Assembly: GCA_000092065.1 (NCBI GenBank)
Contig: CP000585.1
Reading direction: 5' to 3' (one strand)
Origin: Ostreococcus lucimarinus
Taxonomy: Eukaryota
DNA length: 64,000 bases
Both the position numbers and the translations under genes were made by a program. Under the pieces are notes generated by a model. The model ran no database searches, was not told the origin of the DNA, and saw only the letters and a list, made by a program, of their open reading frames with translations. Within the stretch, counting starts at the first letter, position 1, and the number at the start of each line of letters is the position of its first letter. Below are positions 1 through 64,000 of this stretch, piece by piece.

Positions 1-200
1 CCCTAAACCCTAAACCCTAAACCCTAAACCCTAAACCCTAAACCCTAAACCCTAAACCCTAAACCCTAAACCCTAAACCCTAAACCCTAAACCCTAAACC
101 CTAAACCCTAAACCCTAAACCCTAAACCCTAAACCCTAAACCCTAAACCCTAAACCCTAAACCCTAAACCCTAAACCCTAAACCCTAAACCCTAAACCCT
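1..200. repeat. Telomeric repeat array (CCCTAAA)n, about 28 units, C-rich strand of TTTAGGG; chromosome terminus
   Basis: Perfect heptamer CCCTAAA tandem from base 1 to ~200, then unique sequence; plant/green-algal type telomere unit. Confidence 0.95.
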
Positions 201-456
201 CTGTGAAAATAATGGAACCCCAAGCACTCCTCTTGCGTGACACACAGTCGATTTGGGTGGAAAGCCTGCGGAGGATCCTTTATGCCGCAAGCTTTCTCAC
301 ACAAATTTCTTCGTTGCCATCTCGAGCCGTGAAGTCTTTCCAAGATGGGTCCTCTGCTTTCCATGTCGAAGCGACAGTTCTGCAAGCCATAAAGGGGAGT
401 CGCGCAATGAGGCAGCTAGTAAGGCGTGGTTCGGCAACTAACGATAGACCTTAAAC

Positions 457-1110
457 TTAAAGGTGCTCAATAAATTTGACGTACGTCGCTACGGCGTCGT
501 CGGTCATCGGAACGATGTGTCCGCGTTCGTGTTCAAAGACTTGAGCGTTCGCGCCGAACGCCTCTGCTACGCGTCGCGCCTGCGCTGGTGGGTTGATGAC
601 ATCGCGCTCGCCGACGACGTGCAAACTGCGAACGACGTCCGACGGCATCGTTTCTAGCTTGGCCGCCGCACACGTCGGCCAGGCGGCGCCGACGATGATG
701 GCCAATTCTTTAATCGCTCTTTCCTCTTTTTGCTTCCCTCCGTCCTCCGCGATAACTAAAGCAGCGAGCATGGCGCCTTGAGAAAAACCAAACAGGCCGT
801 CCCACGGGCCGGCCTCGATCACGCGCTTCATCGAAATATCTAACCCAGGAAGCGACGCGGCGTTGTAAGTGCGCTGTCCGGGCTGCAACGTCCACCATCC
901 GCGCCCGCCCGGGTTCGGCTCTGGTTGGGTGCCATCGGCGAAATGCCAGTCCCAACTGTTCGAGGTCGCGTCCACGAGCGGTGCGAGCCCGCGCGCGAAC
1001 GAGGCCGCGTTCCCACCCTTGCCGTGCAAGCAAAGCATGCGTTTCTTGCGCGTCACATCACCATCGCTCGAGACCATCGTCGCCGTCGCCGCGCGAGCGA
1101 TGGGTGGCAT
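457..1110 (-). CDS. FSH1/OVCA2-family serine hydrolase (alpha/beta hydrolase, DUF341-like)
   Basis: 217-aa ORF; N-terminal LCLHGKGGNAASF, nucleophile-elbow-like GFSQG, C-terminal HxxGERD...H pattern typical of FSH1/OVCA2 hydrolases. Confidence 0.55.
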   Translation of the reverse strand: MPPIARAATATMVSSDGDVTRKKRMLCLHGKGGNAASFARGLAPLVDATSNSWDWHFADGTQPEPNPGGRGWWTLQPGQRTYNAASLPGLDISMKRVIEAGPWDGLFGFSQGAMLAALVIAEDGGKQKEERAIKELAIIVGAAWPTCAAAKLETMPSDVVRSLHVVGERDVINPPAQARRVAEAFGANAQVFEHERGHIVPMTDDAVATYVKFIEHL

Positions 1111-1173
1111 CGCGCGCCTCGATGTGGTGGACTCGACTCGTCACTTTCCGCCGCCGCGCGATGCCCGCGCGCG

Positions 1174-3378
1174 ATGCCCAAGCGTAAGCGACGGCCGTGG
1201 TTGAGCGAAGACGCGGCGAACGCGGCGAACGCGAACGCGAGCTCAAAGGCGAGCGCGCGACGCGAACGCGAACGCGCGTTTCGCGAAGCCCATCCCGAGC
1301 GCTTCATCGATGAAGAGACGGACGACGAGAAGAACGCGCGACGCGACGCGCGTGCGGGCGAGGCCCGTGCGCACGGAGATGCTCGAGATGGGAGCGCACT
1401 CGGGTCGTTCCTCGATGTGGGTGCGCCGCGCGAACGCAGACGAGGTGGGCACGGACGACGCGCGCGCGACGACGCTGGAACGACAGACCCGACGACTTTG
1501 CCCACGCACGCGCCGTGTCAAACGAGAGACGATATAGATGCGCAGGAGTTTGAACGACGACGGGCGCGCGTGGAGGCGGTGACGAGAGAGATTGGAACGT
1601 GCGCGCGGCACAAGCAGTTGGCACGGGCGTGTGAGATGTTTGTGAACTTGGTCTCTCGCGAGGGGTTGGTGCCATCGCCTTACACGTACGCGTCGTTGCT
1701 CAACGCGTACGTGAACACGGGAACTATGGATGGTGCCGAGGCGTTAATGGAGCGTATGCGAGACGTCGGGTGCGCGCCAAACGTCGTAGCGTACACGACA
1801 ATGTTGAAGGGCTACATGCTCGTGGCGAATGTCGACGCCGCGTGGCGAACGCTCAACGGAATTATGCACAACCGAATGTCGCCCGATAGCCGCGCTGTGA
1901 ACACGTACATTCGAGTGTGCGTGCGATGTGGGAACCTGCAAATGGCGCGCCGCGCTTTTGATCGCATGCGTGACTGGGATGTGGTTCCGGACGCCACAAC
2001 GCACAAGCTCATCGGTCGCTTGCTCGCGCAAGGATTGAAGCGCGACGAACTGAAGGCATTAATCAAGCGCACCGTCAAGGGCGAGCACTTGAGATGGACG
2101 AAGGACCCAAGCAGCGGGCCTTGTCAATTTTGGCGCGCTGGGAAATGCGAGCGAGGCGTGAATTGTCGTTTTTATCACGACGATTCAATCGTGCAAAGCG
2201 ACGCGCGCGTGCGTGAGATTGAATCAAATGATACTTTGGCGAGCATGTACGTGAATCACGCGCATGCGTCGGCAATTTCAGGAGACGTGAAACAGAGCAA
2301 AAAGTCGCTTCGCAAAGCCGCAGAGTATCTGACCGAAAATGTCACCGCGGAAGCTTTGACAGTCGGCGGTCTGAAGGATAAAGACGAGCGGGCCGAGTTG
2401 TTTCGTCAAACAAACCGCGACGAGCTCAAACTCGAGATGCGACGCATCGAGGACTTCGTCGAACGATTGATGAGTGGCAAACAACAGCCTCCGAAGCTGG
2501 ACGAACATTTGTCGAGAAGTTTAATCTTTAGTTCACGACTTTTCCAAGAAGTACCAGAACGCGGCGCAAAGATGTCGAGCGAGGAAGTCGACGCACTGCG
2601 CGACAATCTCTACGCCGCGTTGAAGGACACGATGGGGTTGAACGACGATTCCGACGGCTCGGTCAAGCGTGCGATTCGTAAAGTCATCGCAAAAGATGGT
2701 ACGATACGATTTGATCGCATGTTTGGACGTTCCAAAAAGGAGAAGCGCGAGCTGAATGTTGAAGTCGCCGCTGGGAATGGGGACTGGGCTGTGGCTCAAG
2801 CGAAGACTGACGCCTCGGCGGATTGGATCTCTCTCGAGCTTCGTCACGACCGCGTCTACAGCATTTTCTCCCGCGCCGTGTGTTCAGGTGCTTCGAATTT
2901 CGCCGCGATGGGTGGTGACGCGGCGTACATCATGCGTCGTTACGTCGCCTCAGAATCAGTATCGCACGTGTTCGTGAACTTCCCGGAGCCGCCGCATCAC
3001 AGCGGCGACGCTGCGGCGGATAACTCTCTTGCTCTGCTCAACGAGGAGTTTTTCCGCGACATTCACGCGTGTCTCAGACGTGCATACACTTCGACAGATG
3101 CTCCCGGTGGTTTAACGATATTTAGCGACAACCACAGATACATGCAGGCGCTCGCACGCACGCTTGCTGAGCTTGATATATTCACCGCTCGCGACGACGT
3201 CGACCTGGCGTCGGGCGCGCCGGCGAATCAATACGAAACGATTCGCGGCGTTCGTTTGTATCAGGGCGTACCCGGTCCTTCCGCTGGCCATCGCGTGTAC
3301 GAACAGTCGTATTTCGATCGATTTTGGGAAAACGGCCAGCACGTCGATCGGTATTTCATCAGTCTTGTAAGAAAATAG
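1174..3378 (+). CDS. PPR-repeat protein fused to a CCCH zinc finger and a C-terminal TrmB-like (tRNA m7G methyltransferase fold) domain
   Basis: Single 817-aa ORF (925..3378); a start at 925 would overlap the FSH1 gene, so ATG 1174 (MPKRKRR) is preferred. About four 35-aa PPR-like repeats (VPSPYTYASLLNAYVNTG...VVAYTTMLKGY...). C-x8-C-x5-C-x3-H finger (CQFWRAGKCERGVNCRFYHD). C-terminus matches the TrmB/Methyltransf_4 pattern (GNGDWAVAQAK...VFVNFPEPPHH...LTIFSDNHRY). Confidence 0.55.
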   Translation: MPKRKRRPWLSEDAANAANANASSKASARRERERAFREAHPERFIDEETDDEKNARRDARAGEARAHGDARDGSALGSFLDVGAPRERRRGGHGRRARDDAGTTDPTTLPTHAPCQTRDDIDAQEFERRRARVEAVTREIGTCARHKQLARACEMFVNLVSREGLVPSPYTYASLLNAYVNTGTMDGAEALMERMRDVGCAPNVVAYTTMLKGYMLVANVDAAWRTLNGIMHNRMSPDSRAVNTYIRVCVRCGNLQMARRAFDRMRDWDVVPDATTHKLIGRLLAQGLKRDELKALIKRTVKGEHLRWTKDPSSGPCQFWRAGKCERGVNCRFYHDDSIVQSDARVREIESNDTLASMYVNHAHASAISGDVKQSKKSLRKAAEYLTENVTAEALTVGGLKDKDERAELFRQTNRDELKLEMRRIEDFVERLMSGKQQPPKLDEHLSRSLIFSSRLFQEVPERGAKMSSEEVDALRDNLYAALKDTMGLNDDSDGSVKRAIRKVIAKDGTIRFDRMFGRSKKEKRELNVEVAAGNGDWAVAQAKTDASADWISLELRHDRVYSIFSRAVCSGASNFAAMGGDAAYIMRRYVASESVSHVFVNFPEPPHHSGDAAADNSLALLNEEFFRDIHACLRRAYTSTDAPGGLTIFSDNHRYMQALARTLAELDIFTARDDVDLASGAPANQYETIRGVRLYQGVPGPSAGHRVYEQSYFDRFWENGQHVDRYFISLVRK

Positions 3379-3457
3379 TGTAGTCGTCGAATCCGCGCGA
3401 ATGCGTCATTGCGCGACTCCCCTCCCGCGTTCGCCGCGGGCGTTGCGTATCCGTGCG

Positions 3458-4441
3458 ATGGGGAAGAACGACGACGAACGCGGCATCGAGCGCCGCCGAA
3501 TCTTGCTCGTATTCGACCTCAACGGCTTGTTCGTCGAGCGCTTCCGAAACGGAAAATTCACCAGACCTCACGCGGTCGACGCCATCGAAACGGAGCGCGC
3601 CGTTGAGATCGAAGACGCTGTGCCGCGCGCCTCTTCTCCGGTGTCTTCGCGTACGCGCGGTGCGGCGACGCGACTCGAGGTCGTGGAGCCGGACTTTCGG
3701 GTTGGCCGTCACAACCATTACGTTAGGCGCTACACTGAAGAATTTTTGCGCTGGGCTCATGGGCGCTTCGACGTCGCTGTGTGGTCTTCTGCGATGGAAG
3801 TGAACACGACGGCGATGGTGGAAAATATATGGCCGTCCGATTTACGGTCGAAGATCGCGTTCGTGCTCAATCAAGACCACTGCGCGGTGGACGGCGTGAT
3901 GAAAACCAAAGGCGGCTCGAAAGGAACAAAGCCAAAGTTTCTGAAACCGCTGTCGGTGGTGTGGGAAAAGTTTGCGGATAGGTTCGATGCTATGAACACG
4001 TTACTCATCGACGACGACGCGTACAAGGCCATTCGCAACCCTGCGAATACGGCAATCCATCCGAAACCATTTTCTGTGGCGACGCGTGATTCCGACGACG
4101 GACTCAGCGCGAATGGCGCGCTCCGCAAATACCTCGCGAGACTTCTCGCGAGCGACTCGGTGCCCGACTTCGTCAAGGCAAATCGCTTCATCGACGGACA
4201 ACATGACGAAAGGTCAAATGAAGGATTTGTCGAAGATGTAGCAAAGAGCATTGAAACGGTTAACGCAAAACTCGCCGCGTTGCGCGTTCAAGAGAAGGTA
4301 TCACGGCAAAAGACGAAACCCGAGATGAGGATTCCACTTCCGAAATCGCTCATCATGAGGAACGCGGCGAAGACTCGAACGATCGCGCCCGTCGAGCCCG
4401 TCGTAACGCCGACGAGCGAACGAACACGGAGCACTAGGTAG
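3458..4441 (+). CDS. FCP1-homology/NIF-type (CPDc, HAD-like) phosphatase-domain protein with non-canonical motif I (DLNGL); tandem paralog 1
   Basis: ORF 3401..4441; ATG 3458 (MGKNDDERG) is chosen because it clears the upstream gene. LLVFDLNGLFV sits where DLDETL is expected; conserved WSSA...NT, TLLIDDDAYKAIRNPANTAIHPKPF and DSDD...DVR-like blocks typical of CTD-phosphatase-like domains. Confidence 0.6.
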   Translation: MGKNDDERGIERRRILLVFDLNGLFVERFRNGKFTRPHAVDAIETERAVEIEDAVPRASSPVSSRTRGAATRLEVVEPDFRVGRHNHYVRRYTEEFLRWAHGRFDVAVWSSAMEVNTTAMVENIWPSDLRSKIAFVLNQDHCAVDGVMKTKGGSKGTKPKFLKPLSVVWEKFADRFDAMNTLLIDDDAYKAIRNPANTAIHPKPFSVATRDSDDGLSANGALRKYLARLLASDSVPDFVKANRFIDGQHDERSNEGFVEDVAKSIETVNAKLAALRVQEKVSRQKTKPEMRIPLPKSLIMRNAAKTRTIAPVEPVVTPTSERTRSTR

Positions 4442-4527
4442 CAACTAGAGAAGTAGCGTTTTAGTTTTAGTTAGTTTTAGCGTACCCCGACCAAGACCTC
4501 AGTGCGCGCCGCGCGCTCGAACGCACT

Positions 4528-5739
4528 ATGCCCAAGAAGAAACAGGAAATCATCACCACGCGCGCGTCAAATCGGCTGAAAGCACGCGCCGCGGCGGCGC
4601 AGGAAGCCGCGGACGAGGCGATGCGCGCCGGCAAGCGTCCGGCAGTTGCTGCACGAAAGGCTGCGGTAAAGCTCGCCAAAGTCGCCGCCGATGCCGCAAA
4701 GTCGGTGACTGCGAGGGACAAGCGAGGGAATAAGCGCCTGAACGTCGTCGAAGCAGACGCAGCGGCCGAAGATGGCGCGAAAGAGGCGCGGGCTCCGCCG
4801 CCGCCACCGAAGAAGAATGCGAAAAAAAGCTCGGCGAACGCGCTCGTGGCGGCGTCGGGGGCCATCGGGAACACGCGCGCGGTGAGTGCGGTGAAACACG
4901 ACAAGCTTCTCGTCCTCGACCTTAACGGGCTGTTCATCGATCGTCGAATCAAGAGACACGTGAGGGAGGGCGACGACGACGTGGCGTCCGACGAAGAACT
5001 ACGCACTGAGTTGAGGCTGGACGTGGACTCGATCGAGGCGCCGACAAACTCGAAGGAAGTGACGGAGGACGCCAAAGTTGGCAACTTTTACGTGTACGAA
5101 CGTCCACACATGCGCGAGTTTATTGAATGGGTGCACACGCGGTTTGAAGTGGGCGTGTGGTCGAGCGCCAACTTTCGAAACACGACGAATTTGGTAGACT
5201 ACGTGTGGGGCGAGCACAAAAACAAAATCGCATTCGTTTGGGGGCAAGAAAGGTGCTCTGATGTTGGCATCGCGCCCTCATCGACGTCGACGCGCCCAAT
5301 GTTTCTCAAAGAATTGAAACACGTCTGGAAACTTAAAAGGAACACGGGGCTATCTCACTTCAACAAAACGAATACGCTTTTGATTGACGACTCGCCTTAC
5401 AAAGCCATTCGAAACCCCGCGCACACCGCCATCCATCCGTGCGGATTCACCACGGACGATCGTGAGTCGGACGATTTGTTGAGTGAACATGGCGCGCTTC
5501 GCCAATATCTCGAGCGATTGTCAGACGCAAAATCTGTCCCTGACTTCGTGCAGACCAACCCGTGGAATGGTGGGAAGATCAGCGAGCAGCACCAAAGGCA
5601 AATTGCACACGCACACGAAGCTTGCGCAATCGCGACTCAAAAGGCAAAGGCAAAGCTATTTGCTTTCAGGGATCCTTTGGAAATCGATTTGGACGAGGAG
5701 CTCGCCGACCCTTTGGAAATCGATTTGGACAATCTCTAG
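4528..5739 (+). CDS. FCP1-homology/NIF-type phosphatase-domain protein, tandem paralog 2 (DLNGL motif; Lys/Ala-rich N-terminus; C-terminal 12-aa direct repeat)
   Basis: 403-aa ORF starting MPKKKQ; LLVLDLNGLFIDR, WSSANFRNTT, TLLIDDSPYKAIRNPAHTAIHPCGF and ESDDLLSEHGALRQYLERL are collinear with paralog 1; C-terminus DPLEIDLDEELADPLEIDLDNL. Confidence 0.65.
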   Translation: MPKKKQEIITTRASNRLKARAAAAQEAADEAMRAGKRPAVAARKAAVKLAKVAADAAKSVTARDKRGNKRLNVVEADAAAEDGAKEARAPPPPPKKNAKKSSANALVAASGAIGNTRAVSAVKHDKLLVLDLNGLFIDRRIKRHVREGDDDVASDEELRTELRLDVDSIEAPTNSKEVTEDAKVGNFYVYERPHMREFIEWVHTRFEVGVWSSANFRNTTNLVDYVWGEHKNKIAFVWGQERCSDVGIAPSSTSTRPMFLKELKHVWKLKRNTGLSHFNKTNTLLIDDSPYKAIRNPAHTAIHPCGFTTDDRESDDLLSEHGALRQYLERLSDAKSVPDFVQTNPWNGGKISEQHQRQIAHAHEACAIATQKAKAKLFAFRDPLEIDLDEELADPLEIDLDNL

Positions 5740-5770
5740 CGTCCACTACAATCTACGAATCTAGCTAGCC

Positions 5771-8700
5771 CTAAGTAAGTTTTATTTGTGATAGCCTCAT
5801 CATTAGCTCTTCTTTTGGACGCGTTGGGATCGCACTCGCAGACCAGAAGCGAAGCATCGGTAAGCAGTTTGTCGAAATTGCATACTCGCCGACGCGCACC
5901 TCGCGCGGTTTTGGATCGATGGCGAAAGAAAACGCTGATGCGTGCGGTGGGCTCGACGAATCTTCGCCATCGTGATACCGATACTGCTTGCGACACTCGA
6001 ATATCATCTCATTCAAAGATGTCGCGTACGACACGGCTGTTCGTACCGCCGCGGAATCTTTGCCGCCGAGAACGTTTGAGGCGTGACCGCGCACGACGTG
6101 ACCGCCCGTGACAGCTCCCAGATCTCTTTCCTCGTCGCTACTCTTTATCAAACGCGACGTCACTCGACCATGCTTTTTCACTATCGCCAGGATCTCGTTC
6201 CGAACTTCTAGCGGCGTGAGCGCCATTCCGGCTTCGCCGGTTAGCCAACAGTCGGCTTGAGCCGTGCCGTCGTCTAAAATCACAGAAGCCTCGACTTCGA
6301 ACACACCCGGCCTCGAAGTTCCACGTGCTGAGGGGCGACACACGTCACATCCAGCCAAAACTGCGGGTAACCTGCGCTTGGTCGCGCCAGTGGCGGGGTT
6401 AACGCTCACGTGCATGAGTGATCCGGCGTCGCAACCGCACGCCGGACAGCACCAGCGAACCGTCAACATGGACACCGAAACGACTCGAGCACGCACCGCG
6501 AACGTTCGTCTACTGATTACCAGCCGCTCGCCTGAGTTGCGCATTTCTTCGTCAAAGAGTGCACGAATCGACTGCCTCATCGAAATATTCGTCAAAAGTG
6601 GCAGGTATTCAGATGTCGACGCGCATCGCTCGTGGATCTCAATCGTCGTCACGCCGGGATTCAGTTTGACGTATATGTTCATTGACGCCGCAGAAAGATG
6701 ACGCATCGCGCGATGAATCGTAATTTTTGCTCCTATGCCCACTCCGACGGGAAGGCTGAACGCGGACGTCTTACAGTACACGTCGACAACGTCGTGCGTC
6801 TCGACGTCTTGAACTTTGAATCTCGGCTCCCAGCCAAACTGTGATTGGGATTCTCTACGATTTTCACTCTCAAACCATTCTTCGGCGACGATGATACACC
6901 TAAATGACACAAGTTCTGGTGATGGTTGCCACGAATCTGCACTGCTGAGATGTTTCGCGAAGACTTTGCCCCACACTAGAACATCTCGCACGTCGCGCAC
7001 TTCGGGCGTCGCCGTCATCTCGTCGTCTTCATCGTCGGGCAACACGAAAGCGTCAACATCTGGACGCTCGTCGACGATAAACGTCGTCGCCCCGGAATTC
7101 AGAGTCGGGACGATCGGAATCAAATACGTCGTGCCGTGTCGAAGCAGACAGAACCAACTGTTCTTGGGTCCGAAAGAGACGGCGATTCTGCCGCTGCTTC
7201 GAGACTCGTGCGTCGTGTTCACTATGACGCCGTCCAACGTCTTTACGCCCCCTTGCGCCGTATAGACCTGAATGCTCGTACGTTGTTTCACTTCGGACGA
7301 CGCATCGATTGTGAAAGTCCACGTCGGGGCGACGATAGGATGAGAAAACTTGGAACTGGCGAGTCGCGGCGGGAGCAGCTGCGCGCCCTTCGTCGCCGAA
7401 TTGACGGCCACGTACATGGTGCCGTGGCTCTCTGATTTGGCGCTCGATGTCGGGTTTTGAATGACGACAATATTATCCGAGTCCACGCATAGACTCACGC
7501 GCACCGAAGCGTTGTGATGGTTCAACGCGTCGGCGCGAGAACCGACGTACGCGCCTTCGCACATGATTTCGCACTCCCTGAGCACGACGAGTTTGTTCAA
7601 CATGCTCGGCGCGGGCGCTCGTTTCAAGAATGATTCGATGCAAAGCTCCACAGCTCCTGATGCGTCGACGACGTGGAGTCGTCCATACATGCAGCGTAAT
7701 ATGCCCATGACGTAACGAGGTGGATCAACCTCGCCCAACCGCCCCGTCGCGCGAATGACGACTTTACCTTCGTTGCGAGTGCTGCCGCGCTTGCACGCGG
7801 CGGCGACTTTGTTTTCATCTTTCCACTTCTCAAATACGGCGTCTTTCAACGAGTTTATCGTCGGGACGTCGAAATTACTGATGGACTCCCCGCCCAGTGG
7901 CGTCGGAGCGAAAAACTCTCGGTAAACGTCTGCTCGTTTGAACGCCTTCGAGCCCAAGTCGTGCATCGCCAGTAACAGCGGCGCCGCGGTTTGTTCGTCG
8001 CTCGCTTCACCCGTCTTCCCGAGCGCGTACTCGGCGCTCGCGACATCGATCAGCCTAGAATCGTTCAGAATATCAAAGTTGGTCTCAAAAACTTCCCGCC
8101 ATGCCGCGGCGGCTTCGGCGTACACGAAATTCGACTGTTCCACGACGTACTTGAGCACGCGCGAAAACCGATTCGCCTTTTCGTCCGCGTTGTCTGAGTA
8201 CATCTCGGTCTCTCCTTCCGATGCGTTCTCCGTCGATGTGCGCTTTATCACAATTTGGGTGCGTAAATCAACACCGAGCGTCTCCACGACCCGCTCGTTG
8301 TATTCATCGACTCGCCAAACAGGATGCGCGTGCGTTACGACGACGCGCGCGCCGACGCGCAAACCGGAAACGACGATCTTTGAGTCGACGAGAGGAACGT
8401 GCGTAAACGTGAGTTTGACGTCCCGTCCTTGAGCGTCACGCAGGATCGCGTACGCACGACTAGTACGAACCGATACGACGTGTCCTTCAAACCTATCCAC
8501 CGTCGCCCCTGCGCCGCACATGGCGCACGCGCACGCGCAGCGACGCACTCTGCGCTCGCCAAAGGTGAGACTAACCACGTGAAACTCAGCCGTGGCGGAA
8601 AATGCGCGTAATTCGTGCGTCGCGTCGCCCTTGAATAACACGACTTTGCGTAAATTTCGCATCTCCACCCTCGAACCGACGCACTGTCTTAATATGCACT

Positions 8701-9430
8701 CCCATCGCGCCAGAAACTCTCCGTTAAAAATGATCGGAATCTGCGCGCCGGCGTCGTCTTCGTTTCTAAGCGCGCACATGAAGAACGTCGACTCACCGGT
8801 GGTGATGATCGGACTCACAGCCTCTAAAATACCTCGATGACACGCCCCTAATTTCCCGTTCAACGCTCGAGCGTCGTTCGCCACGCCATCCTCGTCTTCC
8901 AACGGTCCGCAAGCCAAGGACTCCTCGAATCCGTCGTCGTCGTACGCGCGTTCGACGCAGTTCGCCTCGACGACGACGGCGTCTCCATTCCTCGCGTCTG
9001 TCACGACGACGAAATCTCGCACGCAAACGACGCGTCCTAAATCATGTGCCTTCACGTCCACGCTCGCCAGGCGCACCTCCGCGCCGCCGTCTTCGTCTTT
9101 GTCTTTCGCCGTCCACGTCCACCCCCCGCTCGCGTCGTCTCTTCTTCGCAACCCGAGCGTCGCGCGCATGACGACGCCTTTGACGTCCGCGTTCGAGTTG
9201 GCACCGCGCAGTATCTCGCCCACCGTTCGCACGGCGTCGACGTCTCCGCGCGTCTTTCTCGTCGTCGTCGTCGTCGTCGTCGTCGCTTCGTCGTCGCCGC
9301 GCCTCCCACATCCGTCGCGTCGTCCGTCGCCTTCGCGCCGTCCCGTCTTTGACGCCCTCGGCGCGTCGTCGACTCGGTCGTCGTCCGCGTCGTCGCGCGG
9401 CGGCGGCGTCCCTCGCACCGCGATCGCCAT
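5771..9430 (-). CDS. Large OB-fold protein with C-terminal RPA70 DBD-C-like zinc ribbon; candidate CTC1 (CST complex) homolog
   Basis: ORF 5771..9478 (TTG at 9478 is not a start; first ATG 9430, MAIAVRG). 1219 aa. C-terminal CCPACGCD...CDVC four-Cys ribbon followed by VILDDGTAQADCWLTGEAGMAL resembles RPA70 DBD-C (C4 ribbon then L.L.DhTG...vTaFdE); the size matches plant CTC1 (~1270 aa). Assignment is by pattern only. Confidence 0.45.
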   Translation of the reverse strand: MAIAVRGTPPPRDDADDDRVDDAPRASKTGRREGDGRRDGCGRRGDDEATTTTTTTTRKTRGDVDAVRTVGEILRGANSNADVKGVVMRATLGLRRRDDASGGWTWTAKDKDEDGGAEVRLASVDVKAHDLGRVVCVRDFVVVTDARNGDAVVVEANCVERAYDDDGFEESLACGPLEDEDGVANDARALNGKLGACHRGILEAVSPIITTGESTFFMCALRNEDDAGAQIPIIFNGEFLARWECILRQCVGSRVEMRNLRKVVLFKGDATHELRAFSATAEFHVVSLTFGERRVRRCACACAMCGAGATVDRFEGHVVSVRTSRAYAILRDAQGRDVKLTFTHVPLVDSKIVVSGLRVGARVVVTHAHPVWRVDEYNERVVETLGVDLRTQIVIKRTSTENASEGETEMYSDNADEKANRFSRVLKYVVEQSNFVYAEAAAAWREVFETNFDILNDSRLIDVASAEYALGKTGEASDEQTAAPLLLAMHDLGSKAFKRADVYREFFAPTPLGGESISNFDVPTINSLKDAVFEKWKDENKVAAACKRGSTRNEGKVVIRATGRLGEVDPPRYVMGILRCMYGRLHVVDASGAVELCIESFLKRAPAPSMLNKLVVLRECEIMCEGAYVGSRADALNHHNASVRVSLCVDSDNIVVIQNPTSSAKSESHGTMYVAVNSATKGAQLLPPRLASSKFSHPIVAPTWTFTIDASSEVKQRTSIQVYTAQGGVKTLDGVIVNTTHESRSSGRIAVSFGPKNSWFCLLRHGTTYLIPIVPTLNSGATTFIVDERPDVDAFVLPDDEDDEMTATPEVRDVRDVLVWGKVFAKHLSSADSWQPSPELVSFRCIIVAEEWFESENRRESQSQFGWEPRFKVQDVETHDVVDVYCKTSAFSLPVGVGIGAKITIHRAMRHLSAASMNIYVKLNPGVTTIEIHERCASTSEYLPLLTNISMRQSIRALFDEEMRNSGERLVISRRTFAVRARVVSVSMLTVRWCCPACGCDAGSLMHVSVNPATGATKRRLPAVLAGCDVCRPSARGTSRPGVFEVEASVILDDGTAQADCWLTGEAGMALTPLEVRNEILAIVKKHGRVTSRLIKSSDEERDLGAVTGGHVVRGHASNVLGGKDSAAVRTAVSYATSLNEMIFECRKQYRYHDGEDSSSPPHASAFSFAIDPKPREVRVGEYAISTNCLPMLRFWSASAIPTRPKEELMMRLSQIKLT

Positions 9431-9497
9431 CGCGCGCGCCGTCGCGCGCGCCGTCGTCTGTCGCGTGCCCGGTTTCAAATCGAATCGACCGTCGCCT

Positions 9498-9506
9498 AAA
9501 CCCTAA
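9498..9506. promoter_or_regulatory. Telo-box (AAACCCTAA) within a two-unit interstitial telomere-like motif CCTAAACCCTAAAC in the CTC1-like/RFC3 bidirectional promoter
   Basis: Exact AAACCCTAA at 9498-9506, located in the 236-bp spacer between divergent start codons 9430 (-) and 9667 (+). Confidence 0.4.
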
Positions 9507-9666
9507 ACACCCGGATGTGCGGGCGCGCAATTTGAAATCGACAGACTCGGCGCGCCCGTCGCGGGCCGGCGCGATGCGCGGCCCGCGCGCCGCCGCACTC
9601 GAGGACGCGCGCGATCGTCGTCGACGTCGAACGTCGAAGAAAAAGCGAACCTCGAAGCCGCGCGCG

Positions 9667-10734
9667 ATGCTGTGGGTGGATAAACACCGCCCGCACGCCC
9701 TGGGCGAGTGCGACGCGATCAACACGGCGCAGGCGAAACATTTGAAGCTGCTGATCGCGAATGGGGACTGCCCGCACTTGTTCTTTTACGGGCCGTCGGG
9801 GGCGGGGAAGAAGACGCTCGCGCTCGGGGTTTTACGCGAAATCTTCGGACCGGGCGCGGAGAAGGTGAAGTTGGAGAACAAGACGTGGAAGATTGACCAA
9901 AACGATCGAAAGATTGAAGTCGAGTTGGCGATGATGTCGAGCAACCATCACTGCGAGATGAATCCGAGCGATTGCGGGAGCAAGGATCGGTACGTGGTGC
10001 AAGAAGTGATCAAAGAAATGGCGCGATCGAGACCGATCGACAGCGATGGGTGCGAGGGGTTTAAGGTTTTAGTGCTCACCGAAGTCGACCGGCTGTCGCG
10101 CGAGGCGCAGTATGGCTTGAGACGCACGATGGAAAAGTATAGCGCGTCGTGTCGGTTGTTTCTCATCGCCGAGAGACCGAGTCGAGTGATGGATGCGTTA
10201 CAATCGCGGTGCTTGCCCGTGCGAGTGCCCGGGCCGAGGGTTGAAGAGATTGAAAATTTGTTACACGACGTGGCGAAGAAGGAAAAGTTGGAGCTGCCTC
10301 CAGAGCTCGCGACGCGCGTCGCGACGGCCAGCGGACGGAACATGCGGCGGGCGTTATTGGCTTTGGAGACGTGCAGAGTCAACTCGTACCCGTTCAAACC
10401 TACACAAGCGGTGCAGACGACGGATTGGGAGTTGTACATTAACCAGATTGGCGCCGAGATCTTAGCTGAGCAGTCACCGGCGAGGCTGTTGCAAGTGCGA
10501 GGACGTCTGTACGAACTCATCGTCAACTGCATTCCGCCCGAAATAATCTTGCAGAACCTCGCCAAGGCTCTGATGCGTCGCGTTGACGTCGAAGTTAAGC
10601 ATCAAATCGTGTTTTGGGCCGCCCACTTTGATGTTCGCATGCAACGCGGATCCAAAGCCATCATGCACTTGGAAGCGTTCGTCGCGCAATTCATGGCGCT
10701 CTACAAGTCGCATTTGATCAAGGCGTTTGGCTAG
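9667..10734 (+). CDS. RFC3: Replication factor C small subunit (RFC3/38-kDa subunit type)
   Basis: 355 aa from MLWVDKHRPHAL; Walker A FYGPSGAGKKT, DEVD-like VLTEVDRL, SRC motif (QSRCLPVRV), RFC box architecture. Confidence 0.85.
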   Translation: MLWVDKHRPHALGECDAINTAQAKHLKLLIANGDCPHLFFYGPSGAGKKTLALGVLREIFGPGAEKVKLENKTWKIDQNDRKIEVELAMMSSNHHCEMNPSDCGSKDRYVVQEVIKEMARSRPIDSDGCEGFKVLVLTEVDRLSREAQYGLRRTMEKYSASCRLFLIAERPSRVMDALQSRCLPVRVPGPRVEEIENLLHDVAKKEKLELPPELATRVATASGRNMRRALLALETCRVNSYPFKPTQAVQTTDWELYINQIGAEILAEQSPARLLQVRGRLYELIVNCIPPEIILQNLAKALMRRVDVEVKHQIVFWAAHFDVRMQRGSKAIMHLEAFVAQFMALYKSHLIKAFG

Positions 10735-10901
10735 ACGGAAATTCATTAGTTTGTGACAAGGGACGACCATAGCGGATTGGTAATGATATGATTTACAAAA
10801 TTGTACTCGGTGCACCCGTCGTCGTCGTTTCGTGCGCGCCTCGTTGACCCGCTTCCCGCTCGTCGTTTGTTTTTTGAAAAACGACGGCGCGCTTATGCTC
10901 T

Positions 10902-11936
10902 TCACTTACCCTTTTCGGCATCTCCTAACAGCGGGGAAGTTTCGGAAGTCTCTCCCTTTCTGGCGCGCCCCTGAGTGCAAATGCCCATGTACACGAAGAG
11001 TAACGCGACGCCGATGGCGATGTAGTTGCTGTAGTTGGAGAAATCAAACGAGTGCGCGCCGGCGCTCGCGGCGGCGTTCACCTTCGTGCCGACGGCGAGG
11101 ACCCAAATGTCCGGCACGTACTTGGCGACCACCTTCGCGGAACCGCCAGCAGCCAATGGAACGGCCCAGTTACACGCGGCCGAGGCCGTGTCCGCACACT
11201 CAGTGACTCCGCCGGCGACGAAGATGGCGAAGGAGGCGCCGACGGCGACCAACGCGCCGCCGACGAAGGAAAACAAAATCCCAAGTTTGTCCGTGGTAAA
11301 CGGCGTCACCAAATAAAGACCACCGATAGCGCCGACAACGTTGATCACGATCGTCGCCGAGATGGGCACGTCGTCAACGATGTGGTTCGTGACCGAAGAG
11401 ATACCGACGGCGCACATCAAACCGACGACGACGCCGAACAACTTATAGACGTTCGCCGCCACGCTCACCAAAATCAACGCCACGACGGCGGCGCTGCCGT
11501 AGTTGACGTAATCGTTGTCCGGAATCGTCACCGAGTCGCCGAGCACGTTCGGTACGAGATCTCGCAACAGATCGATCGCCATCAAACCGAGCCACACGCC
11601 GAAGCCCGCGACGAGGGCGAGCGTCAACTTTTGGTCGTGCTTCCGTCCCGCCAACGCGAGCGCGATGCCGACCGGAAGCGCGGCGACGCCGATCGTGGTC
11701 TCGATCGCGCGGCTCTCAAAGTATTCCTTCACCAACGCCGCTCGCGTGACGTTCGTCGCCCACGACGCCGCGGCGTCGGACGCATGCGCCTGGGTGTTGA
11801 CACCGGCGTCCGCGTTCGCGAAGGCGTCGGGCGCGGCGTCCGCGTTCGCGTTCGCGGCGTCACCGCCGCCCGGCGCGTCTTGTCCGATCGCCGCCGCGCG
11901 CTCGGCGCGGTGTCGCGGTAACGATCGGCTCGGCAT
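10902..11936 (-). CDS. Multi-pass membrane protein, function unknown
   Basis: 344-aa ORF with at least 7 hydrophobic helices (e.g. VAALPVGIALALAG, GFGVWLGLMAIDLL, GSAAVVALILVSVAANVY); convergent with RFC3. Confidence 0.45.
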   Translation of the reverse strand: MPSRSLPRHRAERAAAIGQDAPGGGDAANANADAAPDAFANADAGVNTQAHASDAAASWATNVTRAALVKEYFESRAIETTIGVAALPVGIALALAGRKHDQKLTLALVAGFGVWLGLMAIDLLRDLVPNVLGDSVTIPDNDYVNYGSAAVVALILVSVAANVYKLFGVVVGLMCAVGISSVTNHIVDDVPISATIVINVVGAIGGLYLVTPFTTDKLGILFSFVGGALVAVGASFAIFVAGGVTECADTASAACNWAVPLAAGGSAKVVAKYVPDIWVLAVGTKVNAAASAGAHSFDFSNYSNYIAIGVALLFVYMGICTQGRARKGETSETSPLLGDAEKGK

Positions 11937-11956
11937 CGTCGCAGAGTGGAGCCGAC

Positions 11957-12952
11957 GTGTGGTGTTCGCCGCCCCGGCGCGCGGGCGGTCGGTCGGGCGA
12001 CGACCTCGACGACCGTCGTCACGACGCGGCGCTCGACGCGAGATCGACCGAAGCGATGACGGACGCGATGGAGGGCGTCGAAGCCGCGGCCGCGGCGTCG
12101 ATGGCGGCCGCGCGGGCGGTGAGCGCGCGCGTCGGCGGCGCGAACGCGAACGCGAACGCGGACGCGAGCGCGAATGCGGCGAACGGCGATGACGCGCGCG
12201 CGACGACGGACGATCGCATGGACGACGGCGAGGGCGAACGATCGAGGCGAGGACGAGGCTCGCGCGCGCGGCGACGGGGCGACGAAGAGAGCGGCGAAGG
12301 CGGGAACCGAGGACGGGTGTCGGTGTTGGATCGATTGGGGAAGACGAATCAGAATCAACCGTCGAGACGAGGGAACGACCGAGGAGGTGGGACGTTCAAG
12401 CGACGAGGCGAAGATTCCAGGCAAAGAAGAGACCGTCGCGATGATATCGATCGACGATACCGCGATGACGACCGACGGGGCTATCGCGGACCGCCGCGCG
12501 GACCGCCGCCGCTTCCTCGCGGACCGCCGCCGGGACCGTGCCGGATTGAAAAGCGAGAAGCAGACGGCGTCGTCATCGCGCGCGCGTTCGGCGCAGAGAT
12601 CATTCAAGTGTCACCCACGGGAGAGATGTGTTTGCGCCGTCCGACGGACGCCGCGAGCGATGGACCGCGTTGCGATACTGAGGTGCTGAACGCGTTCAAC
12701 TCGTGCTTGAATAAGTTTGGATTCAAGGTTTCGGCGTCACCCGCCGATCAAACGCAGTGGAGTTTATCGGACGGTAAACGCCTCTCGAGATTTGTGGACG
12801 GTGTCATCGTGCCCGCGCCGGTACCACCGGGCCCAGGGCGTGGACTGGCGATGATGCTGACGGCGCCCGTGGGCGGCGGTCGAGGCGGCGGTCGAGGCGG
12901 GTTTTCGCGCGGTGGTCGCGGCGGTCGCGGTGGGATGATGATGATGTTCTGA
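11957..12952 (+). CDS. Arg/Gly-rich (RGG-box, RD-repeat) protein, possibly RNA-binding
   Basis: 331-aa ORF; RDRRDDIDRRYRDDDRRGYRGPPRGPPP then GGGRGGGRGGFSRGGRGGRGG C-terminal RGG box; start uncertain (an alternative ATG lies ~100 bp downstream). Confidence 0.4.
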   Translation: MWCSPPRRAGGRSGDDLDDRRHDAALDARSTEAMTDAMEGVEAAAAASMAAARAVSARVGGANANANADASANAANGDDARATTDDRMDDGEGERSRRGRGSRARRRGDEESGEGGNRGRVSVLDRLGKTNQNQPSRRGNDRGGGTFKRRGEDSRQRRDRRDDIDRRYRDDDRRGYRGPPRGPPPLPRGPPPGPCRIEKREADGVVIARAFGAEIIQVSPTGEMCLRRPTDAASDGPRCDTEVLNAFNSCLNKFGFKVSASPADQTQWSLSDGKRLSRFVDGVIVPAPVPPGPGRGLAMMLTAPVGGGRGGGRGGFSRGGRGGRGGMMMMF

Positions 12953-13820
12953 ATGTCCTGAATGTCCAGATGTTGTTTCATAACTTATTCTAGCGTCGTT
13001 AATCAATAATCAATGTTGCGTCGTAGACGTCGTGTGTATTTCTTTGAACGCGCGCGCGAACCACCGCTTCGCCGTCATGTATCCTCGTCCTCTTCGTACT
13101 CGAACACTCCCAAGGTGTCCATGGCATCTCTCATCGCTATTTTCGCTAAAGCCATCTGTATGCGCGACCCTGGATCGAGTCCGATCGCGCTCGTCATCGT
13201 TCTCACGCCTCGTCTCGCGACGTCCTCCGCCTCGCCTCGCCCGCGCGACGACGACCCGCCGCCGTAACCGCCTCGTCTGCCGCCACCGCCCGCGCCACCG
13301 CCGCCCGCGCCTCCTCGCGTTCCGCTCAAAAACTCTTCCAAAGCCGTCGACGCGCGTCCGTTTCCCGCGGACGTCGTCGACGCCGCGCTCCGCCCGCTCG
13401 CGACGACGCCGCGCGTCGCGCCTCGCGCGGGCGCCGTCGTCGCGCGCGTCGTCGCGCGCGTCGTCGCCGCCCCCCCCGCGCCGGCGCGCGACGCGGACGT
13501 CGCGACGACCATCGATCGTCGCGCCAGCGCGCGCGCGCGCGTCGCCCACGCCGACATCGGCCGCGGCACCGACGAGCCGTCGTCGTCGTCGTTCGAGTCG
13601 TTCGAGTCGTCGTGTCGCGCGGAAACGCGCGCGCGGCGCGCGCGTTTCCGTGACGGCCTCGGGGTTTAGGGTGTGTATCGACGGTACACCGATATCGATG
13701 TTTCACGCGCTTGAATGCGAGAGAAACGTCGCATTTAATTTAATTTCACGATCGATCGCGCGCCCCGCGACGCCCGCCCGCGACGCGCGCGCGCGTCCGT
13801 CTTTTCGTGACGCGCTCGAG

Positions 13821-14669
13821 ATGGTCAAGTTCCTCAAGGTACGTCGCGGACGATGCGGGACGATGCAAACGCATTCGTTACGCGCGCGCGTCGTTCGGGC
13901 GCACGCCGCGCGCGCGCGGACGGCGCCGACGCCGCGCGCGCGCGATCCGCGCCAGACCCTGAACGACGGGGACGCGCGCGAACGATCTTGGGACGACGGC
14001 CGCGCGGCGCGGCGCGCATCGATGCGGTCGACGCGAACGATGACTGACGCGGTTTTAATCGTATTCGCGCGCAGCCCGGTAAGGTTGTTGTCGTGCTTCA
14101 AGGCCGCTATGCGGGTAAGAAGGCTGTGATTGTGAAGAATGTGGACGATGGGTCTTCGGCTCATCCCTACGGGCACGCGCTCGTGTGCGGTCTGTCCACG
14201 ATCCCGCGCAAGGTACGTTTCGATCGCGAGCGTTATTTTCGATCGAACCCCGGCGCGACGAGCGCTCGAACGCGTTCGCGACGCGCTCAGGACGACGCGC
14301 GAGAACGTTGCATCCTCTGGTGAAAGCCCTAGACCTTTGGCGAGAGCCCGCGACGAGCTTGAAGACGAAAGACACTGACGAATTTTCGCATCTCCACGCG
14401 CGATTAAACACGCACAGGTGACGAAGAAGATGGATGAAAAGAAGCAAGCCAAGCGCTCGCGATGCAAGACGTTCATCAAGAACGTCAACTACTCTCACCT
14501 CATGCCGACGCGTTACACGCTCGACGTCGACCTCAAGAATGTCGTCACGTCCGACGCGTTGGACAACGCCACCAAGAAGGTTGCGGCGCAAAAGGAGGCG
14601 AAGAAGCTTCTCGAGGAGCGATTCAAGACTGGCAAGTCTCGTTGGTTCTTCACCCGTCTTGCCTTTTAA
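13821..14669 (+). CDS. RPL27: 60S ribosomal protein L27e (eL27), three exons: 13821..13838, 14075..14212, 14418..14669
   Basis: Exon 1 MVKFLK followed by GTACGT. Exon 2 [26 protein letters not shown]...PRK follows a CAG acceptor and is again followed by GTACGT. Exon 3 [39 protein letters not shown]...[14 protein letters not shown] follows CAG. 135 aa, collinear with human RPL27 (136 aa). Confidence 0.9.
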
Positions 14670-15061
14670 GCGTCGTGCGTCGGAGGAAGGCAATAGGCGA
14701 GAACTTAGACTTGGATGTTTGGTGAACACGATCATTAGCGGAGAAATTGGTCTCTCTCGTGTGTGATGCGCGCAACTAGATACACATTTAATGTTTTAAT
14801 GCCACATCAACACGTGAAAATCAAGATGTCGCGCGTATTGCCGCCGCAGAGTAGTTTTCAGCCCGCGACTGTCCGCGCGAGGTCGACTGGGGCGTGGGCG
14901 ACTCGTCGTTTTGTCTACGAGTTTTTTAGCTTCGTTTCACAAACACACTAACACCGCAACGCACGCGCATGCGGTCTCAAAAGTAACTATTCACGATAGG
15001 GAAACACGGGTAACACACAATTAAGCAACGTCTGGATTCGTCCAGGGTAAAGAATAAATTT

Positions 15062-16519
15062 TTACGCGGTGGCGACGCGATGGAGCATCTTGAAGTTGTC
15101 GGCGATGATCTCCGTGCTCGGAGACGAGCGGTACGTGACACCGTTTGCCTTGGCCCACGCCTTCAGTAGCGGGCGAAGTTTATGGTAGTTGTAACGCGGC
15201 ATCGTGGGGAACAAGTGATGCTCCAACTGCGTATCCATTCCGCCCCAAATCCACGTTTCCAAGCCGCCGAAGACGCACTCGGCGTCGCGCGTCGAGCGGA
15301 ATTGCCCTTCCACGTACTCTGGATTCTCACCAAACTCCATGATTTCTTCGCTCTGGTGCGTCGCACTCACGAGAGCGCCGACGAGGAAACCACTGAGCGT
15401 GATAGAGCCGACAGCCACCTGCCACGGCATCATCGTCGCCAAGAAGAGATAGTTTGCCCCGATGAAGGCGAGCTCTTTGTAATCCCTCTTCTTCCACGCG
15501 GTTTGAACCGAGTGGAATCGCCAGAGCCAAAACATAATGGATAGCAGTGGGTAGCCGTAGATGTGCTGGAACTTGCGCATGGGGTGATCCGGTCGGCCGG
15601 ACTCTTGCGGCGAGCGCAAGAAGAAGAACGGCTCCATCATGACGTCGTTGTCGAGGTGCTCTTCATTCGTAAACGAGTGGTGCATCGAGTGCTTTTGCAT
15701 CCACCACTCCACACTGTGGCCATTCAAAATAGTCGGCATGTAGCGCATCAACGAGCACCACGGCCCACGTCCGTGGACGTAGTCGTGACCCAACCAACCC
15801 GCTTGTTCCATCCCGAGTCCGAGCAAAATAGTCGCCCAGACGGGGTGCGAATACGCGAGAGCGGTTCCGCTCACGTACAGAGCGACGACTTGGAAGAGCG
15901 CCCAAGCTTCTTTGAGCGGTTGGCGCTTGAAGAATCCGTCCTCCGCGAGCTTGTCGCGCAATTCACCGAACGCCATGCTCACCGCGTACGATTTCTCATC
16001 CGGAAGGCGAGACTTGTCCGCCGGCGGGTCGCAGCGCGGAAGCTTCTTCAACCTTTGCACGGCCAAATCCGAGCCGTTGGGGCCGTACGAATGCAGCGCG
16101 TAGAACACGTCCGTGGCGTCGCGTCCATCGAAAAAGTACAGCCACCGTTCGCCGCCCGGATGCGCCTTGGCCCACCCCCGACAGTCGTACCACTCGTCTC
16201 CGATTTTCACGCGAATCGGTTCATTCTTATCCCTCCCCTCCGGCGCGTCGTACGTCGGCACCGCGAGCGGATTCGCCACCGCCCCGATCGTCTGCGCGCT
16301 TCTCCGTCTCTTCCCATCGACCGCGCTCGCGCGCTCGCGCGTCACCGCCAGCGCGCCTCGCGCGCGCCCGTCCCGCGCGCGCCCCGTCGACGTCGGCGCC
16401 GCGCGCACCGCGACGTCGGCGCGCGCGAACACGCGCGCGCGACGCGCCGATCGCGCGCCCGCGGGCGCGGTCGCGCGCGCGTTCGTGAGCATGTGCGTCG
16501 CGTTCGCCGCGCCGACCAT
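15062..16519 (-). CDS. Front-end fatty-acid desaturase with N-terminal cytochrome b5 domain (delta6/delta5/delta4-type)
   Basis: HPGG heme motif; three His boxes HDYVHGR, HSMHH (Q-K-H-S-M-H-H), QLEHHLFP with Q in the third box typical of front-end desaturases; four TM helices; N-terminal Ala/Arg-rich presequence. Confidence 0.8.
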   Translation of the reverse strand: MVGAANATHMLTNARATAPAGARSARRARVFARADVAVRAAPTSTGRARDGRARGALAVTRERASAVDGKRRRSAQTIGAVANPLAVPTYDAPEGRDKNEPIRVKIGDEWYDCRGWAKAHPGGERWLYFFDGRDATDVFYALHSYGPNGSDLAVQRLKKLPRCDPPADKSRLPDEKSYAVSMAFGELRDKLAEDGFFKRQPLKEAWALFQVVALYVSGTALAYSHPVWATILLGLGMEQAGWLGHDYVHGRGPWCSLMRYMPTILNGHSVEWWMQKHSMHHSFTNEEHLDNDVMMEPFFFLRSPQESGRPDHPMRKFQHIYGYPLLSIMFWLWRFHSVQTAWKKRDYKELAFIGANYLFLATMMPWQVAVGSITLSGFLVGALVSATHQSEEIMEFGENPEYVEGQFRSTRDAECVFGGLETWIWGGMDTQLEHHLFPTMPRYNYHKLRPLLKAWAKANGVTYRSSPSTEIIADNFKMLHRVATA

Positions 16520-16693
16520 CGGAAGCGCGCGACGACGCGCAGAGTGCGGACGCGCGCGGTTCGCGCAACGTCACGACGGCGTCGGCGCGTGGGCGCGTCG
16601 GACAGTCGGACGCGTGCGGATGACATCGAACCGTCGAATCGCGCGCGATCGATCGCGCGTCGATCGAAAGCGTCGATCGATCGACGCCCGGTC

Positions 16694-16747
16694 GATCGCC
16701 GATCGCCGATCGCCGATCGCCGATCGCCGATCGCCAATCGCCAATCG
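16694..16747. repeat. Heptamer microsatellite (GATCGCC)n, ~7.7 copies, inside a CGATCG-rich tract (16620-16750) of the desaturase/GCH1 bidirectional promoter
   Basis: gatcgcc x6 then aatcgcc x2; preceded by several cgatcg/tcgatcga palindromes. Confidence 0.85.
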
Positions 16748-16817
16748 TCGCGTCTTCGTCGCCCCGCCCGCGCGCCGCAGAAGAAGACGCCGCCTCGACG
16801 CGCCGCGCGACGCGACG

Positions 16818-18353
16818 ATGGCGCGCGACGGTGACGTGGACGCGCGCGATGACGCCGTCACGGTCGAAGCGCGCGTCGTCGAACACGACGCCGTGGGTAA
16901 ACGCGCGCCGTCACCGCCGACGGCGACGCGCGGCGACGCGAACGCGGCGTCGGCGAGCTCGGACGACGAAGAGGCTGCGGCTGCGCAGCGGGCGGATAGG
17001 GCGCGCTTGGAGGGGTGCGTGCGAGAGATTTTGCGGGCTTTAGGAGAAGACGTCGAGCGAGAGGGATTATTAGACACCCCCTCGCGCGTGGCCAAGGCGT
17101 TGATGTTCGCGACGCGCGGTTACGACGCGTGCGCGACGGTGGCGCTAGGGACGGCGCTGTTTCACGAGACGGGCATGGCGAACGCGATGCGAACGACGAC
17201 GACGAATGAGATCGCGAATGGCACGCACGATATGGTGCTCGTGAGGGATATTCCAGTGTTCAGCACGTGCGCGGAGACATTCATGCCGTTCTACGGGGTG
17301 ATTCACGTCGGGTACGCCCCGAACGCGGGCGTCATCGTTGGCTTGAGCAAGCTCGCGCGCGTCGCGGAGGTGTACGCGAGACGATTACAAACCCCAGATG
17401 GGTTAGCACGAGCGGTGGCGCAGGCACTACACGATGTTGCATCACCACTGGGGGTTGGGGTTTCATTTACCGGCGTGCGGCTAGGCCCGTTCGGGCCTCG
17501 CGAGACGCAAGGGCGAGCGAGCACGGGGTGCTTCGCGACGTCCAGCTCGGTGTGGTGGGAAGAGTTCGGGGCGTTAGTTCAGCTCGGCGGTGCACCGTCG
17601 GAACTATCACGAGGTATTTGGGGCGATGATGCGCGTTACTGCGGGGCGTGTGATGACGACAAGGATGGCGTGGCGAGTACGAAGGGGCGAGGAGGAGCCG
17701 AGACGCTCGTAGACGAAGCGGCGAGAAGAGCCGTCGAGGGGGTGAGCGAGTCTGTCTACGCGGGAGTGAAGCAACTATTAAATGCGTTGAATCTAGAAGA
17801 CCGAGTGAGCGAGGCGACGGACGGGAAAATCACATTAGAAGACACCGCGAGACGGTTTTCGACTCTTTTGTCGGCGATGCGTTCGGGCGCAGACGTACCT
17901 TTTAGCGTCATCGAAGAGTCAGCAGCTCGCGACGACGCGACGACGAACGAGGACGTCATCGATGGTGTCTGCGTCGTGCGCGATTTGCACATGTCCACAG
18001 TGTGCGAACATCATCTGTTGCCGTTTCACGGGACGGTGAGTGTGGCGTACGCGTTGGGACCAGACTCTTCGCGCGCACTGAGCCGGGATACGCTACAAGC
18101 GCTCGTGACTCGACATTCACGAAGGCTGCAAGTGCAAGAGCGACTCACGCGCGATGTCGCAGAAGAAGTTAGCAAACTTACGGGAGGATTAGGGGTCATG
18201 GTGGCCGCGCGCGCGGCGCATCTTTGCATGGTGAGTCGAGGTGTGGAAAAGCCGGGGAGTTCGACGTGCACAGTGACGAAACTCGGTCGTTTTGCCTCCG
18301 AGCCCGCGCTGCGCTCGCGTGTGTGGGAGCGCCTCGCTTCGGCTCGCCGTTGA
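16818..18353 (+). CDS. GTP cyclohydrolase I, plant-type with two tandem GCH-I domains
   Basis: Domain 1: LLDTPSRVAKALMFATRGY ... VRDIPVFSTCAETFMPFYGVIHVGYAP. Domain 2: VRDLHMSTVCEHHLLPFHGTVSVAYAL...RRLQVQERLT. The ORF extends to 16113, but the ATG at 16818 follows the CGATCG promoter tract. Confidence 0.85.
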   Translation: MARDGDVDARDDAVTVEARVVEHDAVGKRAPSPPTATRGDANAASASSDDEEAAAAQRADRARLEGCVREILRALGEDVEREGLLDTPSRVAKALMFATRGYDACATVALGTALFHETGMANAMRTTTTNEIANGTHDMVLVRDIPVFSTCAETFMPFYGVIHVGYAPNAGVIVGLSKLARVAEVYARRLQTPDGLARAVAQALHDVASPLGVGVSFTGVRLGPFGPRETQGRASTGCFATSSSVWWEEFGALVQLGGAPSELSRGIWGDDARYCGACDDDKDGVASTKGRGGAETLVDEAARRAVEGVSESVYAGVKQLLNALNLEDRVSEATDGKITLEDTARRFSTLLSAMRSGADVPFSVIEESAARDDATTNEDVIDGVCVVRDLHMSTVCEHHLLPFHGTVSVAYALGPDSSRALSRDTLQALVTRHSRRLQVQERLTRDVAEEVSKLTGGLGVMVAARAAHLCMVSRGVEKPGSSTCTVTKLGRFASEPALRSRVWERLASARR

Positions 18354-18472
18354 TATTCAGAAGAGGATTGTATGTAATAACTAAACGCGCCTTTTGGCGT
18401 CGGGCGTGTGGGTAAATGGGAGCAGAAAGAACTCCATCCGTTTTACAACCGCGTCGCTACGATTTCGCTTCA

Positions 18473-20092
18473 TCACCCTACGAATGCCTGCGGCTTGTTC
18501 GCCATCATCGCCTTAATGTCCATAAAGTGCGAATCCTGAACTCTCGATAGATTGCCAGCCGCCGCCCCTTGCGCGGCGACGTGTTTCTTCAGGGCTTGCC
18601 CGAGAACCAACGCCAACTCGGTGTGGAACCAAAGCAACTCGTGTTCCATGTTCGCGCAGCAACGCTCGTATCTCTCGTGCGTCTGCGTTCGTTCGATTCG
18701 CAAGTCACTCACCGCGAGTTCTATCTTTTGTTTTTCTTCTCTCTTCGGCCCAGGCTCTGGGACACCCATGGTGGATAGCTTACTCTCGATTCGTTCGATG
18801 CTAGACGACACCTTGTTGTAGTGATCGACGACACGCTTTCTCGCGTCGAATGCCGCCACTACGGCGGTGCACAACGCGTGAACTTCGTTGAGGGAATCTA
18901 AGAACTCCGACGACATCAATTCCGACGCCTGTCTCTGCGGAGGAATGAGCGCAGTGAATAAATCGCTGAGTCTTTGCCACCACACGCCCTTGGCCCCCGA
19001 CTGGGCGAAAACGGAACGAGCCTTCTCCTCTTGTCCCGCCAAAAGCTCCAAGCACGCGTTGAACTCCTCGTACGCGCTCACCGTGTGTGCGCCATGCTTT
19101 TGCAACGCGCTCGTCGCCGCTATGAGCTTTTCCAAACGCAGTTTCAGTTTGGTCACGTATTCGACGACGTCGACGTGTTGTTGCTTTTCGCGCATGACGT
19201 CGACGGACATCGACGAAGTCAGGGACTTCATGTCCGACGTGTTCAGCGTTGACAACCACGAAGTCACCGATGAGACGCCTTCGCTCAAGACGCCGCGTTC
19301 GTACCACGGCACGCGCTGCGTCCAAGACTTTGAGTCTTGCGTTAAGAACGCGTGCAAGTCGGCGGATTTTCTCACCAGCGGGTGCGCCGCGCACCTCGCC
19401 ATGAACGCGGCTAATCCTTTTCGTCTTCGCTCGATCCCGCGCGACGACGGGTCGTCCATGTGTAAGATCGTCTTCGACGGCAACAGCGGGATGATGACTC
19501 CGTCGCAATTCGCCCCGAGTTGTTTGCTCAACCACTCGAAATCTGAAAATCGCCGCGTCGAACACCCGCTCGAATCTTTCCCACCGTACGTCGCGCTGTC
19601 CGTCCAGTACGTCACCTTGTACTCGATGTGCTTGCTCAGGCCGTCGCCCACGCGGTGCGGATCTCCGATCTCGATCACAAGTCCCGCGTCGTCGTCGTCG
19701 TCGTCCGCGTCCGCGCTCGCGCGCGTCGCGTATCCCGTCGGCACGCGAATCGCGCCCACGTCGCTCGGCGTCGTCGGTCGAGGGCCGGGCGTCAGGAACG
19801 CCGCGCGCTCGTCCGACGCCGCGGTCGTCGTCGTCGTCGGCGTCGTCATCGTCGTCGTCGTCGTCGGACGCACCGAGATGACGCGTCGCGCGGTGACGCG
19901 GCGACGCCATCGTTCGCCCCGCGTCGCCGTTCGCGCGTCCGAGGTCGAGCCGACGGGCCGACGGGCCGACGCGCACACCGAGGCGCGTCGATCCGTTCGC
20001 GACGCGCCGCGCGTCGATCGGAAAGCGCGGCGCGTCGAACCTTTCGTCGTCGCGGGGCGTGGCGTCCGTCGTCCGACGCGCGCGCGCGCCAT
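18473..20092 (-). CDS. Sorting nexin (PX domain + BAR domain, SNX1/Vps5-like)
   Basis: PX motif RRFSDFEWL...PLLP...RR.GL; long C-terminal coiled-coil BAR region; N-terminal ~200 aa low-complexity (poly-Thr). Start ambiguous: 20092 or 19888. Confidence 0.65.
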   Translation of the reverse strand: MARARVGRRTPRPATTKGSTRRAFRSTRGASRTDRRASVCASARRPVGSTSDARTATRGERWRRRVTARRVISVRPTTTTTMTTPTTTTTAASDERAAFLTPGPRPTTPSDVGAIRVPTGYATRASADADDDDDDAGLVIEIGDPHRVGDGLSKHIEYKVTYWTDSATYGGKDSSGCSTRRFSDFEWLSKQLGANCDGVIIPLLPSKTILHMDDPSSRGIERRRKGLAAFMARCAAHPLVRKSADLHAFLTQDSKSWTQRVPWYERGVLSEGVSSVTSWLSTLNTSDMKSLTSSMSVDVMREKQQHVDVVEYVTKLKLRLEKLIAATSALQKHGAHTVSAYEEFNACLELLAGQEEKARSVFAQSGAKGVWWQRLSDLFTALIPPQRQASELMSSEFLDSLNEVHALCTAVVAAFDARKRVVDHYNKVSSSIERIESKLSTMGVPEPGPKREEKQKIELAVSDLRIERTQTHERYERCCANMEHELLWFHTELALVLGQALKKHVAAQGAAAGNLSRVQDSHFMDIKAMMANKPQAFVG

Positions 20093-20858
20093 GGCGAACG
20101 CCGGGATCGGGTTGTCGCAGTTTGCGTTCGTCGGGACGTTCATCGCGGCGGTGAAGAAAACGATCGCGGGACCGCGAGAGGAACCGCCCGAACACCTGAA
20201 GTGCGTCATCACGCAGGAGCTGTTTCGAGATCCCGTGGTGCTGGTGCAAACGGGGTACACGTACGACCGAATCGCCATCCAACGCTGGCTCGCGGCCAAG
20301 TTTCCGCCGACGGATCCGACGAGTAACGTCGAGTTGTGGTGCACGGATCTCGTCCCGAATTGGTCGCTACGTCAGAGCGTCGATGAGTGGGGGGTCGCGA
20401 ATGGATACGGCGCCATGGATCCACCCGAAGAGGCGGTGCGAGTGACGAAGGATGGCAGACCGATGGGGCGACGCTCGGCCAACGCCACGAGCGCGACGGC
20501 GCTGACGCACCAATATTTGCAAGCGCTTCATCGCACACATCCGCGGCACGCGGCGGTTTTAGTATTTTTGATGACGTTTACCCTGGGCACGATCACGGTG
20601 ACCACGCTCACGGTGGTTCACAGCGCGTACGCAGCCGTCGGCGCGGCGCTTCGTCACGAAGCCGTCGCTCGGATGCTCGACGGCCCGGCTCAAAGTTTCG
20701 TTTGGTGGTTTTGCGTCGGCGGGTTTCTTTTCTTGGCGCACTGCGGCGCGCAGGATGTGCCTCCCGTCGCGCGCGGTCGCGAACGGGTCGATCGACGAGG
20801 TCGCGCGCAAGACGTCGTGGGACGCGGTTTCTTTCGCCGTCTCGGCGTCGCGCGCTGA
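20091..20858 (+). CDS. U-box domain protein (E3 ubiquitin ligase-like) with C-terminal transmembrane segments
   Basis: CVITQELFRDPVVLVQTGYTYDRIAIQRWL...VPNWSLRQSVDEW is a canonical U-box; two hydrophobic helices near the C-terminus. Confidence 0.65.
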   Translation: MANAGIGLSQFAFVGTFIAAVKKTIAGPREEPPEHLKCVITQELFRDPVVLVQTGYTYDRIAIQRWLAAKFPPTDPTSNVELWCTDLVPNWSLRQSVDEWGVANGYGAMDPPEEAVRVTKDGRPMGRRSANATSATALTHQYLQALHRTHPRHAAVLVFLMTFTLGTITVTTLTVVHSAYAAVGAALRHEAVARMLDGPAQSFVWWFCVGGFLFLAHCGAQDVPPVARGRERVDRRGRAQDVVGRGFFRRLGVAR

Positions 20859-21309
20859 CGCGGCGTCGCCCGACGTCGTCTTCGGCGTAAGCGTCCGCGC
20901 TGTGCGTCGTCGTCGCGTTCGTTGTACCGCTAGTAGGTAGTTTCTATGTAATTCTCTCGTGTAAATCACACCTCGTGTGTTTAGCATTTCGTCCGTTCGT
21001 TTGGGCGTTCCCTCTCGATCCCGTCGCCCCGGCGCGATCTCGGGTTCTGGCGCCGGCGCGATCTCGGCGCCCGCCGTCGGGGTCGCCCGCCCGACGAGGC
21101 CACGTCGCGTCACACGCGTGCCCGAGGCCGGCGGCGACGCTCGCGAGCGCGCGCGAACGCGCACGAACGCTGCGTAAGAAATCGTCTCGAGCGTTGCGTC
21201 GCGCGCACCGAGCGTCGCGCGCGGGCACGCGCGCGCGCACCGCGAACGCCGCGAACGTGGACCCGCGCGCCCATCGGGTGGCGTTCGAGCGCGCGGGAAC
21301 TGTGATATC

Positions 21310-23655
21310 ATGTCGCACGCGCGCGCGAGCGACGGCGCGAACGGGACGTCGACGCTCGCGAAGGATGCAGATGAAATCCACGCATCGAACGGTACCGACG
21401 CACGCGCGACGTCAAGCGCGATCGAGCGTACGACGGGCGATGGGCGCGAGGTTGGACACGAGAGCTGGGAGGTTGTGAGCGGGAAGAAATCTTCAAAAAC
21501 GTCTGGTAAAACGAGCGCGGAAAGCGCGGGAACGAGCGAGGATGGGAAGAAACGAAGAAATAGTGGAAGCGGCTCTCGCGCTGGGGGGGCGCAGAGGGCG
21601 GATAAGGTGAACGCGGGTAAAGGAAGTCCACCAGACGTTCAAGCGGCGAGCGGCGAGGCCTCGAGCGGCGGCGCCGAACCGTCGGGATGGGCCGCCATCG
21701 TCACCGGAAGACTTAGCCCGAGCGAAGTGCCGGCGTCGTCGGTGGTGTCAAGTGAGACCACGGGCACACCAGCCGTTGAGCGCCTCAACTTGTCGCGAGA
21801 GAAGGATGAGGCGATGCGCGAAGTCGCGGCGCAAGACGACTCTACAGATGGTTCGCCGCGAACCGCGCGCGAGACGCACATCATAGACGGAGCTCGCGAA
21901 AACGCACAAGCTGTCGGTGCTGGTGCGAAGGCATTACGTGGCTGGGCTTCTATTTTAGGTGGCAGTAGCGGATTCCCCGAGGAAAATCCTCGAAGCAAGT
22001 CGCCGAACGCGACCCAAGAGACGGCGGTAGCGGCAACGGAGGTGGCGCATGAGCCGACTAAGGCCACGGCGGCGCCTAGCGCTCCGGCGTGGGGTGGATG
22101 GGGAGCTCAAGCACCGCCAAAGGTTGACTTGAAGGCGACGATGGAAGAGGACGCTGCGGCGGCTGCGGCCGCTCCTCCTCCTCCTCCGCCTTCGAAGAAG
22201 GAGTCGAAAAAGACGGAGGACAAGCCAGGCAAACAAAATGGGCGCAAGAAGGATTCTAAGAAGGACAAGTCTTCTAGCAAGCAACGTCAGCAAGATACGT
22301 ATCGCAAGGATAACAATAAACCGGTCCGAAGCTCGGTGCCGGTGACCAAGGTTTCAGAACCATCCGTCGACGCGTCTGCTGACCGTCCCAGAGCCCCTAT
22401 GACGTCTGAAGTTGAAGATTTGCTCGTCGCAAAACTGGGAAGTGAGCTGCTTGACTGCGCGCACATGCAATTTTTCACTCCCACGGCGCATTTGCTGAAG
22501 AAGGAGAGACGTGCGGTGGACATCGTCATTCGAGCCATGAGCGCCATCGTTCAGACGCTGTTTCCGGCGACCGGTCTCGATGTTTTTGGTTCGTACCCTA
22601 CGCGCGCATGGGTGCCAGGGTCGAGTAATTTGGACTTGTCGCTGGATCTCCCTCCCGAGGCGATGATCGCTTCCCATCCGGAGCGGCGAATGGAGGCTTT
22701 AAATACGCTCGCCATGGCTTTGCGTACGAATCCTTGGGTGCTCGACGTCACCGTCGTCCCGAGCTCGCACAGACCTTTGCTGCGCATGACGACGCATACT
22801 GCGTTCTTTCAGGCAATGCCGCAGCAACTGCCGAGTAAAACATCGGCGTCGATTGCGGCAGCTATCGCCGCCGTCACACCGCCGCCGGTAACCTCTGGGG
22901 ACGGAACGCCGCCTCTGCCACCTGGCCCGCGTCCCGGCGCGCCGCCATTCGGTATTCCAGGCTTGGGTCAAAACGGTCTAGGCTTGCCGCTCGAAGTACA
23001 CATTTCTCTGAAAGATGCGAATCACAAGGGGCTGTCGTCGATGCAATTTGTGCAGGCTGCAGAAGAGCAACACGGCGCTTTGGCTCCGTTGGTGTGCGTG
23101 CAAAAGGCAGTTTTAGCGAGTAAAGGTTTGCGAGGCGTCTACCGCGGTGGTCTGGGAAGCTACGCGCTCACTTTGATGGCCCTCACCGCGATTCAACTTC
23201 GCAATAGCCAAGAGAGCGAAACGGAGGATGAAACCGTCGTGAGAGTGAGCACGTCCAAGGACGAGGCAAAAAAGTCGGACGAAGACGAGGCCAATTCGCG
23301 AGACGCCCTCATTCTCGGCCGAGCCATGTTGAACTTCCTCAAACTGTACGGATTCGAAACGGATCTTTCCAAGGACATTATTTCAGTGCACAGCGGTGGT
23401 GACGGCGTATGGGGCGTTCTTTCAGAAGCCGCTCAATTTCCGGCGCCGCTCGGTTCTGGTTTACGCGTCAAGGATCCATTAGATGGATCAAATAATGCTG
23501 GAGCGGGATGTTTCGGCATTGCGGGTGTGCAAGCAGTATTCAGAGAGCAGTTGGAAACGCTCCGAAAGGCTGCGGAGAATGGCTTTGAGAGTAATGTCCC
23601 ACTCTTGATGCAGCTCTTCACGCTAGGTGGATCGCAAAAAGTCTTTGTCGTTTGA
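21310..23655 (+). CDS. Non-canonical poly(A)/nucleotidyl transferase (TRF4/GLD2/Cid1 family) with long disordered N-terminal region
   Basis: VFGSYPTRAWVPGSSNLDLSLDLP (Pol-beta-type NT motif hG[GS], DhDh), PAP/OAS1-associated domain LRGVYRGGLGSYALTLMA; N-terminal ~400 aa Ser/Ala/Lys-rich; start uncertain. Confidence 0.6.
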   Translation: MSHARASDGANGTSTLAKDADEIHASNGTDARATSSAIERTTGDGREVGHESWEVVSGKKSSKTSGKTSAESAGTSEDGKKRRNSGSGSRAGGAQRADKVNAGKGSPPDVQAASGEASSGGAEPSGWAAIVTGRLSPSEVPASSVVSSETTGTPAVERLNLSREKDEAMREVAAQDDSTDGSPRTARETHIIDGARENAQAVGAGAKALRGWASILGGSSGFPEENPRSKSPNATQETAVAATEVAHEPTKATAAPSAPAWGGWGAQAPPKVDLKATMEEDAAAAAAAPPPPPPSKKESKKTEDKPGKQNGRKKDSKKDKSSSKQRQQDTYRKDNNKPVRSSVPVTKVSEPSVDASADRPRAPMTSEVEDLLVAKLGSELLDCAHMQFFTPTAHLLKKERRAVDIVIRAMSAIVQTLFPATGLDVFGSYPTRAWVPGSSNLDLSLDLPPEAMIASHPERRMEALNTLAMALRTNPWVLDVTVVPSSHRPLLRMTTHTAFFQAMPQQLPSKTSASIAAAIAAVTPPPVTSGDGTPPLPPGPRPGAPPFGIPGLGQNGLGLPLEVHISLKDANHKGLSSMQFVQAAEEQHGALAPLVCVQKAVLASKGLRGVYRGGLGSYALTLMALTAIQLRNSQESETEDETVVRVSTSKDEAKKSDEDEANSRDALILGRAMLNFLKLYGFETDLSKDIISVHSGGDGVWGVLSEAAQFPAPLGSGLRVKDPLDGSNNAGAGCFGIAGVQAVFREQLETLRKAAENGFESNVPLLMQLFTLGGSQKVFVV

Positions 23656-23746
23656 GTAGCACGTTGATTGAAAAACACGGCGCGCGAATAATGCAATATT
23701 ATTACATGAACAGCTAAAATCGCTCTAATCCTCTACCAGAAGTCCT

Positions 23747-25705
23747 CTAATCATCGGCGGGGGGTTTAACGCTATAAATTTGTTGAATGTAACCAGCAGC
23801 TGCTCCGAGAACGGCCCCCGAGATAATCAAAGTTAACTCGTCCTGTTCGAAGATTGGGTGTAACACGCGTTCGAACTCCTGCGGCGTCATCAACTTCATT
23901 CGTTCACGCATGAGTTCTTTGAGCCCGAGCGTCGCGTCCGTGTACTCATGCAATACGTGTATGTGCTCCGGCAGCTTTTCAACCACTTTACGACAAACTT
24001 CGTCGATCAATGAAACGTCCAAATCCGCCACCGACATCCCACGGGCAGCCGCCTCTTCCACGACAAACTTTTTCGTGTACTGTTCCAGCATAGCGTTGAA
24101 TTCGGGTCCTTTGTCACCATTCAACATATTGTTCCAAATATTCTCGCTTTTCAGCACTTTCTCTGTGAGGTAGTCGCTAAAAGTACCGCTCACCTCGTGT
24201 TGACGCTGCAAGAACAAACCCTGTATCTTAAACGGTCCGACAAAGACGGGCTCGACTGGTTCGAATATGCACTTTAGTGCCAACCAGTTCGTCAATAAGC
24301 CGACGATCATACCACCTATAGTGATTGACCACGGGTTGTCATAAAACGCCCAAACGACCATCTGAATGACGCCCAGCAAGAAACCAAAAAACAACCCGCT
24401 ATTGACTAGGAAATCGAGCTCTGCTGCGCCGCAACGCCGAAACAAATCGACGAGCACAACTCGGTCGGTGCACATCGCCGTCACGACGAGCTCTTTTAAA
24501 TCGATGACGTGATCGACTTGCTGTTGGAGCAGCGTCACGAAACCAGATAAGTAAGTGGACACGACGCCACCGACTTCGCCGAGCGTCGGCGTTGGCAGCG
24601 CCGGCACTGCGCTCTCGGCGAGTTTGAGCGACCAATCTGGAATCATTTCACTCGCGATTTTCGACGCCATATTCGGCACTTCTGTGAGAAGTAAAGAGGA
24701 CACCGCCGTTGGGTCGAGGAGCATAAAAACCGCTTGCACGTTCACGAGCTTCTCGGTGACCATGGTAACCATCGTCAAAGACATTTGCGCGGCTTTCGCC
24801 GGCACGATGCCTTGCCAGCCCAAGATACCGAGCGGTTGGAGAATGTCGAAACCGTACACCGAGCCTTCGACGTACTGGAACAGCGGAATCCCTAGAAAAT
24901 TGATCGGGTAAAAAATCATCTTCACCGCGAGCCAGTTCGTGAACCATCCAACGAAGGCGGCGACGAGCGGAATCAAGAGCATACCTTTGCGATCAGCGTT
25001 AAACTTATCAACGGCCCGCGCGATGACTTTATTCGAAAGAACTGCGCTCAACTTTCCTCGCAACGAATCCATGGAGTTGAACATGCGACGCTCGAAGGCT
25101 TTCGTACGTTTCTGAATACTAAGTAAACGCCAATTATTGCGAATTTCCATGACCACGTCGCGAATATCGAATCGTCTCGCGAGCGAGGCGAGGCTGTCGA
25201 CGGCGTCGCGCGTGAACCTATACGCTCGGCGAAAAACGACGCGTATCAACGCCACGGTCACCAATCGTCGCACGATAACGCTGACATTCGACCCCTGTGC
25301 GAGACTTCCTAGCATCACGAGCGCGGCGACGCAAGCGAATAACGTCTTCGGGTCGCGAAAGTTAACAGCTCGCCGCGACTGAATTCGTCGAACGCCCTGC
25401 TCCGCGTACGTTTTCTCATCGATGCGTTCCGATCGACGCGACTCGTATCGCTCGTACGAGTCAAAGTCATCACCGTCGTTCAGGCGCGCCGTCGTCGCGA
25501 CGCGCGCTCGCGCGTCGCTCGCGGCCCGTTTACGAAGTGCGATGCGCGTCGACGCGATTCGTGACGACGACGGCGAGAGTGACGCGCGTCGCGCGCTCGT
25601 CGACGCGCGTGCATGCGCGAGGTTGCGTCGCGCGCTCGTCGACGCGACGCGCGCGCGCGCGGTCGCGAGCGGTCGTCGCGCGACGCTCGACCGTTGCGCC
25701 TCCAT
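23747..25705 (-). CDS. DUF445-family membrane protein (duplicated FTNWLAxKMIFxP modules)
   Basis: Two repeats of the FTNWLAVKMIFYP / LTNWLALKCIFEP ... GIVP motif. The ORF extends to 25948, but ATG 25705 (MEAQRSS) avoids overlap with the upstream GDSL gene. Confidence 0.5.
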   Translation of the reverse strand: MEAQRSSVARRPLATARARVASTSARRNLAHARASTSARRASLSPSSSRIASTRIALRKRAASDARARVATTARLNDGDDFDSYERYESRRSERIDEKTYAEQGVRRIQSRRAVNFRDPKTLFACVAALVMLGSLAQGSNVSVIVRRLVTVALIRVVFRRAYRFTRDAVDSLASLARRFDIRDVVMEIRNNWRLLSIQKRTKAFERRMFNSMDSLRGKLSAVLSNKVIARAVDKFNADRKGMLLIPLVAAFVGWFTNWLAVKMIFYPINFLGIPLFQYVEGSVYGFDILQPLGILGWQGIVPAKAAQMSLTMVTMVTEKLVNVQAVFMLLDPTAVSSLLLTEVPNMASKIASEMIPDWSLKLAESAVPALPTPTLGEVGGVVSTYLSGFVTLLQQQVDHVIDLKELVVTAMCTDRVVLVDLFRRCGAAELDFLVNSGLFFGFLLGVIQMVVWAFYDNPWSITIGGMIVGLLTNWLALKCIFEPVEPVFVGPFKIQGLFLQRQHEVSGTFSDYLTEKVLKSENIWNNMLNGDKGPEFNAMLEQYTKKFVVEEAAARGMSVADLDVSLIDEVCRKVVEKLPEHIHVLHEYTDATLGLKELMRERMKLMTPQEFERVLHPIFEQDELTLIISGAVLGAAAGYIQQIYSVKPPADD

Positions 25706-25841
25706 TGTGCGGCAAAGTCGTTGCGGCGGTTTCAGCAAAGCCTCGCGACGCCGAGACGTTTGCGAGGAAACGCGTAGATCGGTGAACCGAACGCGCGCGA
25801 GAAGCAGAACGCGAACGAATTTCGTGAAACAACAAACAAAG

Positions 25842-26765
25842 CTAAGGATCGTTCGGGGCGCCGAGCAACGGCGCCACGACGTCGCGGTGGTGAGATATCT
25901 GCGCGGCGAAACCGCGAGCGTCCAAGTCCTTCCAATCCGGGAAGTCACATTTCACGGCGTCGCTCGCGCGACTCGCGAGGGCGGGGAAGTGTTGGCGCAA
26001 GGCATCGATGACGAGCGACGCGACCTGGCGCTGGCCGGCCTCGCTAAAGTGCAAACCGTCGCAGAATTGCGTCTCGTCGACTTCGCCGTTTGAAAACTCT
26101 AGCGCGGCGTGCAAGTCGACGACGGGAATGTCGTAGAAGCGCGCGACGCGCTTCATCGCCTCGGCGTATGGCTTGACGCCGGCGTTGGTTCTGTTCGGCG
26201 CTGTATCGTTGAGCAACGACCCAAATCCCAATCCAGGCTGCGCCGCGCGCGTCGCGCAGTCTCGAAGCCACGCTTCGTCGTCTACGGGCGGCGGCGTGAT
26301 GAATAAAATTCTCGGCGACGGTTGCATTCGTCGCACGCGCTCGACGATCGTTTTCAGGTTTTGTTCGTATCGCGGTAGCGGGACATGCTGCACGTCACCC
26401 GCGGACGAGTTCTTGGCGCACGCGTCGTTGGATCCGAACAGTATCGTCACCAAAACCGGCGCCCGCTTGTACGTCGCGAACGCCCCGTCGTCGTCCACGT
26501 CTTCGTTCAACGGAAACACCTCATCGAGCAAGCACAGCGCGTGTTCGGTGTTGTACCCACTGTACCCTCGGCATCGCACGTCCGCAAATCTCCGAAATTC
26601 GTGCTGCACTCGCGCCCCGAACCCACCGTCCTCGAACGATCGTTCGGTGAGCGAGTCGCCGAACAACACGACGCTTTCCCTGCGCGCGCGTCCGAGATTC
26701 GCCCCCCCTCCCCCCGCGCGCGCTCCCGTCGCTCGCCGCGCCGCCGCGATCCGCGCGTCGTCCAT
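25842..26765 (-). CDS. SGNH/GDSL hydrolase, isoamyl-acetate esterase (IAH1)-like
   Basis: VVLFGDSLTE block I, GSNDA block III, DGLHFS block V (DxxH); 307 aa from ATG 26765; the longer ORF to 27611 is low-complexity Arg/Ala-rich. Confidence 0.7.
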   Translation of the reverse strand: MDDARIAAARRATGARAGGGGANLGRARRESVVLFGDSLTERSFEDGGFGARVQHEFRRFADVRCRGYSGYNTEHALCLLDEVFPLNEDVDDDGAFATYKRAPVLVTILFGSNDACAKNSSAGDVQHVPLPRYEQNLKTIVERVRRMQPSPRILFITPPPVDDEAWLRDCATRAAQPGLGFGSLLNDTAPNRTNAGVKPYAEAMKRVARFYDIPVVDLHAALEFSNGEVDETQFCDGLHFSEAGQRQVASLVIDALRQHFPALASRASDAVKCDFPDWKDLDARGFAAQISHHRDVVAPLLGAPNDP

Positions 26766-27338
26766 CGCATCGCCCGCGCCTTTCGACTCGCTCGCCCTGC
26801 CCCTCCCTCCGTCCTCGTTCACGCTCGTCGTCTCTCTCGCGCGCTTCGCGTTCGCTCTGTCCTTTTCTCGTCGTCGCAGGCACGGCTTACACAGCTTCCT
26901 CGTCCCCGTTCGCGCGCGTCCCGTCTTCGTCTCGACGTTCGTGTACGGCTGTCCCTCTCGTTCGCACCCCGTTTTCGTCTCGCCGCGCGTCCTCGCGCTC
27001 GCGCGCGCGCGCGCGCACGCGACGCATCCTTCGCACCGGCAGAAGATGCGTCGCGTCGTCGTCGTCGCGTCGTCGCGCGCGCCCGGCGCGTCGTCGCGCG
27101 CGTCGTCGCGCGCGTCGTCGTCGCGCGTCTCGCGCGTCGTCTCGCGCGTCATCGCGCGTCGCGCGTCACCGTGTGCGACGCGCTCGACGACGAAAGTGAG
27201 AAGACGAAAGATGGAGCGACGCGACGCGACACAGCGCGTCGCGCGACGAGGACGACGCGAGCGCGTCACGCGACGCGCGTCGTCCATCGCGACGCGACGG
27301 GCGTCGCGGTGACGCGCGCGACGAGACCGCGCGGCGGA

Positions 27339-27378
27339 CCGTCGCGAACGAACGAACAGACGAACGAACGAACGAACG
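27339..27378. repeat. (GAAC)n/(ACGA)n microsatellite immediately upstream of the RAD17 start codon
   Basis: gaacgaacagacgaacgaacgaacgaacg. Confidence 0.8.
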
Positions 27379-29241
27379 ATGGAACGCATCGCGAGCCTGG
27401 ACGCGACGAACGCGACGAACGCGACGACGACGGAGGCGACTGGCGATGGTGAACGAACGATGGTGATGCTGGTCGATCGATACGCGCCCGAGGACGCGAA
27501 CGCGCTGACGACGCCGACGAAAAAATTGGAGGCGGTGCGAGCGTGGCTCGAACGCGGCGGCGCGCTGTGCGCGAGCGGACCGCCGGGATGCGGGAAGGCG
27601 AGCGCGATCAAGTGCGTGGCGAAAGAGTTTGGATACGAAGTGAGCGAATGGAAAGCGCCGACGCCGACGCTGTGGAGAGAACACGCGCACGCGAGAGGGA
27701 ATGAAAATTATGGGATAGAGTACGCGAGCAAGGTGGACGAGTTCGCGGCGTACGTCGCGCGGGCGACCAAGTACGAACCGTTGTCGTTTTTAAAGCCCAC
27801 GACGAGGGGCGGAAACGGCGCGCGCGGCGCGCGAAATGGAAGTGCGAACGGGACGTCGACGGCGAAAGGAAAGTCGCGAGGCGTGGTGTTGATGGTGCGA
27901 GACATTCCGAGCAGCGACGAGAGCGGACGCGCGCGCGTGCTCGAGGCGATTCGAACGTTAACCACGGCGCGGAACGGACCGCCGTGTGCGGTCGTGCTCA
28001 CGGAAGAAGACGATGGGGGTGGTGGCGGTGGATCGAGCAGTCGAGGAGAGATACTCGCCCGGGACGTGAGAGCGGTGATGGAGCAAGCGGGGGCGACGTG
28101 TATTAATTTCAACGCCACGACGGCGGCGGCGATGACAAAGACGTTGCTGCGCGTGCGCGAGGCTGAGGGATTTGTCATCCCGGATTCGGAAATCGACGCC
28201 ATCGTGCAAGCATCACACGGTGATTTGCGCAGCGCCCTGGGAGCGCTCGAGTTCTGGTGCATGGGAAAGACAAAGCCAGATGCGGCGAAAAAGCCGGCGA
28301 AAAAGGCGCCCAAGCGCAAGCGCGGCGAACCCAAGGAGGCGCCTTCGGAAGCGGCCGTCGCGCGCGCCAAGATGAGCTCCCGCGATCAAGGCCTGGGATT
28401 ATTTCACGCCCTCGGCAAGTTTCTTTACAACAAACGCGAAACCACAGAGGTTATGGAAATTAAAGGCTTTGAAACCATGGACGAATCGTTGCGGCGACCG
28501 CCGGCTCGGTACGATCCCGAGGAAGTCCTCTCGCGCTCTGGCATAGGCGCCGAAACCGCGGTGGGTTTTCTGTTCGAAAACTTTCCAGATTTCATAGATT
28601 CTAGATGCATAGATTGGGTGGCGGCCGGAACGAGATACTTATCGGACGCCGCGATATTGGCTCGAGGAGGCGTTTCGACGTACGGCTTTCGTCGCGGACG
28701 CGAGGACGTGGGCGACGAAGGCGACGGCGCGATCGACCCCAACGTCCTCGGCGAGTACGCCGCCGGTTCGGTGGCGACGCGTGGAGTTTTATTCTCTTCC
28801 AAACGATCCTCCGCGGGCTTTCTCCCCATGCGTGGACCGAGCGCGATGAAAAATGATCGCGCCGCGGCTTCGAACCGCGAGGAAGTCCGCGCCGTCGTCG
28901 CCGCCGCGCACGACGGCGACTTCTCCGTCGGCGGCACGACGACCGCCGCCGCGATCGAGACCCTTCCCGCGTTGCGTTTGATCTCCAGCGCTTCCTCTGC
29001 AGGCGCGGCTTTGGTTCCTTTCCTTCCCGCTCGTTGGCGTTCCGCTCGGGAGGACGACGCCGCGTTTCGCCGTCGCGTCGCCGCCCTCCCTCTTCCCGCC
29101 GCCGCGCCTCTTCCCGCCGCGCTCGCCTCGGGCGTCGCCTTGGCGATCGATCGCGGCGCCAAGGGTGCGCACGCGCCTCCGTTAACCCTGGACGACATCG
29201 ACGATTTAGAGGACGACATCGAGTCCGATTCCGACCCCTGA
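27379..29241 (+). CDS. RAD17: Checkpoint clamp-loader subunit RAD17/Rad24 (AAA+)
   Basis: Walker A CASGPPGCGKAS, sensor SHGDLRSALGALEF, RAD17 signature GLFHALGKFLYNKRE; 620 aa. Confidence 0.8.
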   Translation: MERIASLDATNATNATTTEATGDGERTMVMLVDRYAPEDANALTTPTKKLEAVRAWLERGGALCASGPPGCGKASAIKCVAKEFGYEVSEWKAPTPTLWREHAHARGNENYGIEYASKVDEFAAYVARATKYEPLSFLKPTTRGGNGARGARNGSANGTSTAKGKSRGVVLMVRDIPSSDESGRARVLEAIRTLTTARNGPPCAVVLTEEDDGGGGGGSSSRGEILARDVRAVMEQAGATCINFNATTAAAMTKTLLRVREAEGFVIPDSEIDAIVQASHGDLRSALGALEFWCMGKTKPDAAKKPAKKAPKRKRGEPKEAPSEAAVARAKMSSRDQGLGLFHALGKFLYNKRETTEVMEIKGFETMDESLRRPPARYDPEEVLSRSGIGAETAVGFLFENFPDFIDSRCIDWVAAGTRYLSDAAILARGGVSTYGFRRGREDVGDEGDGAIDPNVLGEYAAGSVATRGVLFSSKRSSAGFLPMRGPSAMKNDRAAASNREEVRAVVAAAHDGDFSVGGTTTAAAIETLPALRLISSASSAGAALVPFLPARWRSAREDDAAFRRRVAALPLPAAAPLPAALASGVALAIDRGAKGAHAPPLTLDDIDDLEDDIESDSDP

Positions 29242-29391
29242 GCGTCCCGCGAATGCAACCAAAAGATGAAACCAAAGCCGCGCCGCCGCCGACGGTGACG
29301 CGACATCGCGTCGCGTCGCGTCGCGTCTCGTCTCGCCGTCGTCGCGCCCGACGACCGCGCGCGGCTTCGAGGACGCGCGCGCGGATCCGCG

Positions 29392-30663
29392 ATGGAGTTC
29401 AGGCCGTACGTCACGCCCGAGCGCGGCGCGTGCGGCGGCGTCGTCGCGCGCGTCGCGTTGCTGTCGCTCGGCGGCGCGCTCGGATTCATCACCTTCGTGC
29501 TCGCCGCGTACGCGGTGAGCGAGACGCGCGCGATGCGAGACGAGATGGAAGCGAACCGCGCGCACCCGTTCTTAACCCTGGGACGCGTCAAGGCGGGATA
29601 CGCGGGCGCGAGCGCGTATCGAGGCGCGGGATCGTGGCACGATCAAAAGCCCATGCCGAACATCTCGGGGATCTCGGGCGTGAGCGATTTACAAGCCGTG
29701 ACGGGTAATCACGGTAACGTGTACCTGTTCGGCGGAATCGACACCGCGGGAACCGTGCTCGATCGGGTGTTGGAGTACGACGTGATTCGTCAGACGTACG
29801 CCACGAAGCTGCCGCTCGACGACGCGCGGGCGCGCTTCGGCGCGGGCGCGCTCACGAGTGCTTCGACGGGACTCGTCGATCGAATCGTCGTCGCGGGCGG
29901 CGTCGATTCGACTCAAAACGCGATTAAAACGGCCGAGTATTACGATCTCTCTACTGGTCGTTCCGCGGCGCCGGGCCTGAGCTACGATCACATGGACGGT
30001 TGCATGGCGAGCACCGGCGACGCCGTCTACATGATGGGCGGCTGGAGAGCGGTTGGATACGATTGGTTCAGCGTTTCTAAGGTTGAAAAGCTCACCCGTA
30101 CTGGCACCGCGTGGGAAACTATGGCCGACATGCCCTCCCCACGCGGTGACTGCGCCGCCGCTGGTTTGAAAGGCAAGGTGTACGTCGCCGGCGGCTACGA
30201 CGACGCGACTTTCAACCACACCGTGGGTTTCAAAAAGAATCTCTACATGTACGACCCCGCCACGAATACGTGGACGGAAAAGGCACCGATGAAACACGAA
30301 CGCGGCGATCTTCAACTCGTGGCGCTTGACGACACTCTGCTCGCCATCGGCGGGGAAATCAAGCAAGCCCGACCCGACGGTTCGCACGCGAACATTGTCG
30401 CGTCGCACTACGTCGAGGAATACTTTCCCGAAAAGGATCAATGGGAAGAGCGTGCGTACATCGGTAACGCGCGATTCCGATTCGGCGCGGCAAAGTCCGA
30501 CTGGGGCACGCACGTCTTTGGCGGTTCTCCAGTGTGCCTCGACCCGGTGAACGCCAATGTGTACACCTATTGCGACGGCTTGCAAATGAGCAGTCACGAA
30601 GTCTACTTTGAACTCTCTCATCCGGACGTGTGGGTCAACTACGACGCCGCGCACGAGTTCTAA
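29392..30663 (+). CDS. Kelch-repeat beta-propeller protein with N-terminal signal-anchor
   Basis: N-terminal TM VVARVALLSLGGALGFITFVLAAYAV; repeated GG...Y.fGG / W...a.m..pR blades (VYLFGGID, VYMMGGW, VYVAGGYD, LLAIGG, HVFGGS). Confidence 0.7.
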   Translation: MEFRPYVTPERGACGGVVARVALLSLGGALGFITFVLAAYAVSETRAMRDEMEANRAHPFLTLGRVKAGYAGASAYRGAGSWHDQKPMPNISGISGVSDLQAVTGNHGNVYLFGGIDTAGTVLDRVLEYDVIRQTYATKLPLDDARARFGAGALTSASTGLVDRIVVAGGVDSTQNAIKTAEYYDLSTGRSAAPGLSYDHMDGCMASTGDAVYMMGGWRAVGYDWFSVSKVEKLTRTGTAWETMADMPSPRGDCAAAGLKGKVYVAGGYDDATFNHTVGFKKNLYMYDPATNTWTEKAPMKHERGDLQLVALDDTLLAIGGEIKQARPDGSHANIVASHYVEEYFPEKDQWEERAYIGNARFRFGAAKSDWGTHVFGGSPVCLDPVNANVYTYCDGLQMSSHEVYFELSHPDVWVNYDAAHEF

Positions 30664-30902
30664 GAGCTGATTAATTTAAACGATCGGCGAGCACTTGTTT
30701 GTTTTCCTCGTCCGCGCATGGCTCGGCGGCGAGGTGTTGTCTCTTTGGCGTAGACTAGATAGAGATCAACCTTTTTGCACTTCTTTTTTCCCGGCGTCGC
30801 GGTTTCCGCGGCGCGGGATTGTTTCTTTGGCAGTAGATGATACTAGACAGAAACAACTTCTTTAATCTTCCTACATACTTACGAGCTACTCACTAATATC
30901 TA

Positions 30903-32909
30903 TCACGCCGATTCCGCGTACACGACGTACGGCATCGTCCCGAGCGTCACCGGCGACGTCGTCGAATCTCCGACGGCGCCGCGAACGGTGCCCAAACCGA
31001 GATTGTACGTCCCCGCTTTTAACGCGGGAGCGACGCACACGATGCCCGCATCGGCGTTTGCATCCGTGGTCACGAGCGGGGTCCATCCATTGACGACGAT
31101 GGACCCGAAACGACACGACGTCATCGACGTCGCCGCGACGCTATTCCCCAAAGTGAAAACCACACGAGTGCCGCCGTACGTCGGTCCAAGATGCGGCGCT
31201 ATGGAGTGCTGGTACACGAGCGTATTTCCCATGAAGGAATACTTCGGCCCGCTCGCTACGGCGGCTAGACTACTCCCCGCGACGATCACTTGCACGGACG
31301 ACGACACCGTTCCCACGTACGGGGTCTCGCACGCGATGAGCGCGGACGAGACGAACGAGCCGAGCGAAGAGCCGCTCTTGTCCACGCCGAACGAACATCG
31401 CGGCACCGCGCCGTCGCCGGCGCGGACTGTTTCGTGGAAGTTATTCCCCGTGACCCACACCACGGCACCGCCTTCGGATGGACCGCGCGCAGGCGAGACC
31501 GAGGACGTCGTCGGCGTCGCGGTAATCTTCAAAACGACGTCGCTGTCGTGCGGTCGCGACGTCGGCAAATCCCGACCGTGGTAACTCATCATCACCGTCA
31601 CGAATCCCGTGGCGAGCTGATTGTCGTGCAAACACGCGCTGCTCGTACTCGTCGCGGTCTCACCCACACCTTGAGTGACGCAGAGCAAGGATAACGAAAA
31701 CGTCGGATACGGGTCCGCACTCCACGAATACGTCGTCGGAAGCGTACCGCTTTCGCTCGCGGATACCACGCCGTAAAATTCATCGACGACGTCCAAAGTC
31801 GCCCCGGCGCTCTTCTTACCCGAGTTCATCGACGGTACCGCGGCCACCCAAACATCTTTCGACGTCGCGGGCGCCATCGCGGGCGCGATGACTGTGATCG
31901 TGTACGCGTTACTCGCCGAAGCCGCGACGCTAATCGCGCCAAAGCGCACGTACGGCGCTCCGTCGTCCGTAAACATGGCGCCTAAAATCCCCGCCACGGT
32001 GACGTCGACCCCGATCCCCCCAGTCACGTGCGTCGCGTTCTTATCCTTGCTCGTGATCGCGAGCGCGTCCAAATTAATTCGTTCTACGAGCGCCACTCGA
32101 CTCTCTCCGAAGCTGTACATGGACGCCTCCTCCGCGCTCGTCGACGGCGCCGCGAATCGCGGCACTTCGCACATCACGAGCGCGCTCGACACGTACACGC
32201 CCATGCCGGCGTAAGAAACCTCGAACCCTCCGCTCGTCGCCCCTCGCCACTCGCACTCGCGCGCGCGCCCGACGATGTCCGGACTCCCGTCTTTCGGCAG
32301 CGCGTTTCGTCCCGTCAGCCTCGACACGTCGCCCTCCGTCGCCACGTGCGGCGACGACCTCGTCAGCACGCCGTTCATCTCGCGAACAAAGTTCACCACG
32401 CTCGACATTCCGAGCTCGTGAAACAGCACCGCGTCGACGCCACCGTTCGAGCTCAACCCCAACGCGACGAATCCCTCGCGTCCGCTCGGCGTATCGCACC
32501 GCACTCCCGTCGTTCCCGCGATGACGCTCGCGTCGTACGACTCCCCCGGCGACCCCCCGAACACGCATCGCAGCTGTCCCGGCACGCTCGCCGCCGCCGA
32601 GCTCCCGGGCGGAAAGTTCAACCCGAACACATCCACCCCTCCCGTCGTTCCGAGCGACGTCGTCGTCGACGGCACGCCCACCGCCAGCAAACCGACGTCC
32701 GACGCGTGCGTGTATCCTCGCGCGCCGCGTCCTCGCGCGCGCCACCACGCCGCGCACGCCGCGACCGCGCGCGCGTCGAAGCGCCGTCGCGCGCGCGTCC
32801 GCGTCGTCGTCCTCGCCTTCGCTCGCCTCGACCGTCGCGCGTCGTCGACGCGATCGCGCGTCGCGCGCGCGCGTTCGCGCGTCGCCCGCGACCGTTCGTC
32901 CCGCGGCAT
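30903..32909 (-). CDS. Extracellular-type protein with multiple IPT/TIG (Ig-like, plexin/transcription factor) domains
   Basis: Reiterated P..GP..GGT.V.h.G..F units (e.g. ISPARGPSEGGAVVWVTGNNF, IAPHLGPTYGGTRVVFTLGN); the ORF extends upstream to 33986 through low-complexity Arg-rich sequence. ATG 32909 is a guess, and no clean signal peptide is seen. Confidence 0.5.
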   Translation of the reverse strand: MPRDERSRATRERARATRDRVDDARRSRRAKARTTTRTRARRRFDARAVAACAAWWRARGRGARGYTHASDVGLLAVGVPSTTTSLGTTGGVDVFGLNFPPGSSAAASVPGQLRCVFGGSPGESYDASVIAGTTGVRCDTPSGREGFVALGLSSNGGVDAVLFHELGMSSVVNFVREMNGVLTRSSPHVATEGDVSRLTGRNALPKDGSPDIVGRARECEWRGATSGGFEVSYAGMGVYVSSALVMCEVPRFAAPSTSAEEASMYSFGESRVALVERINLDALAITSKDKNATHVTGGIGVDVTVAGILGAMFTDDGAPYVRFGAISVAASASNAYTITVIAPAMAPATSKDVWVAAVPSMNSGKKSAGATLDVVDEFYGVVSASESGTLPTTYSWSADPYPTFSLSLLCVTQGVGETATSTSSACLHDNQLATGFVTVMMSYHGRDLPTSRPHDSDVVLKITATPTTSSVSPARGPSEGGAVVWVTGNNFHETVRAGDGAVPRCSFGVDKSGSSLGSFVSSALIACETPYVGTVSSSVQVIVAGSSLAAVASGPKYSFMGNTLVYQHSIAPHLGPTYGGTRVVFTLGNSVAATSMTSCRFGSIVVNGWTPLVTTDANADAGIVCVAPALKAGTYNLGLGTVRGAVGDSTTSPVTLGTMPYVVYAESA

Positions 32910-32939
32910 CGAATCGAATCGAATCGCGCGCGCGTCGTC

Positions 32940-33390
32940 GTCGTCGCGTCGCGCGTCGTCACCGCGCGCCGTCTCGCGCGTCCGACGCGCGTCGCCGCAT
33001 CGCGCGCGCGCCTCGCGATCGCCGCGGTCGCCGGTCGCGCGCGCGTCCGTGTGCGGGCGCGGCGCCGCGACGTCGCGCGCGAACCGATCGATCGATCGAT
33101 CGATCGATCTCGATCGCGATCGACGCGTCGTCGATCGCGGGTTCGATTCGATCGACGACGCGTCGATCGCGATGGGTTCGATTCGAGCGATCGACGCGCG
33201 CGCGCGATGCCTCGCGATCGCGCGCGATCGCGATCGCGATCGACAGACGACGACGCGACGGACGCGTCGGCGCGAACGACGCGCGACTCGCGCGCGAGGC
33301 ATCGCGCGGGCGATCGCGGCGATCGACGCGGCGCGCGACGCGGCGCGCGACGCGCGGGGACACCGTGAATCGATAATCATCCACGTGTTC
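32940..33390. repeat. Low-complexity palindrome-rich tract (CGATCG, TCGATCGA, GCGATCGC; (GATC)n run at 33084-33125) in the IPT-TIG/CRAL-TRIO divergent spacer
   Basis: Dense nested cgatcg/gatcgatcgatcg motifs, gaatcgaatcgaatcg at 32911-32935. Confidence 0.8.
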
Positions 33391-33395
33391 GCATC

Positions 33396-33595
33396 TTGCG
33401 GATGAGCGCGTCCGTGGCGTCGCCGGAGACGGCGAAGAAACAGCGAGAGGAAGACGCGCAGGCGTTGAAGCGCGCGATGGACGCGGTGGCGAACCCGACG
33501 CGAGTGGAGGCGACGACGGAGACGACGGAGACGACGGAGACGACGGAGACGACGACGAAGGACGCGAGCGAAGAGGCGAAAGAGGACGCGGTGGA

Positions 33596-33633
<38 letters not shown>

Positions 33634-34229
33634 ATGAAACGGAACGACCGCAACAGACGGCGACGGACGAGGACTACGCGCGATTGGATGCGTATTTGAG
33701 TACCGGGTTCGGTTTGGTGCACGCCGACGGGAAAGACGGCGAGGGGCGAACGGTGGTGACGGTGAACGCGACGCGGATTCCGGGCTGGGCCGGCAGCGCG
33801 GATCGCGATAACTCGATGAATCTCATCATCAATACGCTCGAACGCGTGGCGGCGGCTGGGGAGTACGTCGTCGTGGTGTATTTCGGCGACGACGACCGAT
33901 CGAAGGGCGTCGTGCCGACACACTCGCTCAACTGGCTCGGCGACCTCCACGACAAGTTGGCGTACGCGGTGCGGAAAAACGTGCAAAGAATTGTCTTCGT
34001 GAACGCGACGTGGATCATGAGCAGCATCATCTCGTTGACGATGACGTTCGCCACGTCAAAGGCGAGCAAGAAATTCGCGTGGACCAAATCCCTGGACGAC
34101 ATGGACAAGGACACGGGATACAACGTCCACCAAGCGATGTGCGGCGAAAAGTTTCTTGCCTCGGTCGGTAGAAAAGTCGTGTACGCCGAATCCGAAGCCG
34201 CCGCGCCCGCGCCCGCCGCATCGTCGTAA
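33396..34229 (+). CDS. Divergent CRAL-TRIO (CRAL_TRIO_2/BCH-like) domain protein with N-terminal poly-Thr/TTE repeats
   Basis: GRTVVTVNATRIP...EYVVVVYFGDDD...WLGDLHDKL...NVQRIVFVNATWIMSSIISL...KFAWTKSLDDMDK matches the CRAL_TRIO_2 pattern; (TTE)n and T13 run encoded by (GAGACGACG)n/(ACG)n. Confidence 0.5.
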
Positions 34230-34347
34230 ATAGTAGTCGAATTTTAATCGAATGCAAGAGTTGATACTCGTCCACGTCGCGCGCGGCGTTTCGATTTCTC
34301 ATATGAATGGGATTTTATTAATCAATTACGTACGTTAAGGAGGGGTA

Positions 34348-35340
34348 TTACTTCTTCACCGCCTTCAACACGGCGGAGAAATCTTCGTCGTCGCATCCAT
34401 CGCGTCTCGCGCGCTTGTACAACTCGTTCGCCGCGGCGGCGACGGGCATCTCTTGGGCGAGCTCGTCGGCCAACGCGATGGCCAATCGCATATCCTTTTG
34501 CTGGTGCTTGAGCGGGAACGCCGGAGCGAATTTCCCGGCGTTCATCGACGGACCTTTGAGAGCGAACATCGGCGACGCGATGGCGCCCAAAGAGATCACT
34601 TGAAGCAAAGTGTCCGGATCCAAGTCGCACTTTTCCGAAAGCGTCAAGCCTTCGGCGAAGGCGCCCATCATGCTTCCCATGATCATGTTCACCACGAGCT
34701 TCATCTTCGCCCCTTGACCGACTTCGCCCAGGAAGAAATGCGCTTTGCCCATGGTTTCCAGCGGCGCCTGGCACCTTCCGTACAGCGCTTCATCCCCGGC
34801 GCACAAAAAGATGAGCGCGCCGTCCTCGGCGGGTTTCTTCGACCCGCTCACCGGCGCCTCCAAAAATTCCGCCCCCGTCGATCGCACGATCGCCGCAATC
34901 TCGCTCGACGTCTTCGCATCGACCGTGGACACGTCCACGTATCCCTTTCCAGCGCTCAATCCATCCTTCGCCGCGCGCGCCACCGCCAGCGCCGCCTCCG
35001 GCGTGCTCACCATGACGAACGTCACCTCCGCCGCCGCGCACGCCTCGCTCGCGCTCTTCGCCTCGCGCGCGCCCGCCTCGACCACCGGCGCCGTCGCCGC
35101 GCTCGTGCGATTCCACACGATCACCTCGTGTCCCGCGTTCAACAGGTTCTTCGCCATGGGCACGCCCATGATCCCGCATCCCAGAAACGCGATCTTCATC
35201 GCCTTCGTCGACGCGTTCGCGACGCGCGGAGACGCGCGGTTCGCGACGACGCGCGATCGATCGAGCGCGCGTCCGCGCGCGTTCGACGACGCGTTCGAGT
35301 GTGCGCTCGAGTGTGTGCGCGCACCGAGGGCGCACGACAT
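34348..35340 (-). CDS. Beta-hydroxyacid dehydrogenase family: glyoxylate/succinic-semialdehyde reductase or 3-hydroxyisobutyrate dehydrogenase-like, with presequence
   Basis: Rossmann motif KIAFLGCGIMGVPMAKNL, catalytic Lys in the GSKKP block (VSGSKKPAEDGAL), typical HIBADH/GLYR C-terminal helical domain; N-terminal 45 aa Ser/Ala/Arg-rich. Confidence 0.8.
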   Translation of the reverse strand: MSCALGARTHSSAHSNASSNARGRALDRSRVVANRASPRVANASTKAMKIAFLGCGIMGVPMAKNLLNAGHEVIVWNRTSAATAPVVEAGAREAKSASEACAAAEVTFVMVSTPEAALAVARAAKDGLSAGKGYVDVSTVDAKTSSEIAAIVRSTGAEFLEAPVSGSKKPAEDGALIFLCAGDEALYGRCQAPLETMGKAHFFLGEVGQGAKMKLVVNMIMGSMMGAFAEGLTLSEKCDLDPDTLLQVISLGAIASPMFALKGPSMNAGKFAPAFPLKHQQKDMRLAIALADELAQEMPVAAAANELYKRARRDGCDDEDFSAVLKAVKK

Positions 35341-35472
35341 AGTCTGCGGGACGGCGTCCGCGTCCGCCCTCTCGCCGTCGCGTCGTCGTCGACGATGACG
35401 GCGCGCGACGCCGCGATTCGAAACCGCGATGCGTTGAATCGCTCACGCGCGTGATGCGTTACATCTACATCG

Positions 35473-35829
35473 CTAACGCGCCGACCCCTCGAGCTCGTCT
35501 CGCAGGCGCATCTCCAACTCGCGCTTGGCGGCGAGAATCTTCGACACCTCGGAGACCGCGGCGCGGAGCTGGCTCTCGAGCATGGACTTGGCCGTGCGCT
35601 CCGTCGCGAGGTCGCGCTCGAGCTCGGCGACGCGAGCCCTGAGCGCGGAGAGCTCGTCGGGGGCGTCGTCCTTGGACGGACCGGGCATGCCGCCGGTGTA
35701 CGCGCGGGGTGAAGACGCGCGCGCGCCGGCGCGCGCGCTCGATGACGTGGACGCGGCTGTCGACCGACGCGCTCGGTGCGCGTCGGCGCGCGCGGGATTG
35801 GGAGCGAGGGCGACGGAAGACGCGAGCAT
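35473..35829 (-). CDS. Small coiled-coil protein, hypothetical
   Basis: 118-aa ORF; C-terminal half heptad-like LSALRARVAELERDLATERTAKSMLESQLRAAVSEVSKILAAKRELEMRL; could be spurious in GC-rich DNA. Confidence 0.25.
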   Translation of the reverse strand: MLASSVALAPNPARADAHRARRSTAASTSSSARAGARASSPRAYTGGMPGPSKDDAPDELSALRARVAELERDLATERTAKSMLESQLRAAVSEVSKILAAKRELEMRLRDELEGSAR

Positions 35830-35931
35830 GGCGACGCGCGGCGCGCGCTTCGCGCAGTGCGGCGCGCGGGTCGGTTGACGCGGTTTTTTGTTTTTCGTTT
35901 ATACAACATCGTTAGGCGATGATCGCGCGGA

Positions 35932-37020
35932 TTACCTGTTTTCGCTGTAAATCTTGGCACCTTCGGTGGTGAAGTCGGCGTTTTTGAAGTTGAACGTGCG
36001 CACTTTGTGCTTGGCGCCGCCGTAGTTGAGGACGCCGTCGGACACGCCCGTGCCTTCGTATTGTAATAAGCGATCCCACTCTTCAGTTTGCTTGCCGTAA
36101 CGGAACAGAGCGAGAGTGCTCGGGAAGTGCGTGTCGTCGCACACGTTGGCTTCGGCTTGCGCGGACGCCAGCGCTTCGGCTTCATCGCTCGATTGTAAGA
36201 GCGCGCGGCGTCTGCCCGGCGCGTCGAAGCAGGTGCTAATCTTCAAGCAGCGGGGAGCGCTCTGCAAGTGCACGGAAATGCGCGAGCCACCGATCAAGGG
36301 TTCGTGGATGAACGCACCCTGCTGATCGGCCAAGTAGCCCCAGCCCTTCTCCGCGCGCTTTTGCCACGCGTGCGTCGCGCTCTCGCTCGCGAGCTCAAAC
36401 GACTGCGCGGCGAGTTCGTCTTTGCAGTCGTCATCCGAGTACAACATTAACCCACTCAAGTCCCACTGGTTGTGCGTCTTACTCGGTGACTCGCTCCCCT
36501 TCAGCGATTCTAATCGCCACCAGTCACCCAATCGCCCCGCCTCCTCGTCTGCCTCGTCTTCGCCGTCCATCAACTCCACCGTAGGTCGTCCCGTCTTCGG
36601 ATCCTTCTTCACGTTGTTGAATTGATGTCTCTCCGTCGGTGAAGACAGCGCGAACTTCGTCACCGCGTCTCGCGTCGCCGGATTTACCATCGTGTACACC
36701 AACAACGCCATGCTTGCGATCAACAAGATCGAACTCGCGAGATTACACCGGCAAAACACATTCGTCGAGTTGGCGTTTTGCTTCGCCTCCTCCGAGGAGT
36801 CGAATATATCATCCACGAGATCGCTCTCGTCCGCGTCGACGCCAGGTCCGATCTCCACATCTTTCTGTTGTTCGTACGCACCCACGGCGTGCGCGGGCGG
36901 GGCGTCAGGGCCGAGAGACGCGAGTAATCGCGCCTTATCGTCATCCTCCAATCCTCCGTCGTCGTCGACGAAACCGCCCTCGTCGTCGTCGTCCACGGTG
37001 AATTGCGCGCGTTTAGACAT
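35932..37020 (-). CDS. Type II single-pass membrane protein, acidic N-terminus, function unknown
   Basis: 362-aa ORF; acidic N-terminus (DDDDEGGFVDDDGG), one TM ASSILLIASMALLVYTMV, large C-terminal domain. Confidence 0.45.
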   Translation of the reverse strand: MSKRAQFTVDDDDEGGFVDDDGGLEDDDKARLLASLGPDAPPAHAVGAYEQQKDVEIGPGVDADESDLVDDIFDSSEEAKQNANSTNVFCRCNLASSILLIASMALLVYTMVNPATRDAVTKFALSSPTERHQFNNVKKDPKTGRPTVELMDGEDEADEEAGRLGDWWRLESLKGSESPSKTHNQWDLSGLMLYSDDDCKDELAAQSFELASESATHAWQKRAEKGWGYLADQQGAFIHEPLIGGSRISVHLQSAPRCLKISTCFDAPGRRRALLQSSDEAEALASAQAEANVCDDTHFPSTLALFRYGKQTEEWDRLLQYEGTGVSDGVLNYGGAKHKVRTFNFKNADFTTEGAKIYSENR

Positions 37021-37284
37021 CGGCCTCGCGTGCGCGAAAGTAGTTTCTTCTCAACCGTCCGTTCGAGCGTCCGCGTGTCGCTCGCACGCGTCAACGTCTG
37101 CGGCGAGATCGCGGTCCGATGCGATCCACACGAGGTGGCGCCGAGACTCGCGGCGCGTTGACAGAGGCGGACGCGGCGTCGATCGTCGAGGCGGAACGCG
37201 GCGGCGGGGATTACCGTGAAGTAATGACGGTAAAGTAATGAAAAATAATCAATAATGACAACACGGAGAGAACGACGCGCGCAC

Positions 37285-38168
37285 TCATAACTCGCTCTTC
37301 GCCGCGAGCTCGTCCTTCGCTGCGAGCAGCGCGGCGGCGGTCGCTTGTTGAGTCGACGCGCCCGAGTCTTTCAGTTCGCCAAACGTTTGCGAAATCGATC
37401 GCACCATCTTAGCTATGTCTTCCGACGACGCCGACGCGCTGTTCGCGGTGGCTTTCTGTTTGCGAGGCTTGGCGCCCAAATCCGGCAGTCCGGCGATTTT
37501 CTTCGGCACGGCGTCTTCGACGGCGCCCGGCGCCAAACATTCTCCGAGCGCGCTCGTCCCCGAAGTGTGCCGCATGCGCTGTTCAAACATTCCCAACATC
37601 GGTCCCAACGCTTGACCGATTTCCGTCGACAAGAACACGTCCGGTAAATCCAGAATCTGCTGCGGAATGTCTTTACCGACGAGAAACATCGCCGCCTCCG
37701 AGGTAAAGTTGTTGCAGTTGTGTCTCAATAAATTGTACGTTTCCGACGTGTATCGCGGTTGCACCTCGCGCAAGAAATCGCGAAACATCTCCTCGTCCAC
37801 CTCCGTCGTCCCCAACGCCTCGACGCGCAACGGCGCCCCGAACTGCGTCTGCACGTGCGACGCCGGCGCGCACTGCAAGCCTTGCCCGAACCAATACTCC
37901 TTCCCGTGCACGACGATGCCGGTGTGATACACCGCCTCGATCTCCTTCCCCAGCAACTGCTGCGACATCATTCGCGCCATTCCACCGCTATCGAGCGCGA
38001 GTCGTCGTTTCGTCAGTCACCGCGTCGCCGCCGTCGCGTCGTCCGCGTCGTCGCGTCTTCTAGAAGATGCTTCATCGCGTCGCGTCGCGTCGCGTCGCGT
38101 CGCGTCGTCGCGTCCTCGCGCGCGCACCTCAGGTCGTACACGTGCAACGAGACGTCGTGCGTCGTCAT
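37285..38168 (-). CDS. PPPDE/DeSI-type desumoylating isopeptidase, two exons on minus strand: 38168..38128 and 37987..37285 (intron 38127..37988, GT..AG)
   Basis: ORF 37285..37980 begins at the equivalent of DeSI-1 residue ~22. The missing first strand (M T T H D V S L H V Y D L + ag) is encoded 38168..38128 and ends at a GTGCGC donor; a TAG acceptor lies before cggtgga. The spliced product MTTHDVSLHVYDLSGGMARMMSQQLLGKEIEAVYHTGIVVHGKEYWFG is collinear with DeSI-1 ([33 protein letters not shown]); catalytic His (HTGIVV) and Cys (RHNCNNFT) are present. Confidence 0.7.
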
Positions 38169-38332
38169 CGCGTCGCGTTCGGGCGCGCTCGACGTTCGTT
38201 ATCCCTCGTCGCGCGAGCGAGTGACGTCGAGTCGGTCGTCGGTCGGCGGCTCGTCTCGACGCGCGATCGCCATCGCGCGACGCGGACGCGCGATACGCGC
38301 ACCGACGCGCGCCGACGTCGAGCTCGACGAGA

Positions 38333-38368
<36 letters not shown>

Positions 38369-40516
38369 ATGCCCGCGCGCGCGAGCGCGAAGCACGCCCT
38401 CGGATGCCTCGCCGTCGGCGCGATGCTGCGGAAATGCGTGGACGCGCGACGACCGAGATATAAAAAGCGACGCGGTGCGTACTCGACGCGGACGCGGGCG
38501 AGCGCGGACGGCGCGGTCGCGCGGTGGCACAACGCGGATTTACCGCACGCGAAAGCGTTTCGCGTCGAACCGTTCGAGGGGTGCGGGACGGTGCACGAGG
38601 TGTTCGAGTACGCGGTGAAGCGACACGCGAGCAGACCGGCGCTGGGCGAACGGGACGTCGAGGAGACGACGAAGACGACGACGAGCGACGGGCGAGAGGT
38701 GGAAAAATTACGATTGGGAGGGTATAAATGGATGACGTTTCGAGAGGCGAGCGAACGGGTGAGCGCGATCGCGAGTGGGTTGGTGGATCTCGCGGGGTTG
38801 AAGCCGCAAGACAAGGTGATAATCTACGCCGATACCAAGCGCGATTGGCAGCTCACGGCGCAGGCGTGCTTTCGAATGAATCTCACGGTGGTGACGATTT
38901 ACGCCACGCTCGGTGAAGACGGGGTGAAGCATGGGATAAATCAAACCAAGGCAAGCGTCGTCGTGTGCGATGGAAAACTCTTGAAGACGTTGACAAACGT
39001 CGCCGGGGATTGTCCGTCGCTCAAGCACGTGGTGACGATGGGCGAGCCCGAACAAGCGTCGTTGGATAAGTTACCCAAGAGTGTGTTCCAAATCGGACTA
39101 GACGAGGTCGCAACGCTCGGTGCGCGCAAGCCCATGGCGGCGCGGCCGCCGAAATCGACCGACATCGCGGTTTTGATGTACACCAGCGGTACCACGGGGG
39201 CGCCGAAGGGCGTCATGTTGAACCACTCCAACGTGTGCGCGACGATGACTGGCCTCAAAGACGCGGGTGATTTTACCAATAAGGACGTCTACTTGGCGTA
39301 CCTGCCGCTGGCACACATCATGGAGATGGCGGCGGAAACGGTGATGCTCGCTCTCGGTGCCGCGATCGGTTACGGCTCGCCGCAAACGCTCACGGACACT
39401 GGATTGAAGCTCGCGCCGGGCACGCGAGGCGACGCGCCTACGTTGAAGCCGACGTTCATGGTGTTCGCTCCGGCCGTGCTCGATCGAGTCCGTCAAGCCG
39501 TGCAGGCCAAGTTTAGCGCCGCAAAACCGGCGTTGAAGAAACTCATCAACGCGGGCTTGGTAGCGGGTCGTAAAGACTTTGAAAACGGTAAAATCGGCGC
39601 GCCGTTCTTGTACAACGCCATCATCTTTAAAAAGGTGCAAAAGCTCATCGGTGGACGCGTGCGTATCATGATTTCTGGGTCCGCGCCGCTGTCGCGCGAG
39701 ACGCAAATCTTCATGCAAACGTGCTTCCGATGCCCGGTTCGTCAAGGTTATGGGTTAACTGAAACCGGTTCGTGCGGTACCATCGCTTCGTTTGACGATT
39801 ATTCGCCAACCGTCGGTCAAGTCCTCACCTCGGTGAGCATCTCTCTCCGCGATTGGGAAGAAGGTGGATACCGAGTCGCGGACGAAAAAGACCCGTCCAT
39901 CGGTATGCCTCGCGGTGAAGTTCTCATCGGTGGTCCCGTCGTGTGCCAAGGGTACTTCACTGCGCCTCACATGCCCGACCCAGAGCTCGAAGCGAAGAAC
40001 GCATCCGAGTTCTCCGTCATCGACGGCGTGCGTTACTTCCACACCGGCGATGTCGGCCAATTCACCGCTGACGGTCAATTGATGATCATCGATCGCAAAA
40101 AAGACTTGGTCAAGCTTCAACAAGGCGAATACGTCGCCCTGAGCAAGGTCGAGAACGTCTTGAAGCAATCCCCGTACGTCGCCATGGCCATGGCGTATGC
40201 CGATTCCAAGCACTCGTATTGCATCGCCGTCGTCGTCGTCAACGAGGCGCCGCTGAAAAAGCTCGCGTCGAGCAAGGGCATCACCGGCGACGTCGACACG
40301 CTGTGCGCAAACTCCACGATCATCAAGGAAATTTCATCTGCGTGCAAATCGGCGTGTAAGACTGGGAAACTCGTCGGTTTCGAGACGCCGACGACGTACA
40401 TCTTAACCGCCGAGCCGTGGACTCCGGATAACGACTTGGTCACCGCGGCGTTCAAGTTAAAGCGACAAAACATCGTTAAAGCCTTCAAAACAGAAATCGA
40501 TCGCGCGTACGCGTGA
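38369..40516 (+). CDS. Long-chain acyl-CoA synthetase (AMP-binding, LACS)
   Basis: AMP-binding signature LMYTSGTTGAPKGVML, YGLTETG, GEYVALSKVE and FKLKRQ motifs; ~715 aa typical of LACS. Confidence 0.85.
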   Translation: MPARASAKHALGCLAVGAMLRKCVDARRPRYKKRRGAYSTRTRASADGAVARWHNADLPHAKAFRVEPFEGCGTVHEVFEYAVKRHASRPALGERDVEETTKTTTSDGREVEKLRLGGYKWMTFREASERVSAIASGLVDLAGLKPQDKVIIYADTKRDWQLTAQACFRMNLTVVTIYATLGEDGVKHGINQTKASVVVCDGKLLKTLTNVAGDCPSLKHVVTMGEPEQASLDKLPKSVFQIGLDEVATLGARKPMAARPPKSTDIAVLMYTSGTTGAPKGVMLNHSNVCATMTGLKDAGDFTNKDVYLAYLPLAHIMEMAAETVMLALGAAIGYGSPQTLTDTGLKLAPGTRGDAPTLKPTFMVFAPAVLDRVRQAVQAKFSAAKPALKKLINAGLVAGRKDFENGKIGAPFLYNAIIFKKVQKLIGGRVRIMISGSAPLSRETQIFMQTCFRCPVRQGYGLTETGSCGTIASFDDYSPTVGQVLTSVSISLRDWEEGGYRVADEKDPSIGMPRGEVLIGGPVVCQGYFTAPHMPDPELEAKNASEFSVIDGVRYFHTGDVGQFTADGQLMIIDRKKDLVKLQQGEYVALSKVENVLKQSPYVAMAMAYADSKHSYCIAVVVVNEAPLKKLASSKGITGDVDTLCANSTIIKEISSACKSACKTGKLVGFETPTTYILTAEPWTPDNDLVTAAFKLKRQNIVKAFKTEIDRAYA

Positions 40517-40648
40517 GTGTTCTTGTCAATCATCGCATCAAAGCATCTTCTCAACGTCGTCGCGTCTCGCGTCTCGAGTCCCAGCCAGTCGCGTCGAGTG
40601 GTCATTCCACGAACCCATCGTCGCTCGCGCCCCAATCCGCGACGCGTC

Positions 40649-41803
40649 ATGCCGCTCGCGACATCGCGCGCTAAGAAACACGACGCCATCGACGACGCGT
40701 TGACGGCGGAAGACGCGCGAGAACACGCGGATAAGTTGGCGAAATCTTTGTCCATCTTCGCCACGATCCCGCGCGCCATCGCCGAGGCGCACATTCGTTT
40801 ACGAGGTCGAGCGTGTCCAGACGAGCGCGCGAGCGACGCCGACGTGCGAGGCGCGCTACTGAAAGCGCTGAGCGATGAAGTCTTGGCCGAGCGAGAGTGT
40901 AAGCTAAAGGGAACGAAGTTTGAGCCGTACGTGAACGCACGGCCGAAGCCGGCTGCGGCTGCAGCGGCGGCTCGAACGGGACGGACGACGACGCGCGCGG
41001 TGGTCGATGGCGATCGTCGAAGCGCGTCGAGAGAGACGAAAATAATCGGTGGCGATCGTGGAGACGGCTCCGATAGCGATAGTTCGGTTGGTGTGGCGAG
41101 CAAATTCGTGCCACGGGAAATCGAAGACGAAGACGAAGACGAAGACGAAGACGAAGACGAAGACGAAGACGCGACGACGAGCGACGACGAGGAAGAAGAG
41201 TATAGCAGTGACGGAGATTATAGCGGCGAAGATGACTACGCCGATGACGGTGGAAATTTCTTCGGTCGAGCGGCAGAGGAACCGCCGGCACCTGAAGGGG
41301 CGAATCCGTTCGCGAGCATGGGGGACGTCGATTTCGGCGAAGAGGCGCGCGCACAAATCGAAGAAGCGAAGCGTATCGTGGCCGAACGCAAGGCGCAAGC
41401 GTCGAATTTAGCGGATGCATTAGCGAGCCTACAAACGTCGGACCCGGTGTCGCCGACGCCTTCAGGCCGTGTCGCGTTCAGCGACAAGGGCGACGACGTT
41501 GCCAGCATCGCCGGCTCCATCGCGGGTTCAGACTTCACCGACCGCTTCGATGCGATATCAATAGCTTCCATCGCCGCCACGCTCGGATCTGACGCCACAG
41601 ATCGAGTTGCAGACGTCGACGGGAGTGAATTCGACGTCGCCAGTCTCGCATCTCATGGCACGCATCGTGCGACCACCGACCTCGGCTCGGACGACGAGCG
41701 CGAAGCCGCAATTTTCGAGAGCGAGGACGAGCGCGACAGCGTCAGTTCGGACGAGCGTCACGGCGCCAAGGAAAATGCTCCACCATCGCCTCCATCACCG
41801 TAG
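40649..41803 (+). CDS. Acidic low-complexity protein (ED-repeat, Ser/Asp-rich), hypothetical
   Basis: The ORF runs from 40517 (directly abutting the LACS stop); ATG 40649 (MPLATSRAKK) is a more plausible start; (ED)n encoded by (GAAGAC)9 at 41117-41170. Confidence 0.35.
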   Translation: MPLATSRAKKHDAIDDALTAEDAREHADKLAKSLSIFATIPRAIAEAHIRLRGRACPDERASDADVRGALLKALSDEVLAERECKLKGTKFEPYVNARPKPAAAAAAARTGRTTTRAVVDGDRRSASRETKIIGGDRGDGSDSDSSVGVASKFVPREIEDEDEDEDEDEDEDEDATTSDDEEEEYSSDGDYSGEDDYADDGGNFFGRAAEEPPAPEGANPFASMGDVDFGEEARAQIEEAKRIVAERKAQASNLADALASLQTSDPVSPTPSGRVAFSDKGDDVASIAGSIAGSDFTDRFDAISIASIAATLGSDATDRVADVDGSEFDVASLASHGTHRATTDLGSDDEREAAIFESEDERDSVSSDERHGAKENAPPSPPSP

Positions 41804-42019
41804 TAGCTCGCTTTAACACAACGCACCGTACGCGATACTCGCGCTCGACGGGCGCGAACGCCGCGCTCGGGGCAAACTGAAATCGCCACGTCACCGTCGC
41901 CGAAAAGGTCAATCGAAACGCGTCGTCCCGCACTTCTCGACCGCCTCGGTGCGCGCGCGCGACGCGCGCCCGACGACGCACGCCGCGCTTCGTAAACTCT
42001 CGCGTCTCGCGCGGTCGTC

Positions 42020-43708
42020 ATGACGGCGCCGAGCGTGAGCAACGGCACGACGCGTTCGCTGATTTGGTTTCGCAAAGCGCTGCGCGTCCACGATAATCCC
42101 GCTCTCGCCGCGGGCATCGCGCGCGCGAAGAGCGCGCAACCGGTGTTCGTGCTCGATCCGTGGTTCTGTAAGCCCTCGCGGGTGGGGGCGAATCGCATGC
42201 GGTTCTTGTTGCAATCGCTGCGCGACTTGGACGCGACGCTGCGAGAACGCGGCAGTTCGCTGCTGGTGCTGCACGGCGAACCGCGAGTGGTGTTGCCGCG
42301 AGCGTGCAAGACGTGGAAGGTTGATTTGGTGACGTGGGAACACGATATCGAACCGTATGCGAAAATGAGAGACACCGCGGTGCGAGGCGCGCTGGAGCGC
42401 GCGGGAGTAGAGTGCGCGTCGTCGAGCGGACACACGCTGTACGACGTGGAGGAGATGTTGGCGAAGTGTCATGGGAAACCACCGACGACGTATTCGCAGT
42501 TTTTGAAGATTGTAGATAAAATGGGTGCACCTGCGGCCGCTTTGGATGCGCCGAAGGCGATGCCGGCGCCGTTCACGGGGACAGCAGAGGAGACGAAGGA
42601 ATTAGTCGCGGGAGTGGCGGATGCGTACGGGATCCCCACTTTGGAGGAGCTCGGTTACGAAGCCATGCATGACGACGAAGGTTTTCAAGCGATCGGAGGT
42701 GAAACCGAAGGCTTGAGACGTCTACGCAGACAACTGTCGCGCACGGAATGGGTGCACACGTTTCAAAAGCCAGATACAAATCCCACGACGCTTTTTCATG
42801 CCTTGGGCGCGAAAAAGCCAAAGCCAAAGAGTCCGTTCGAAATCGCAGCGCGAGACGCGGGAAGCAAAAATGACGCAACAAACACTGCAGCGAATAGTGA
42901 TATGCTGATGACACCGTCCACGACAGCGCTGAGTCCGTACATGAAATTCGGTTGCGTGTCGCCGCGAGTGTTTTATCACGAGCTCAACGCCGTGCTCGCA
43001 AAGTTTGAGGGCAAAGGTCAACCTTCGCAACCGCCGGTGAGTCTCATGGGACAACTGATGTGGCGCGAATTCTACTATCTCGTCGGCGCGGGGACGCCGA
43101 ATTTCGATAAGATGGAAGGAAATCCAATCTGCAGGCAAATTCCTTGGAACAAGGATCGTGAGCTCTTCGCGGCTTGGGAGAACGCGCAAACCGGGTTCCC
43201 TTGGATCGACGCCGCGATGACCCAGCTTCGCCTCGAGGGATGGATCCATCACTTGGCTCGACACGCCGTGGCGTGCTTCCTGACCCGTGGTGATCTATTC
43301 GTGCACTGGGAGTGGGGCAGAGACACGTTCGATCGCGACCTCGTCGACGCCGATTGGGCGCTGAACAACGGCAACTGGATGTGGCTCTCGTGTTCGTGTT
43401 TCTTTTACCAATATTTCCGAGTGTACGGTCCGCACTCGTTCGCGAAAAAGTACGACAAGGACGGCGCGTACGTCAAGCACTACCTCCCCGTGCTGAAGAA
43501 TATGCCCGCCAAGTACGTGTACGAACCTTGGCTCGCCCCTCTCGACGTGCAGAAGAAAGCCGGTTGCGTCGTCGGCGTCGATTATCCCGCTCCGATCGTC
43601 GACCACGCCACGGCGAGCAAGGCGTGCATAGATAAGATCGCCACCGCTTACGCCGCTCACAAGGACGCCACCGCGGTGGCTGGGAAGAAGCGTAAAGCCG
43701 GCGAATAA
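42020..43708 (+). CDS. (6-4) photolyase / animal-type cryptochrome (CPF family)
   Basis: LIWFRKALRVHDNPAL, TGFPWIDAAMTQL (class-specific 6-4/animal CRY motif), WMWLSCS, FAD-binding region; 562 aa. Confidence 0.85.
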   Translation: MTAPSVSNGTTRSLIWFRKALRVHDNPALAAGIARAKSAQPVFVLDPWFCKPSRVGANRMRFLLQSLRDLDATLRERGSSLLVLHGEPRVVLPRACKTWKVDLVTWEHDIEPYAKMRDTAVRGALERAGVECASSSGHTLYDVEEMLAKCHGKPPTTYSQFLKIVDKMGAPAAALDAPKAMPAPFTGTAEETKELVAGVADAYGIPTLEELGYEAMHDDEGFQAIGGETEGLRRLRRQLSRTEWVHTFQKPDTNPTTLFHALGAKKPKPKSPFEIAARDAGSKNDATNTAANSDMLMTPSTTALSPYMKFGCVSPRVFYHELNAVLAKFEGKGQPSQPPVSLMGQLMWREFYYLVGAGTPNFDKMEGNPICRQIPWNKDRELFAAWENAQTGFPWIDAAMTQLRLEGWIHHLARHAVACFLTRGDLFVHWEWGRDTFDRDLVDADWALNNGNWMWLSCSCFFYQYFRVYGPHSFAKKYDKDGAYVKHYLPVLKNMPAKYVYEPWLAPLDVQKKAGCVVGVDYPAPIVDHATASKACIDKIATAYAAHKDATAVAGKKRKAGE

Positions 43709-43795
43709 ACTCGTTGATTCGTTAATTTAAAAAGCCTCTCGCGCGCGGCGTCCACCACACTGCACAGGCGCCTCACAACGCGACGCGCGTTCGTC

Positions 43796-45418
43796 ATGTC
43801 GCTCGAGCGCGAGCGCTTGCTCGATCGCGCGACGTCGAACGCGGCCGCGTCGTCGCGCGATGACAGACGAACGCGCGCTGTTCGTCTCATCGCCACCGCT
43901 TCGTGCGTCGGCGTCGCGACGTACGCGCTCGCGCGCGCCAGCGGGATGATGTTCGCACCGTCGCTCGGTAACACCCAACGCGATTCGCGCTTCGGCGCAT
44001 CGTCCATCGACGCTACCGAGCGAACGGTGCGAGAGTATAAGGACGAATTGTCAATCCTCTCGTGGTCGCACGATCGCGGATTCGAGACGCACAGAGGATC
44101 GTGGAGGCAGGAGGCGCGAAGCGCCGACGCGAACGAGACGCCGGACGCGCCGGCGAAGGACGAGCGCGACGTGTCGAATCGTCAACGAGGGGCGGCAACG
44201 CTGATGGCGCAAACGATCGCAAAGTACATGCCTGGTCGATTATCGGAGACGTCGGCGCCGTTCGAGTTGTTGTACTCGACGTGGGACATGCCGTCGACGC
44301 CGTGCTTGGACGCCGAGTACGCGCAGAAGTTGTGCGAGTTTGATCGATGGGTACCTATATTTAACTTTGGGAGCTCGTTCAAGGATCAAACCGTGCTGCC
44401 GACAATGGTGCCAGCCACGCTCGGCGCGCTTCGTAGTTGTTTCATCGAGGGTTTGAATCCGCATTTAGGCTTTAGCGCGGACGACGAGCCACAGTGCGAC
44501 TTTTTACGCTTCCCGACGACAAAGTATTCCGAGCAAGGAAAGTGCGACGCCAAGCTCGCTCAGTGTCGGTATCACGGATTGTTTTCGCTCAATGCCGTGG
44601 ATGATAAGTCGATGTACGAGTGGGATAATCTCAAACCGCAGGTGGAATGGCGCGGGAGCGACTATTCGTTTCTCGCGCCCCGGGTACCGGGGCACAAGCC
44701 TGACGCGAATGAGTTTTTGAGCGAAATCGCGTCTTCAGCCAATGTTTCGCAGGCCTTACACGATATGGCGTTTTCCACCGATATTGGACCACGTCTCAGG
44801 GCGGTACTGTTTTCAAAGTTGTACCCCGAGCTCATCGACGCCAAGTTTTTCAACTGGAAAAATCAGTCGAGCGCGCGCGACAAGATGGCCGCCGAACTCG
44901 GTATTGACGCCACGGAACGCTTAACTGAAGAGGCGCTGGGCAAATACAAGTATCATCTCGACCTCGGCGGTGGTGGAGGGACGACGTGGAGCGGACTGAT
45001 TCCCAAACTCACCATGCCGGGCGTGCTGTTGCACCACGAGACGTCGATGAAGGATTCGTACTTTGACACTCTGAAGCCGTGGGTGCACTACGTGCCCGTC
45101 GCAGAAGACCTACACGACGTTTTTGAGAAGATTTCTTGGTGCGAAACGCACCCCGAGGAAGCACGAAATATCAGCGCCAACGCCAACGACTGGGTTCGCG
45201 ACTTCCGAGGCTTGAAATCGCTGCTTCGTCACAACTATCAAGCCCTGGCGATTCCCTTGGCGAAAACGCTCGATCCCTCTGGCGAGACGCTGCTAGACTT
45301 TGAAGCCGCGCACGTGGCCGCGCGCGCCGAGCGCCTGGCCGCGCGCGCCGCAAAACTCGCCATCAAAGCGTCCAGAGACGCCGCCAAAGCCGCGAAGGCC
45401 ACCAACGTTTCCGATTAA
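43796..45418 (+). CDS. Glycosyltransferase family 90 (CAP10/POGLUT-like, DUF821) type II membrane protein, tandem paralog A
   Basis: N-terminal signal-anchor LIATASCVGVATYALA; FFNWKNQSSARDK, LDLGGGGGTTWSGL, PWVHYVPV, DWVRDF motifs of the CAP10 domain. Confidence 0.7.
   Translation: MSLERERLLDRATSNAAASSRDDRRTRAVRLIATASCVGVATYALARASGMMFAPSLGNTQRDSRFGASSIDATERTVREYKDELSILSWSHDRGFETHRGSWRQEARSADANETPDAPAKDERDVSNRQRGAATLMAQTIAKYMPGRLSETSAPFELLYSTWDMPSTPCLDAEYAQKLCEFDRWVPIFNFGSSFKDQTVLPTMVPATLGALRSCFIEGLNPHLGFSADDEPQCDFLRFPTTKYSEQGKCDAKLAQCRYHGLFSLNAVDDKSMYEWDNLKPQVEWRGSDYSFLAPRVPGHKPDANEFLSEIASSANVSQALHDMAFSTDIGPRLRAVLFSKLYPELIDAKFFNWKNQSSARDKMAAELGIDATERLTEEALGKYKYHLDLGGGGGTTWSGLIPKLTMPGVLLHHETSMKDSYFDTLKPWVHYVPVAEDLHDVFEKISWCETHPEEARNISANANDWVRDFRGLKSLLRHNYQALAIPLAKTLDPSGETLLDFEAAHVAARAERLAARAAKLAIKASRDAAKAAKATNVSD
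44824..45117. repeat. 294-bp segment 100% identical to 46570-46863 (gene-conversion/duplication tract within GT90 paralogs); a further 39-bp identity lies at 45170-45208 = 46916-46954
   Basis: Base-by-base identity from ccccgagctcatcgacgcc to gaagacctacacga in both copies. Confidence 0.9.
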
Positions 45419-45529
45419 CCCCCGTTCCGCGCTGTATCAACAGTATCAACACCATCCGTCCACCAGCCGCGCGACGCTCCGTTTTCAAGCCTCCGCCATC
45501 GATCGCTCGACGCGCCACACGCGCGCGCG

Positions 45530-47209
45530 ATGCTCGGTCGCGCGCGCGATGACGTCGCCGAGCGCGCGGCACTCCTCGACGTCCCCGACGCCCCGTCGTC
45601 GTCGCGCGTCGCCGACGTCGACGTCGACGTCGACCGACGCGCGCGCGCGGGACACCAACACCCAAGCGCTTCGCCCGTGTTTCGCTCGCGAGTGCTCGGG
45701 TTCGCGTGCGCGTTCATCCTCGTCGCGTGCGCGTCGCGCGTGGGAAACGTTCCCCTGAGACTGCGACCGCCGATCGAGAAGCGCACGGCGCGCACGGTGA
45801 AAGAGTACGGACACGAGGGGGAGTTGCACTTGCTGCGCTGGACGTCGGCGGGTGGATTCGAAGCCGTCGAGTTGGGTCAGTCGACGGATGGCGTCAAGCA
45901 GCGCGCGGTGGAGGCGGTGAAGGTGATGATTGAAACGATAAAGAGGTATTACCCGCATCGGCTCGAGGATGGGCGGAATCCGTTCGAGTTGCTTTTCGAA
46001 GTATCGGACAAGCCGTCGACGCATTGCGTGTCCGCGCAGGCGAAGTGCGCGACGAGAGCGTGGGCACCGATATATGCGTTCGGTAGCGTGCCGAAAAACG
46101 TCGAGCACGTGTTACCGACGATGATTCACGCGCCCTTGGTTCCGCTCGCGTCTTGTTACACTGAGAACATCGCGACGTACAACGTGTCCATGAGTGGGCT
46201 TGACGCTGAGACGACGTCGTGCCCGTTTCTGAATTACCCGACGAAAAAGTATAGCGAGTTGGCCAAGTGTGATCCGGACGGCGATGTGAGCGGACAAGCT
46301 GCGTGTACGCCATACGCCCACGGATTATTTTCGCTCGACGCCGTGGAGGACAAGTCGTTGTACGAATGGAACTCGTTGGTTAACAAAGTCTTTTGGAGAG
46401 GGAGCGATTACGCGTTCTTGACGCCGTCGTACCCGGATTTTGCCTCGACGTCCGAAAACTTTTTGCCATGGTTGATGGAAGAGGCGAACAAAATGAAAGC
46501 GATGAAGATGTTGTTGCGAAATAGTGACGTCGGTCCGCGCTTTAGGGCGGTTCTGATGTCGAAGTTGCACCCCGAGCTCATCGACGCCAAGTTTTTCAAC
46601 TGGAAAAATCAGTCGAGCGCGCGCGACAAGATGGCCGCCGAACTCGGTATTGACGCCACGGAACGCTTAACTGAAGAGGCGCTGGGCAAATACAAGTATC
46701 ATCTCGACCTCGGCGGTGGTGGAGGGACGACGTGGAGCGGACTGATTCCCAAACTCACCATGCCGGGCGTGCTGTTGCACCACGAGACGTCGATGAAGGA
46801 TTCGTACTTTGACACTCTGAAGCCGTGGGTGCACTACGTGCCCGTCGCAGAAGACCTACACGATCTTGCTGAACGCGTGCGATGGCTCGAAACCCATCCG
46901 ACCGCGGCGCAGCGCATCAGCGCCAACGCCAACGACTGGGTTCGCGACTTCCGACGCCTGCGATCGCTCTTGGCGTACAACTATCGCCTTCTCGCAGTTC
47001 CGCTGTCGCTCTCCCTCGACGCCAAGCCGTTACCGTTATTTGCACCCTCCGCGAGCGTCCAAGCGACGAAATCCGAAGCCGAAGCCATCGACGCTGACCT
47101 CGCGTCGCCGCAACATCGCGCCGCCGTCGCCGCCGCCGGCGCGTCTCGCCGCCGTCGCGCGTCGGCTCGCCCCGCGGCGCGCGACACCCCCCGCGCGCCG
47201 TCGCTCTAG
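45530..47209 (+). CDS. Glycosyltransferase family 90 (CAP10/POGLUT-like) type II membrane protein, tandem paralog B
   Basis: Signal-anchor VLGFACAFILVACA; same CAP10 motifs as paralog A; divergent N-terminal and C-terminal regions flank the identical core. Confidence 0.7.
   Translation: MLGRARDDVAERAALLDVPDAPSSSRVADVDVDVDRRARAGHQHPSASPVFRSRVLGFACAFILVACASRVGNVPLRLRPPIEKRTARTVKEYGHEGELHLLRWTSAGGFEAVELGQSTDGVKQRAVEAVKVMIETIKRYYPHRLEDGRNPFELLFEVSDKPSTHCVSAQAKCATRAWAPIYAFGSVPKNVEHVLPTMIHAPLVPLASCYTENIATYNVSMSGLDAETTSCPFLNYPTKKYSELAKCDPDGDVSGQAACTPYAHGLFSLDAVEDKSLYEWNSLVNKVFWRGSDYAFLTPSYPDFASTSENFLPWLMEEANKMKAMKMLLRNSDVGPRFRAVLMSKLHPELIDAKFFNWKNQSSARDKMAAELGIDATERLTEEALGKYKYHLDLGGGGGTTWSGLIPKLTMPGVLLHHETSMKDSYFDTLKPWVHYVPVAEDLHDLAERVRWLETHPTAAQRISANANDWVRDFRRLRSLLAYNYRLLAVPLSLSLDAKPLPLFAPSASVQATKSEAEAIDADLASPQHRAAVAAAGASRRRRASARPAARDTPRAPSL
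46570..46863. repeat. Second copy of the 294-bp identical tract (see 44824-45117)
   Basis: Identical to copy 1. Confidence 0.9.
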
Positions 47210-47404
47210 TCCTAGAACACCGTCCGTTAGTTTATCACGCACCACTTCGTTCATCGCGCGCGTCGCTTTCGCGCCCGCTCGCGGCCGTCTCCTTCTTCTC
47301 TCCTCTCCTCTCTTCGCGCGTCCGCGGCGGCTCGCGGTCCCGGTCCTTCTCAAGATGTCCCGCCCGATCGACGCCCACTTCGATCGGCATCGCGCGACGC
47401 GCGC

Positions 47405-48541
47405 GTGGACGTTGGACGCGCGATGCGACGCCGCGCGCGCGAGTCGACGCGCGGTGCGTTCGCGTGCGTTCTGTTCGCGCTGCTCGCCGCGGTGTGCGCG
47501 CGCGCGAGCGATTACTACGCCGCGCTCGGCGTGTCGCGCGGCGCGGAGGAGTCCCAGATCAAGCGCGCGTACCGAAAGCTCGCGCTGAAGTACCACCCGG
47601 ATAAGAACCCGAACGACGAGCGCGCGAAGAAAAAGTTCACGGAAATCTCGCAGGCGTACGAGGTGCTGAGCGATAAGGAGAAGCGGTCGATATACGATCG
47701 GTACGGCGAGGACGGGGTGAAGCAACACGAACAGAGCGGCGGACGAGGCGGCGGCGGGGCGCAAGATATCTTTAGTCAGTTCTTCGGCGGCGGTGGACCG
47801 TTCGGAGGATTCGGGGGATTCGGAGGAGAACAGGAAGAACCGGAAACGCCGAAAGGGACGACGATTAAGGTTGATTTGGGGATGACGGTGAAGGAAATTT
47901 ATCTCGGGGCGACGGCGCCGGTGACGCGGGAAAAGTTGGTGACGAAGAGCGCGAGAGGGACGAGGAAGTGTAACTGCCGACAGAAGCTCGTGACGCGACA
48001 AGTCGGACCGGGGATGTATCAGCAGTACACCGAGCAAACGTGCGAGGATTGCCCGAACGTTAAATTGGTGCGCGAGCGCGCGGATCTAAAAGTCGAGGTC
48101 GATGCGGGCGCCCCCGTCGGGCACGAAATTCTATTTTTTGAAGAAGGCGACGCGATGATCGATGGCGACCCCGGAGATTTGCTCTTCGTCGTGCAAACTT
48201 TGGAGGATAAAGAGAACAGGATCACGCGCGTCGGTAAGAGCGATTTGCACATGACGTACGAAATTACCCTCGTCGAGGCGCTCAACGGATTTTCTAAAAT
48301 CTTCAAGCACTACGACGGCCACGACGTCGTCATCGCTCGAACCGGGGTGACGGTACCTTTCGACAAAATGACGCTCAAGGGCGAAGGCTTGCCGAAGCAC
48401 AATCAATTCAAAAAGTTCGGTGACATGTTCATCACGTTTCAAGTCCAGTTCCCGGCGTCGTTGGACCAGAAGCAACGCGACGTCGTCTCGAAGACGTTCG
48501 CCTCGTCGAAATTTGTCGAGGTCGGCAAAGTGGTCGTATAA
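47405..48541 (+). CDS. ER-lumenal DnaJ/Hsp40, DNAJB11 (ERdj3)-like
   Basis: Signal peptide [17 protein letters not shown]; J-domain DYYAALGV...YHPDKN; G/F region; ERdj3-type Cys-rich insert CNCRQK...CEDCP (two CxxC rather than four); C-terminal substrate-binding domains. Confidence 0.8.
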
Positions 48542-48681
48542 ATCAATTACAACGTTGCGATGGTATATTTCACCAATAACCTATCGATTCTTGGATGATG
48601 TTAAACGTTCTTATTATTTGTTCTTCACCGTCTCGCGCGCTTGAAACGTTGTGTCGCGATTTCACGTCGGGAGTCGCGCTT

Positions 48682-49356
48682 TTACTTGAGCAGCAAATCC
48701 AGTTCGATTCGCGAAAAATCGACAGTCGCCGGCGACGTTTCGAGCTTCTTCCCCTTTCTACCGCCCATCGTCGTCGAACCGAGGATCAAGCTCGCCTCGA
48801 CGTTGGCCGTGAAGGCGGTCTTGTCGCCGTCGTGCAGCTCGAGATTCCTCTTCACGCAAAAGCCGTTTTGCATCGCCGGAGACGTCACGCCATTCGTCGT
48901 CAAAAACTGAAACCCGACGTACGGTTCGTGATCCTTGTAATCGAAGTTCCCGCTCACCTTCAGCTGCACCGCGTCCAAATCGAACGTCTTCTCGTAAAAC
49001 ACCGTGTGCTTGCGCGTGTCGAGATTAATGTCTCCGTTGAACCACGAATCCGTCACCTTCCACTGCAGGTTGGGCTTGTAATTGAAGACCTCCTTCCCGA
49101 ACGCCTCGCCATCGTTCGCCGCCTGCAGCGGCACGTCCGTCCCCGCCGTGACGACCACGTCCGGCGCGATCGGTATCCGCAATCGAAACTGCTTTCGAAT
49201 CCGCAGCAGCACCTCGGGCGCGCTTCCAAACTTGACGTACTTTTGCAGCGAATCGAGCCCGCTCTCCACCTTTCCCGTCAAGTCTTCCAGCGTGTCGACC
49301 GCGGCGTCGCGCGCGTCTTCCACGTGCTCGTTCCACGATTGTTGTTTTCGGTTCAT
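48682..49356 (-). CDS. Hypothetical protein (224 aa, predicted beta-rich), function unknown
   Basis: Clean ORF divergent from GOT1 gene, no recognisable motif. Confidence 0.4.
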   Translation of the reverse strand: MNRKQQSWNEHVEDARDAAVDTLEDLTGKVESGLDSLQKYVKFGSAPEVLLRIRKQFRLRIPIAPDVVVTAGTDVPLQAANDGEAFGKEVFNYKPNLQWKVTDSWFNGDINLDTRKHTVFYEKTFDLDAVQLKVSGNFDYKDHEPYVGFQFLTTNGVTSPAMQNGFCVKRNLELHDGDKTAFTANVEASLILGSTTMGGRKGKKLETSPATVDFSRIELDLLLK

Positions 49357-49548
49357 CGTCGCCGCGCTCGAGCGTCTCGCGCCTCGCGCCTCGCGTCGGG
49401 GCGTCGGGGCGTCTCGGAATCCGGTCGCGCGACCGGACGTCGACCGCGACCGCCCGGACGAGTCGCGAACGGTCGACGCGACCCGCAGACGGCGACGGCG
49501 ACCCGCGGACGGCGACGGGCGCGATGGACGATAGAAAAAGTGCGCGCG

Positions 49549-50055
49549 ATGACGAGCGATGATGGCGACGACGCGACGACGCGACGCGCGCGAGGGAACG
49601 ACGCGACGACGCGAGGACTGACGGCGACGACGACGGGACGAATTGCATCGTTTGTAGAAATCGGTATCGGGTTGACGAGCTTTGGATGCGGATTCACCGC
49701 GCTCGGGGTGGTGTTTTTCTTCGACCGAGGGTTGTTAGCGATGGGGAATCTGATGTTCCTGTCGGGGGTCACGCTCACGATCGGGCCGAAGCAGACGGTG
49801 AAGTTTTTCGTGAGGCCGAGGAACCAACGCGGGGCGTTTTGTTTTCTCTTCGGGCTGGCGTTGGTGCTGTACGGGTGGCCGTTTATCGGGTTATTGGTGG
49901 AAGGGTACGGGTTTGTGGCGCTGTTTAGTGCGTTCTTCCCGACGGTTTTGATATTTTTAAAGAGGGTTCCGGTGTTGGGGTCGTTTCTGTCGCTTCCGGG
50001 CGTGAAACACGTGACGACGAGCATCATAGGAAAATCGCAAACGCTGCCGGTGTGA
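49549..50055 (+). CDS. Vesicle transport protein GOT1/SFT2-like (four-TM Golgi transport protein)
   Basis: 168 aa; four TM helices with a GOT1-like spacing (FVEIGIGLTSFGCGFTALGVVFFF, GNLMFLSGVTLTIG, FCFLFGLALVLYGWPFIGLLVEGYGFVALF). Confidence 0.65.
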   Translation: MTSDDGDDATTRRARGNDATTRGLTATTTGRIASFVEIGIGLTSFGCGFTALGVVFFFDRGLLAMGNLMFLSGVTLTIGPKQTVKFFVRPRNQRGAFCFLFGLALVLYGWPFIGLLVEGYGFVALFSAFFPTVLIFLKRVPVLGSFLSLPGVKHVTTSIIGKSQTLPV

Positions 50056-50198
50056 TCGCGTTCGCGGGGCGAAGGCGGAACTACCTAGAATAATAAGAAT
50101 CATTGTTGTGAATGGATGAATGTCATAGGGCGTATCTATATCTAGCGTTGTGTCGGCGTTGTCGTGTGTGTGTGCACGCGTGCGCGCGCTCGCGCGAT

Positions 50199-52058
50199 TT
50201 ACGCGCAGGCGGATGAATCCGCCGTGACGGTGTCGAACGCGGCTTCGTCGTCTTGCGCAGCTAATCGTTCCAGCGCTTCGATCGCGCTCGTACCGAAACC
50301 TTTCGGTTCACGGCTGGAGACGGAATCAACCACGAAGTCAAGCGTCACGATAGCCACTGCCGGTGTCGGCAAGCGCTTCGCGAACGGAACGTAAACGTCG
50401 GCGTACGGCGCTCGATGCGCGGACTTGTTGGGAGCCATATCGACGACGACGACGACGGGAGAGTTCCTCGGGGACGAGGGCGACAATGAATCGCCGATGT
50501 CTTCGATTCGCGTCACCACGGCGCCATCGGCTCGAGCGAATTGCATGTTCATCTCGAGCTGATTCGAGTCGCGAAATTTGCCGAGATAGACGAAGTGCCA
50601 GGTCGAGAAAACTTTTGCGCCACCGTTCTCTCGCGCTCGTTTCGGTCCACCGAGATTTCCGCACGAGTCGCCTTGGATCTCGAACGCATCTTCATCCACG
50701 CAGCGTTGCTGTTCCAAACACGATTTCACCCACGCGCTGCTCAAGATCCAGCACCCTTGGATGAGCGCTTCGTAAAATTTGGCGCTCTTCTTTCGTAAAA
50801 CCATGCTTCCGGAATCAACCTTGCCTTTGCCGAAGACGACGTGCGTCGTTTGAGGCGAAAACATCGACTCATAGACGAAGTCAAACTGCTTGCAGAACTT
50901 TTCCAATTCCTTCTTTTCGGCGTCAGACAAGAGAGAGCCGCACACGCGAGTCTCGCGCGTCGTCTTGAGAAGTTCGTAGCTGGAATCCGAAGGATCGATG
51001 GAAACGAGCGACTTTTGACGCTTTGTCGCAGACTTGCCGTTCGTCGGCGCTTGTGCGCGCTTCAAACTGGGCGCTCTCGTAGCCGGTCGCTGCGCGGGCA
51101 GAAGCGCGAGAGGAAGAGTCGAGTGCGCCGGGCACGAAATTGAAAAGTGCTCGCCGTCGTACGTCGTTCCCTGAACCAGTCGCGCGCACCAAATATGATA
51201 CGATTTCTTGCATCTCGATTCGCTGCACCCCGACGGAGCACCCACTTTCTTGCAGTAGGCACACTTCAGACTTTTCGCTCTCCGGACCTCCGCGCAAACG
51301 TTCGTCAAGCCTCCGTCGACTGAGCTCACGACGAGCGGCGCCCAAAGCGCGCACGTCGTGTGACAGTGTTCCACGACCGTTTTCCTCGAAATCTTCTCCT
51401 CGAAACGTTCGACGCTTTCCCCAACCTCGCTCCCACGCTTGCAAAACGCGCACGGATGGCGACCCTGGACGGCAGCGTTCGGATCGATCACCGCTCCCGT
51501 CCACGGCGCGCGCGTCTCCCTCTCCACCGTCTCCTCCGTCGCCGTCGACGCTTCTTCTAATTCCCCCACCAACTCCTCAAACGCCCCGTTCCCACGTCGC
51601 CCACCTCCGTTTTCATCTCCAAACGCATGCGGTAGCGTTGGAAGCTTTCGCATGTTCGCCATGATCTCCTTCAACTGCGACACGCTCGTTCTTCGCTGCG
51701 GCGCTCGCGCGTTGTGCTTCCTCAGCTGCGTCGCCGGAATCTGTGACCCATACGGCACTTCCGTCTCCATCACCGACGCCACCGCCGCCAAAACGTTCGT
51801 ATACGCGCTCACAATCTTCTCAAACCGCTCATCCTTCCGCGACTCTCGCTTCGTGCACGGCGCTCTGCACGTCGGGCACGGCTGTTTCCTATCGAACAAC
51901 GTCTTCGCGCACGCCGCGCAAAAATAATGCGAGCACGCCAGCTTCGTCGGCTTTTTCGGCAGGCTCAGGCACACCGCGCAGCACAAGTGTTGTCCGAGCG
52001 CGTCCAGCGACGTCGTCAGCGTCGTTTTCGCCGTCTCCAGGCACGCGTCCAGCGTCAT
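50199..52058 (-). CDS. BRCA1/BARD1-like protein: N-terminal RING finger, extended PHD-like zinc finger, tandem C-terminal BRCT domains
   Basis: C3HC4 RING CAVCLSLPKKPTKLACSHYFCAACAKTLFDRKQPCPTCRAPC; ePHD-like CAFCKRG...HCHTTCALWAP...CAYCKKVGAPSGCSESRCKKSYHIWCA; BRCT blocks (FYEALIQGCWILSSAWVKSC..., VFSTWHFVYLGKF). This RING+PHD+2xBRCT architecture is the one known for plant BRCA1/BARD1. Confidence 0.7.
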   Translation of the reverse strand: MTLDACLETAKTTLTTSLDALGQHLCCAVCLSLPKKPTKLACSHYFCAACAKTLFDRKQPCPTCRAPCTKRESRKDERFEKIVSAYTNVLAAVASVMETEVPYGSQIPATQLRKHNARAPQRRTSVSQLKEIMANMRKLPTLPHAFGDENGGGRRGNGAFEELVGELEEASTATEETVERETRAPWTGAVIDPNAAVQGRHPCAFCKRGSEVGESVERFEEKISRKTVVEHCHTTCALWAPLVVSSVDGGLTNVCAEVRRAKSLKCAYCKKVGAPSGCSESRCKKSYHIWCARLVQGTTYDGEHFSISCPAHSTLPLALLPAQRPATRAPSLKRAQAPTNGKSATKRQKSLVSIDPSDSSYELLKTTRETRVCGSLLSDAEKKELEKFCKQFDFVYESMFSPQTTHVVFGKGKVDSGSMVLRKKSAKFYEALIQGCWILSSAWVKSCLEQQRCVDEDAFEIQGDSCGNLGGPKRARENGGAKVFSTWHFVYLGKFRDSNQLEMNMQFARADGAVVTRIEDIGDSLSPSSPRNSPVVVVVDMAPNKSAHRAPYADVYVPFAKRLPTPAVAIVTLDFVVDSVSSREPKGFGTSAIEALERLAAQDDEAAFDTVTADSSACA

Positions 52059-52333
52059 CCTTCGGTGCCTCGTTTGAATTCAATCGAATGCAATCCACCA
52101 CCGTTTCCTCGTTTCCGCCTCGTTTCCGCGTCGCGTCGCGTCGCGTCGCGCGCGCGCGTCGACGGCGTCGCGTCGCGTCGCGCGCGCGTCTCGTCGTCCG
52201 TCCTCGCGCGCCGTCGCGCGTCGCGCTCTCCCGTCGCGCGCGCCGCCGTCTGTCGCGTCCGAGAGCGTCTTCTCGGACGCGCCGATCGATCGATCGGATC
52301 GATCGATCGATCGAATGATCGGCACTCGGCGAC

Positions 52334-52919
52334 GATGATGATGATGGTGAGGACGACGACGACGAGGACGACGACGACGACGACGACGCGCGCGAACGCG
52401 CGCGCGACGAAGCGACGAACGACGCGCGTCGCGACGCGCGCGCGCGCGAACGGCGAACGAGGAACGTCGGCGTCGGCGGCGTCGACGTCGCGGGACGACG
52501 GGCGTAACCGTATCGGGGAAATCGTCGCGACGACGGCGAGCGCTTTGGCGCTCGCGATGGGCGCGCCGGACGCGCGGGCGATCGACATGCAAATAGTGGA
52601 TTCGACGACGTCCGAGTACATGCGACGACGGGACGAGGCGGCGAGTTTTAAGTGCTCGGGCGGGATGTTCGATTGCGATTCGGATAGACGAGAGTACGCG
52701 CGCGCGCAGACGGAGCGCCTGCGAGCGAGAATCGCGACGAGGGATCCGGAGATGGACGCCGAGGAGGTTTCGCCGTGCACGGTGGAGGATCCGTGCACGG
52801 ATAACGTGCTGCAGGCGGCGTTGGCGGGGGTGCAAGGCTTGACGACGAGCGAAAAATTGGAAAAGATGGGACGACCGACGGACGCGGTGAATTCGTCGAG
52901 TCAGTATTTCGGTTTTTGA
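52334..52919 (+). CDS. Small protein with bipartite-looking presequence (Thr/Arg-rich then hydrophobic ASALALAMG-APDARA), possible thylakoid-lumen protein; hypothetical
   Basis: ORF 51927..52919; ATG 52334 (MMMMVRTTTT) follows the GATCG promoter tract; no catalytic motif recognised. Confidence 0.3.
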
Positions 52920-52956
52920 AAATGAATGCGGCGTGTAATCGAATCAATCTAAACAT

Positions 52957-55203
52957 CTATGCTTCTATTAGGTGCGTGGCTTCGTCGACCGCGCTGTCTT
53001 CCTCGCGCAGCTCGCCCCAAGACGTGCCGACGGCGAGTTTGATTGGCGTCGGCACGGCGAGTTTGATCGCGTTCTCCATGACGTTCTTCACCGCTCGCGC
53101 GCACTCTGGGACGTAGTCTTCGTCGACTTCGAACAAAAGTTCGTCGTGGATCTGTGCGACGAGAGTGACGCGCTTTTTATTCACTGATCCCGGCGCGACG
53201 TCGTTTGCAAATCTTCCCGCGCCGACGGCGCTCGTCCATCGCAGCATCGCCGTCTTCATCATGTCCGCGGCTGTTCCTTGAATGATCGTATTCACAGCTT
53301 GCCTTTGCGCCTCGCTGCGTTCGCTGAAGACTTTGGAGTGGATTTTCGGCAACGCGCGATGTCGACCGGACATCGGAAGCGTCACCGCTCCGGTTTGTTC
53401 CGCGCGTTGCAACACGCGAGTTATCCATTGATTCACCTTTGGAAACGCTCGATGAAACGCGGCGATGTATCCCTGCGCCTCGCTCTTCGGTACGCCGAGT
53501 TTTTCGGCCAAACCCGTGGCGTGTTGGCCGTACACGATTCCGTACGCCGTGCGCTTGGCGATGTCACGCGTGCTCTTTTCCGCTGGCGCGTCGAGCGGTA
53601 AGCCTTTACCGGCGTTCCAAATCGCCACGAACACGTCGCCTTTCGCCTGTCGTAACAGCGATATGAGGCGATCATCGCCGCTCAAGTGTGCCAAAACTCG
53701 CAGTTCAATTTGACTGTAATCCGCCGCGATGAATGTGCGCCCGGTGGGTGCGACGAAGCAGTTTCGCATCGTTCCCCGACCTACTTGCTGAATGTTAGGA
53801 TGACTCGAGGACAATCTCCCGGTCGCCGTCTTTGTGTTGTTCCATTGCGTGTGAATTCTGGCGCGACCGTCGGCGGCGATGACGGCTGATTTGTCGTAAT
53901 TGTCGCACATCGCTCTTTCTTTCAACGCGCCTCGATGATTCAACACGATTTGTGCGAAATGATGATGCTTCACTAGCGACTGCAGGACTTCGACACTCGT
54001 CGATAAATGGCTCGACTTGGAACCTTTCATCGCGTGCGCGCTCGGCGTCGGTAGCTTGAGCTTGTTATACAAGACGTCGGCGACTTGCTGCGCGCTCGCC
54101 AAATTGATGTCGACTCCGATGCACTTTTGGGCCTCGCGCTCAAGCTCTTCGACGCGACGATTCGCGGCCCGTCTCTGCTCGTCCGCGCGCGTCCGATCGA
54201 ACCCAACACCGTGGTGTTGAAGCACGCCGAGAGCGACTGCGACTTTGGCTTCGACGTCTCGCGCGAGCGGGGCGTCGCCTCGAGGGACGAACGAAAGCGC
54301 CGCGGTCAAGTCGGATTGAAAACACCCGAGCGCGTCGCTCCATGATGCATCTTTACACGCGCCCGTGTCCGCGATGCCCCCATCGTAGGCGCGATCGGGA
54401 TTGGCCAACCACGCGTCGATGCGACAATCGACGACGCGCGTCGTCGACGCGTCCACGCCAGTCACGCCCGCGTCCATCGCCGCGTGAACGATGTCTTGCG
54501 CGTGATACGTCACAACTCGACACTTCGCAAAAATCTTTTCTAAACGCGCTCTCGTCGTCGCGCGGTTCGCGGCGCGCAAAAAAAACGCCTCTCCCGTCGA
54601 CGCCATCACCGCGCCGAAACCGAGCACCGCTCGATCGACGGCGGACGCGTCGTCGTCGTCGCCATCGTCAGCATCACCACCGACCGCCGAAAGAGTCGCG
54701 AAGCGTTTCGCCGCCTTTTTCGCCGCCTTCTTTTCGTTCGCATCGACGTCACGAAAATTCGAACTGTACCCGAACCAAATCTCCAAGTCTCCCGCCACGC
54801 GCGCGACGTCTCTTCGCAGCACGCCGAGCGCGCACGTCGCGTCCTCGCCGCCATCCTCCAACGCTCGATCGAACGCCTCTCCGCTGTGGTCCGCATCGCA
54901 CCACGCCGCATTTTTCTCGAAATCAATCCCCTCCATCGCGTCTCCTCGTCCGGTCTCGAACGCCAACGCCATCGCCTCCGCCTCCGCGCTCGGTTTCGCC
55001 TTCGCCTTCGCCTTCGCCTTCGCCTTCGCGCGTCGCTTCTCGCCGCCGCCGCGCGTCGTCGTCGTCGTCGTCGTCGCCGGGCGTTTCCGCGTCGCCGACG
55101 CGTCGGCGTCGACGAACACCGGCGCGACGGTCGTCGTCGTCGTCGTTTCCGTCGCGTCGCCGGGCGGCGGTTTGGTTTTCCATCGCCATCGAAACGTCGC
55201 CAT
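52957..55203 (-). CDS. Family A DNA polymerase, Pol theta/Pol nu-like polymerase domain with degenerate N-terminal exonuclease-like region, no helicase domain
   Basis: Motif A DYSQIELRVLAHLS, motif B RDIAKRTAYGIVYG, QAVNTIIQGTAADMMK, motif C VAQIHDELLFEV, GTSWGELRE - blocks that closely track the POLQ polymerase domain; N-terminal Lys/Ala and poly-Thr low complexity. Confidence 0.8.
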   Translation of the reverse strand: MATFRWRWKTKPPPGDATETTTTTTVAPVFVDADASATRKRPATTTTTTTRGGGEKRRAKAKAKAKAKAKPSAEAEAMALAFETGRGDAMEGIDFEKNAAWCDADHSGEAFDRALEDGGEDATCALGVLRRDVARVAGDLEIWFGYSSNFRDVDANEKKAAKKAAKRFATLSAVGGDADDGDDDDASAVDRAVLGFGAVMASTGEAFFLRAANRATTRARLEKIFAKCRVVTYHAQDIVHAAMDAGVTGVDASTTRVVDCRIDAWLANPDRAYDGGIADTGACKDASWSDALGCFQSDLTAALSFVPRGDAPLARDVEAKVAVALGVLQHHGVGFDRTRADEQRRAANRRVEELEREAQKCIGVDINLASAQQVADVLYNKLKLPTPSAHAMKGSKSSHLSTSVEVLQSLVKHHHFAQIVLNHRGALKERAMCDNYDKSAVIAADGRARIHTQWNNTKTATGRLSSSHPNIQQVGRGTMRNCFVAPTGRTFIAADYSQIELRVLAHLSGDDRLISLLRQAKGDVFVAIWNAGKGLPLDAPAEKSTRDIAKRTAYGIVYGQHATGLAEKLGVPKSEAQGYIAAFHRAFPKVNQWITRVLQRAEQTGAVTLPMSGRHRALPKIHSKVFSERSEAQRQAVNTIIQGTAADMMKTAMLRWTSAVGAGRFANDVAPGSVNKKRVTLVAQIHDELLFEVDEDYVPECARAVKNVMENAIKLAVPTPIKLAVGTSWGELREEDSAVDEATHLIEA

Positions 55204-55468
55204 CGCGCGCCGTCGCGTCGCGCGCGCCGCTCGCGCGTCGCGACGCCGCGAGAACTACGCGCGATGCGCCTCGCGCGCGCGCGTGACGGCGTCGGCGCGC
55301 GATGGCGTCGCGTCGCGTCGTCGCATCGTCGTCGCGAAGTGCGGTGACGCGCGCGTCACATCGAAGCGACGCGCGCGTTCGCCGCGCGACGCTTCGACGG
55401 ACGCGACGGACGCGCGCGCGCGCGTCTTCAGCGCGCGCGTCGTCGTCGCGTGCGCGATCGCGATCGCG

Positions 55469-56539
55469 ATGGCGTCCGGACGCGCCGGGACGCCGGCGGC
55501 GACGCTCGGGACGCTGCGCGCGCACGACGCGAAGCGCGCGCTCGCGGTGGATCGGTTGATCCTGGGGGCGTCGCCGCTGGCGGGAATATACCGCGGCGTC
55601 GACGCGAGCGAGGCCGCGGCGACGGTGCGCGCGGCGCTCGACGTCGGGTTCACGCGGTTCGACACGGCGCCGCACTACGGGTTGGGGCTGAGCGAGACGC
55701 GCCTGGGCGAGGCGCTGCGAACGCACGCGAAGAAGGCGGTGAAGGTGTACACCAAGGTGGGAAGGGTGATGAAACCGATGGATGAAGTGACGGAAAGCGA
55801 ACGCGAGTCGGTGGTCGAGTGGGGGAACGTGCCGGGAAACGACGGGTGCATATTTCCAGACGCCCCGCGAGACGTGTTGCCCGTGCTCGATTATTCCGCG
55901 AATGGGTTCGTGCGATCGCACGCCGATAGTTTAAACAGGCTTGGGATTGATAGAATAGAGGGATTGAGGATTCACGACGCCGAGACGCCCGAAAGGTTCG
56001 AGGCGGCGACGACCGGGGGCGGCGTGCGCGCGTTGACGGCGCTTCGCGACGCGGGAACCATTTCAGAGGTATCGCTCGGGATGAACGACGCCTCGTACGT
56101 GTTGCGAATGATTCGCGAGAATCCCCCAGGAACGTTCGACTCGGTCATGATGGCCGGTTCGTGGAACTTGCTCGATCAAGACGGTCTCGAAGTCTTGCTC
56201 GAGTGCCAAGCGCGAAACATCAAGGTGCACAACGCCGGCGTCTTCGCCAGCGGCGTCCTCGTCGGCGGTTCGCACTACAAGTACGGCCCCGCTCCCGACG
56301 AGATCAAGCGGCGCACCGAAAAGTGGAACGTCTTGGCGCGCGCGTACGACATCCCTCTCCCCGCCATCGCCCTCGCCTTCGCCCTCACTCCCGAAGTCGT
56401 CGACTCGTGCGCCGTCGGCGTCAAGTCCCCCGACGAGGTCGCCCAATCCGTCGCCTGGCTCGCCGACGCCGCCCGCGTCCCGCGCCAGCTTTGGCTCGAC
56501 GCGTTTTCTCAAGGTTTACTCGCGTGGATCCCGTCCTAG
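55469..56539 (+). CDS. Aldo/keto reductase (L-galactose dehydrogenase / D-threo-aldose dehydrogenase-like)
   Basis: AKR fold motifs LILGASPLAGIY, FDTAPHYG, catalytic Tyr/Lys positions, C-terminal IPLPAIALAF; ORF extends to 55172 but ATG 55469 follows the CGATCG promoter tract. Confidence 0.7.
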   Translation: MASGRAGTPAATLGTLRAHDAKRALAVDRLILGASPLAGIYRGVDASEAAATVRAALDVGFTRFDTAPHYGLGLSETRLGEALRTHAKKAVKVYTKVGRVMKPMDEVTESERESVVEWGNVPGNDGCIFPDAPRDVLPVLDYSANGFVRSHADSLNRLGIDRIEGLRIHDAETPERFEAATTGGGVRALTALRDAGTISEVSLGMNDASYVLRMIRENPPGTFDSVMMAGSWNLLDQDGLEVLLECQARNIKVHNAGVFASGVLVGGSHYKYGPAPDEIKRRTEKWNVLARAYDIPLPAIALAFALTPEVVDSCAVGVKSPDEVAQSVAWLADAARVPRQLWLDAFSQGLLAWIPS

Positions 56540-56590
56540 GCCCTCGTTCGTCGCGACGACCACGTAATTCAGAAACTTTCGGAAACGCTC

Positions 56591-57430
56591 GTGCCCACAC
56601 CCGATCTCGCCTTTTCGCGCGCGAAGATCTCCGCTGACGGGGATCGATCTGGGGAACATTTCGACACATCGCGACGCGCGGTGATGCGCGCGACGACGCG
56701 CGCGCCCTCGCGACCGCCGAGTCGGTTGCGGCGATCGTCCGTCGACGCGCGCGACGACGCGCGCGCGCGCGCGTCGTCGTCGTCGTCGTCGACGTCGTCG
56801 GAGGGACGGCATCGCATCTCCGCGCGCGACGCATCGTTCGGCGCGGGCGAACGAGACGCGGGCGACGACGCGCGCGCGGCGACGCGAGATGACTGCGCGA
56901 TGATGGAAGACGACGCGCGAACGTACGAGACGGACGATAGCGACGGGAGCGACACGGTGACGGCGCTGATCGAGAGAACGACGGAGACGGAGAAGATTAC
57001 GCGAGATTACTGCGCGACGGAGGATTCGGCGCGCGAGCGAACGGGAGACGCGAACGCGAGCGATGCGATGATCGAGGCGTTGGAGGGGAAGATAAAGGCG
57101 TGCGAAGGCGCGAGCGCGTCTGGGAAGGGGGCACAGGCGCTGTATGCGAAGAAAGCGGCGGCGGAGACGGCGTTGGGGAAACTCTCCGACGCGTTGACTT
57201 CGTCTAAAAGAGTGATCGAGATAGCGCCGCTCTGGTTTCGTGGTTACGTGCTGCTCTCCGAAGTGACGTTGCGACAGTGTTGCGACTCATCATCGGTGAA
57301 CGACGTGGACGCGGCGAAAGAAATCGCAAAGGCGGCGCTCGAGAGAGCGCTTTTTTTGGAACCAAACGTCTCGAAAGATTCAAAGTTTCTTAGTTTATGC
57401 GCGAAAATTGGCGCCATGTCGGCTTCATAG
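56591..57430 (+). CDS. Hypothetical protein, acidic N-terminal half, helical (TPR-like?) C-terminal half
   Basis: 279-aa ORF, no recognised motif; start uncertain. Confidence 0.3.
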   Translation: MPTPDLAFSRAKISADGDRSGEHFDTSRRAVMRATTRAPSRPPSRLRRSSVDARDDARARASSSSSSTSSEGRHRISARDASFGAGERDAGDDARAATRDDCAMMEDDARTYETDDSDGSDTVTALIERTTETEKITRDYCATEDSARERTGDANASDAMIEALEGKIKACEGASASGKGAQALYAKKAAAETALGKLSDALTSSKRVIEIAPLWFRGYVLLSEVTLRQCCDSSSVNDVDAAKEIAKAALERALFLEPNVSKDSKFLSLCAKIGAMSAS

Positions 57431-57571
57431 GTCGCCGGCGCGCGGGTCGACATTTAGGTTACGACGATAAGACGCGTCTTATCACACGTCGCGTCTTTCG
57501 TCCAGTTTTGCTAGCACTACTCTCTTCTAATACACGTTTTGACTGGTTGTACTAAGCCGCTCTTCGATCGA

Positions 57572-58402
57572 TCACTCGAGCGACAGATTGCTCATGTCTG
57601 GTTCATCGCCGTGCTCCACGTCTCTGCTCGTGCGCACGTCCGCGTCTTCGCCGTAACCGATGGCGCAATCGCACTGATACAGCATGAATTGCAAACTGTC
57701 TTCGTCGGAAATGTCCAGCGGTACGAATGAAATCAGGGAAAAATCCTCCATGACGCTCGCGATCGCGCGATTGAGCTTGCGATACTTTGGATCCATTCTT
57801 TCATCGAGCTCGTCCGCCAACGCGGTGTGATCTGGGGTGAGATATGGGTCCAAAACCGTCTTGTCCTCCAACATGTCCACCTTGCTGAACACGTTGACGT
57901 GCGGCAGCTCCAAATGCAACATCGCGCTCTGCGCTTGCAAGCATCCGGCGATAAATTTCGAGCCGTCGGTGATAAATTGCGAATCGAGCACGTACACGCA
58001 CACCATTCGCCACCCCCAGTTCATCATCTGTTTCGTGAACGATCGAAACGCCGTGTGATGCGAGTACAGCTCGAGTTGCCCGGGGCAATCGAAGATCACC
58101 ATGTCGTCCTCCGTGTACCCTTCCAGCTGTTCGGCCAGCCAATCGTCCATGTTATCCTCGAAGTACTCCATGCAGAACATGAGCGCGCCGTTCGGGCCGA
58201 GGTCTTCCTCCTCCATGACGTCTTCGAGGGAGATGAGTTCGCGAACGTCCGCAGTCACCGGGTAGCGGAAGTCGTCCGCCGCCGGGTCGAGGTTGATCAC
58301 GTGCACCGTTCGACCGATCGAGGCGCAGTGCTGATGGATGTTGTAACAGTACGTCGATTTACCCGAACCCGCGGGACCGACGACGAGTTGAGCGTACGGC
58401 AT
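57572..58402 (-). CDS. GPN3: GPN-loop GTPase 3
   Basis: MPYAQLVVGPAGSGKSTYC (P-loop), GPNG motif DLGPNGALMFCMEY, DCPGQLELY; 276 aa; the longer ORF upstream to 58489 is Arg-rich leader. Confidence 0.85.
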   Translation of the reverse strand: MPYAQLVVGPAGSGKSTYCYNIHQHCASIGRTVHVINLDPAADDFRYPVTADVRELISLEDVMEEEDLGPNGALMFCMEYFEDNMDDWLAEQLEGYTEDDMVIFDCPGQLELYSHHTAFRSFTKQMMNWGWRMVCVYVLDSQFITDGSKFIAGCLQAQSAMLHLELPHVNVFSKVDMLEDKTVLDPYLTPDHTALADELDERMDPKYRKLNRAIASVMEDFSLISFVPLDISDEDSLQFMLYQCDCAIGYGEDADVRTSRDVEHGDEPDMSNLSLE

Positions 58403-58537
58403 GGCGGCTGACGAGACGCGAGCGAGGCGACGACTGAGGCGACGACGACGACCGAGGGGCGACTGTCGCGGGGATTTTGATACAAACAAAATGCGTCGAA
58501 TTGATGATGAGAATAGAGACGCGCGAATCGAATAGAG

Positions 58538-59383
58538 CTACAGCCTATCCTTACGTTTGCGTCCGGTAAATTTGCTATCGCTTGCGACTTGGACGCCGCG
58601 ATTTCTGTACTGCTCCTTCTTCTTGTGCACCCACGCTTTGCCTTTGATATTCTTCCCTTTCTTGTACTTCCCGCTCCTATCGCTCTTTCTTCCGTCCATG
58701 CGCATTCCTCGTCGCTCGATGTCGTCGTCATCGTCGAACTCTCCCTTCGGCGTCGGCAACTGTTCGGGCGGACCCGCGGCGAGGGCTAAGAAATACTTCT
58801 TCGCGCGCGTGGAGTTTGGATAATCCACGACTAAACCACCGCTAAATCCAACGCGAAGCGCCGCCGTCGTGATCATCTCCGCCTGCCTCGGCCCATCGGG
58901 GTAGATTTGTAAAATCGCCTTGGCGCCGCGTTTCAGGCTCTTGTACAACTGCGTGAAAAACGTCTTCAATCTTCTTTGCGGCACGTGCGCGCTGTTATCG
59001 GCGTTGCACAACCACTGCACCGCGGAAATACTCACGCACCCATCGAATACGCCCGGTCGAAACGGCACTCCGTGTCCCATATCATTCCTCAACACGTCTC
59101 CCTCCACCTCGCGCTCCTTCGCCACCTCCAGCATGCTCGCCGACAAATCCATTCCGATCCATTCGTGTCCGAGCTCGGTCAAGCGATCGCCCGACAGCCC
59201 GCTCCCGCATCCAACATCGAGCAATAACCTCGGGACGCCGTCGTCCGGGAAGTTTAACAGCTCCACCGCGCGTTCGGTGAGCCGCTCTTGAATCTCCACC
59301 ACGCGCGAGCTCTGCGAGTACTTTCGAGCCTCGGTGTCGTTATAAAACACGTCCGCGGGCGCGGTGAGCTCGGGACGAGACAT
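58538..59383 (-). CDS. BUD23: 18S rRNA (guanine-N7)-methyltransferase BUD23/WBSCR22
   Basis: FYNDTEARKY, SAM motif LLLDVGCGSGLSG, SISAVQWLCNAD, C-terminal Lys-rich NLS tail; 281 aa. Confidence 0.85.
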   Translation of the reverse strand: MSRPELTAPADVFYNDTEARKYSQSSRVVEIQERLTERAVELLNFPDDGVPRLLLDVGCGSGLSGDRLTELGHEWIGMDLSASMLEVAKEREVEGDVLRNDMGHGVPFRPGVFDGCVSISAVQWLCNADNSAHVPQRRLKTFFTQLYKSLKRGAKAILQIYPDGPRQAEMITTAALRVGFSGGLVVDYPNSTRAKKYFLALAAGPPEQLPTPKGEFDDDDDIERRGMRMDGRKSDRSGKYKKGKNIKGKAWVHKKKEQYRNRGVQVASDSKFTGRKRKDRL

Positions 59384-59591
59384 CTGTGACCGTGTTCGTC
59401 CTTCTCACGACGCGTCGCGCGCGCACACGTCCGCGTCGCGGTGTGCGACGACGCGAAAGTGCTCGGTGCGTGGCGGCGGCGTTTTCCGGTGCGGTCGATC
59501 GAAGCCGCATCGCGCGCCGCATCGCGCGCGTTTTCGACGTTCGCGCGCGCAACGCAGCGTGAGCGCACGCTGAGCGCACTCGACGTTCTCG

Positions 59592-61196
59592 ATGGCGTCC
59601 ATCGCCGGCGTGGACGACACGCTGGACGTCGACGCGACGGACGTGGTGAAAATCATCCTGCAGTGGGCGAGAGAATCCGGACTCGACGCCACGCACGCGG
59701 CGCTGTCCGCGGAGACGAACACGTCGTTGAACGCGATTGAAGACGTGGATGCGTTTAAACGCGACGTCACGCACGGAAGGTGGGACGCGGTGCTGCCACA
59801 GTTGGCGAAACTGCGACTGCCCAAGAATGTGCTGGAGGATGCGTACGAGCACGTGACGCTGGAGATGTGCGAACTGGGTGAACAAGACACCGCACGGGCG
59901 ATTCTGAGGCAATCAAACGTCATGCGAGTGATGAAAGAGGAACAGAGTCGGCGGTACGGACGATTAGAGCATTACGTGAGCGCGAGGACGTTCACCGCGG
60001 AGGACGCGTACGCGGGGACGACGAAGGAAAAGCGACGGGAAAAGTTAGCCGAGGCGCTCTTGCGAGAGGTGGTCGTCGTGCCGCCGTCGAGATTGTTGGC
60101 GCTCATCGGCCAGGCGTTGAAATGGCAGAAGAGCACTGGGGCGCTGCCGCCTGGGACGGCGTTTGATTTGTTTCGAGGCCAAGCGCAGGTGGAGGAGGAA
60201 GAGGAAGAGCAGTGTCCGACGACGTCGCACAAGAGGATCAAGTTTTCCAAAAAGTCCTTCCCCGAGTGCGCGCGATTCAGTCCTTGCGGTGGTATGTTGG
60301 CCACGGGTTCGGCGGATGGATTCATAGAGATTTGGGATCCGTACAGTGGTAAGTTGAGAAAGGATTTGAAGTATCAGGCGGAGGATACGTTGATGATGCA
60401 CGACGACGCCGTGCTCGCGCTCGCCTTTAGCCAAGACTCCGATATGCTCGCTTCGGGTTCACAAGATGGTAAGATCAAGGTCTGGCGCGTGAGCACGGGT
60501 ACGTGTTTGAGAAAATTCGAAAAAGCTCATCAAGGCGGCGTCACGAGCGTCACCTTTAGCAAGGATGGTTCGCAGGTGCTCAGCGGATCTTTCGACGGTC
60601 TCGTTCGAGTGCACGGATTAAAGAGCGGTAAATTATTGAAAGAGTTTAGAGGGCATACGTCGTATGTGAACTCGGTGGCTTTCACAGAAGATGAGACGGA
60701 TGTCGTCTCTGCGTCGAGCGACGGTTCAGTCAAGGTCTGGGACGCGAAGACGTCCGAGTGCAAGTGCACTTTCAAGCCGCCACCGCCGGTTAATCCGAAC
60801 AAAGACGATGACGAAGAGACATATCAAACTGGTACAGTCCCAGCCGTGTTGTCTGCGATTCCACATCCGAAAAATGACGCACAAATTATCGTCACTTCGA
60901 AATCAAACGCCGTCGTCGTGTGCACGCTCGCGGGCGACGTCGTGGAAACGTACTGGACGAACAAGACCGCGCTACCGCACACCATCGTCGCGGCGACGCC
61001 TTCACCGCGAGGTGAATGGATTTACGCCACGAGCGAAATCGGTGAACTGTATTGCTTTAGCACCGAAACCAAAAAGCTCGAGTCCACCGTCTTCAACCTG
61101 CACGAGAGCTCCACGCTCGGCGTCGCTCACCATCCTCGAAGAAACCTCGTCGCCACGTTTAGCTCTATCGGCGAACTCAAGACTTGGAAACCGTGA
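59592..61196 (+). CDS. SMU1: WD40-repeat splicing factor SMU1 (LisH-CTLH N-terminus)
   Basis: LisH VVKIILQWARESG, CTLH region, seven WD40 repeats (GSADGFIEIWD, SGSQDGKIKVWR, SGSFDGLVRVH, SASSDGSVKVWD); overall collinear with SMU1. Confidence 0.85.
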   Translation: MASIAGVDDTLDVDATDVVKIILQWARESGLDATHAALSAETNTSLNAIEDVDAFKRDVTHGRWDAVLPQLAKLRLPKNVLEDAYEHVTLEMCELGEQDTARAILRQSNVMRVMKEEQSRRYGRLEHYVSARTFTAEDAYAGTTKEKRREKLAEALLREVVVVPPSRLLALIGQALKWQKSTGALPPGTAFDLFRGQAQVEEEEEEQCPTTSHKRIKFSKKSFPECARFSPCGGMLATGSADGFIEIWDPYSGKLRKDLKYQAEDTLMMHDDAVLALAFSQDSDMLASGSQDGKIKVWRVSTGTCLRKFEKAHQGGVTSVTFSKDGSQVLSGSFDGLVRVHGLKSGKLLKEFRGHTSYVNSVAFTEDETDVVSASSDGSVKVWDAKTSECKCTFKPPPPVNPNKDDDEETYQTGTVPAVLSAIPHPKNDAQIIVTSKSNAVVVCTLAGDVVETYWTNKTALPHTIVAATPSPRGEWIYATSEIGELYCFSTETKKLESTVFNLHESSTLGVAHHPRRNLVATFSSIGELKTWKP

Positions 61197-61341
61197 GCGC
61201 TGATCCCGTTAAAATTTGTATCTCATTAGTTGGAATGCGTATCGTCGCGAGAGACGCTCGAATCCGACCTCGCCGTTCTCCAGTCTCGTCGTCGCGGCAA
61301 CAACACTTAGACTTCACTTCCACGCGCTGATCTCGCGCTCC

Positions 61342-62154
61342 ATGGACGGTCACTACCGCAAAAATGCAAAATCCATCGAAGGCATGATTCGGCGCGCTTC
61401 TACGAAAGAGAAAGCCGCGGTCGCGTGCTCGGTGGTCACACTGATCCTCCTCGCGATGCGCTTCTTCATCACCGATCACGACGTGCTCTTCTTGCTCGCC
61501 GAGTTCGTGCACTTCGTCGGAATCGGGTTTCTGGCGTACAAGCTGCTGAAACATAAAAACTGCACCGGATTGAGCCTGAAGACGCAGCAGTTGACGGCGG
61601 CATTCCTTGCGATTCGGTTGTATTGTTCGTTGATGATGGAGTACGACTGGCACACGCTGTTGGACGCGTTGACGTTGGCGGCGACGATATGGGTGTGTAA
61701 GATGATGAAGACGAGCGTGCGGACGACGTATAATGAAAATTTAGATCCAACGCCGCTGGCGATCATCGTCGGGCCGTGCGTGGTGTTGGCGGTGTTCGCG
61801 CACCCGACGACGCGACACTGGTGGATTAATCGCGTGGCGTGGGCGACGTGCGTGTACTTGGAGGCGATCAGCGTGCTCCCGCAGTTACAGATGATGCAAA
61901 AGGCGAGGGTAGTGGAGAGGTTTACGGCGAATTACGTGTTCGCGTTAGGCGTGGCGCGATTTTTGTCGTGCGCGCACTGGATTTTGCAAGTGTTTGACGG
62001 GAAATCATACTTGCAGACGGCGCTCGGCAAAGGGATCTGGCCGGTGATGGTGTTGGTCAGCGAGATCGTGCAGACGGGAATTTTAGCTGATTTCTGTTAC
62101 TACTACGTCTTGTCTTTTGCGCAGGGAGACGCCAACGTCCACCTTCCTGTGTGA
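61342..62154 (+). CDS. ER lumen protein-retaining receptor (KDEL receptor/ERD2) family protein
   Basis: Seven-TM PQ-loop-like architecture; WTFSIYLESVAILPQL-equivalent WATCVYLEAISVLPQLQM, C-terminal ILADFCYYYVL; N-terminally extended ERD2-like type. Confidence 0.7.
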   Translation: MDGHYRKNAKSIEGMIRRASTKEKAAVACSVVTLILLAMRFFITDHDVLFLLAEFVHFVGIGFLAYKLLKHKNCTGLSLKTQQLTAAFLAIRLYCSLMMEYDWHTLLDALTLAATIWVCKMMKTSVRTTYNENLDPTPLAIIVGPCVVLAVFAHPTTRHWWINRVAWATCVYLEAISVLPQLQMMQKARVVERFTANYVFALGVARFLSCAHWILQVFDGKSYLQTALGKGIWPVMVLVSEIVQTGILADFCYYYVLSFAQGDANVHLPV

Positions 62155-62198
62155 CGAACTTGTGTCATAATCAGTTGCTCCATCAAATTAAAAACGCG

Positions 62199-63200
62199 CT
62201 ACGCGACGTTATCGTGTCCTACGTTCGCCACGATGACCGATGCCTTCGGTGCTATCTTTTCTAAAGTTAACCTCACCGTGCAATCGTACTTGACGTGCGC
62301 GCCGGGGCACTCGAGCAACAAACACTGCTCGATCGAAGACAAGTCTTTTCCTTGTGCCACCATTCGAGCGAACACGACTTGCAACGGACTCATCGACGGA
62401 TTGTACGCGGCGCATTCCAGCGACCATCCTACGAACACTCCACCACAGCTCGTTTTGATCGCAATACCAGCGCGCGATGAGCTATAAGGCGCGTACGCTT
62501 TACGCATCGCCTCGAGCGCGAGCGGCACCAGCGCGTTCCAGTCGTCGCCGTGACGCTCCAGCAAGTGCGTCAACGGCATCAAGTCAGCCGACGGAGGCAC
62601 CTTCTCTCCGTGCACGTAAGCTAACGTAGCGAATTGTGCGTTCATACCAGAATCATCGACCCACGACTTTTCCAACAGCAGCGTTCTCGCGCTCTCGTCC
62701 TCGCCGTCGTCTAACAAATCCATCGGCCCAAACGCGTGCGGCAAAAGCTCCGCCAGCGGCGACCGCCACTTCCTCGTCACGCACCGCAAGCCCCCGGCGT
62801 CGCGTAATTCATTCATAAATTGTCTACAGTGTCCACACGGCGCCTCCGTGGTCGCGATGGCTTCTACTTTCCGTTCCTCGTTCGCCATCGCCGTGACGAG
62901 CGCAAACTGCTCCGCGTGTATGGAGTGATTCAGCGGTACCGCGCTGATTTCCACGTTCACCCCCAAGTACACGTTCCCGCTCGCCCCTCGAGCCGCGGCG
63001 CCGACGTGAAATCGACTCGTCGGCGGTCTGGCGTACCTCGACACGCTCTGCGCGAACCGCAGGAGCAACGCATCCGCGTCATCGGTGGATAGCGCGCGCC
63101 GCGTCGTGCTCACGACGCTCTCGAGAACGACAAAGCTCCCTCGAGCGACGGCGTCGTCGACGACGCGCGCGACGATGTCTTCGTGCGCGTCCGCGGGCAT
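62199..63200 (-). CDS. Cytidine deaminase, dimeric two-domain type
   Basis: Zinc motifs HAEQFAL and PCGHCRQFM in domain 1, degenerate second CDA-like domain (SSRAGIAIKTSCGGVF...ECAAY); ~333 aa as in plant/E. coli-type CDA. Confidence 0.75.
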   Translation of the reverse strand: MPADAHEDIVARVVDDAVARGSFVVLESVVSTTRRALSTDDADALLLRFAQSVSRYARPPTSRFHVGAAARGASGNVYLGVNVEISAVPLNHSIHAEQFALVTAMANEERKVEAIATTEAPCGHCRQFMNELRDAGGLRCVTRKWRSPLAELLPHAFGPMDLLDDGEDESARTLLLEKSWVDDSGMNAQFATLAYVHGEKVPPSADLMPLTHLLERHGDDWNALVPLALEAMRKAYAPYSSSRAGIAIKTSCGGVFVGWSLECAAYNPSMSPLQVVFARMVAQGKDLSSIEQCLLLECPGAHVKYDCTVRLTLEKIAPKASVIVANVGHDNVA

Positions 63201-63302
63201 CGCGCGCGAGCGAGCGCCGAGACGACGTGTGACGACGGCGCGTCCAGAAGGAAATATTCAATGAAAAATGTGCTATGGCGTGCTCGCGTCGCGACGGCGC
63301 GT

Positions 63303-64000
63303 TTACTCGGAAGGGGCTTCGATCGGCGCTTGGTCGACGGCGGGCTTCGTTTCGTTGACGAGATTTTCGGCGCCGTCGACGATCTTCATGGAGATGATCT
63401 CGTCGTCGACCTTGAGATCGCGCAGGAGCTCTTGGTTCTCGACGACGTAACCGAAGATGGAGTAGCGACCGTCCAAAATGTTGGTGCCGGACGGCGTGAG
63501 TTCGGATTCGCGAAGGAGGAAGAAGAACTGGGACGACGCCGAGTTCGGTTCCGCTTCGCGACGCGCCATCGCGAGCGTACCGAACGCGTTGAACGGCAGC
63601 ACCGGCTGGTCGCGGTAACGGCCGAGTTCCTCCAGCGTCAACTCGTATTCCGGCACCTTGTCGCCTTGCACCATGATTTCCAGAGGAACCGTGCGCTCGA
63701 CGCCGCCAAGCTTGAAACCGTCACCGCCCTTCGGCTTACCGCTTTGTACGACGAAACCATCGGAGCGCTGGATCGGCATCTTGTCGTAAAAACCCAAGTT
63801 GATCAAATCGGCAAAGTTACCCGCGCTCACCGGGGCGTTGTAACCGTCGAGGACGATCTTCAACACGCCGCCATCCGTGTTCGCGTTGTCCTTGATTTTC
63901 ACCAGCATGTCCACCGTCGCCCGACCCTTCAACAACGGCCTGTCCGCGTATTGCGCGGGGACGTCAAATGGGAAACCATCAATCATATCTTCCTCGATGC
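63303..64000 (-). CDS. Cyclophilin-type peptidyl-prolyl cis-trans isomerase-like protein (divergent, lumenal CYP-like), 5'-truncated by window end
   Basis: ORF open to the window edge; cyclophilin-like blocks [43 protein letters not shown]; N-terminus lies beyond 64000. Confidence 0.55.

What the first reader, a model, noticed from the sequence alone, without database searches (positions are those of the whole stretch)
43796..47209. Tandem GT90 (CAP10/POGLUT-like) glycosyltransferase paralogs with a 294-bp 100% identical gene-conversion tract
Two same-strand type II membrane glycosyltransferases are separated by ~110 bp. Their N- and C-terminal thirds are clearly diverged (different residues at many positions), yet 44824-45117 and 46570-46863 are nucleotide-identical over 294 bp, and another 39 bp are identical at 45170-45208/46916-46954. 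Such a sharply bounded identical block inside otherwise diverged paralogs is the signature of recent ectopic gene conversion, or an assembly collapse, over the catalytic core (LDLGGGGGTTWSGL...PWVHYVPV). It concerns genes likely acting in O-glycosylation in the secretory pathway.
Basis: seen in the sequence. Interest (0 to 1): 0.6.

Follow-up and report, generated by a model that had tools for sequence, protein, structure and literature searches.

The report
Gene conversion between tandem glycosyltransferase genes
Two ancient, side-by-side glycosyltransferase genes of the tiny marine alga Ostreococcus lucimarinus keep overwriting each other's sugar-donor-binding segment, a real but textbook case of gene conversion and not an assembly error.

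Summary
Window 44823-45117 and 46569-46863 are identical over 295 bp, one base more than reported, and 45170-45208 equals 46916-46954. Both lie inside two tandem same-strand GT90 genes, A (43796-45418) and B (45530-47209). Elsewhere these genes share about 45% of residues and have dS of 1.3-2.0.

The window is the telomere-proximal end of an Ostreococcus lucimarinus CCE9901 chromosome. Eight independent environmental assemblies carry the same two genes and the same 295-bp tract. The single tract difference between CCE9901 and those contigs occurs at the same position in both copies.

A sister species (about 8% divergent) has its own exact tract of 149-179 bp. All 10 core differences between the two species are shared by both paralogs. 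Two more distant species show older homogenisation of the same core.

The evidence therefore supports recurrent interlocus gene conversion. It rules out assembly collapse, a recent duplication and nucleotide-level constraint. In O. lucimarinus the 5' 116 bp were copied from B into A.

The tract covers the UDP-sugar-binding part of the C-terminal domain. The putative catalytic base lies outside it.

This is a well-supported instance of a well-known process, of modest interest. Hybrid A/B gene models in short-read metagenomes are probably repeat-induced misassemblies.

The parts
43796..45418 (+). GT90 paralog A (540 aa). It is identical from Met51 onward to the shorter RefSeq model XP_001417652.1 of O. 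lucimarinus CCE9901.
   Evidence: ORF; Pfam PF05686, E 3.5e-12; cluster member P0111.
45530..47209 (+). GT90 paralog B (559 aa).
   Evidence: ORF; Pfam PF05686, E 1.2e-17. AlphaFold model has pLDDT 80.7, and its best PDB fold matches are POGLUT2, POGLUT1 and Rumi.
44823..45117 (+). Conversion tract, copy in gene A (295 bp, 100% identical to 46569-46863).
   Evidence: The same tract is present in 8 independent environmental contigs.
46569..46863 (+). Conversion tract, copy in gene B.
44823..44938 (+). Lineage-specific 5' extension of the tract (B counterpart 46569-46684). Here gene A carries B-type sequence.
   Evidence: The p-distance from the S1 tract is 0.147 to sister-species B and 0.265 to sister-species A. 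Sister A versus sister B is 0.30. Alignment.
44939..45117 (+). Old core tract (B counterpart 46685-46863). It is also 100% identical between A and B in the sister species, over 44939-45111 or 44939-45117 depending on haplotype. It encodes KYKYHLDLGGGGGTTWSG...PWVHYVPVAEDLHD.
   Evidence: All 10 differences between the species are shared by both paralogs.
44874..44874 (+). Strain-specific substitution: C in CCE9901 and A in all 8 environmental contigs (Glu to Ala). It is mirrored at 46620 in gene B.
   Evidence: In proteins, only P0111 has Ala; 30 environmental A, B and hybrid models have Glu.
46620..46620 (+). The same substitution in gene B (44874 + 1746).
45170..45208 (+). Second identical block (39 bp, equal to 46916-46954), encoding ISANANDWVRDFR. 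Probably the remnant of a separate or patchy older conversion.
   Evidence: The block is also identical between S1 and sister-species B, and differs by one base in sister-species A.
46916..46954 (+). Second identical block, copy in gene B.
45118..45169 (+). Diverged spacer between the two identical blocks (50% nucleotide identity between A and B). It marks the sharp 3' boundary, which is shared with the sister species.
   Evidence: seg4.
43877..43933 (+). Predicted signal-anchor or transmembrane segment of A (residues 28-46).
   Evidence: Kyte-Doolittle maximum 1.56.
45686..45739 (+). Predicted signal-anchor or transmembrane helix of B (residues 53-70).
   Evidence: Kyte-Doolittle maximum 1.85; helix 53-70 in the AlphaFold model.
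45419..45529 (.). A-B intergenic spacer (111 bp). It is 122 bp in all 8 environmental contigs because of an 11-bp indel at 45464.

Best explanation
Genes A and B are ancient tandem duplicates encoding type II membrane GT90 (POGLUT/CAP10-like) glycosyltransferases, in Ostreococcus lucimarinus CCE9901. Their most conserved segment is the part of the C-terminal Rossmann-like domain that binds the UDP-sugar. That segment is repeatedly homogenised by non-allelic (interlocus) gene conversion.

Proposed mechanism (inferred):
1. Strong protein constraint keeps enough nucleotide similarity in this segment for homologous repair of a break in one copy to use the neighbouring copy, 1.75 kb away, as template.
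2. Each conversion restores perfect identity, which makes the next conversion more likely.
3. Tracts end where similarity collapses to about 50%. This explains the sharp 3' edge at 45117/45118, which the sister species shares.

The 295-bp tract of O. lucimarinus is compound. It joins an old core (44939-45117), also homogenised in the sister species, to a 116-bp 5' extension (44823-44938) copied from B into A after the two species split.

Shown here:
- the identity and its statistical significance
- its presence in independent assemblies
- orthology-type trees in the flanks against species-type clustering in the tract
- fixed and strain-level substitutions shared by both copies
- the direction of the extension

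Inferred, not shown:
- the break-repair mechanism
- whether the events are meiotic or mitotic
- whether tract limits are set by heteroduplex rejection or by selection
- the enzymatic function
For: 1. Significance: 91 of 91 same-codon positions in the tract against 65 of 132 outside it (P about 1e-28). The longest run in 10,000 shuffles was 32 nt against 295 observed.

2. Not an artefact:
- Eight independent metagenome and JGI contigs of 53-835 kb carry photolyase-A-B-DnaJ with the same 295-bp exact tract.
- The protein index lists gene A in 189 collection blocks.
- Copy-specific flanks and copy-specific SNPs are resolved in these assemblies.

3. Old duplication: the flanks give A-B dS of 1.3-2.0 and dN of about 0.7. 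In the flanks A groups with A and B with B across four species sharing the same synteny.

4. Concerted evolution:
- In the core 44939-45111, A-B dS is 0 in both S1 and its sister S2, while S1-S2 dS is 0.27, about the same as the flank value of 0.25 for gene A.
- All 10 S1/S2 differences are present in both paralogs.
- Outgroups polarise 45073 and 45103 (and probably 44953) as derived in S1 and 45029 as derived in S2. Homogenisation therefore happened independently in both lineages.

5. Ongoing within species:
- The only tract difference between CCE9901 and the 8 environmental haplotypes (about 0.17% divergent overall) is 44874 C/A, mirrored at 46620. It lies 51 bp from unique flank sequence.
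- In S2 the tract length is polymorphic: 173, 173, 179 and 149 bp. One haplotype has a B-only SNP and another a shifted 3' edge.

6. Older events: core A-B dS is 0.39 in S3 and 0.22 in S4, against 0.9-1.5 between the two species clades.

7. Direction of the extension: the S1 tract over 44823-44938 lies at 0.147 from S2_B and 0.265 from S2_A.
Against: - No reads were available, so read-level confirmation in CCE9901 itself is lacking.
- That the reference was assembled from long Sanger reads and finished is my recollection of Palenik et al. 2007. The paper is not held in the library.
- The S2 contigs carry frameshifts (L010, L011). They may therefore contain sequencing errors, and the copy-specific SNPs that define the polymorphic tract lengths could be errors.
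- The B-to-A direction rests on a single sister species, because the outgroups are saturated in that segment.
- At 44940 and 44944 S1 carries the A-type state and S2 the B-type state. Direction is therefore mixed along the tract.
- GC3 is only slightly higher in the tract (0.74-0.82) than elsewhere (0.66-0.73). The data give no clear sign of GC-biased conversion.
Confidence: 0.9

Rival explanations
1. Assembly artefact. The identical block arose because reads from two diverged copies were collapsed or consensus-polished, or because a single gene was falsely duplicated.
For: A 295-bp exact repeat does confuse short-read assemblers at this locus. Hybrid single-gene contigs (A 5' joined to B 3'; L016-L021) exist. 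So does a 1747-nt contig that is a circular permutation of the 1757-bp repeat period (L026). A scaffold also traverses the loop twice (L027).
Against: - The signature of collapse seen in those contigs is one hybrid gene, not two genes with distinct flanks.
- Eight independent assemblies, including 835-kb and 111-kb contigs, give two copies with the same tract.
- The sister species has two copies with a shorter tract of its own.
- Ten fixed differences between the species are shared by both copies, which no assembler artefact would produce in two species.
- The CCE9901-specific SNP lies 51 bp from unique flank sequence, within reach of single reads.
Confidence: 0.02
2. Nucleotide-level functional constraint. 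The tract would harbour an RNA or DNA element, such as a structured RNA, a small-RNA target or a regulatory site, that keeps both copies identical by purifying selection without any sequence exchange.
For: The block is sharply bounded and lies in the most conserved part of the protein.
Against: - Synonymous sites in the core diverge between species at the normal rate: S1-S2 dS is 0.27 against 0.25 in the flanks of gene A. They are nevertheless identical within each genome.
- Selection on an element would conserve it across species as well.
- The tract RNA folds no better than shuffled sequence (z = +1.06; 176 of 200 shuffles fold at least as well).
Confidence: 0.02
3. Recent whole-gene duplication followed by very rapid divergence of the N- and C-terminal parts, with the identical block being the part that has not yet diverged.
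For: The genes are tandem, same-strand and close together. B does evolve fast at the protein level (S1-S2 flank dN 0.100 against dS 0.112).
Against: - Both paralogs exist at the same syntenic position in four species.
- Flank trees and distances separate all A genes from all B genes.
- Flank dS between A and B is 1.3-2.0. The duplication is therefore far older than the tract.
Confidence: 0.01
4. Conversion is real, but the tract limits and its persistence are set by natural selection and not passively by sequence similarity. Both enzymes would need the same donor-binding module, while conversion of the acceptor-specific flanks would be deleterious.
For: - The same module is homogenised in at least four species.
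- The 3' edge is the same in S1 and S2.
- The S1 extension ran through sequence that is about 30% diverged between A and B in the sister species. Similarity alone therefore does not strictly stop tracts.
- The flanks differ strongly in rate between A and B.
Against: - No test of selection was possible.
- The edges coincide with the collapse of nucleotide identity to about 50% (seg4). Mismatch-dependent rejection of heteroduplex predicts exactly that.
- Tract lengths differ between species and between haplotypes, as expected for neutral mutation-conversion balance.
Confidence: 0.25

Closest known systems
Interlocus (non-allelic, ectopic) gene conversion with concerted evolution of tandem duplicates. 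Examples: vertebrate globin genes, Caenorhabditis paralogs (PMC3966223), fungal ribosomal-protein gene pairs (PMC6993855).
   Same: - The paralogs are more alike within a genome than orthologs are between species, but only inside a bounded tract.
- The flanks keep the orthology signal.
- The tract lies in the most conserved coding segment.
- Species-specific substitutions are shared by both copies.
- The genes are tandem, same-strand and less than 2 kb apart.
   Different: Nothing differs in kind. Three particular features stand out:
- The organism is a haploid picoeukaryote in which sex has never been observed directly.
- The paralogs are very old (flank dS 1.3-2.0).
- Homogenisation of the same roughly 170-bp module recurs in four species.
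Animal protein O-glucosyltransferases POGLUT1/Rumi and POGLUT2 (CAZy GT90; PDB 5L0R, 5F84, 9W47).
   Same: - Pfam GT90 domain.
- Sequence hits with E from 6e-7 to 7e-12, depending on paralog and target.
- GT-B fold with Foldseek E of about 1e-12 to 5e-13 over about 430 columns.
- Conserved KYKY...PWVHY(I/V)P segment, and an arginine aligned with POGLUT1 Arg218.
   Different: - Only about 15% identity in the structural alignment.
- An N-terminal membrane anchor instead of a soluble ER protein.
- The C termini (…TNVSD in A, …RAPSL in B) are not KDEL-like.
- A glycine-rich LGGGGGTTWSG turn replaces the FRGVAASFR sugar-binding turn.
- Acceptor and donor substrates are unknown.
Cryptococcus CAP10/Cxt1-type GT90 proteins (from my own knowledge of the family; not tested here).
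   Same: Same CAZy/Pfam family. Type II membrane topology is typical of this group.
   Different: No direct comparison was made. Ostreococcus has no capsule or cell wall, so the product must differ.

Membership tests
Interlocus gene conversion / concerted evolution | An identical or near-identical tract between paralogs that is significantly longer than expected from the background divergence. | tested here: met
   A run of 295 nt against a maximum of 32 in 10,000 shuffles. Same codon at 91 of 91 positions in the tract against 65 of 132 outside it.
Interlocus gene conversion / concerted evolution | Inside the tract the paralogs cluster by species. In the flanks they cluster by paralog type. 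| tested here: met
   Segment distance matrices, dS values and neighbour-joining trees.
Interlocus gene conversion / concerted evolution | Lineage-specific substitutions are present in both copies. | tested here: met
   All 10 S1/S2 core differences are shared by A and B, with derived states in both lineages. The strain-level SNP at 44874 is mirrored at 46620.
Interlocus gene conversion / concerted evolution | The pattern is reproducible in independent sequence data and is not an assembly artefact. | tested here: met
   Eight independent contigs of S1 and four of S2. Raw reads were not available.
Interlocus gene conversion / concerted evolution | Direct observation of a conversion event, for example in mutation-accumulation lines, crosses or long-read haplotypes. 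| not testable with these tools
   No read data or experimental lines were available.
GT90 (Pfam PF05686, CAZy GT90) | Match to the family profile above the curated threshold. | tested here: met
   A scores 46.4 bits and B 64.3 bits against a cut-off of 24. The match covers only profile positions of about 174-316 out of 396.
GT90 (Pfam PF05686, CAZy GT90) | GT-B fold most similar to solved GT90 structures. | tested here: met
   AlphaFold model of B has pLDDT 80.7. The top Foldseek PDB hits are 9w47, 5l0r, 5l0t and 5f84, with E from 5e-13 to 1e-11 and TM-score (target-normalised) of 0.48-0.61.
GT90 (Pfam PF05686, CAZy GT90) | Conserved donor-binding residues, equivalent to POGLUT1 Arg218, the 272-276 turn, Phe278 and Arg279. 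| tested here: inconclusive
   Invariant Arg337 (B numbering, in GPRFRAV) aligns with Arg218. The turn aligns with LGGGGGTTWSG, but the residues differ and Arg279 aligns to Leu in the HMMER alignment.
GT90 (Pfam PF05686, CAZy GT90) | Catalytic base in the N-terminal domain, equivalent to POGLUT1 Asp133. | tested here: inconclusive
   The sequence alignment to POGLUT1 does not reach that region. Asp160 (B numbering) is invariant across 37 homologs and is a candidate. No residue-level superposition was made.
POGLUT1-type ER protein O-glucosyltransferase | A soluble ER-lumen enzyme with a C-terminal KDEL-like retention signal. This definition comes from my knowledge of POGLUT1, whose signal is KTEL. 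| tested here: not met
   A ends in ...ATNVSD and B in ...PRAPSL. Both instead have an N-terminal hydrophobic anchor.
POGLUT1-type ER protein O-glucosyltransferase | Transfers Glc or Xyl to serine in the C-X-S-X-P-C motif of EGF repeats. | not testable with these tools
   This would need biochemistry.

The most novel reading that the evidence does not exclude
The 295-bp identical tract may also act as a substrate for unequal crossing-over in wild populations. On this reading, the hybrid genes found in many ocean metagenome assemblies are real segregating deletion and duplication alleles that create new glycosyltransferase combinations. These hybrids are A-N-terminus/B-C-terminus as the single gene between photolyase and DnaJ, and the reciprocal B-N-terminus/A-C-terminus. 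Recurrent homogenisation of the donor-binding module over four species would then be maintained by selection. If so, the locus would be a natural reporter of recombination, and hence of cryptic sex, in Ostreococcus. It could also be a source of cell-surface glycan variation.
Probability: 0.15. Interest if true: 0.5.

Novelty: new member of a known kind. Interest (0 to 1): 0.3.

Why it matters
The finding affects annotation and phylogeny. Trees or dS estimates that include the tract will badly misdate this duplication, and the tract breaks short-read assemblies into hybrid gene models.

It also gives a clean, population-level example of ongoing non-allelic gene conversion in a marine picoalga whose sexual cycle has never been seen. 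The locus is covered by many ocean metagenome assemblies: the index lists gene A in 189 collection blocks. It could therefore be used to estimate conversion rates relative to mutation rates in nature.

It does not reveal a new mechanism.

Tried and rejected
1. Exact look-up of the two window ORFs found nothing. The reason is that CCE9901 carries a private Glu-to-Ala change and its RefSeq model is shorter. The homolog search solved this.

2. Structured-RNA idea: the tract RNA gave z = +1.06, so this was rejected.

3. GC-biased conversion: GC3 is only slightly higher in the tract, and the derived substitutions are not GC-biased. No claim is made.

4. Hybrid single-gene contigs as real deletion alleles:
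- Haplotype comparison of their flanks showed at least two backgrounds and no diagnostic linked SNPs.
- All are from short-read assemblies with k of 127-141, or from SPAdes.
- Reciprocal and loop contigs also exist.
I judged these probable misassemblies, but the question is not decided.

5. Dating the duplication with a more distant species: L023 has a single A-like gene at the syntenic site. In the neighbour-joining flank tree the B clade branches outside A plus that gene. This could reflect loss of B or long-branch attraction, so it stays unresolved.

6. The O. lucimarinus genome paper (PMC1863510) is not held. The Sanger and finished status of the reference is therefore from memory.

7. Literature searches for 'gene conversion' with Ostreococcus and for GT90 with Ostreococcus found only GC-biased-conversion and unrelated papers. 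None described this locus.
Full report
**Observation**

Window 44823-45117 is identical to 46569-46863. Positions 45170-45208 are identical to 46916-46954 (also repeat families D1, D2 and D4).

The blocks lie in two + strand ORFs: A at 43796-45418 (540 aa) and B at 45530-47209 (559 aa), 111 bp apart. Both match Pfam Glyco_transf_90 above the gathering threshold. BLASTP gives 54% identity overall, but most of the long identical stretch is the tract itself.

Outside the tract, codons for identical residues are the same in only 65 of 132 cases. Inside it they are the same in 91 of 91, giving P of about 1e-28. Shuffling the mismatch positions 10,000 times never gave a run longer than 32 nt.

**Source**

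A 490-aa member of the gene A protein cluster is XP_001417652.1 of Ostreococcus lucimarinus CCE9901, on an 847,696-bp record. It is identical to window ORF A from Met51 onward, including a private Ala in the tract.

The window begins with (CCCTAAA)n. It is therefore a chromosome end, and the gene pair lies about 44-47 kb from the telomere.

**Not an assembly artefact**

Gene A is indexed in 189 blocks of public assemblies. The eight loci read were TARA, other ENA and JGI contigs of 53-835 kb. All carry photolyase, A, B and DnaJ, and all have an exact 295-bp tract with the same end-points.

These contigs differ from the window by about 20 substitutions in 11.6 kb. Several of those differences are copy-specific and correctly resolved.

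The only tract difference is C in the window against A in all eight contigs, at 44874 and again at 46620, which is 44874 + 1746. The site is 51 bp from unique flank sequence, within reach of a single read. Every environmental A, B or hybrid protein examined has Glu at this position. Only CCE9901 has Ala, and it has Ala in both copies. A change that arose in one copy has therefore been copied into the other within a lineage only about 0.17% diverged from the rest of the population.

**Comparative evidence**

The same synteny with both paralogs is present in three further species:
- S2 (L009-L012), a sister species with about 8% nucleotide divergence.
- S3 (L013-L015) and S4 (L022), two more distant species. 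They are about 40% divergent from S1 and about 9% from each other.

In the flanks the distances follow paralog type. A-B p-distance is 0.44-0.65, dS is 1.3-2.0 and dN is about 0.7. The S1-S2 orthologs differ by about 0.08. The duplication therefore long predates these species.

In the core 44939-45111 the picture reverses:
- A-B dS is 0 in both S1 and S2.
- S1-S2 dS is 0.27, about the same as the flank value of 0.25 for gene A.
- All ten differences between the species are present in both paralogs.
- Outgroup states show that 45073 and 45103 (probably also 44953) are derived in S1 and that 45029 is derived in S2.

Homogenisation therefore occurred independently in both lineages after they split.

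In S3 and S4 the core A-B dS is 0.39 and 0.22, against 0.9-1.5 between the two species clades. S4 has a 65-nt exact run. These values indicate older conversions of the same module.

Within S2 the exact tract is 173, 173, 179 and 149 bp in four contigs. One haplotype has a B-only SNP and another a shifted 3' edge. This fits a mutation-conversion balance. The caveat is that these contigs contain frameshifts and may carry sequencing errors.

**Anatomy of the O. lucimarinus tract**

The tract is compound. The core (44939-45117) is shared with S2 and has the same 3' limit. S2 haplotype L011 ends exactly at 45117. The other three S2 haplotypes have one extra difference at 45112.

The 5' 116 bp (44823-44938) are identical between A and B only in S1. 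There the S1 sequence lies at 0.147 from S2_B and 0.265 from S2_A, and S2_A versus S2_B is 0.30. Gene A of O. lucimarinus was therefore overwritten by B-type sequence.

The S2_A to S2_B distance of 0.30 is below the flank baseline of about 0.47. This hints at an even earlier conversion in the common ancestor of S1 and S2.

At 44940 and 44944, S1 has the A-type state and S2 the B-type state. The direction of conversion has therefore not been uniform along the tract.

The 39-bp block is shared by S1 and S2. It is separated from the main tract by 52 bp at 50% identity. It is probably the remnant of a separate or patchy older event.

**Rejected alternatives**

- Nucleotide-level constraint is rejected. 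Synonymous sites of the core diverge normally between species, and the tract RNA folds no better than shuffled sequence (z = +1.06).
- A recent duplication is rejected by the orthology of the flanks.
- Exon shuffling is not applicable, because the ORFs are continuous and the tract starts inside a codon.

**What the genes are**

The AlphaFold model of B has pLDDT 80.7. It shows a disordered N-terminal tail, one helix at residues 53-70 and a globular domain. Its best PDB fold matches are POGLUT2, POGLUT1 and Rumi, with E from 5e-13 to 1e-11. Other GT-B enzymes follow. Sequence searches of the PDB give the same three proteins. Hydropathy analysis finds one N-terminal anchor in each protein. Both proteins are therefore type II membrane GT90 glycosyltransferases.

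I mapped the residues described for POGLUT1 (PMC5543122) through the HMMER alignment:
- The tract covers the segment aligned to the sugar-binding 272-276 turn, Phe278 and Arg279. In Ostreococcus this segment reads LGGGGGTTWSGLIPK. The tract also covers the PWVHYVP strand.
- Arg218 aligns to the invariant Arg of GPR(L/F)RAV, just 5' of the tract.
- The catalytic base Asp133 lies in the N-terminal domain, far outside the tract.
- Invariant Asp160 (B numbering) is a candidate equivalent of Asp133.

'Catalytic core' is therefore only partly accurate, and 'donor-binding module' is a better description.

Unlike POGLUT1, these proteins have a membrane anchor and no KDEL-like C terminus (the POGLUT1 signal is from my own knowledge). 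I therefore file them in GT90 but not as POGLUT1-type enzymes. Their substrates are unknown, and a role in luminal glycosylation is an inference.

**Mechanism**

The best-supported explanation is recurrent interlocus gene conversion between tandem paralogs 1.75 kb apart. It would be seeded in the segment where protein constraint keeps the DNA similar, and it would reinforce itself once identity is restored.

Tract ends coincide with the collapse of similarity. This fits mismatch-dependent rejection of heteroduplex DNA. Selection against converting the diverged, presumably acceptor-specific, parts cannot be excluded. The S1 extension did cross sequence that is about 30% diverged in the sister species.

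Whether the events are meiotic or mitotic cannot be determined from these data.

**Side observations**

Short-read metagenome assemblies contain three kinds of aberrant models at this locus:
- A-5'/B-3' hybrid genes, present as the only gene between photolyase and DnaJ (L016-L021).
- Reciprocal B-5'/A-3' hybrids.
- A 1747-nt contig that is a circular permutation of the repeat period, and a scaffold that goes round the loop twice before joining unrelated sequence.

These are what mis-traversal of a de Bruijn graph at a 295-bp repeat would produce. They are also what unequal crossing-over would produce. Flank haplotypes do not discriminate between the two. I consider misassembly more likely.

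**Novelty and verdict**

Interlocus gene conversion and concerted evolution of tandem duplicates are textbook processes (for example PMC3966223, PMC6993855). I found no description of this locus, nor of interlocus conversion in Ostreococcus.

The finding is a new, unusually well-documented member of a known kind. It is useful for annotation, for phylogeny and as a possible population marker of recombination. It is not surprising to a specialist. I score interest at 0.3.

Noticed in passing
window 1-200: The window starts with about 28 copies of CCCTAAA, the plant-type telomere repeat. It is therefore a chromosome end, and the GT90 pair lies about 44-47 kb from the telomere.
   Followed up: no
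L016-L021 (hybrid gene at 5001-6668 in L016, L017, L020 and L021; 3396-5063 in L018; 2694-4361 in L019); L026 1-1747; L027 178-3906: Short-read metagenome assemblies give aberrant models at this locus. Some have a hybrid A-5'/B-3' gene as the only gene between photolyase and DnaJ. Others have the reciprocal B-5'/A-3' hybrid. L026 is a contig that circularly permutes the 1757-bp repeat period. L027 is a scaffold that traverses the loop twice and then joins unrelated sequence. These are probably repeat-induced misassemblies, but real deletion or duplication alleles from unequal crossing-over are not excluded.
   Followed up: partly
window 43796-43945 and 45530-45577: The RefSeq model XP_001417652.1 starts at Met51 of ORF A. 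It therefore omits the predicted membrane anchor and a conserved N-terminal E-R-x-x-L-[LI] motif (ERERLL in A, ERAALL in B; consensus 'ERxxLL' in 37 homologs). The motif resembles an acidic dileucine sorting signal. The longer ORF is conserved in the sister species.
   Followed up: partly
window 45530-47209 versus L009 6769-8463: Outside the tract, paralog B evolves much faster at the protein level than A between the sister species. B has dN 0.100 and dS 0.112, while A has dN 0.037 and dS 0.250. This suggests relaxed or diversifying selection on B. Part of the signal comes from its low-complexity C-terminal tail.
   Followed up: no
window 45464 (A-B intergenic spacer) and 45418: CCE9901 lacks an 11-bp stretch (AGCCACCGCCG) that all eight environmental contigs have in the spacer. 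It also differs at the third base of gene A's stop codon.
   Followed up: no
L023 6001-7686: A more distant relative has a single, A-like GT90 gene between photolyase and DnaJ. This is either the pre-duplication state, a loss of B, or a collapsed k141 assembly. A neighbour-joining tree places the B clade outside A plus this gene.
   Followed up: partly
L010 6769-8335; L011 3222-4911: Sister-species contigs named 'contig_N' contain frameshifts that split gene B (L010) and the photolyase gene (L011). This suggests error-prone, possibly long-read, assemblies. Single-copy SNPs in these contigs should be treated with caution.
   Followed up: no

Follow-up and report, generated by a model that had tools for sequence, protein, structure and literature searches.

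A predicted helicase-less DNA polymerase of the Pol theta/nu lineage in Ostreococcus lucimarinus and related green algae

The window analyzed here, which is the whole 64,000-nucleotide stretch of Ostreococcus lucimarinus contig CP000585.1, contains a stand-alone gene of conserved structure for a 748-aa DNA polymerase. Based on its sequence, the protein is assigned to the family A polymerases of the eukaryotic Pol theta/nu (Mus308) lineage, not to bacterial Pol I. The gene is real, conserved, and annotated, yet uncharacterized. It probably encodes a proofreading-deficient, catalytically competent Pol theta/nu-lineage polymerase of a green helicase-less clade, which most likely coexists with the organellar polymerase POP and a canonical POLQ. 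The features of the locus are as follows.

52957..55203, minus strand: 748-aa helicase-less family A DNA polymerase; complete open reading frame (ORF) including the stop codon, begins with ATG (ORF list)
52999..54267, minus strand: polymerase domain (thumb, fingers, palm), aa 313-735 (PF00476; PDB alignments to POLN, Klenow, Taq, and POLQ)
53125..53154, minus strand: motif C QIHDELLFEV, aa 684-693, with catalytic Asp687 and Glu688
53527..53568, minus strand: motif B / O-helix RDIAKRTAYGIVYG, aa 546-559, with R-x-x-Y (R551, Y554) in place of the (A/T)-x-x-F of Pol I
53680..53721, minus strand: motif A DYSQIELRVLAHLS, aa 495-508, with catalytic Asp495 and steric-gate Glu500
54274..54906, minus strand: putative pseudo-exonuclease domain, aa ~100-310; DnaQ/Klenow-exo-like fold retained, catalytic DEDD motifs not conserved
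54928..54993, minus strand: short helix and motif KPSxxAEAxALAFExGRGxAxEG, aa 71-92 (family alignment consensus; AF2 helix at aa 73-81)
54994..55203, minus strand: disordered tail, aa 1-70, rich in Thr/Ala/Arg/Lys (AF2 pLDDT <50 over aa 1-67)
55204..55468, no strand assigned: divergent intergenic spacer of 265 nt between the polymerase and AKR genes, presumed bidirectional promoter; CGATCG at 55455 and 55461

The initial annotation described this ORF together with three polymerase motifs, all of which are present at the positions listed. The public counterpart is O. lucimarinus XP_001417901.1/ABO96194.1, which is annotated as "predicted protein" and belongs to a 100%-identical cluster with member lengths of 671 and 659 aa. 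The public model starts at M78 of the 748-aa ORF, and public and metagenome gene calls start either there (nt 54970-54972) or at M90 (nt 54934-54936). The spacer had been described as a CGATCG-containing promoter shared with the AKR gene; it does contain two copies of CGATCG, and the divergent gene beyond it (ATG at 55469, plus strand) encodes an aldo/keto reductase (AKR; PF00248, E = 5.7e-32). A related genome (L005) has the same AKR-polymerase pair, separated by 197 nt. The possibility raised earlier that the helicase is encoded by upstream exons is implausible, given the in-frame TAG at 55255-55257 (17 codons 5' of the polymerase ATG), the AKR gene only 265 nt away, the conserved pair in L005, and the conserved RWR[FWY] at the start of the protein. 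Moreover, no SF2-helicase-like ORF (Walker A, DExH, and motif VI) was found within the 64-kb window.

Two other interpretations of the locus were rejected. Four near-identical metagenome contigs of ~2 kb (L001-L004), in which the gene itself is identical, were considered as transcripts that define the 5' end of the polymerase. These are genomic fragments that break at 54950-54975, at a (GCGAAG)n repeat, in four independent assemblies; L001 begins with a Nextera adapter, and the 3' ends of all four diverge into a repeat variant. A pseudogene or inactive relic was also rejected, based on an ORF that is intact in at least 10 lineages and on invariant catalytic residues. As for the neighborhood, a BRCA1/BARD1-like repair gene is among the neighbors of the polymerase gene. 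This neighbor carries no functional weight, as genes in eukaryotes are not ordered in operons.

For the polymerase domain, PF00476 (DNA_pol_A) is the sole Pfam match in the protein (aa 340-731, E = 5.2e-104, 348.7 bits against a cut-off of 34.3), which bears out the initial description of a protein lacking an SF2 helicase domain. Motifs A, B, and C, which define membership in family A, are present with their catalytic residues, and D495, E500, R546, K550, Y554, H686, D687, and E688 are invariant in all 14 orthologues of the family alignment. With all catalytic residues intact, the polymerase is predicted to be catalytically competent. In the AF2 model (pLDDT 77.5), the protein folds into two domains in a Klenow-like manner. 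The motifs had been said to follow POLQ block for block. They are indeed present, but they are not specific to POLQ, as motif A (DYSQIELRVLAHLS) is identical to that of Taq Pol I and motif C (AQIHDELLFEV) is identical to that of human POLN. An insertion of ~11 aa just before motif C is located at the position of POLQ insert 3. Among the quoted motifs, only the Tyr at the position of Klenow F762 is a mark of the Pol theta/nu type. This Tyr, at K+4 of the O-helix, is found in 20/20 Mamiellales-type sequences, 19/19 helicase-bearing POLQ sequences, and POLN. Among 150 bacterial Pol I sequences, the most common residue pairs at the same O-helix positions are A..F (55), I..Y (21), T..F (19), and M..Y (14). 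Within the window clade, the pairs are R..Y in 12 of 20 members, T..Y in seven, and A..Y in one, such that the Tyr is universal and the basic residue is not. Since Arg is replaced by Thr in these seven members, POLN-like fidelity is not generalizable to the clade.

The N-terminal exonuclease-like region had been judged degenerate, and this assessment agrees with several lines of evidence. AF2 strands and helices cover aa 101-303 (pLDDT mostly 80-93), and Foldseek alignments to the POLN and POLQ chains span 700+ columns and take in their exo-like domains. The 748-aa protein has no Pfam match to the 3'-5' exonuclease domain PF01612 or the 5'-3' exonuclease domains (PF02739, PF01367). In the family alignment, a conserved D-x-E is absent, as is the ExoII Asp. 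An ExoII remnant, TYHAQDIV, is located at nt 54487-54510, and the VDCRIDAWLANPD block (nt 54394-54432) corresponds to the FDTMLAAYLL-type block of Pol I. In hhalign comparisons, the exo-like region matches that of POLQ with 90% probability versus 16% for the bacterial exo domain, and the N-terminal domain is related to that of the green-algal helicase-less proteins (97.9%). The hhalign comparison with bacterial proofreading domains aligns ExoI with an acidic loop that is disordered; the residue-level statements about the exonuclease rest on the family alignment, in which D-x-E and the ExoII Asp are missing, and not on that comparison. The score to PF18049 ('Pol nu pseudo-exo') is 13.9 bits (E = 0.04), below the cut-off of 27. 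The exonuclease fold is degenerate, and the polymerase is predicted to be proofreading-deficient.

Upstream of this domain, the disordered tail is poor in acidic residues and includes FRWRW (nt 55180-55194), basic clusters (RKRP and EKRR), and a repeat, (AK)6, at nt 54994-55029. RWR[FWY] is kept at the extreme N-terminus among orthologues in the family alignment. A role of the tail in nuclear localization or partner binding is possible, and its Thr/Ala/Arg-rich, acid-poor composition leaves a small probability of organellar targeting.

For placement of the protein relative to Pol theta and Pol nu as well as Pol I, classification was based on profiles and trees rather than on pairwise scores. 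The pairwise scores of the window protein (POLN, 223 bits; Klenow, 207; POLQ, 197) cannot classify it because human POLN matches Taq/Klenow as well as it matches POLQ (229 bits to Taq, 222 to POLQ). A word-indexed homologue search returned Mamiellales-type orthologues, followed by bacterial Pol I and nothing else, a ranking that reflects the candidate filter and the database composition; an exhaustive profile search recovered eukaryotic relatives. Compared with PDB, the family profile scored 347 bits to POLN, 305 to Klenow, and 304 to POLQ. The alignments extend into the pseudo-exo domains of POLN (residues 109-230) and POLQ, whereas those to Klenow and Taq begin only at the polymerase domain. 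The Foldseek ranking of the AF2 model has POLN first, POLQ second, and Bst third. When the polymerase domain was scored with group HMMs, the green helicase-less, helicase-bearing POLQ, and bacterial models gave 399, 397, and 355 bits, respectively. All NCBIfam Pol I equivalog models are far under their cut-off (342 vs 720 bits), and the protein shows neither the 5'-3' and proofreading exonucleases of a bacterial-type Pol I nor a position in the bacterial clade.

Phylogenetic analysis was conducted with distance-based neighbor-joining (NJ) trees using the Kimura correction. In the first tree (265 polymerase domains), 20 Mamiellales-type sequences, 19 helicase-bearing POLQ sequences, HsPOLN, and 50 others form a Pol theta/nu side that is split from a side of 150 bacterial Pol I sequences in 99/100 bootstraps. 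The second tree (194 sequences) has the same split in 200/200 bootstraps. The initial annotation of a Pol theta/nu-like polymerase is consistent with this position. Inside the Pol theta/nu supergroup, NJ support is weak (helicase-bearing group, 48%; green helicase-less group, 52-62%), and POLN joins its helicase-less neighborhood at 0-17% bootstrap. The window protein falls outside the helicase-bearing subgroup, the NJ support of which is the 48% given above.

Orthologues are present in every Mamiellales-type lineage sampled. The closest outside relatives in the profile search are green-algal helicase-less proteins (366-434 bits), including those of C. incerta (KAG2429354.1), Gonium (KXZ47865.1), Pleodorina (GLC33311.1), Botryococcus (Bobra.40_1s0077), a member of Pedinophyceae (CAG9467231.1), and Mesostigma (Mv10094). 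In a Pfam scan, PF00476 is the only domain in the Botryococcus, Mesostigma, Pedinophyceae, C. incerta, and Pleodorina proteins, and a phmmer probe of Gonium KXZ47865.1 gave no helicase match. The window clade groups weakly in NJ trees (52-62%) with the helicase-less proteins of Micromonas-like, Chlamydomonas, Gonium, Pleodorina, Botryococcus, Pedinophyceae, and Mesostigma origin. These green-algal relatives are mostly longer (1,240-1,876 aa) and either have N-terminal extensions of low complexity or represent fused gene models; all are uncharacterized 'hypothetical proteins'. Because support within the supergroup is weak, this clade may be an ancient paralogue, may be related to POLN, or may derive from POLQ by rapid evolution. 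A tentative reading is that an ancient helicase-less paralogue of the Pol theta family was kept beside canonical POLQ across green algae that range from Mamiellales and Chlorophyceae to Mesostigma, a streptophyte that branches early.

POLQ / Mus308 / TEBICHI proteins share with the window protein the polymerase-domain lineage (99-100% bootstrap against bacterial Pol I), an inactive exo-like domain, and the O-helix Tyr. The window protein is 28-35% identical to POLQ polymerase domains. However, it lacks the N-terminal SF2 helicase that is fused to the polymerase in Pol theta, with no Pfam match to DEAD, Helicase_C, HTH_61, or POLQ_helical, all of which are found in true POLQs scanned in the same way. 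In addition, the long central region of POLQ is missing, and the set of three POLQ-specific inserts is incomplete; the alignment to human POLQ constructs shows neither insert 1 (thumb) nor insert 2 (after PNIQNVPR). The 'Pol theta' of Leishmania infantum (LinJ.24.0910) is a helicase-less enzyme that has been biochemically shown to be active, lesion-bypassing, and strand-displacing (PMC4889957). Compared by description, it likewise comes from a unicellular eukaryote and has a Pol theta-like domain but no helicase, and it differs in its length (1,171 aa) and in keeping the POLQ-type insert between motifs 1 and 2. This enzyme is the best experimental precedent for the capabilities of a helicase-less polymerase. 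The polymerase-only arrangement had been considered uncommon outside animals. This is not supported, given the Mamiellales-type orthologues, the relatives in Chlorophyceae, Trebouxiophyceae, Pedinophyceae, and Mesostigma, and the Leishmania enzyme (PMC4889957).

Whether the window gene is the polymerase half of the only Pol theta of the organism, with a POLQ/HELQ-type helicase encoded separately, depends on the presence of a full-length POLQ. Such a split has precedents: POLQ of some lineages is annotated as helicase-like and polymerase-like genes (PMC5472330), a helicase-only 'POLQ2' is found in Chlamydomonas (PMC8604939), Auxenochlorella 'POLQ1' is a 965-aa helicase-only protein, and three metagenome loci (L008, L009, and L061) have adjacent separate helicase and polymerase ORFs. 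However, marine metagenome contigs of Mamiellophyceae type carry unbroken, intronless helicase+polymerase ORFs of 1,702-1,850 aa. These contigs have GC contents of 0.55-0.58, 0.46-0.48, and 0.64-0.72, three classes that match Ostreococcus, Bathycoccus, and Micromonas, and a GC3 of 0.62-0.66 that resembles the genes of the window. The best named relatives of the ORFs are streptophyte TEBICHI, and an HSP70-like neighbor is closest to Micromonas pusilla (56%) versus 40-46% for core chlorophytes. Accordingly, the ORFs, which are known from metagenome contigs, are tentatively assigned to Mamiellophyceae by composition and the affinities of the neighbor; a link to O. lucimarinus through shared sequencing runs was not found, as the runs differ. 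Identity between the window protein and the polymerase domains of these Mamiellophyceae-type POLQs is no more than 28-30%, a deep divergence, and the protein is not nested among them in NJ trees. Furthermore, the published O. tauri 'DNA polymerase theta' is OUS43494.1 (PMC8002553), which is distinct from the O. tauri orthologue of the window gene (OUS48177.1 / XP_003079129.2). No description of how the domains of Chlamydomonas POLQ1 or O. tauri OUS43494.1 are arranged was found in papers and supplements. Because complete POLQ ORFs exist on Mamiellophyceae-type contigs, the window gene is probably a second, helicase-less paralogue beside full-length POLQ and not its replacement. A split POLQ is thus unlikely, and the separate helicase gene suggested in the initial annotation gives way to complete POLQ ORFs.

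Two further alternatives concern the organelles and animal POLN. A plastid- or mitochondrion-targeted polymerase, either POP or a bacterial-derived type (chloroPolA, pyramiPolA), might be suspected from the transit-peptide-like N-terminal 70 aa (disordered, Thr/Ala/Arg-rich) and from bacterial Pol I scores that nearly equal the POLQ scores. POP is also a nuclear-encoded family A polymerase without a 5'-3' exonuclease; the POP motifs DYGQLELR, AKMLNFS, and HDEVILE are not matched by the window protein, a difference that serves as a lead only. Algae have many lineage-specific organellar family A polymerases (PMC10877234). However, POP is a separate gene in Ostreococcus; Table S1 of PMC6523293 reports it as XP_001419587 for O. 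lucimarinus and XP_003081271 for O. tauri. POPs are organelle-targeted and have an active 3'-5' exonuclease domain (PMC6523293), whereas the window protein has neither a PF01612 match nor exonuclease catalytic motifs. The chloroPolA and pyramiPolA types, of cyanobacterial or gammaproteobacterial Pol I affinity, are confined to Chlorophyceae and Pyramimonadales, respectively, and neither is found in Mamiellales (PMC10877234). The gene is also absent from the novel organellar types of Harada et al., whose EukProt3 screen (Ostreococcus included) dropped sequences akin to types already known, Pol theta among them. Together with the 99-100% bootstrap split from bacterial Pol I and the conserved RWR[FWY] at the extreme N-terminus, which is unusual in transit peptides, these observations make an organellar polymerase highly improbable. 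In the second alternative, a single helicase-less gene that predates Metazoa would have given rise to both the green helicase-less clade and animal POLN. POLN is also a helicase-less single polypeptide, in which a pseudo-exonuclease domain (putative in the window protein) is followed by a polymerase domain, and is of similar size (about 900 aa, compared with 748 aa here). Among PDB entries, human POLN (4XVI-4XVM) ranks first in sequence (223 bits), profile (347 vs 305), and fold, motif C is identical, the (K/R)xxY O-helix is common to both, and the POLN clade adjoins helicase-less groups in NJ trees. Among the published POLN criteria (PMC5472330), the window protein has six complete polymerase motifs with catalytic residues and (K/R)xxY replacing (A/T)xxF (here K-R-T-A-Y). 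However, it does not have all three POLN inserts; in the one compared in detail, the ~20-aa insert after motif 2 (residues KHPIQITTPKNFKGKEDKILTIS) has no counterpart, and the window protein reads PNIQQVGRG-TMRNCF. The N-terminal tail and motifs are also unrelated to those of POLN, PF18049 is under threshold, the bootstrap for POLN plus its helicase-less neighborhood is 0-17%, and an HMM from animal POLN alone gives 264 bits, lower than the POLQ or bacterial HMMs. Because human POLN matches Taq/Klenow as well as POLQ, slow evolution of both proteins accounts for part of the high POLN scores. POLN has been reported as confined to Metazoa (PMC5472330). True orthology to POLN is therefore very unlikely, and the label 'POLN-like', which had been proposed for this gene, fits its arrangement and not its orthology.

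Under the favored reading of a helicase-less Pol theta/nu-lineage polymerase, the helicase module would never have been present in the lineage of the window gene or would have been lost long ago. Ostreococcus would then have the window polymerase, an organellar POP, and a canonical POLQ with helicase and polymerase in one protein. Judging from the examples of animal POLN and Leishmania Pol theta, the window polymerase would probably act as a specialized repair enzyme in the nucleus, with lesion bypass, gap filling, and strand-displacement synthesis in recombination or crosslink repair as candidate activities, and microhomology-mediated end joining may be left to full-length POLQ. The basic disordered tail and the RWR[FWY] and AEAxALAFExGRG motifs may act in localization or partner binding.

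Taken alone, the window gene is an uncharacterized member of a known polymerase lineage and thus of modest practical importance. Microhomology-mediated end joining, like the random integration of transgenes in plants and algae, has Pol theta as its key enzyme, and Pol nu is regarded as the animal-only, germline-specialized sibling of Pol theta. If picoalgae and other green algae carry both genes, POLQ knock-outs and homology-based inventories of repair genes must separate the two, a distinction that matters when the genomes of Ostreococcus and Chlamydomonas are edited. How helicase-less enzymes of the Pol theta type arose would also become testable in a haploid, intron-poor, transformable organism. 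If the ancient paralogue is real, a POLN-type enzyme may predate animals, against an origin of POLN in the metazoan ancestor. Alternatively, algae and animals may have independently gained a pair of POLQ and helicase-less genes, which land plants later lost.

The family A polymerase gene of the window, its neighbors (AKR, aldo/keto reductase) and the parts of its product are as follows.

50199-52058, minus strand: 619-aa protein with RING, PHD-like (zf-HC5HC2H) and BRCT domains, two genes downstream of the polymerase
~52340-52919, plus strand: small gene (~190 aa, no Pfam match, Thr-rich N-terminus MMMMVRTTTTRTTTTTTTR) converging on the polymerase
52957-55203, minus strand: polymerase ORF, ATG start, 748 aa
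54994-55029, minus strand: (GCGAAG)n repeat encoding (AK)6 in the polymerase N-terminal tail
55204-55468: 265-nt spacer between polymerase and AKR genes, with CGATCG at 55455 and 55461
55469, plus strand: ATG of the AKR gene, the next gene upstream of the polymerase
aa 1-70: disordered Thr/Ala/Arg/Lys-rich tail with N-terminal RWR[FWY], basic clusters RKRP and EKRR, and the (AK)6 repeat
aa 71-92: conserved helix and motif KPSxxAEAxALAFExGRGxAxEG
aa ~100-310: well-folded alpha/beta domain (exonuclease-like)
aa 313-735: polymerase domain
aa 495-508, minus strand: motif DYSQIELRVLAHLS
aa 546-559, minus strand: motif RDIAKRTAYGIVYG
aa 684-693, minus strand: motif QIHDELLFEV

The ORF and the three motifs quoted in the initial annotation are present, and the product is helicase-free, as claimed there. 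The sole Pfam domain is PF00476 (DNA_pol_A; aa 340-731, E 5.2e-104); Pfam found no helicase, 5'-3' exonuclease or PF01612 3'-5' exonuclease domain in the protein. Matches to the NCBIfam Pol I equivalog models are confined to the polymerase part and score far under the model cut-offs. The anatomy was derived from a 14-sequence family alignment (A1) and an AlphaFold2 model (mean pLDDT 77.5, pTM 0.78). The active site is intact and invariant in A1 (D495, E500, R546, K550, Y554, H686, D687, and E688). Foldseek against PDB aligned more than 700 columns to Pol nu (POLN; E 5e-37) and to polymerase-domain chains of Pol theta (POLQ), exo-like domains included, followed by Bst, Taq, and M. smegmatis Pol I. 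The N-terminal domain has a sub-threshold match to PF18049 "Pol nu pseudo-exo" (13.9 bits; cut-off 27), and its hhalign probabilities are 97.9% against the equivalent region of other green-algal proteins, 90% against the POLQ exo-like region, and 16% against bacterial proofreading domains. Because the family alignment has no conserved D-x-E and the ExoII position reads TYHAQ[D/V/E]xV rather than NxxYD, this domain is a predicted pseudo-exonuclease, with the fold retained and catalysis degenerate, in agreement with the initial description.

An in-frame TAG (55255-55257) lies 17 codons 5' of the polymerase ATG. The gene is annotated already, yet uncharacterised: the 100%-identical cluster of the window protein contains XP_001417901.1/ABO96194.1 ("predicted protein [Ostreococcus lucimarinus CCE9901]"), whose 671 aa correspond to a start at M78. 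Metagenome gene calls begin at M90. In the orthologues, including that of O. tauri (743 aa), a conserved RWR[FWY] directly follows an upstream Met. Since this motif is kept across lineages, translation probably begins at M1; the public model seems to lack the first 77 aa, and the M90 calls look truncated as well. The (GCGAAG)n repeat breaks four independent metagenome/Logan assemblies (L001-L004) at 54950-54975. L001 has a Nextera transposase adapter at its 5' end, and the 3' ends of L001 and L002 leave the window sequence at 52769 for a CTCTTCAACG-type repeat variant within the convergent gene. The external polymerase contigs were considered as transcripts and rejected, as they are genomic.

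The upstream spacer with CGATCG is shared with the AKR gene, as first proposed. Both copies of this palindrome are directly 5' of the AKR start codon. It occurs 118 times in the 64-kb window (about 21 expected from base composition), and its abundance looks like a genome-wide trait, not one particular to this promoter. On the other side, the stop codons of the polymerase and the convergent gene are 37 nt apart, such that their 3' UTRs must overlap. Gene order matches locally in L005, a 408-kb Tara Oceans contig from a related genome: GPN-loop GTPase, AKR (divergent, 197-nt spacer), polymerase, small convergent gene, RING/PHD gene, and Got1. This conservation indicates that the polymerase is a conserved, stand-alone, intronless unit, and helicase exons upstream of the ORF, one possibility raised initially, are not plausible. 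The counterpart of the convergent gene in L005 was called at 185 aa. The 619-aa protein has an architecture as in plant BRCA1/BARD1; its neighborhood with the polymerase is also kept in L005, where a photolyase gene follows at a distance of about 10 kb.

The affiliation of the window protein cannot be told from pairwise scores (POLN 223 bits, Klenow 207, and POLQ 197), and human POLN itself scores equally well against Taq and POLQ. The family profile ranks POLN well ahead (347 bits) of Klenow (305) and POLQ (304), and its alignments reach into the pseudo-exo domains of POLN and POLQ; those to Klenow and Taq begin only at the polymerase domain. Group HMMs scored the window polymerase domain at 399 bits (green helicase-less proteins, i.e., relatives in other green algae), 397 bits (helicase-bearing POLQ), and 355 bits (bacterial Pol I). 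For phylogeny, polymerase domains were extracted, aligned with MAFFT, trimmed to about 400 columns, and analyzed by bootstrapped neighbor joining (NJ). Among 265 sequences, 20 Mamiellales-type proteins (the window clade), 19 helicase-bearing POLQs, human POLN, and 50 unlabelled sequences were separated from 150 bacterial Pol I with 5'-exonuclease and others in 99/100 bootstraps. A 194-sequence tree that adds plant, streptophyte-alga, Tetradesmus, insect, fish, and metagenomic full-length POLQs recovered the split between Pol theta/nu and bacterial Pol I in 200/200. Tyr occupies the Klenow-F762 O-helix position in 20/20 clade members, all POLQs, and POLN; the commonest O-helix pairs in the 150 bacterial Pol I are A..F (55), I..Y (21), T..F (19), and M..Y (14). 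The polymerase-domain sequences thus place the window protein in the lineage common to POLQ and POLN, and the theta/nu assignment made initially holds. Within this supergroup, all 52 helicase-bearing sequences form one group (48% support), the window clade groups with the green helicase-less proteins (52-62%), and the position of POLN has 0-17% support. The window protein lacks the helicase and inserts of POLQ and departs from POLN in the insert criterion, and therefore fits the definition of neither. Eight unlabelled, apparently helicase-less retrieved proteins (P0152, P0153, P0170, P0189, P0190, P0194, P0195, and P0222) are basal on the Pol theta/nu side. Ten unlabelled sequences have Leu at the O-helix Phe/Tyr position (T..L or V..L) and may be this basal group.

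The O. tauri orthologue is XP_003079129.2/CEF97820.1 ("DNA polymerase A"; OUS48177.1 in RCC1115). About 10 more orthologue clusters (54-65% identity) and a remoter set (36-43%) come from marine metagenomes, and all orthologues have PF00476 alone (743-987 aa). In an exhaustive family-profile search of 1.84 billion representatives, the Mamiellales-type sequences were followed by helicase-less proteins (366-434 bits) of the green algae Botryococcus, Mesostigma, Pedinophyceae, Chlamydomonas incerta, Gonium, and Pleodorina. Contrary to the initial annotation, the arrangement is thus not rare outside animals. The search also returned helicase-bearing POLQs (Priapulus, chytrids, Pharyngomonas, Arachis TEBICHI, and sponges), one eel POLN-like protein, and bacterial Pol I.

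The window protein is unlikely to be a plant/protist organellar polymerase (POP). The POPs of Ostreococcus listed in Table S1 of Hirakawa and Watanabe (XP_001419587 in O. lucimarinus and XP_003081271 in O. tauri; PMC6523293) differ from the window gene by accession. Harada et al. ran the PF00476 model on EukProt3, including both Ostreococcus species, and dropped sequences affiliated with known types, Pol theta among them; of the new types they describe in green algae, chloroPolA occurs only in Chlorophyceae and pyramiPolA only in Pyramimonadales (PMC10877234).

Translated in all six frames, the 64-kb window has no ORF with Walker A, DExH, and helicase motif VI together. When a metagenome collection was searched with a POLQ helicase-domain alignment (A2) and the ORFs were analyzed, many marine contigs had the POLQ helicase and polymerase domains together in one uninterrupted intronless ORF (1,702-1,850 aa; the largest, 2,296 aa, in L024 of the high-GC class). 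Examples by GC content are as follows.

GC 0.46-0.48: L032-L050
GC 0.55-0.58: L012-L020, L023, L025, L029-31
GC 0.64-0.72: L024, L046, L052-54, L077, L079

Across the classes, the loci with such ORFs include L012-L020, L023-L025, L029-L050, L052-L054, and L077-L079. The GC classes 0.55-0.58, 0.46-0.48, and 0.64-0.72 match Ostreococcus, Bathycoccus, and Micromonas, and an HSP70-like gene is conserved directly downstream in the Ostreococcus-like class. Proteins encoded by these ORFs (P0399-P0406) carry all the Pfam domains expected of POLQ (DEAD, Helicase_C, HTH_61, POLQ_helical, and DNA_pol_A), with streptophyte TEBICHI and Chlorokybus as best named relatives (35-38% identity). In L087, the HSP70-like gene beside the fused POLQ shares 56% identity with a protein of Micromonas pusilla versus 40-46% for core chlorophytes, with a tier of unnamed marine sequences at 71-93%. 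GC3 of the fused ORFs (0.62-0.66) matches that of window genes (0.65-0.75). Very likely, the fused ORFs represent canonical POLQ of algae of the Ostreococcus, Bathycoccus, and Micromonas types. A fused POLQ in the core chlorophyte Tetradesmus obliquus (1,713 aa) fits this reading, as does the O. tauri Pol theta of Thomy et al. (OUS43494.1; PMC8002553), which is not the orthologue of the window gene. Takata et al. also stated that "Ostreococcus contains POLQ" (PMC5472330). A complete POLQ thus most likely exists in addition, rather than the helicase part simply being a separate gene. The window protein has 28-30% identity to the polymerase domains of the fused ORFs (34% to human POLN and 34.5% to TEBICHI), which argues for an old paralogue and against a recent copy or one half of a split POLQ.

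Four other contigs (L007, L008, L009, and L061) have POLQ helicase and polymerase in two adjacent same-strand ORFs with gaps of 10-140 nt, e.g., a helicase ORF of 876 aa followed by a polymerase ORF of 753 aa in L008 (GC 0.43; L061, 0.75); they could reflect an intron, a frameshift, or a POLQ that is truly split. POLQ architecture varies among core chlorophytes (proteins examined, P0447 and P0451): Auxenochlorella "POLQ1" is helicase-only (965 aa), and Chlamydomonas "POLQ2" was described as such (PMC8604939). Gene names are therefore no guide to domain content.

Helicase-less Leishmania Pol theta is capable of strand displacement and of bypass of 8-oxoG, abasic sites, and thymine glycol (PMC4889957). 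A conserved K/R at one O-helix position is criterion 3 for POLN (PMC5472330). Arg551 of the window protein sits at this position, which is Thr in 7/20 clade members. Low fidelity has been linked to the equivalent POLN residue, Lys679; given the Thr residues, such a property may not be general in the clade. The tail, basic and disordered, may serve as a nuclear localisation signal, and its composition would also be compatible with a transit peptide. By analogy with POLN and Leishmania Pol theta, the window enzyme may be an exonuclease-deficient polymerase for DNA repair in the nucleus, with a role in lesion bypass, gap filling, or strand-displacement synthesis, and end joining would be left to the fused POLQ. 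Possibly, POLQ has an ancient POLN-like sibling in green algae, whose resemblance to animal POLN would reflect either homology or convergence.
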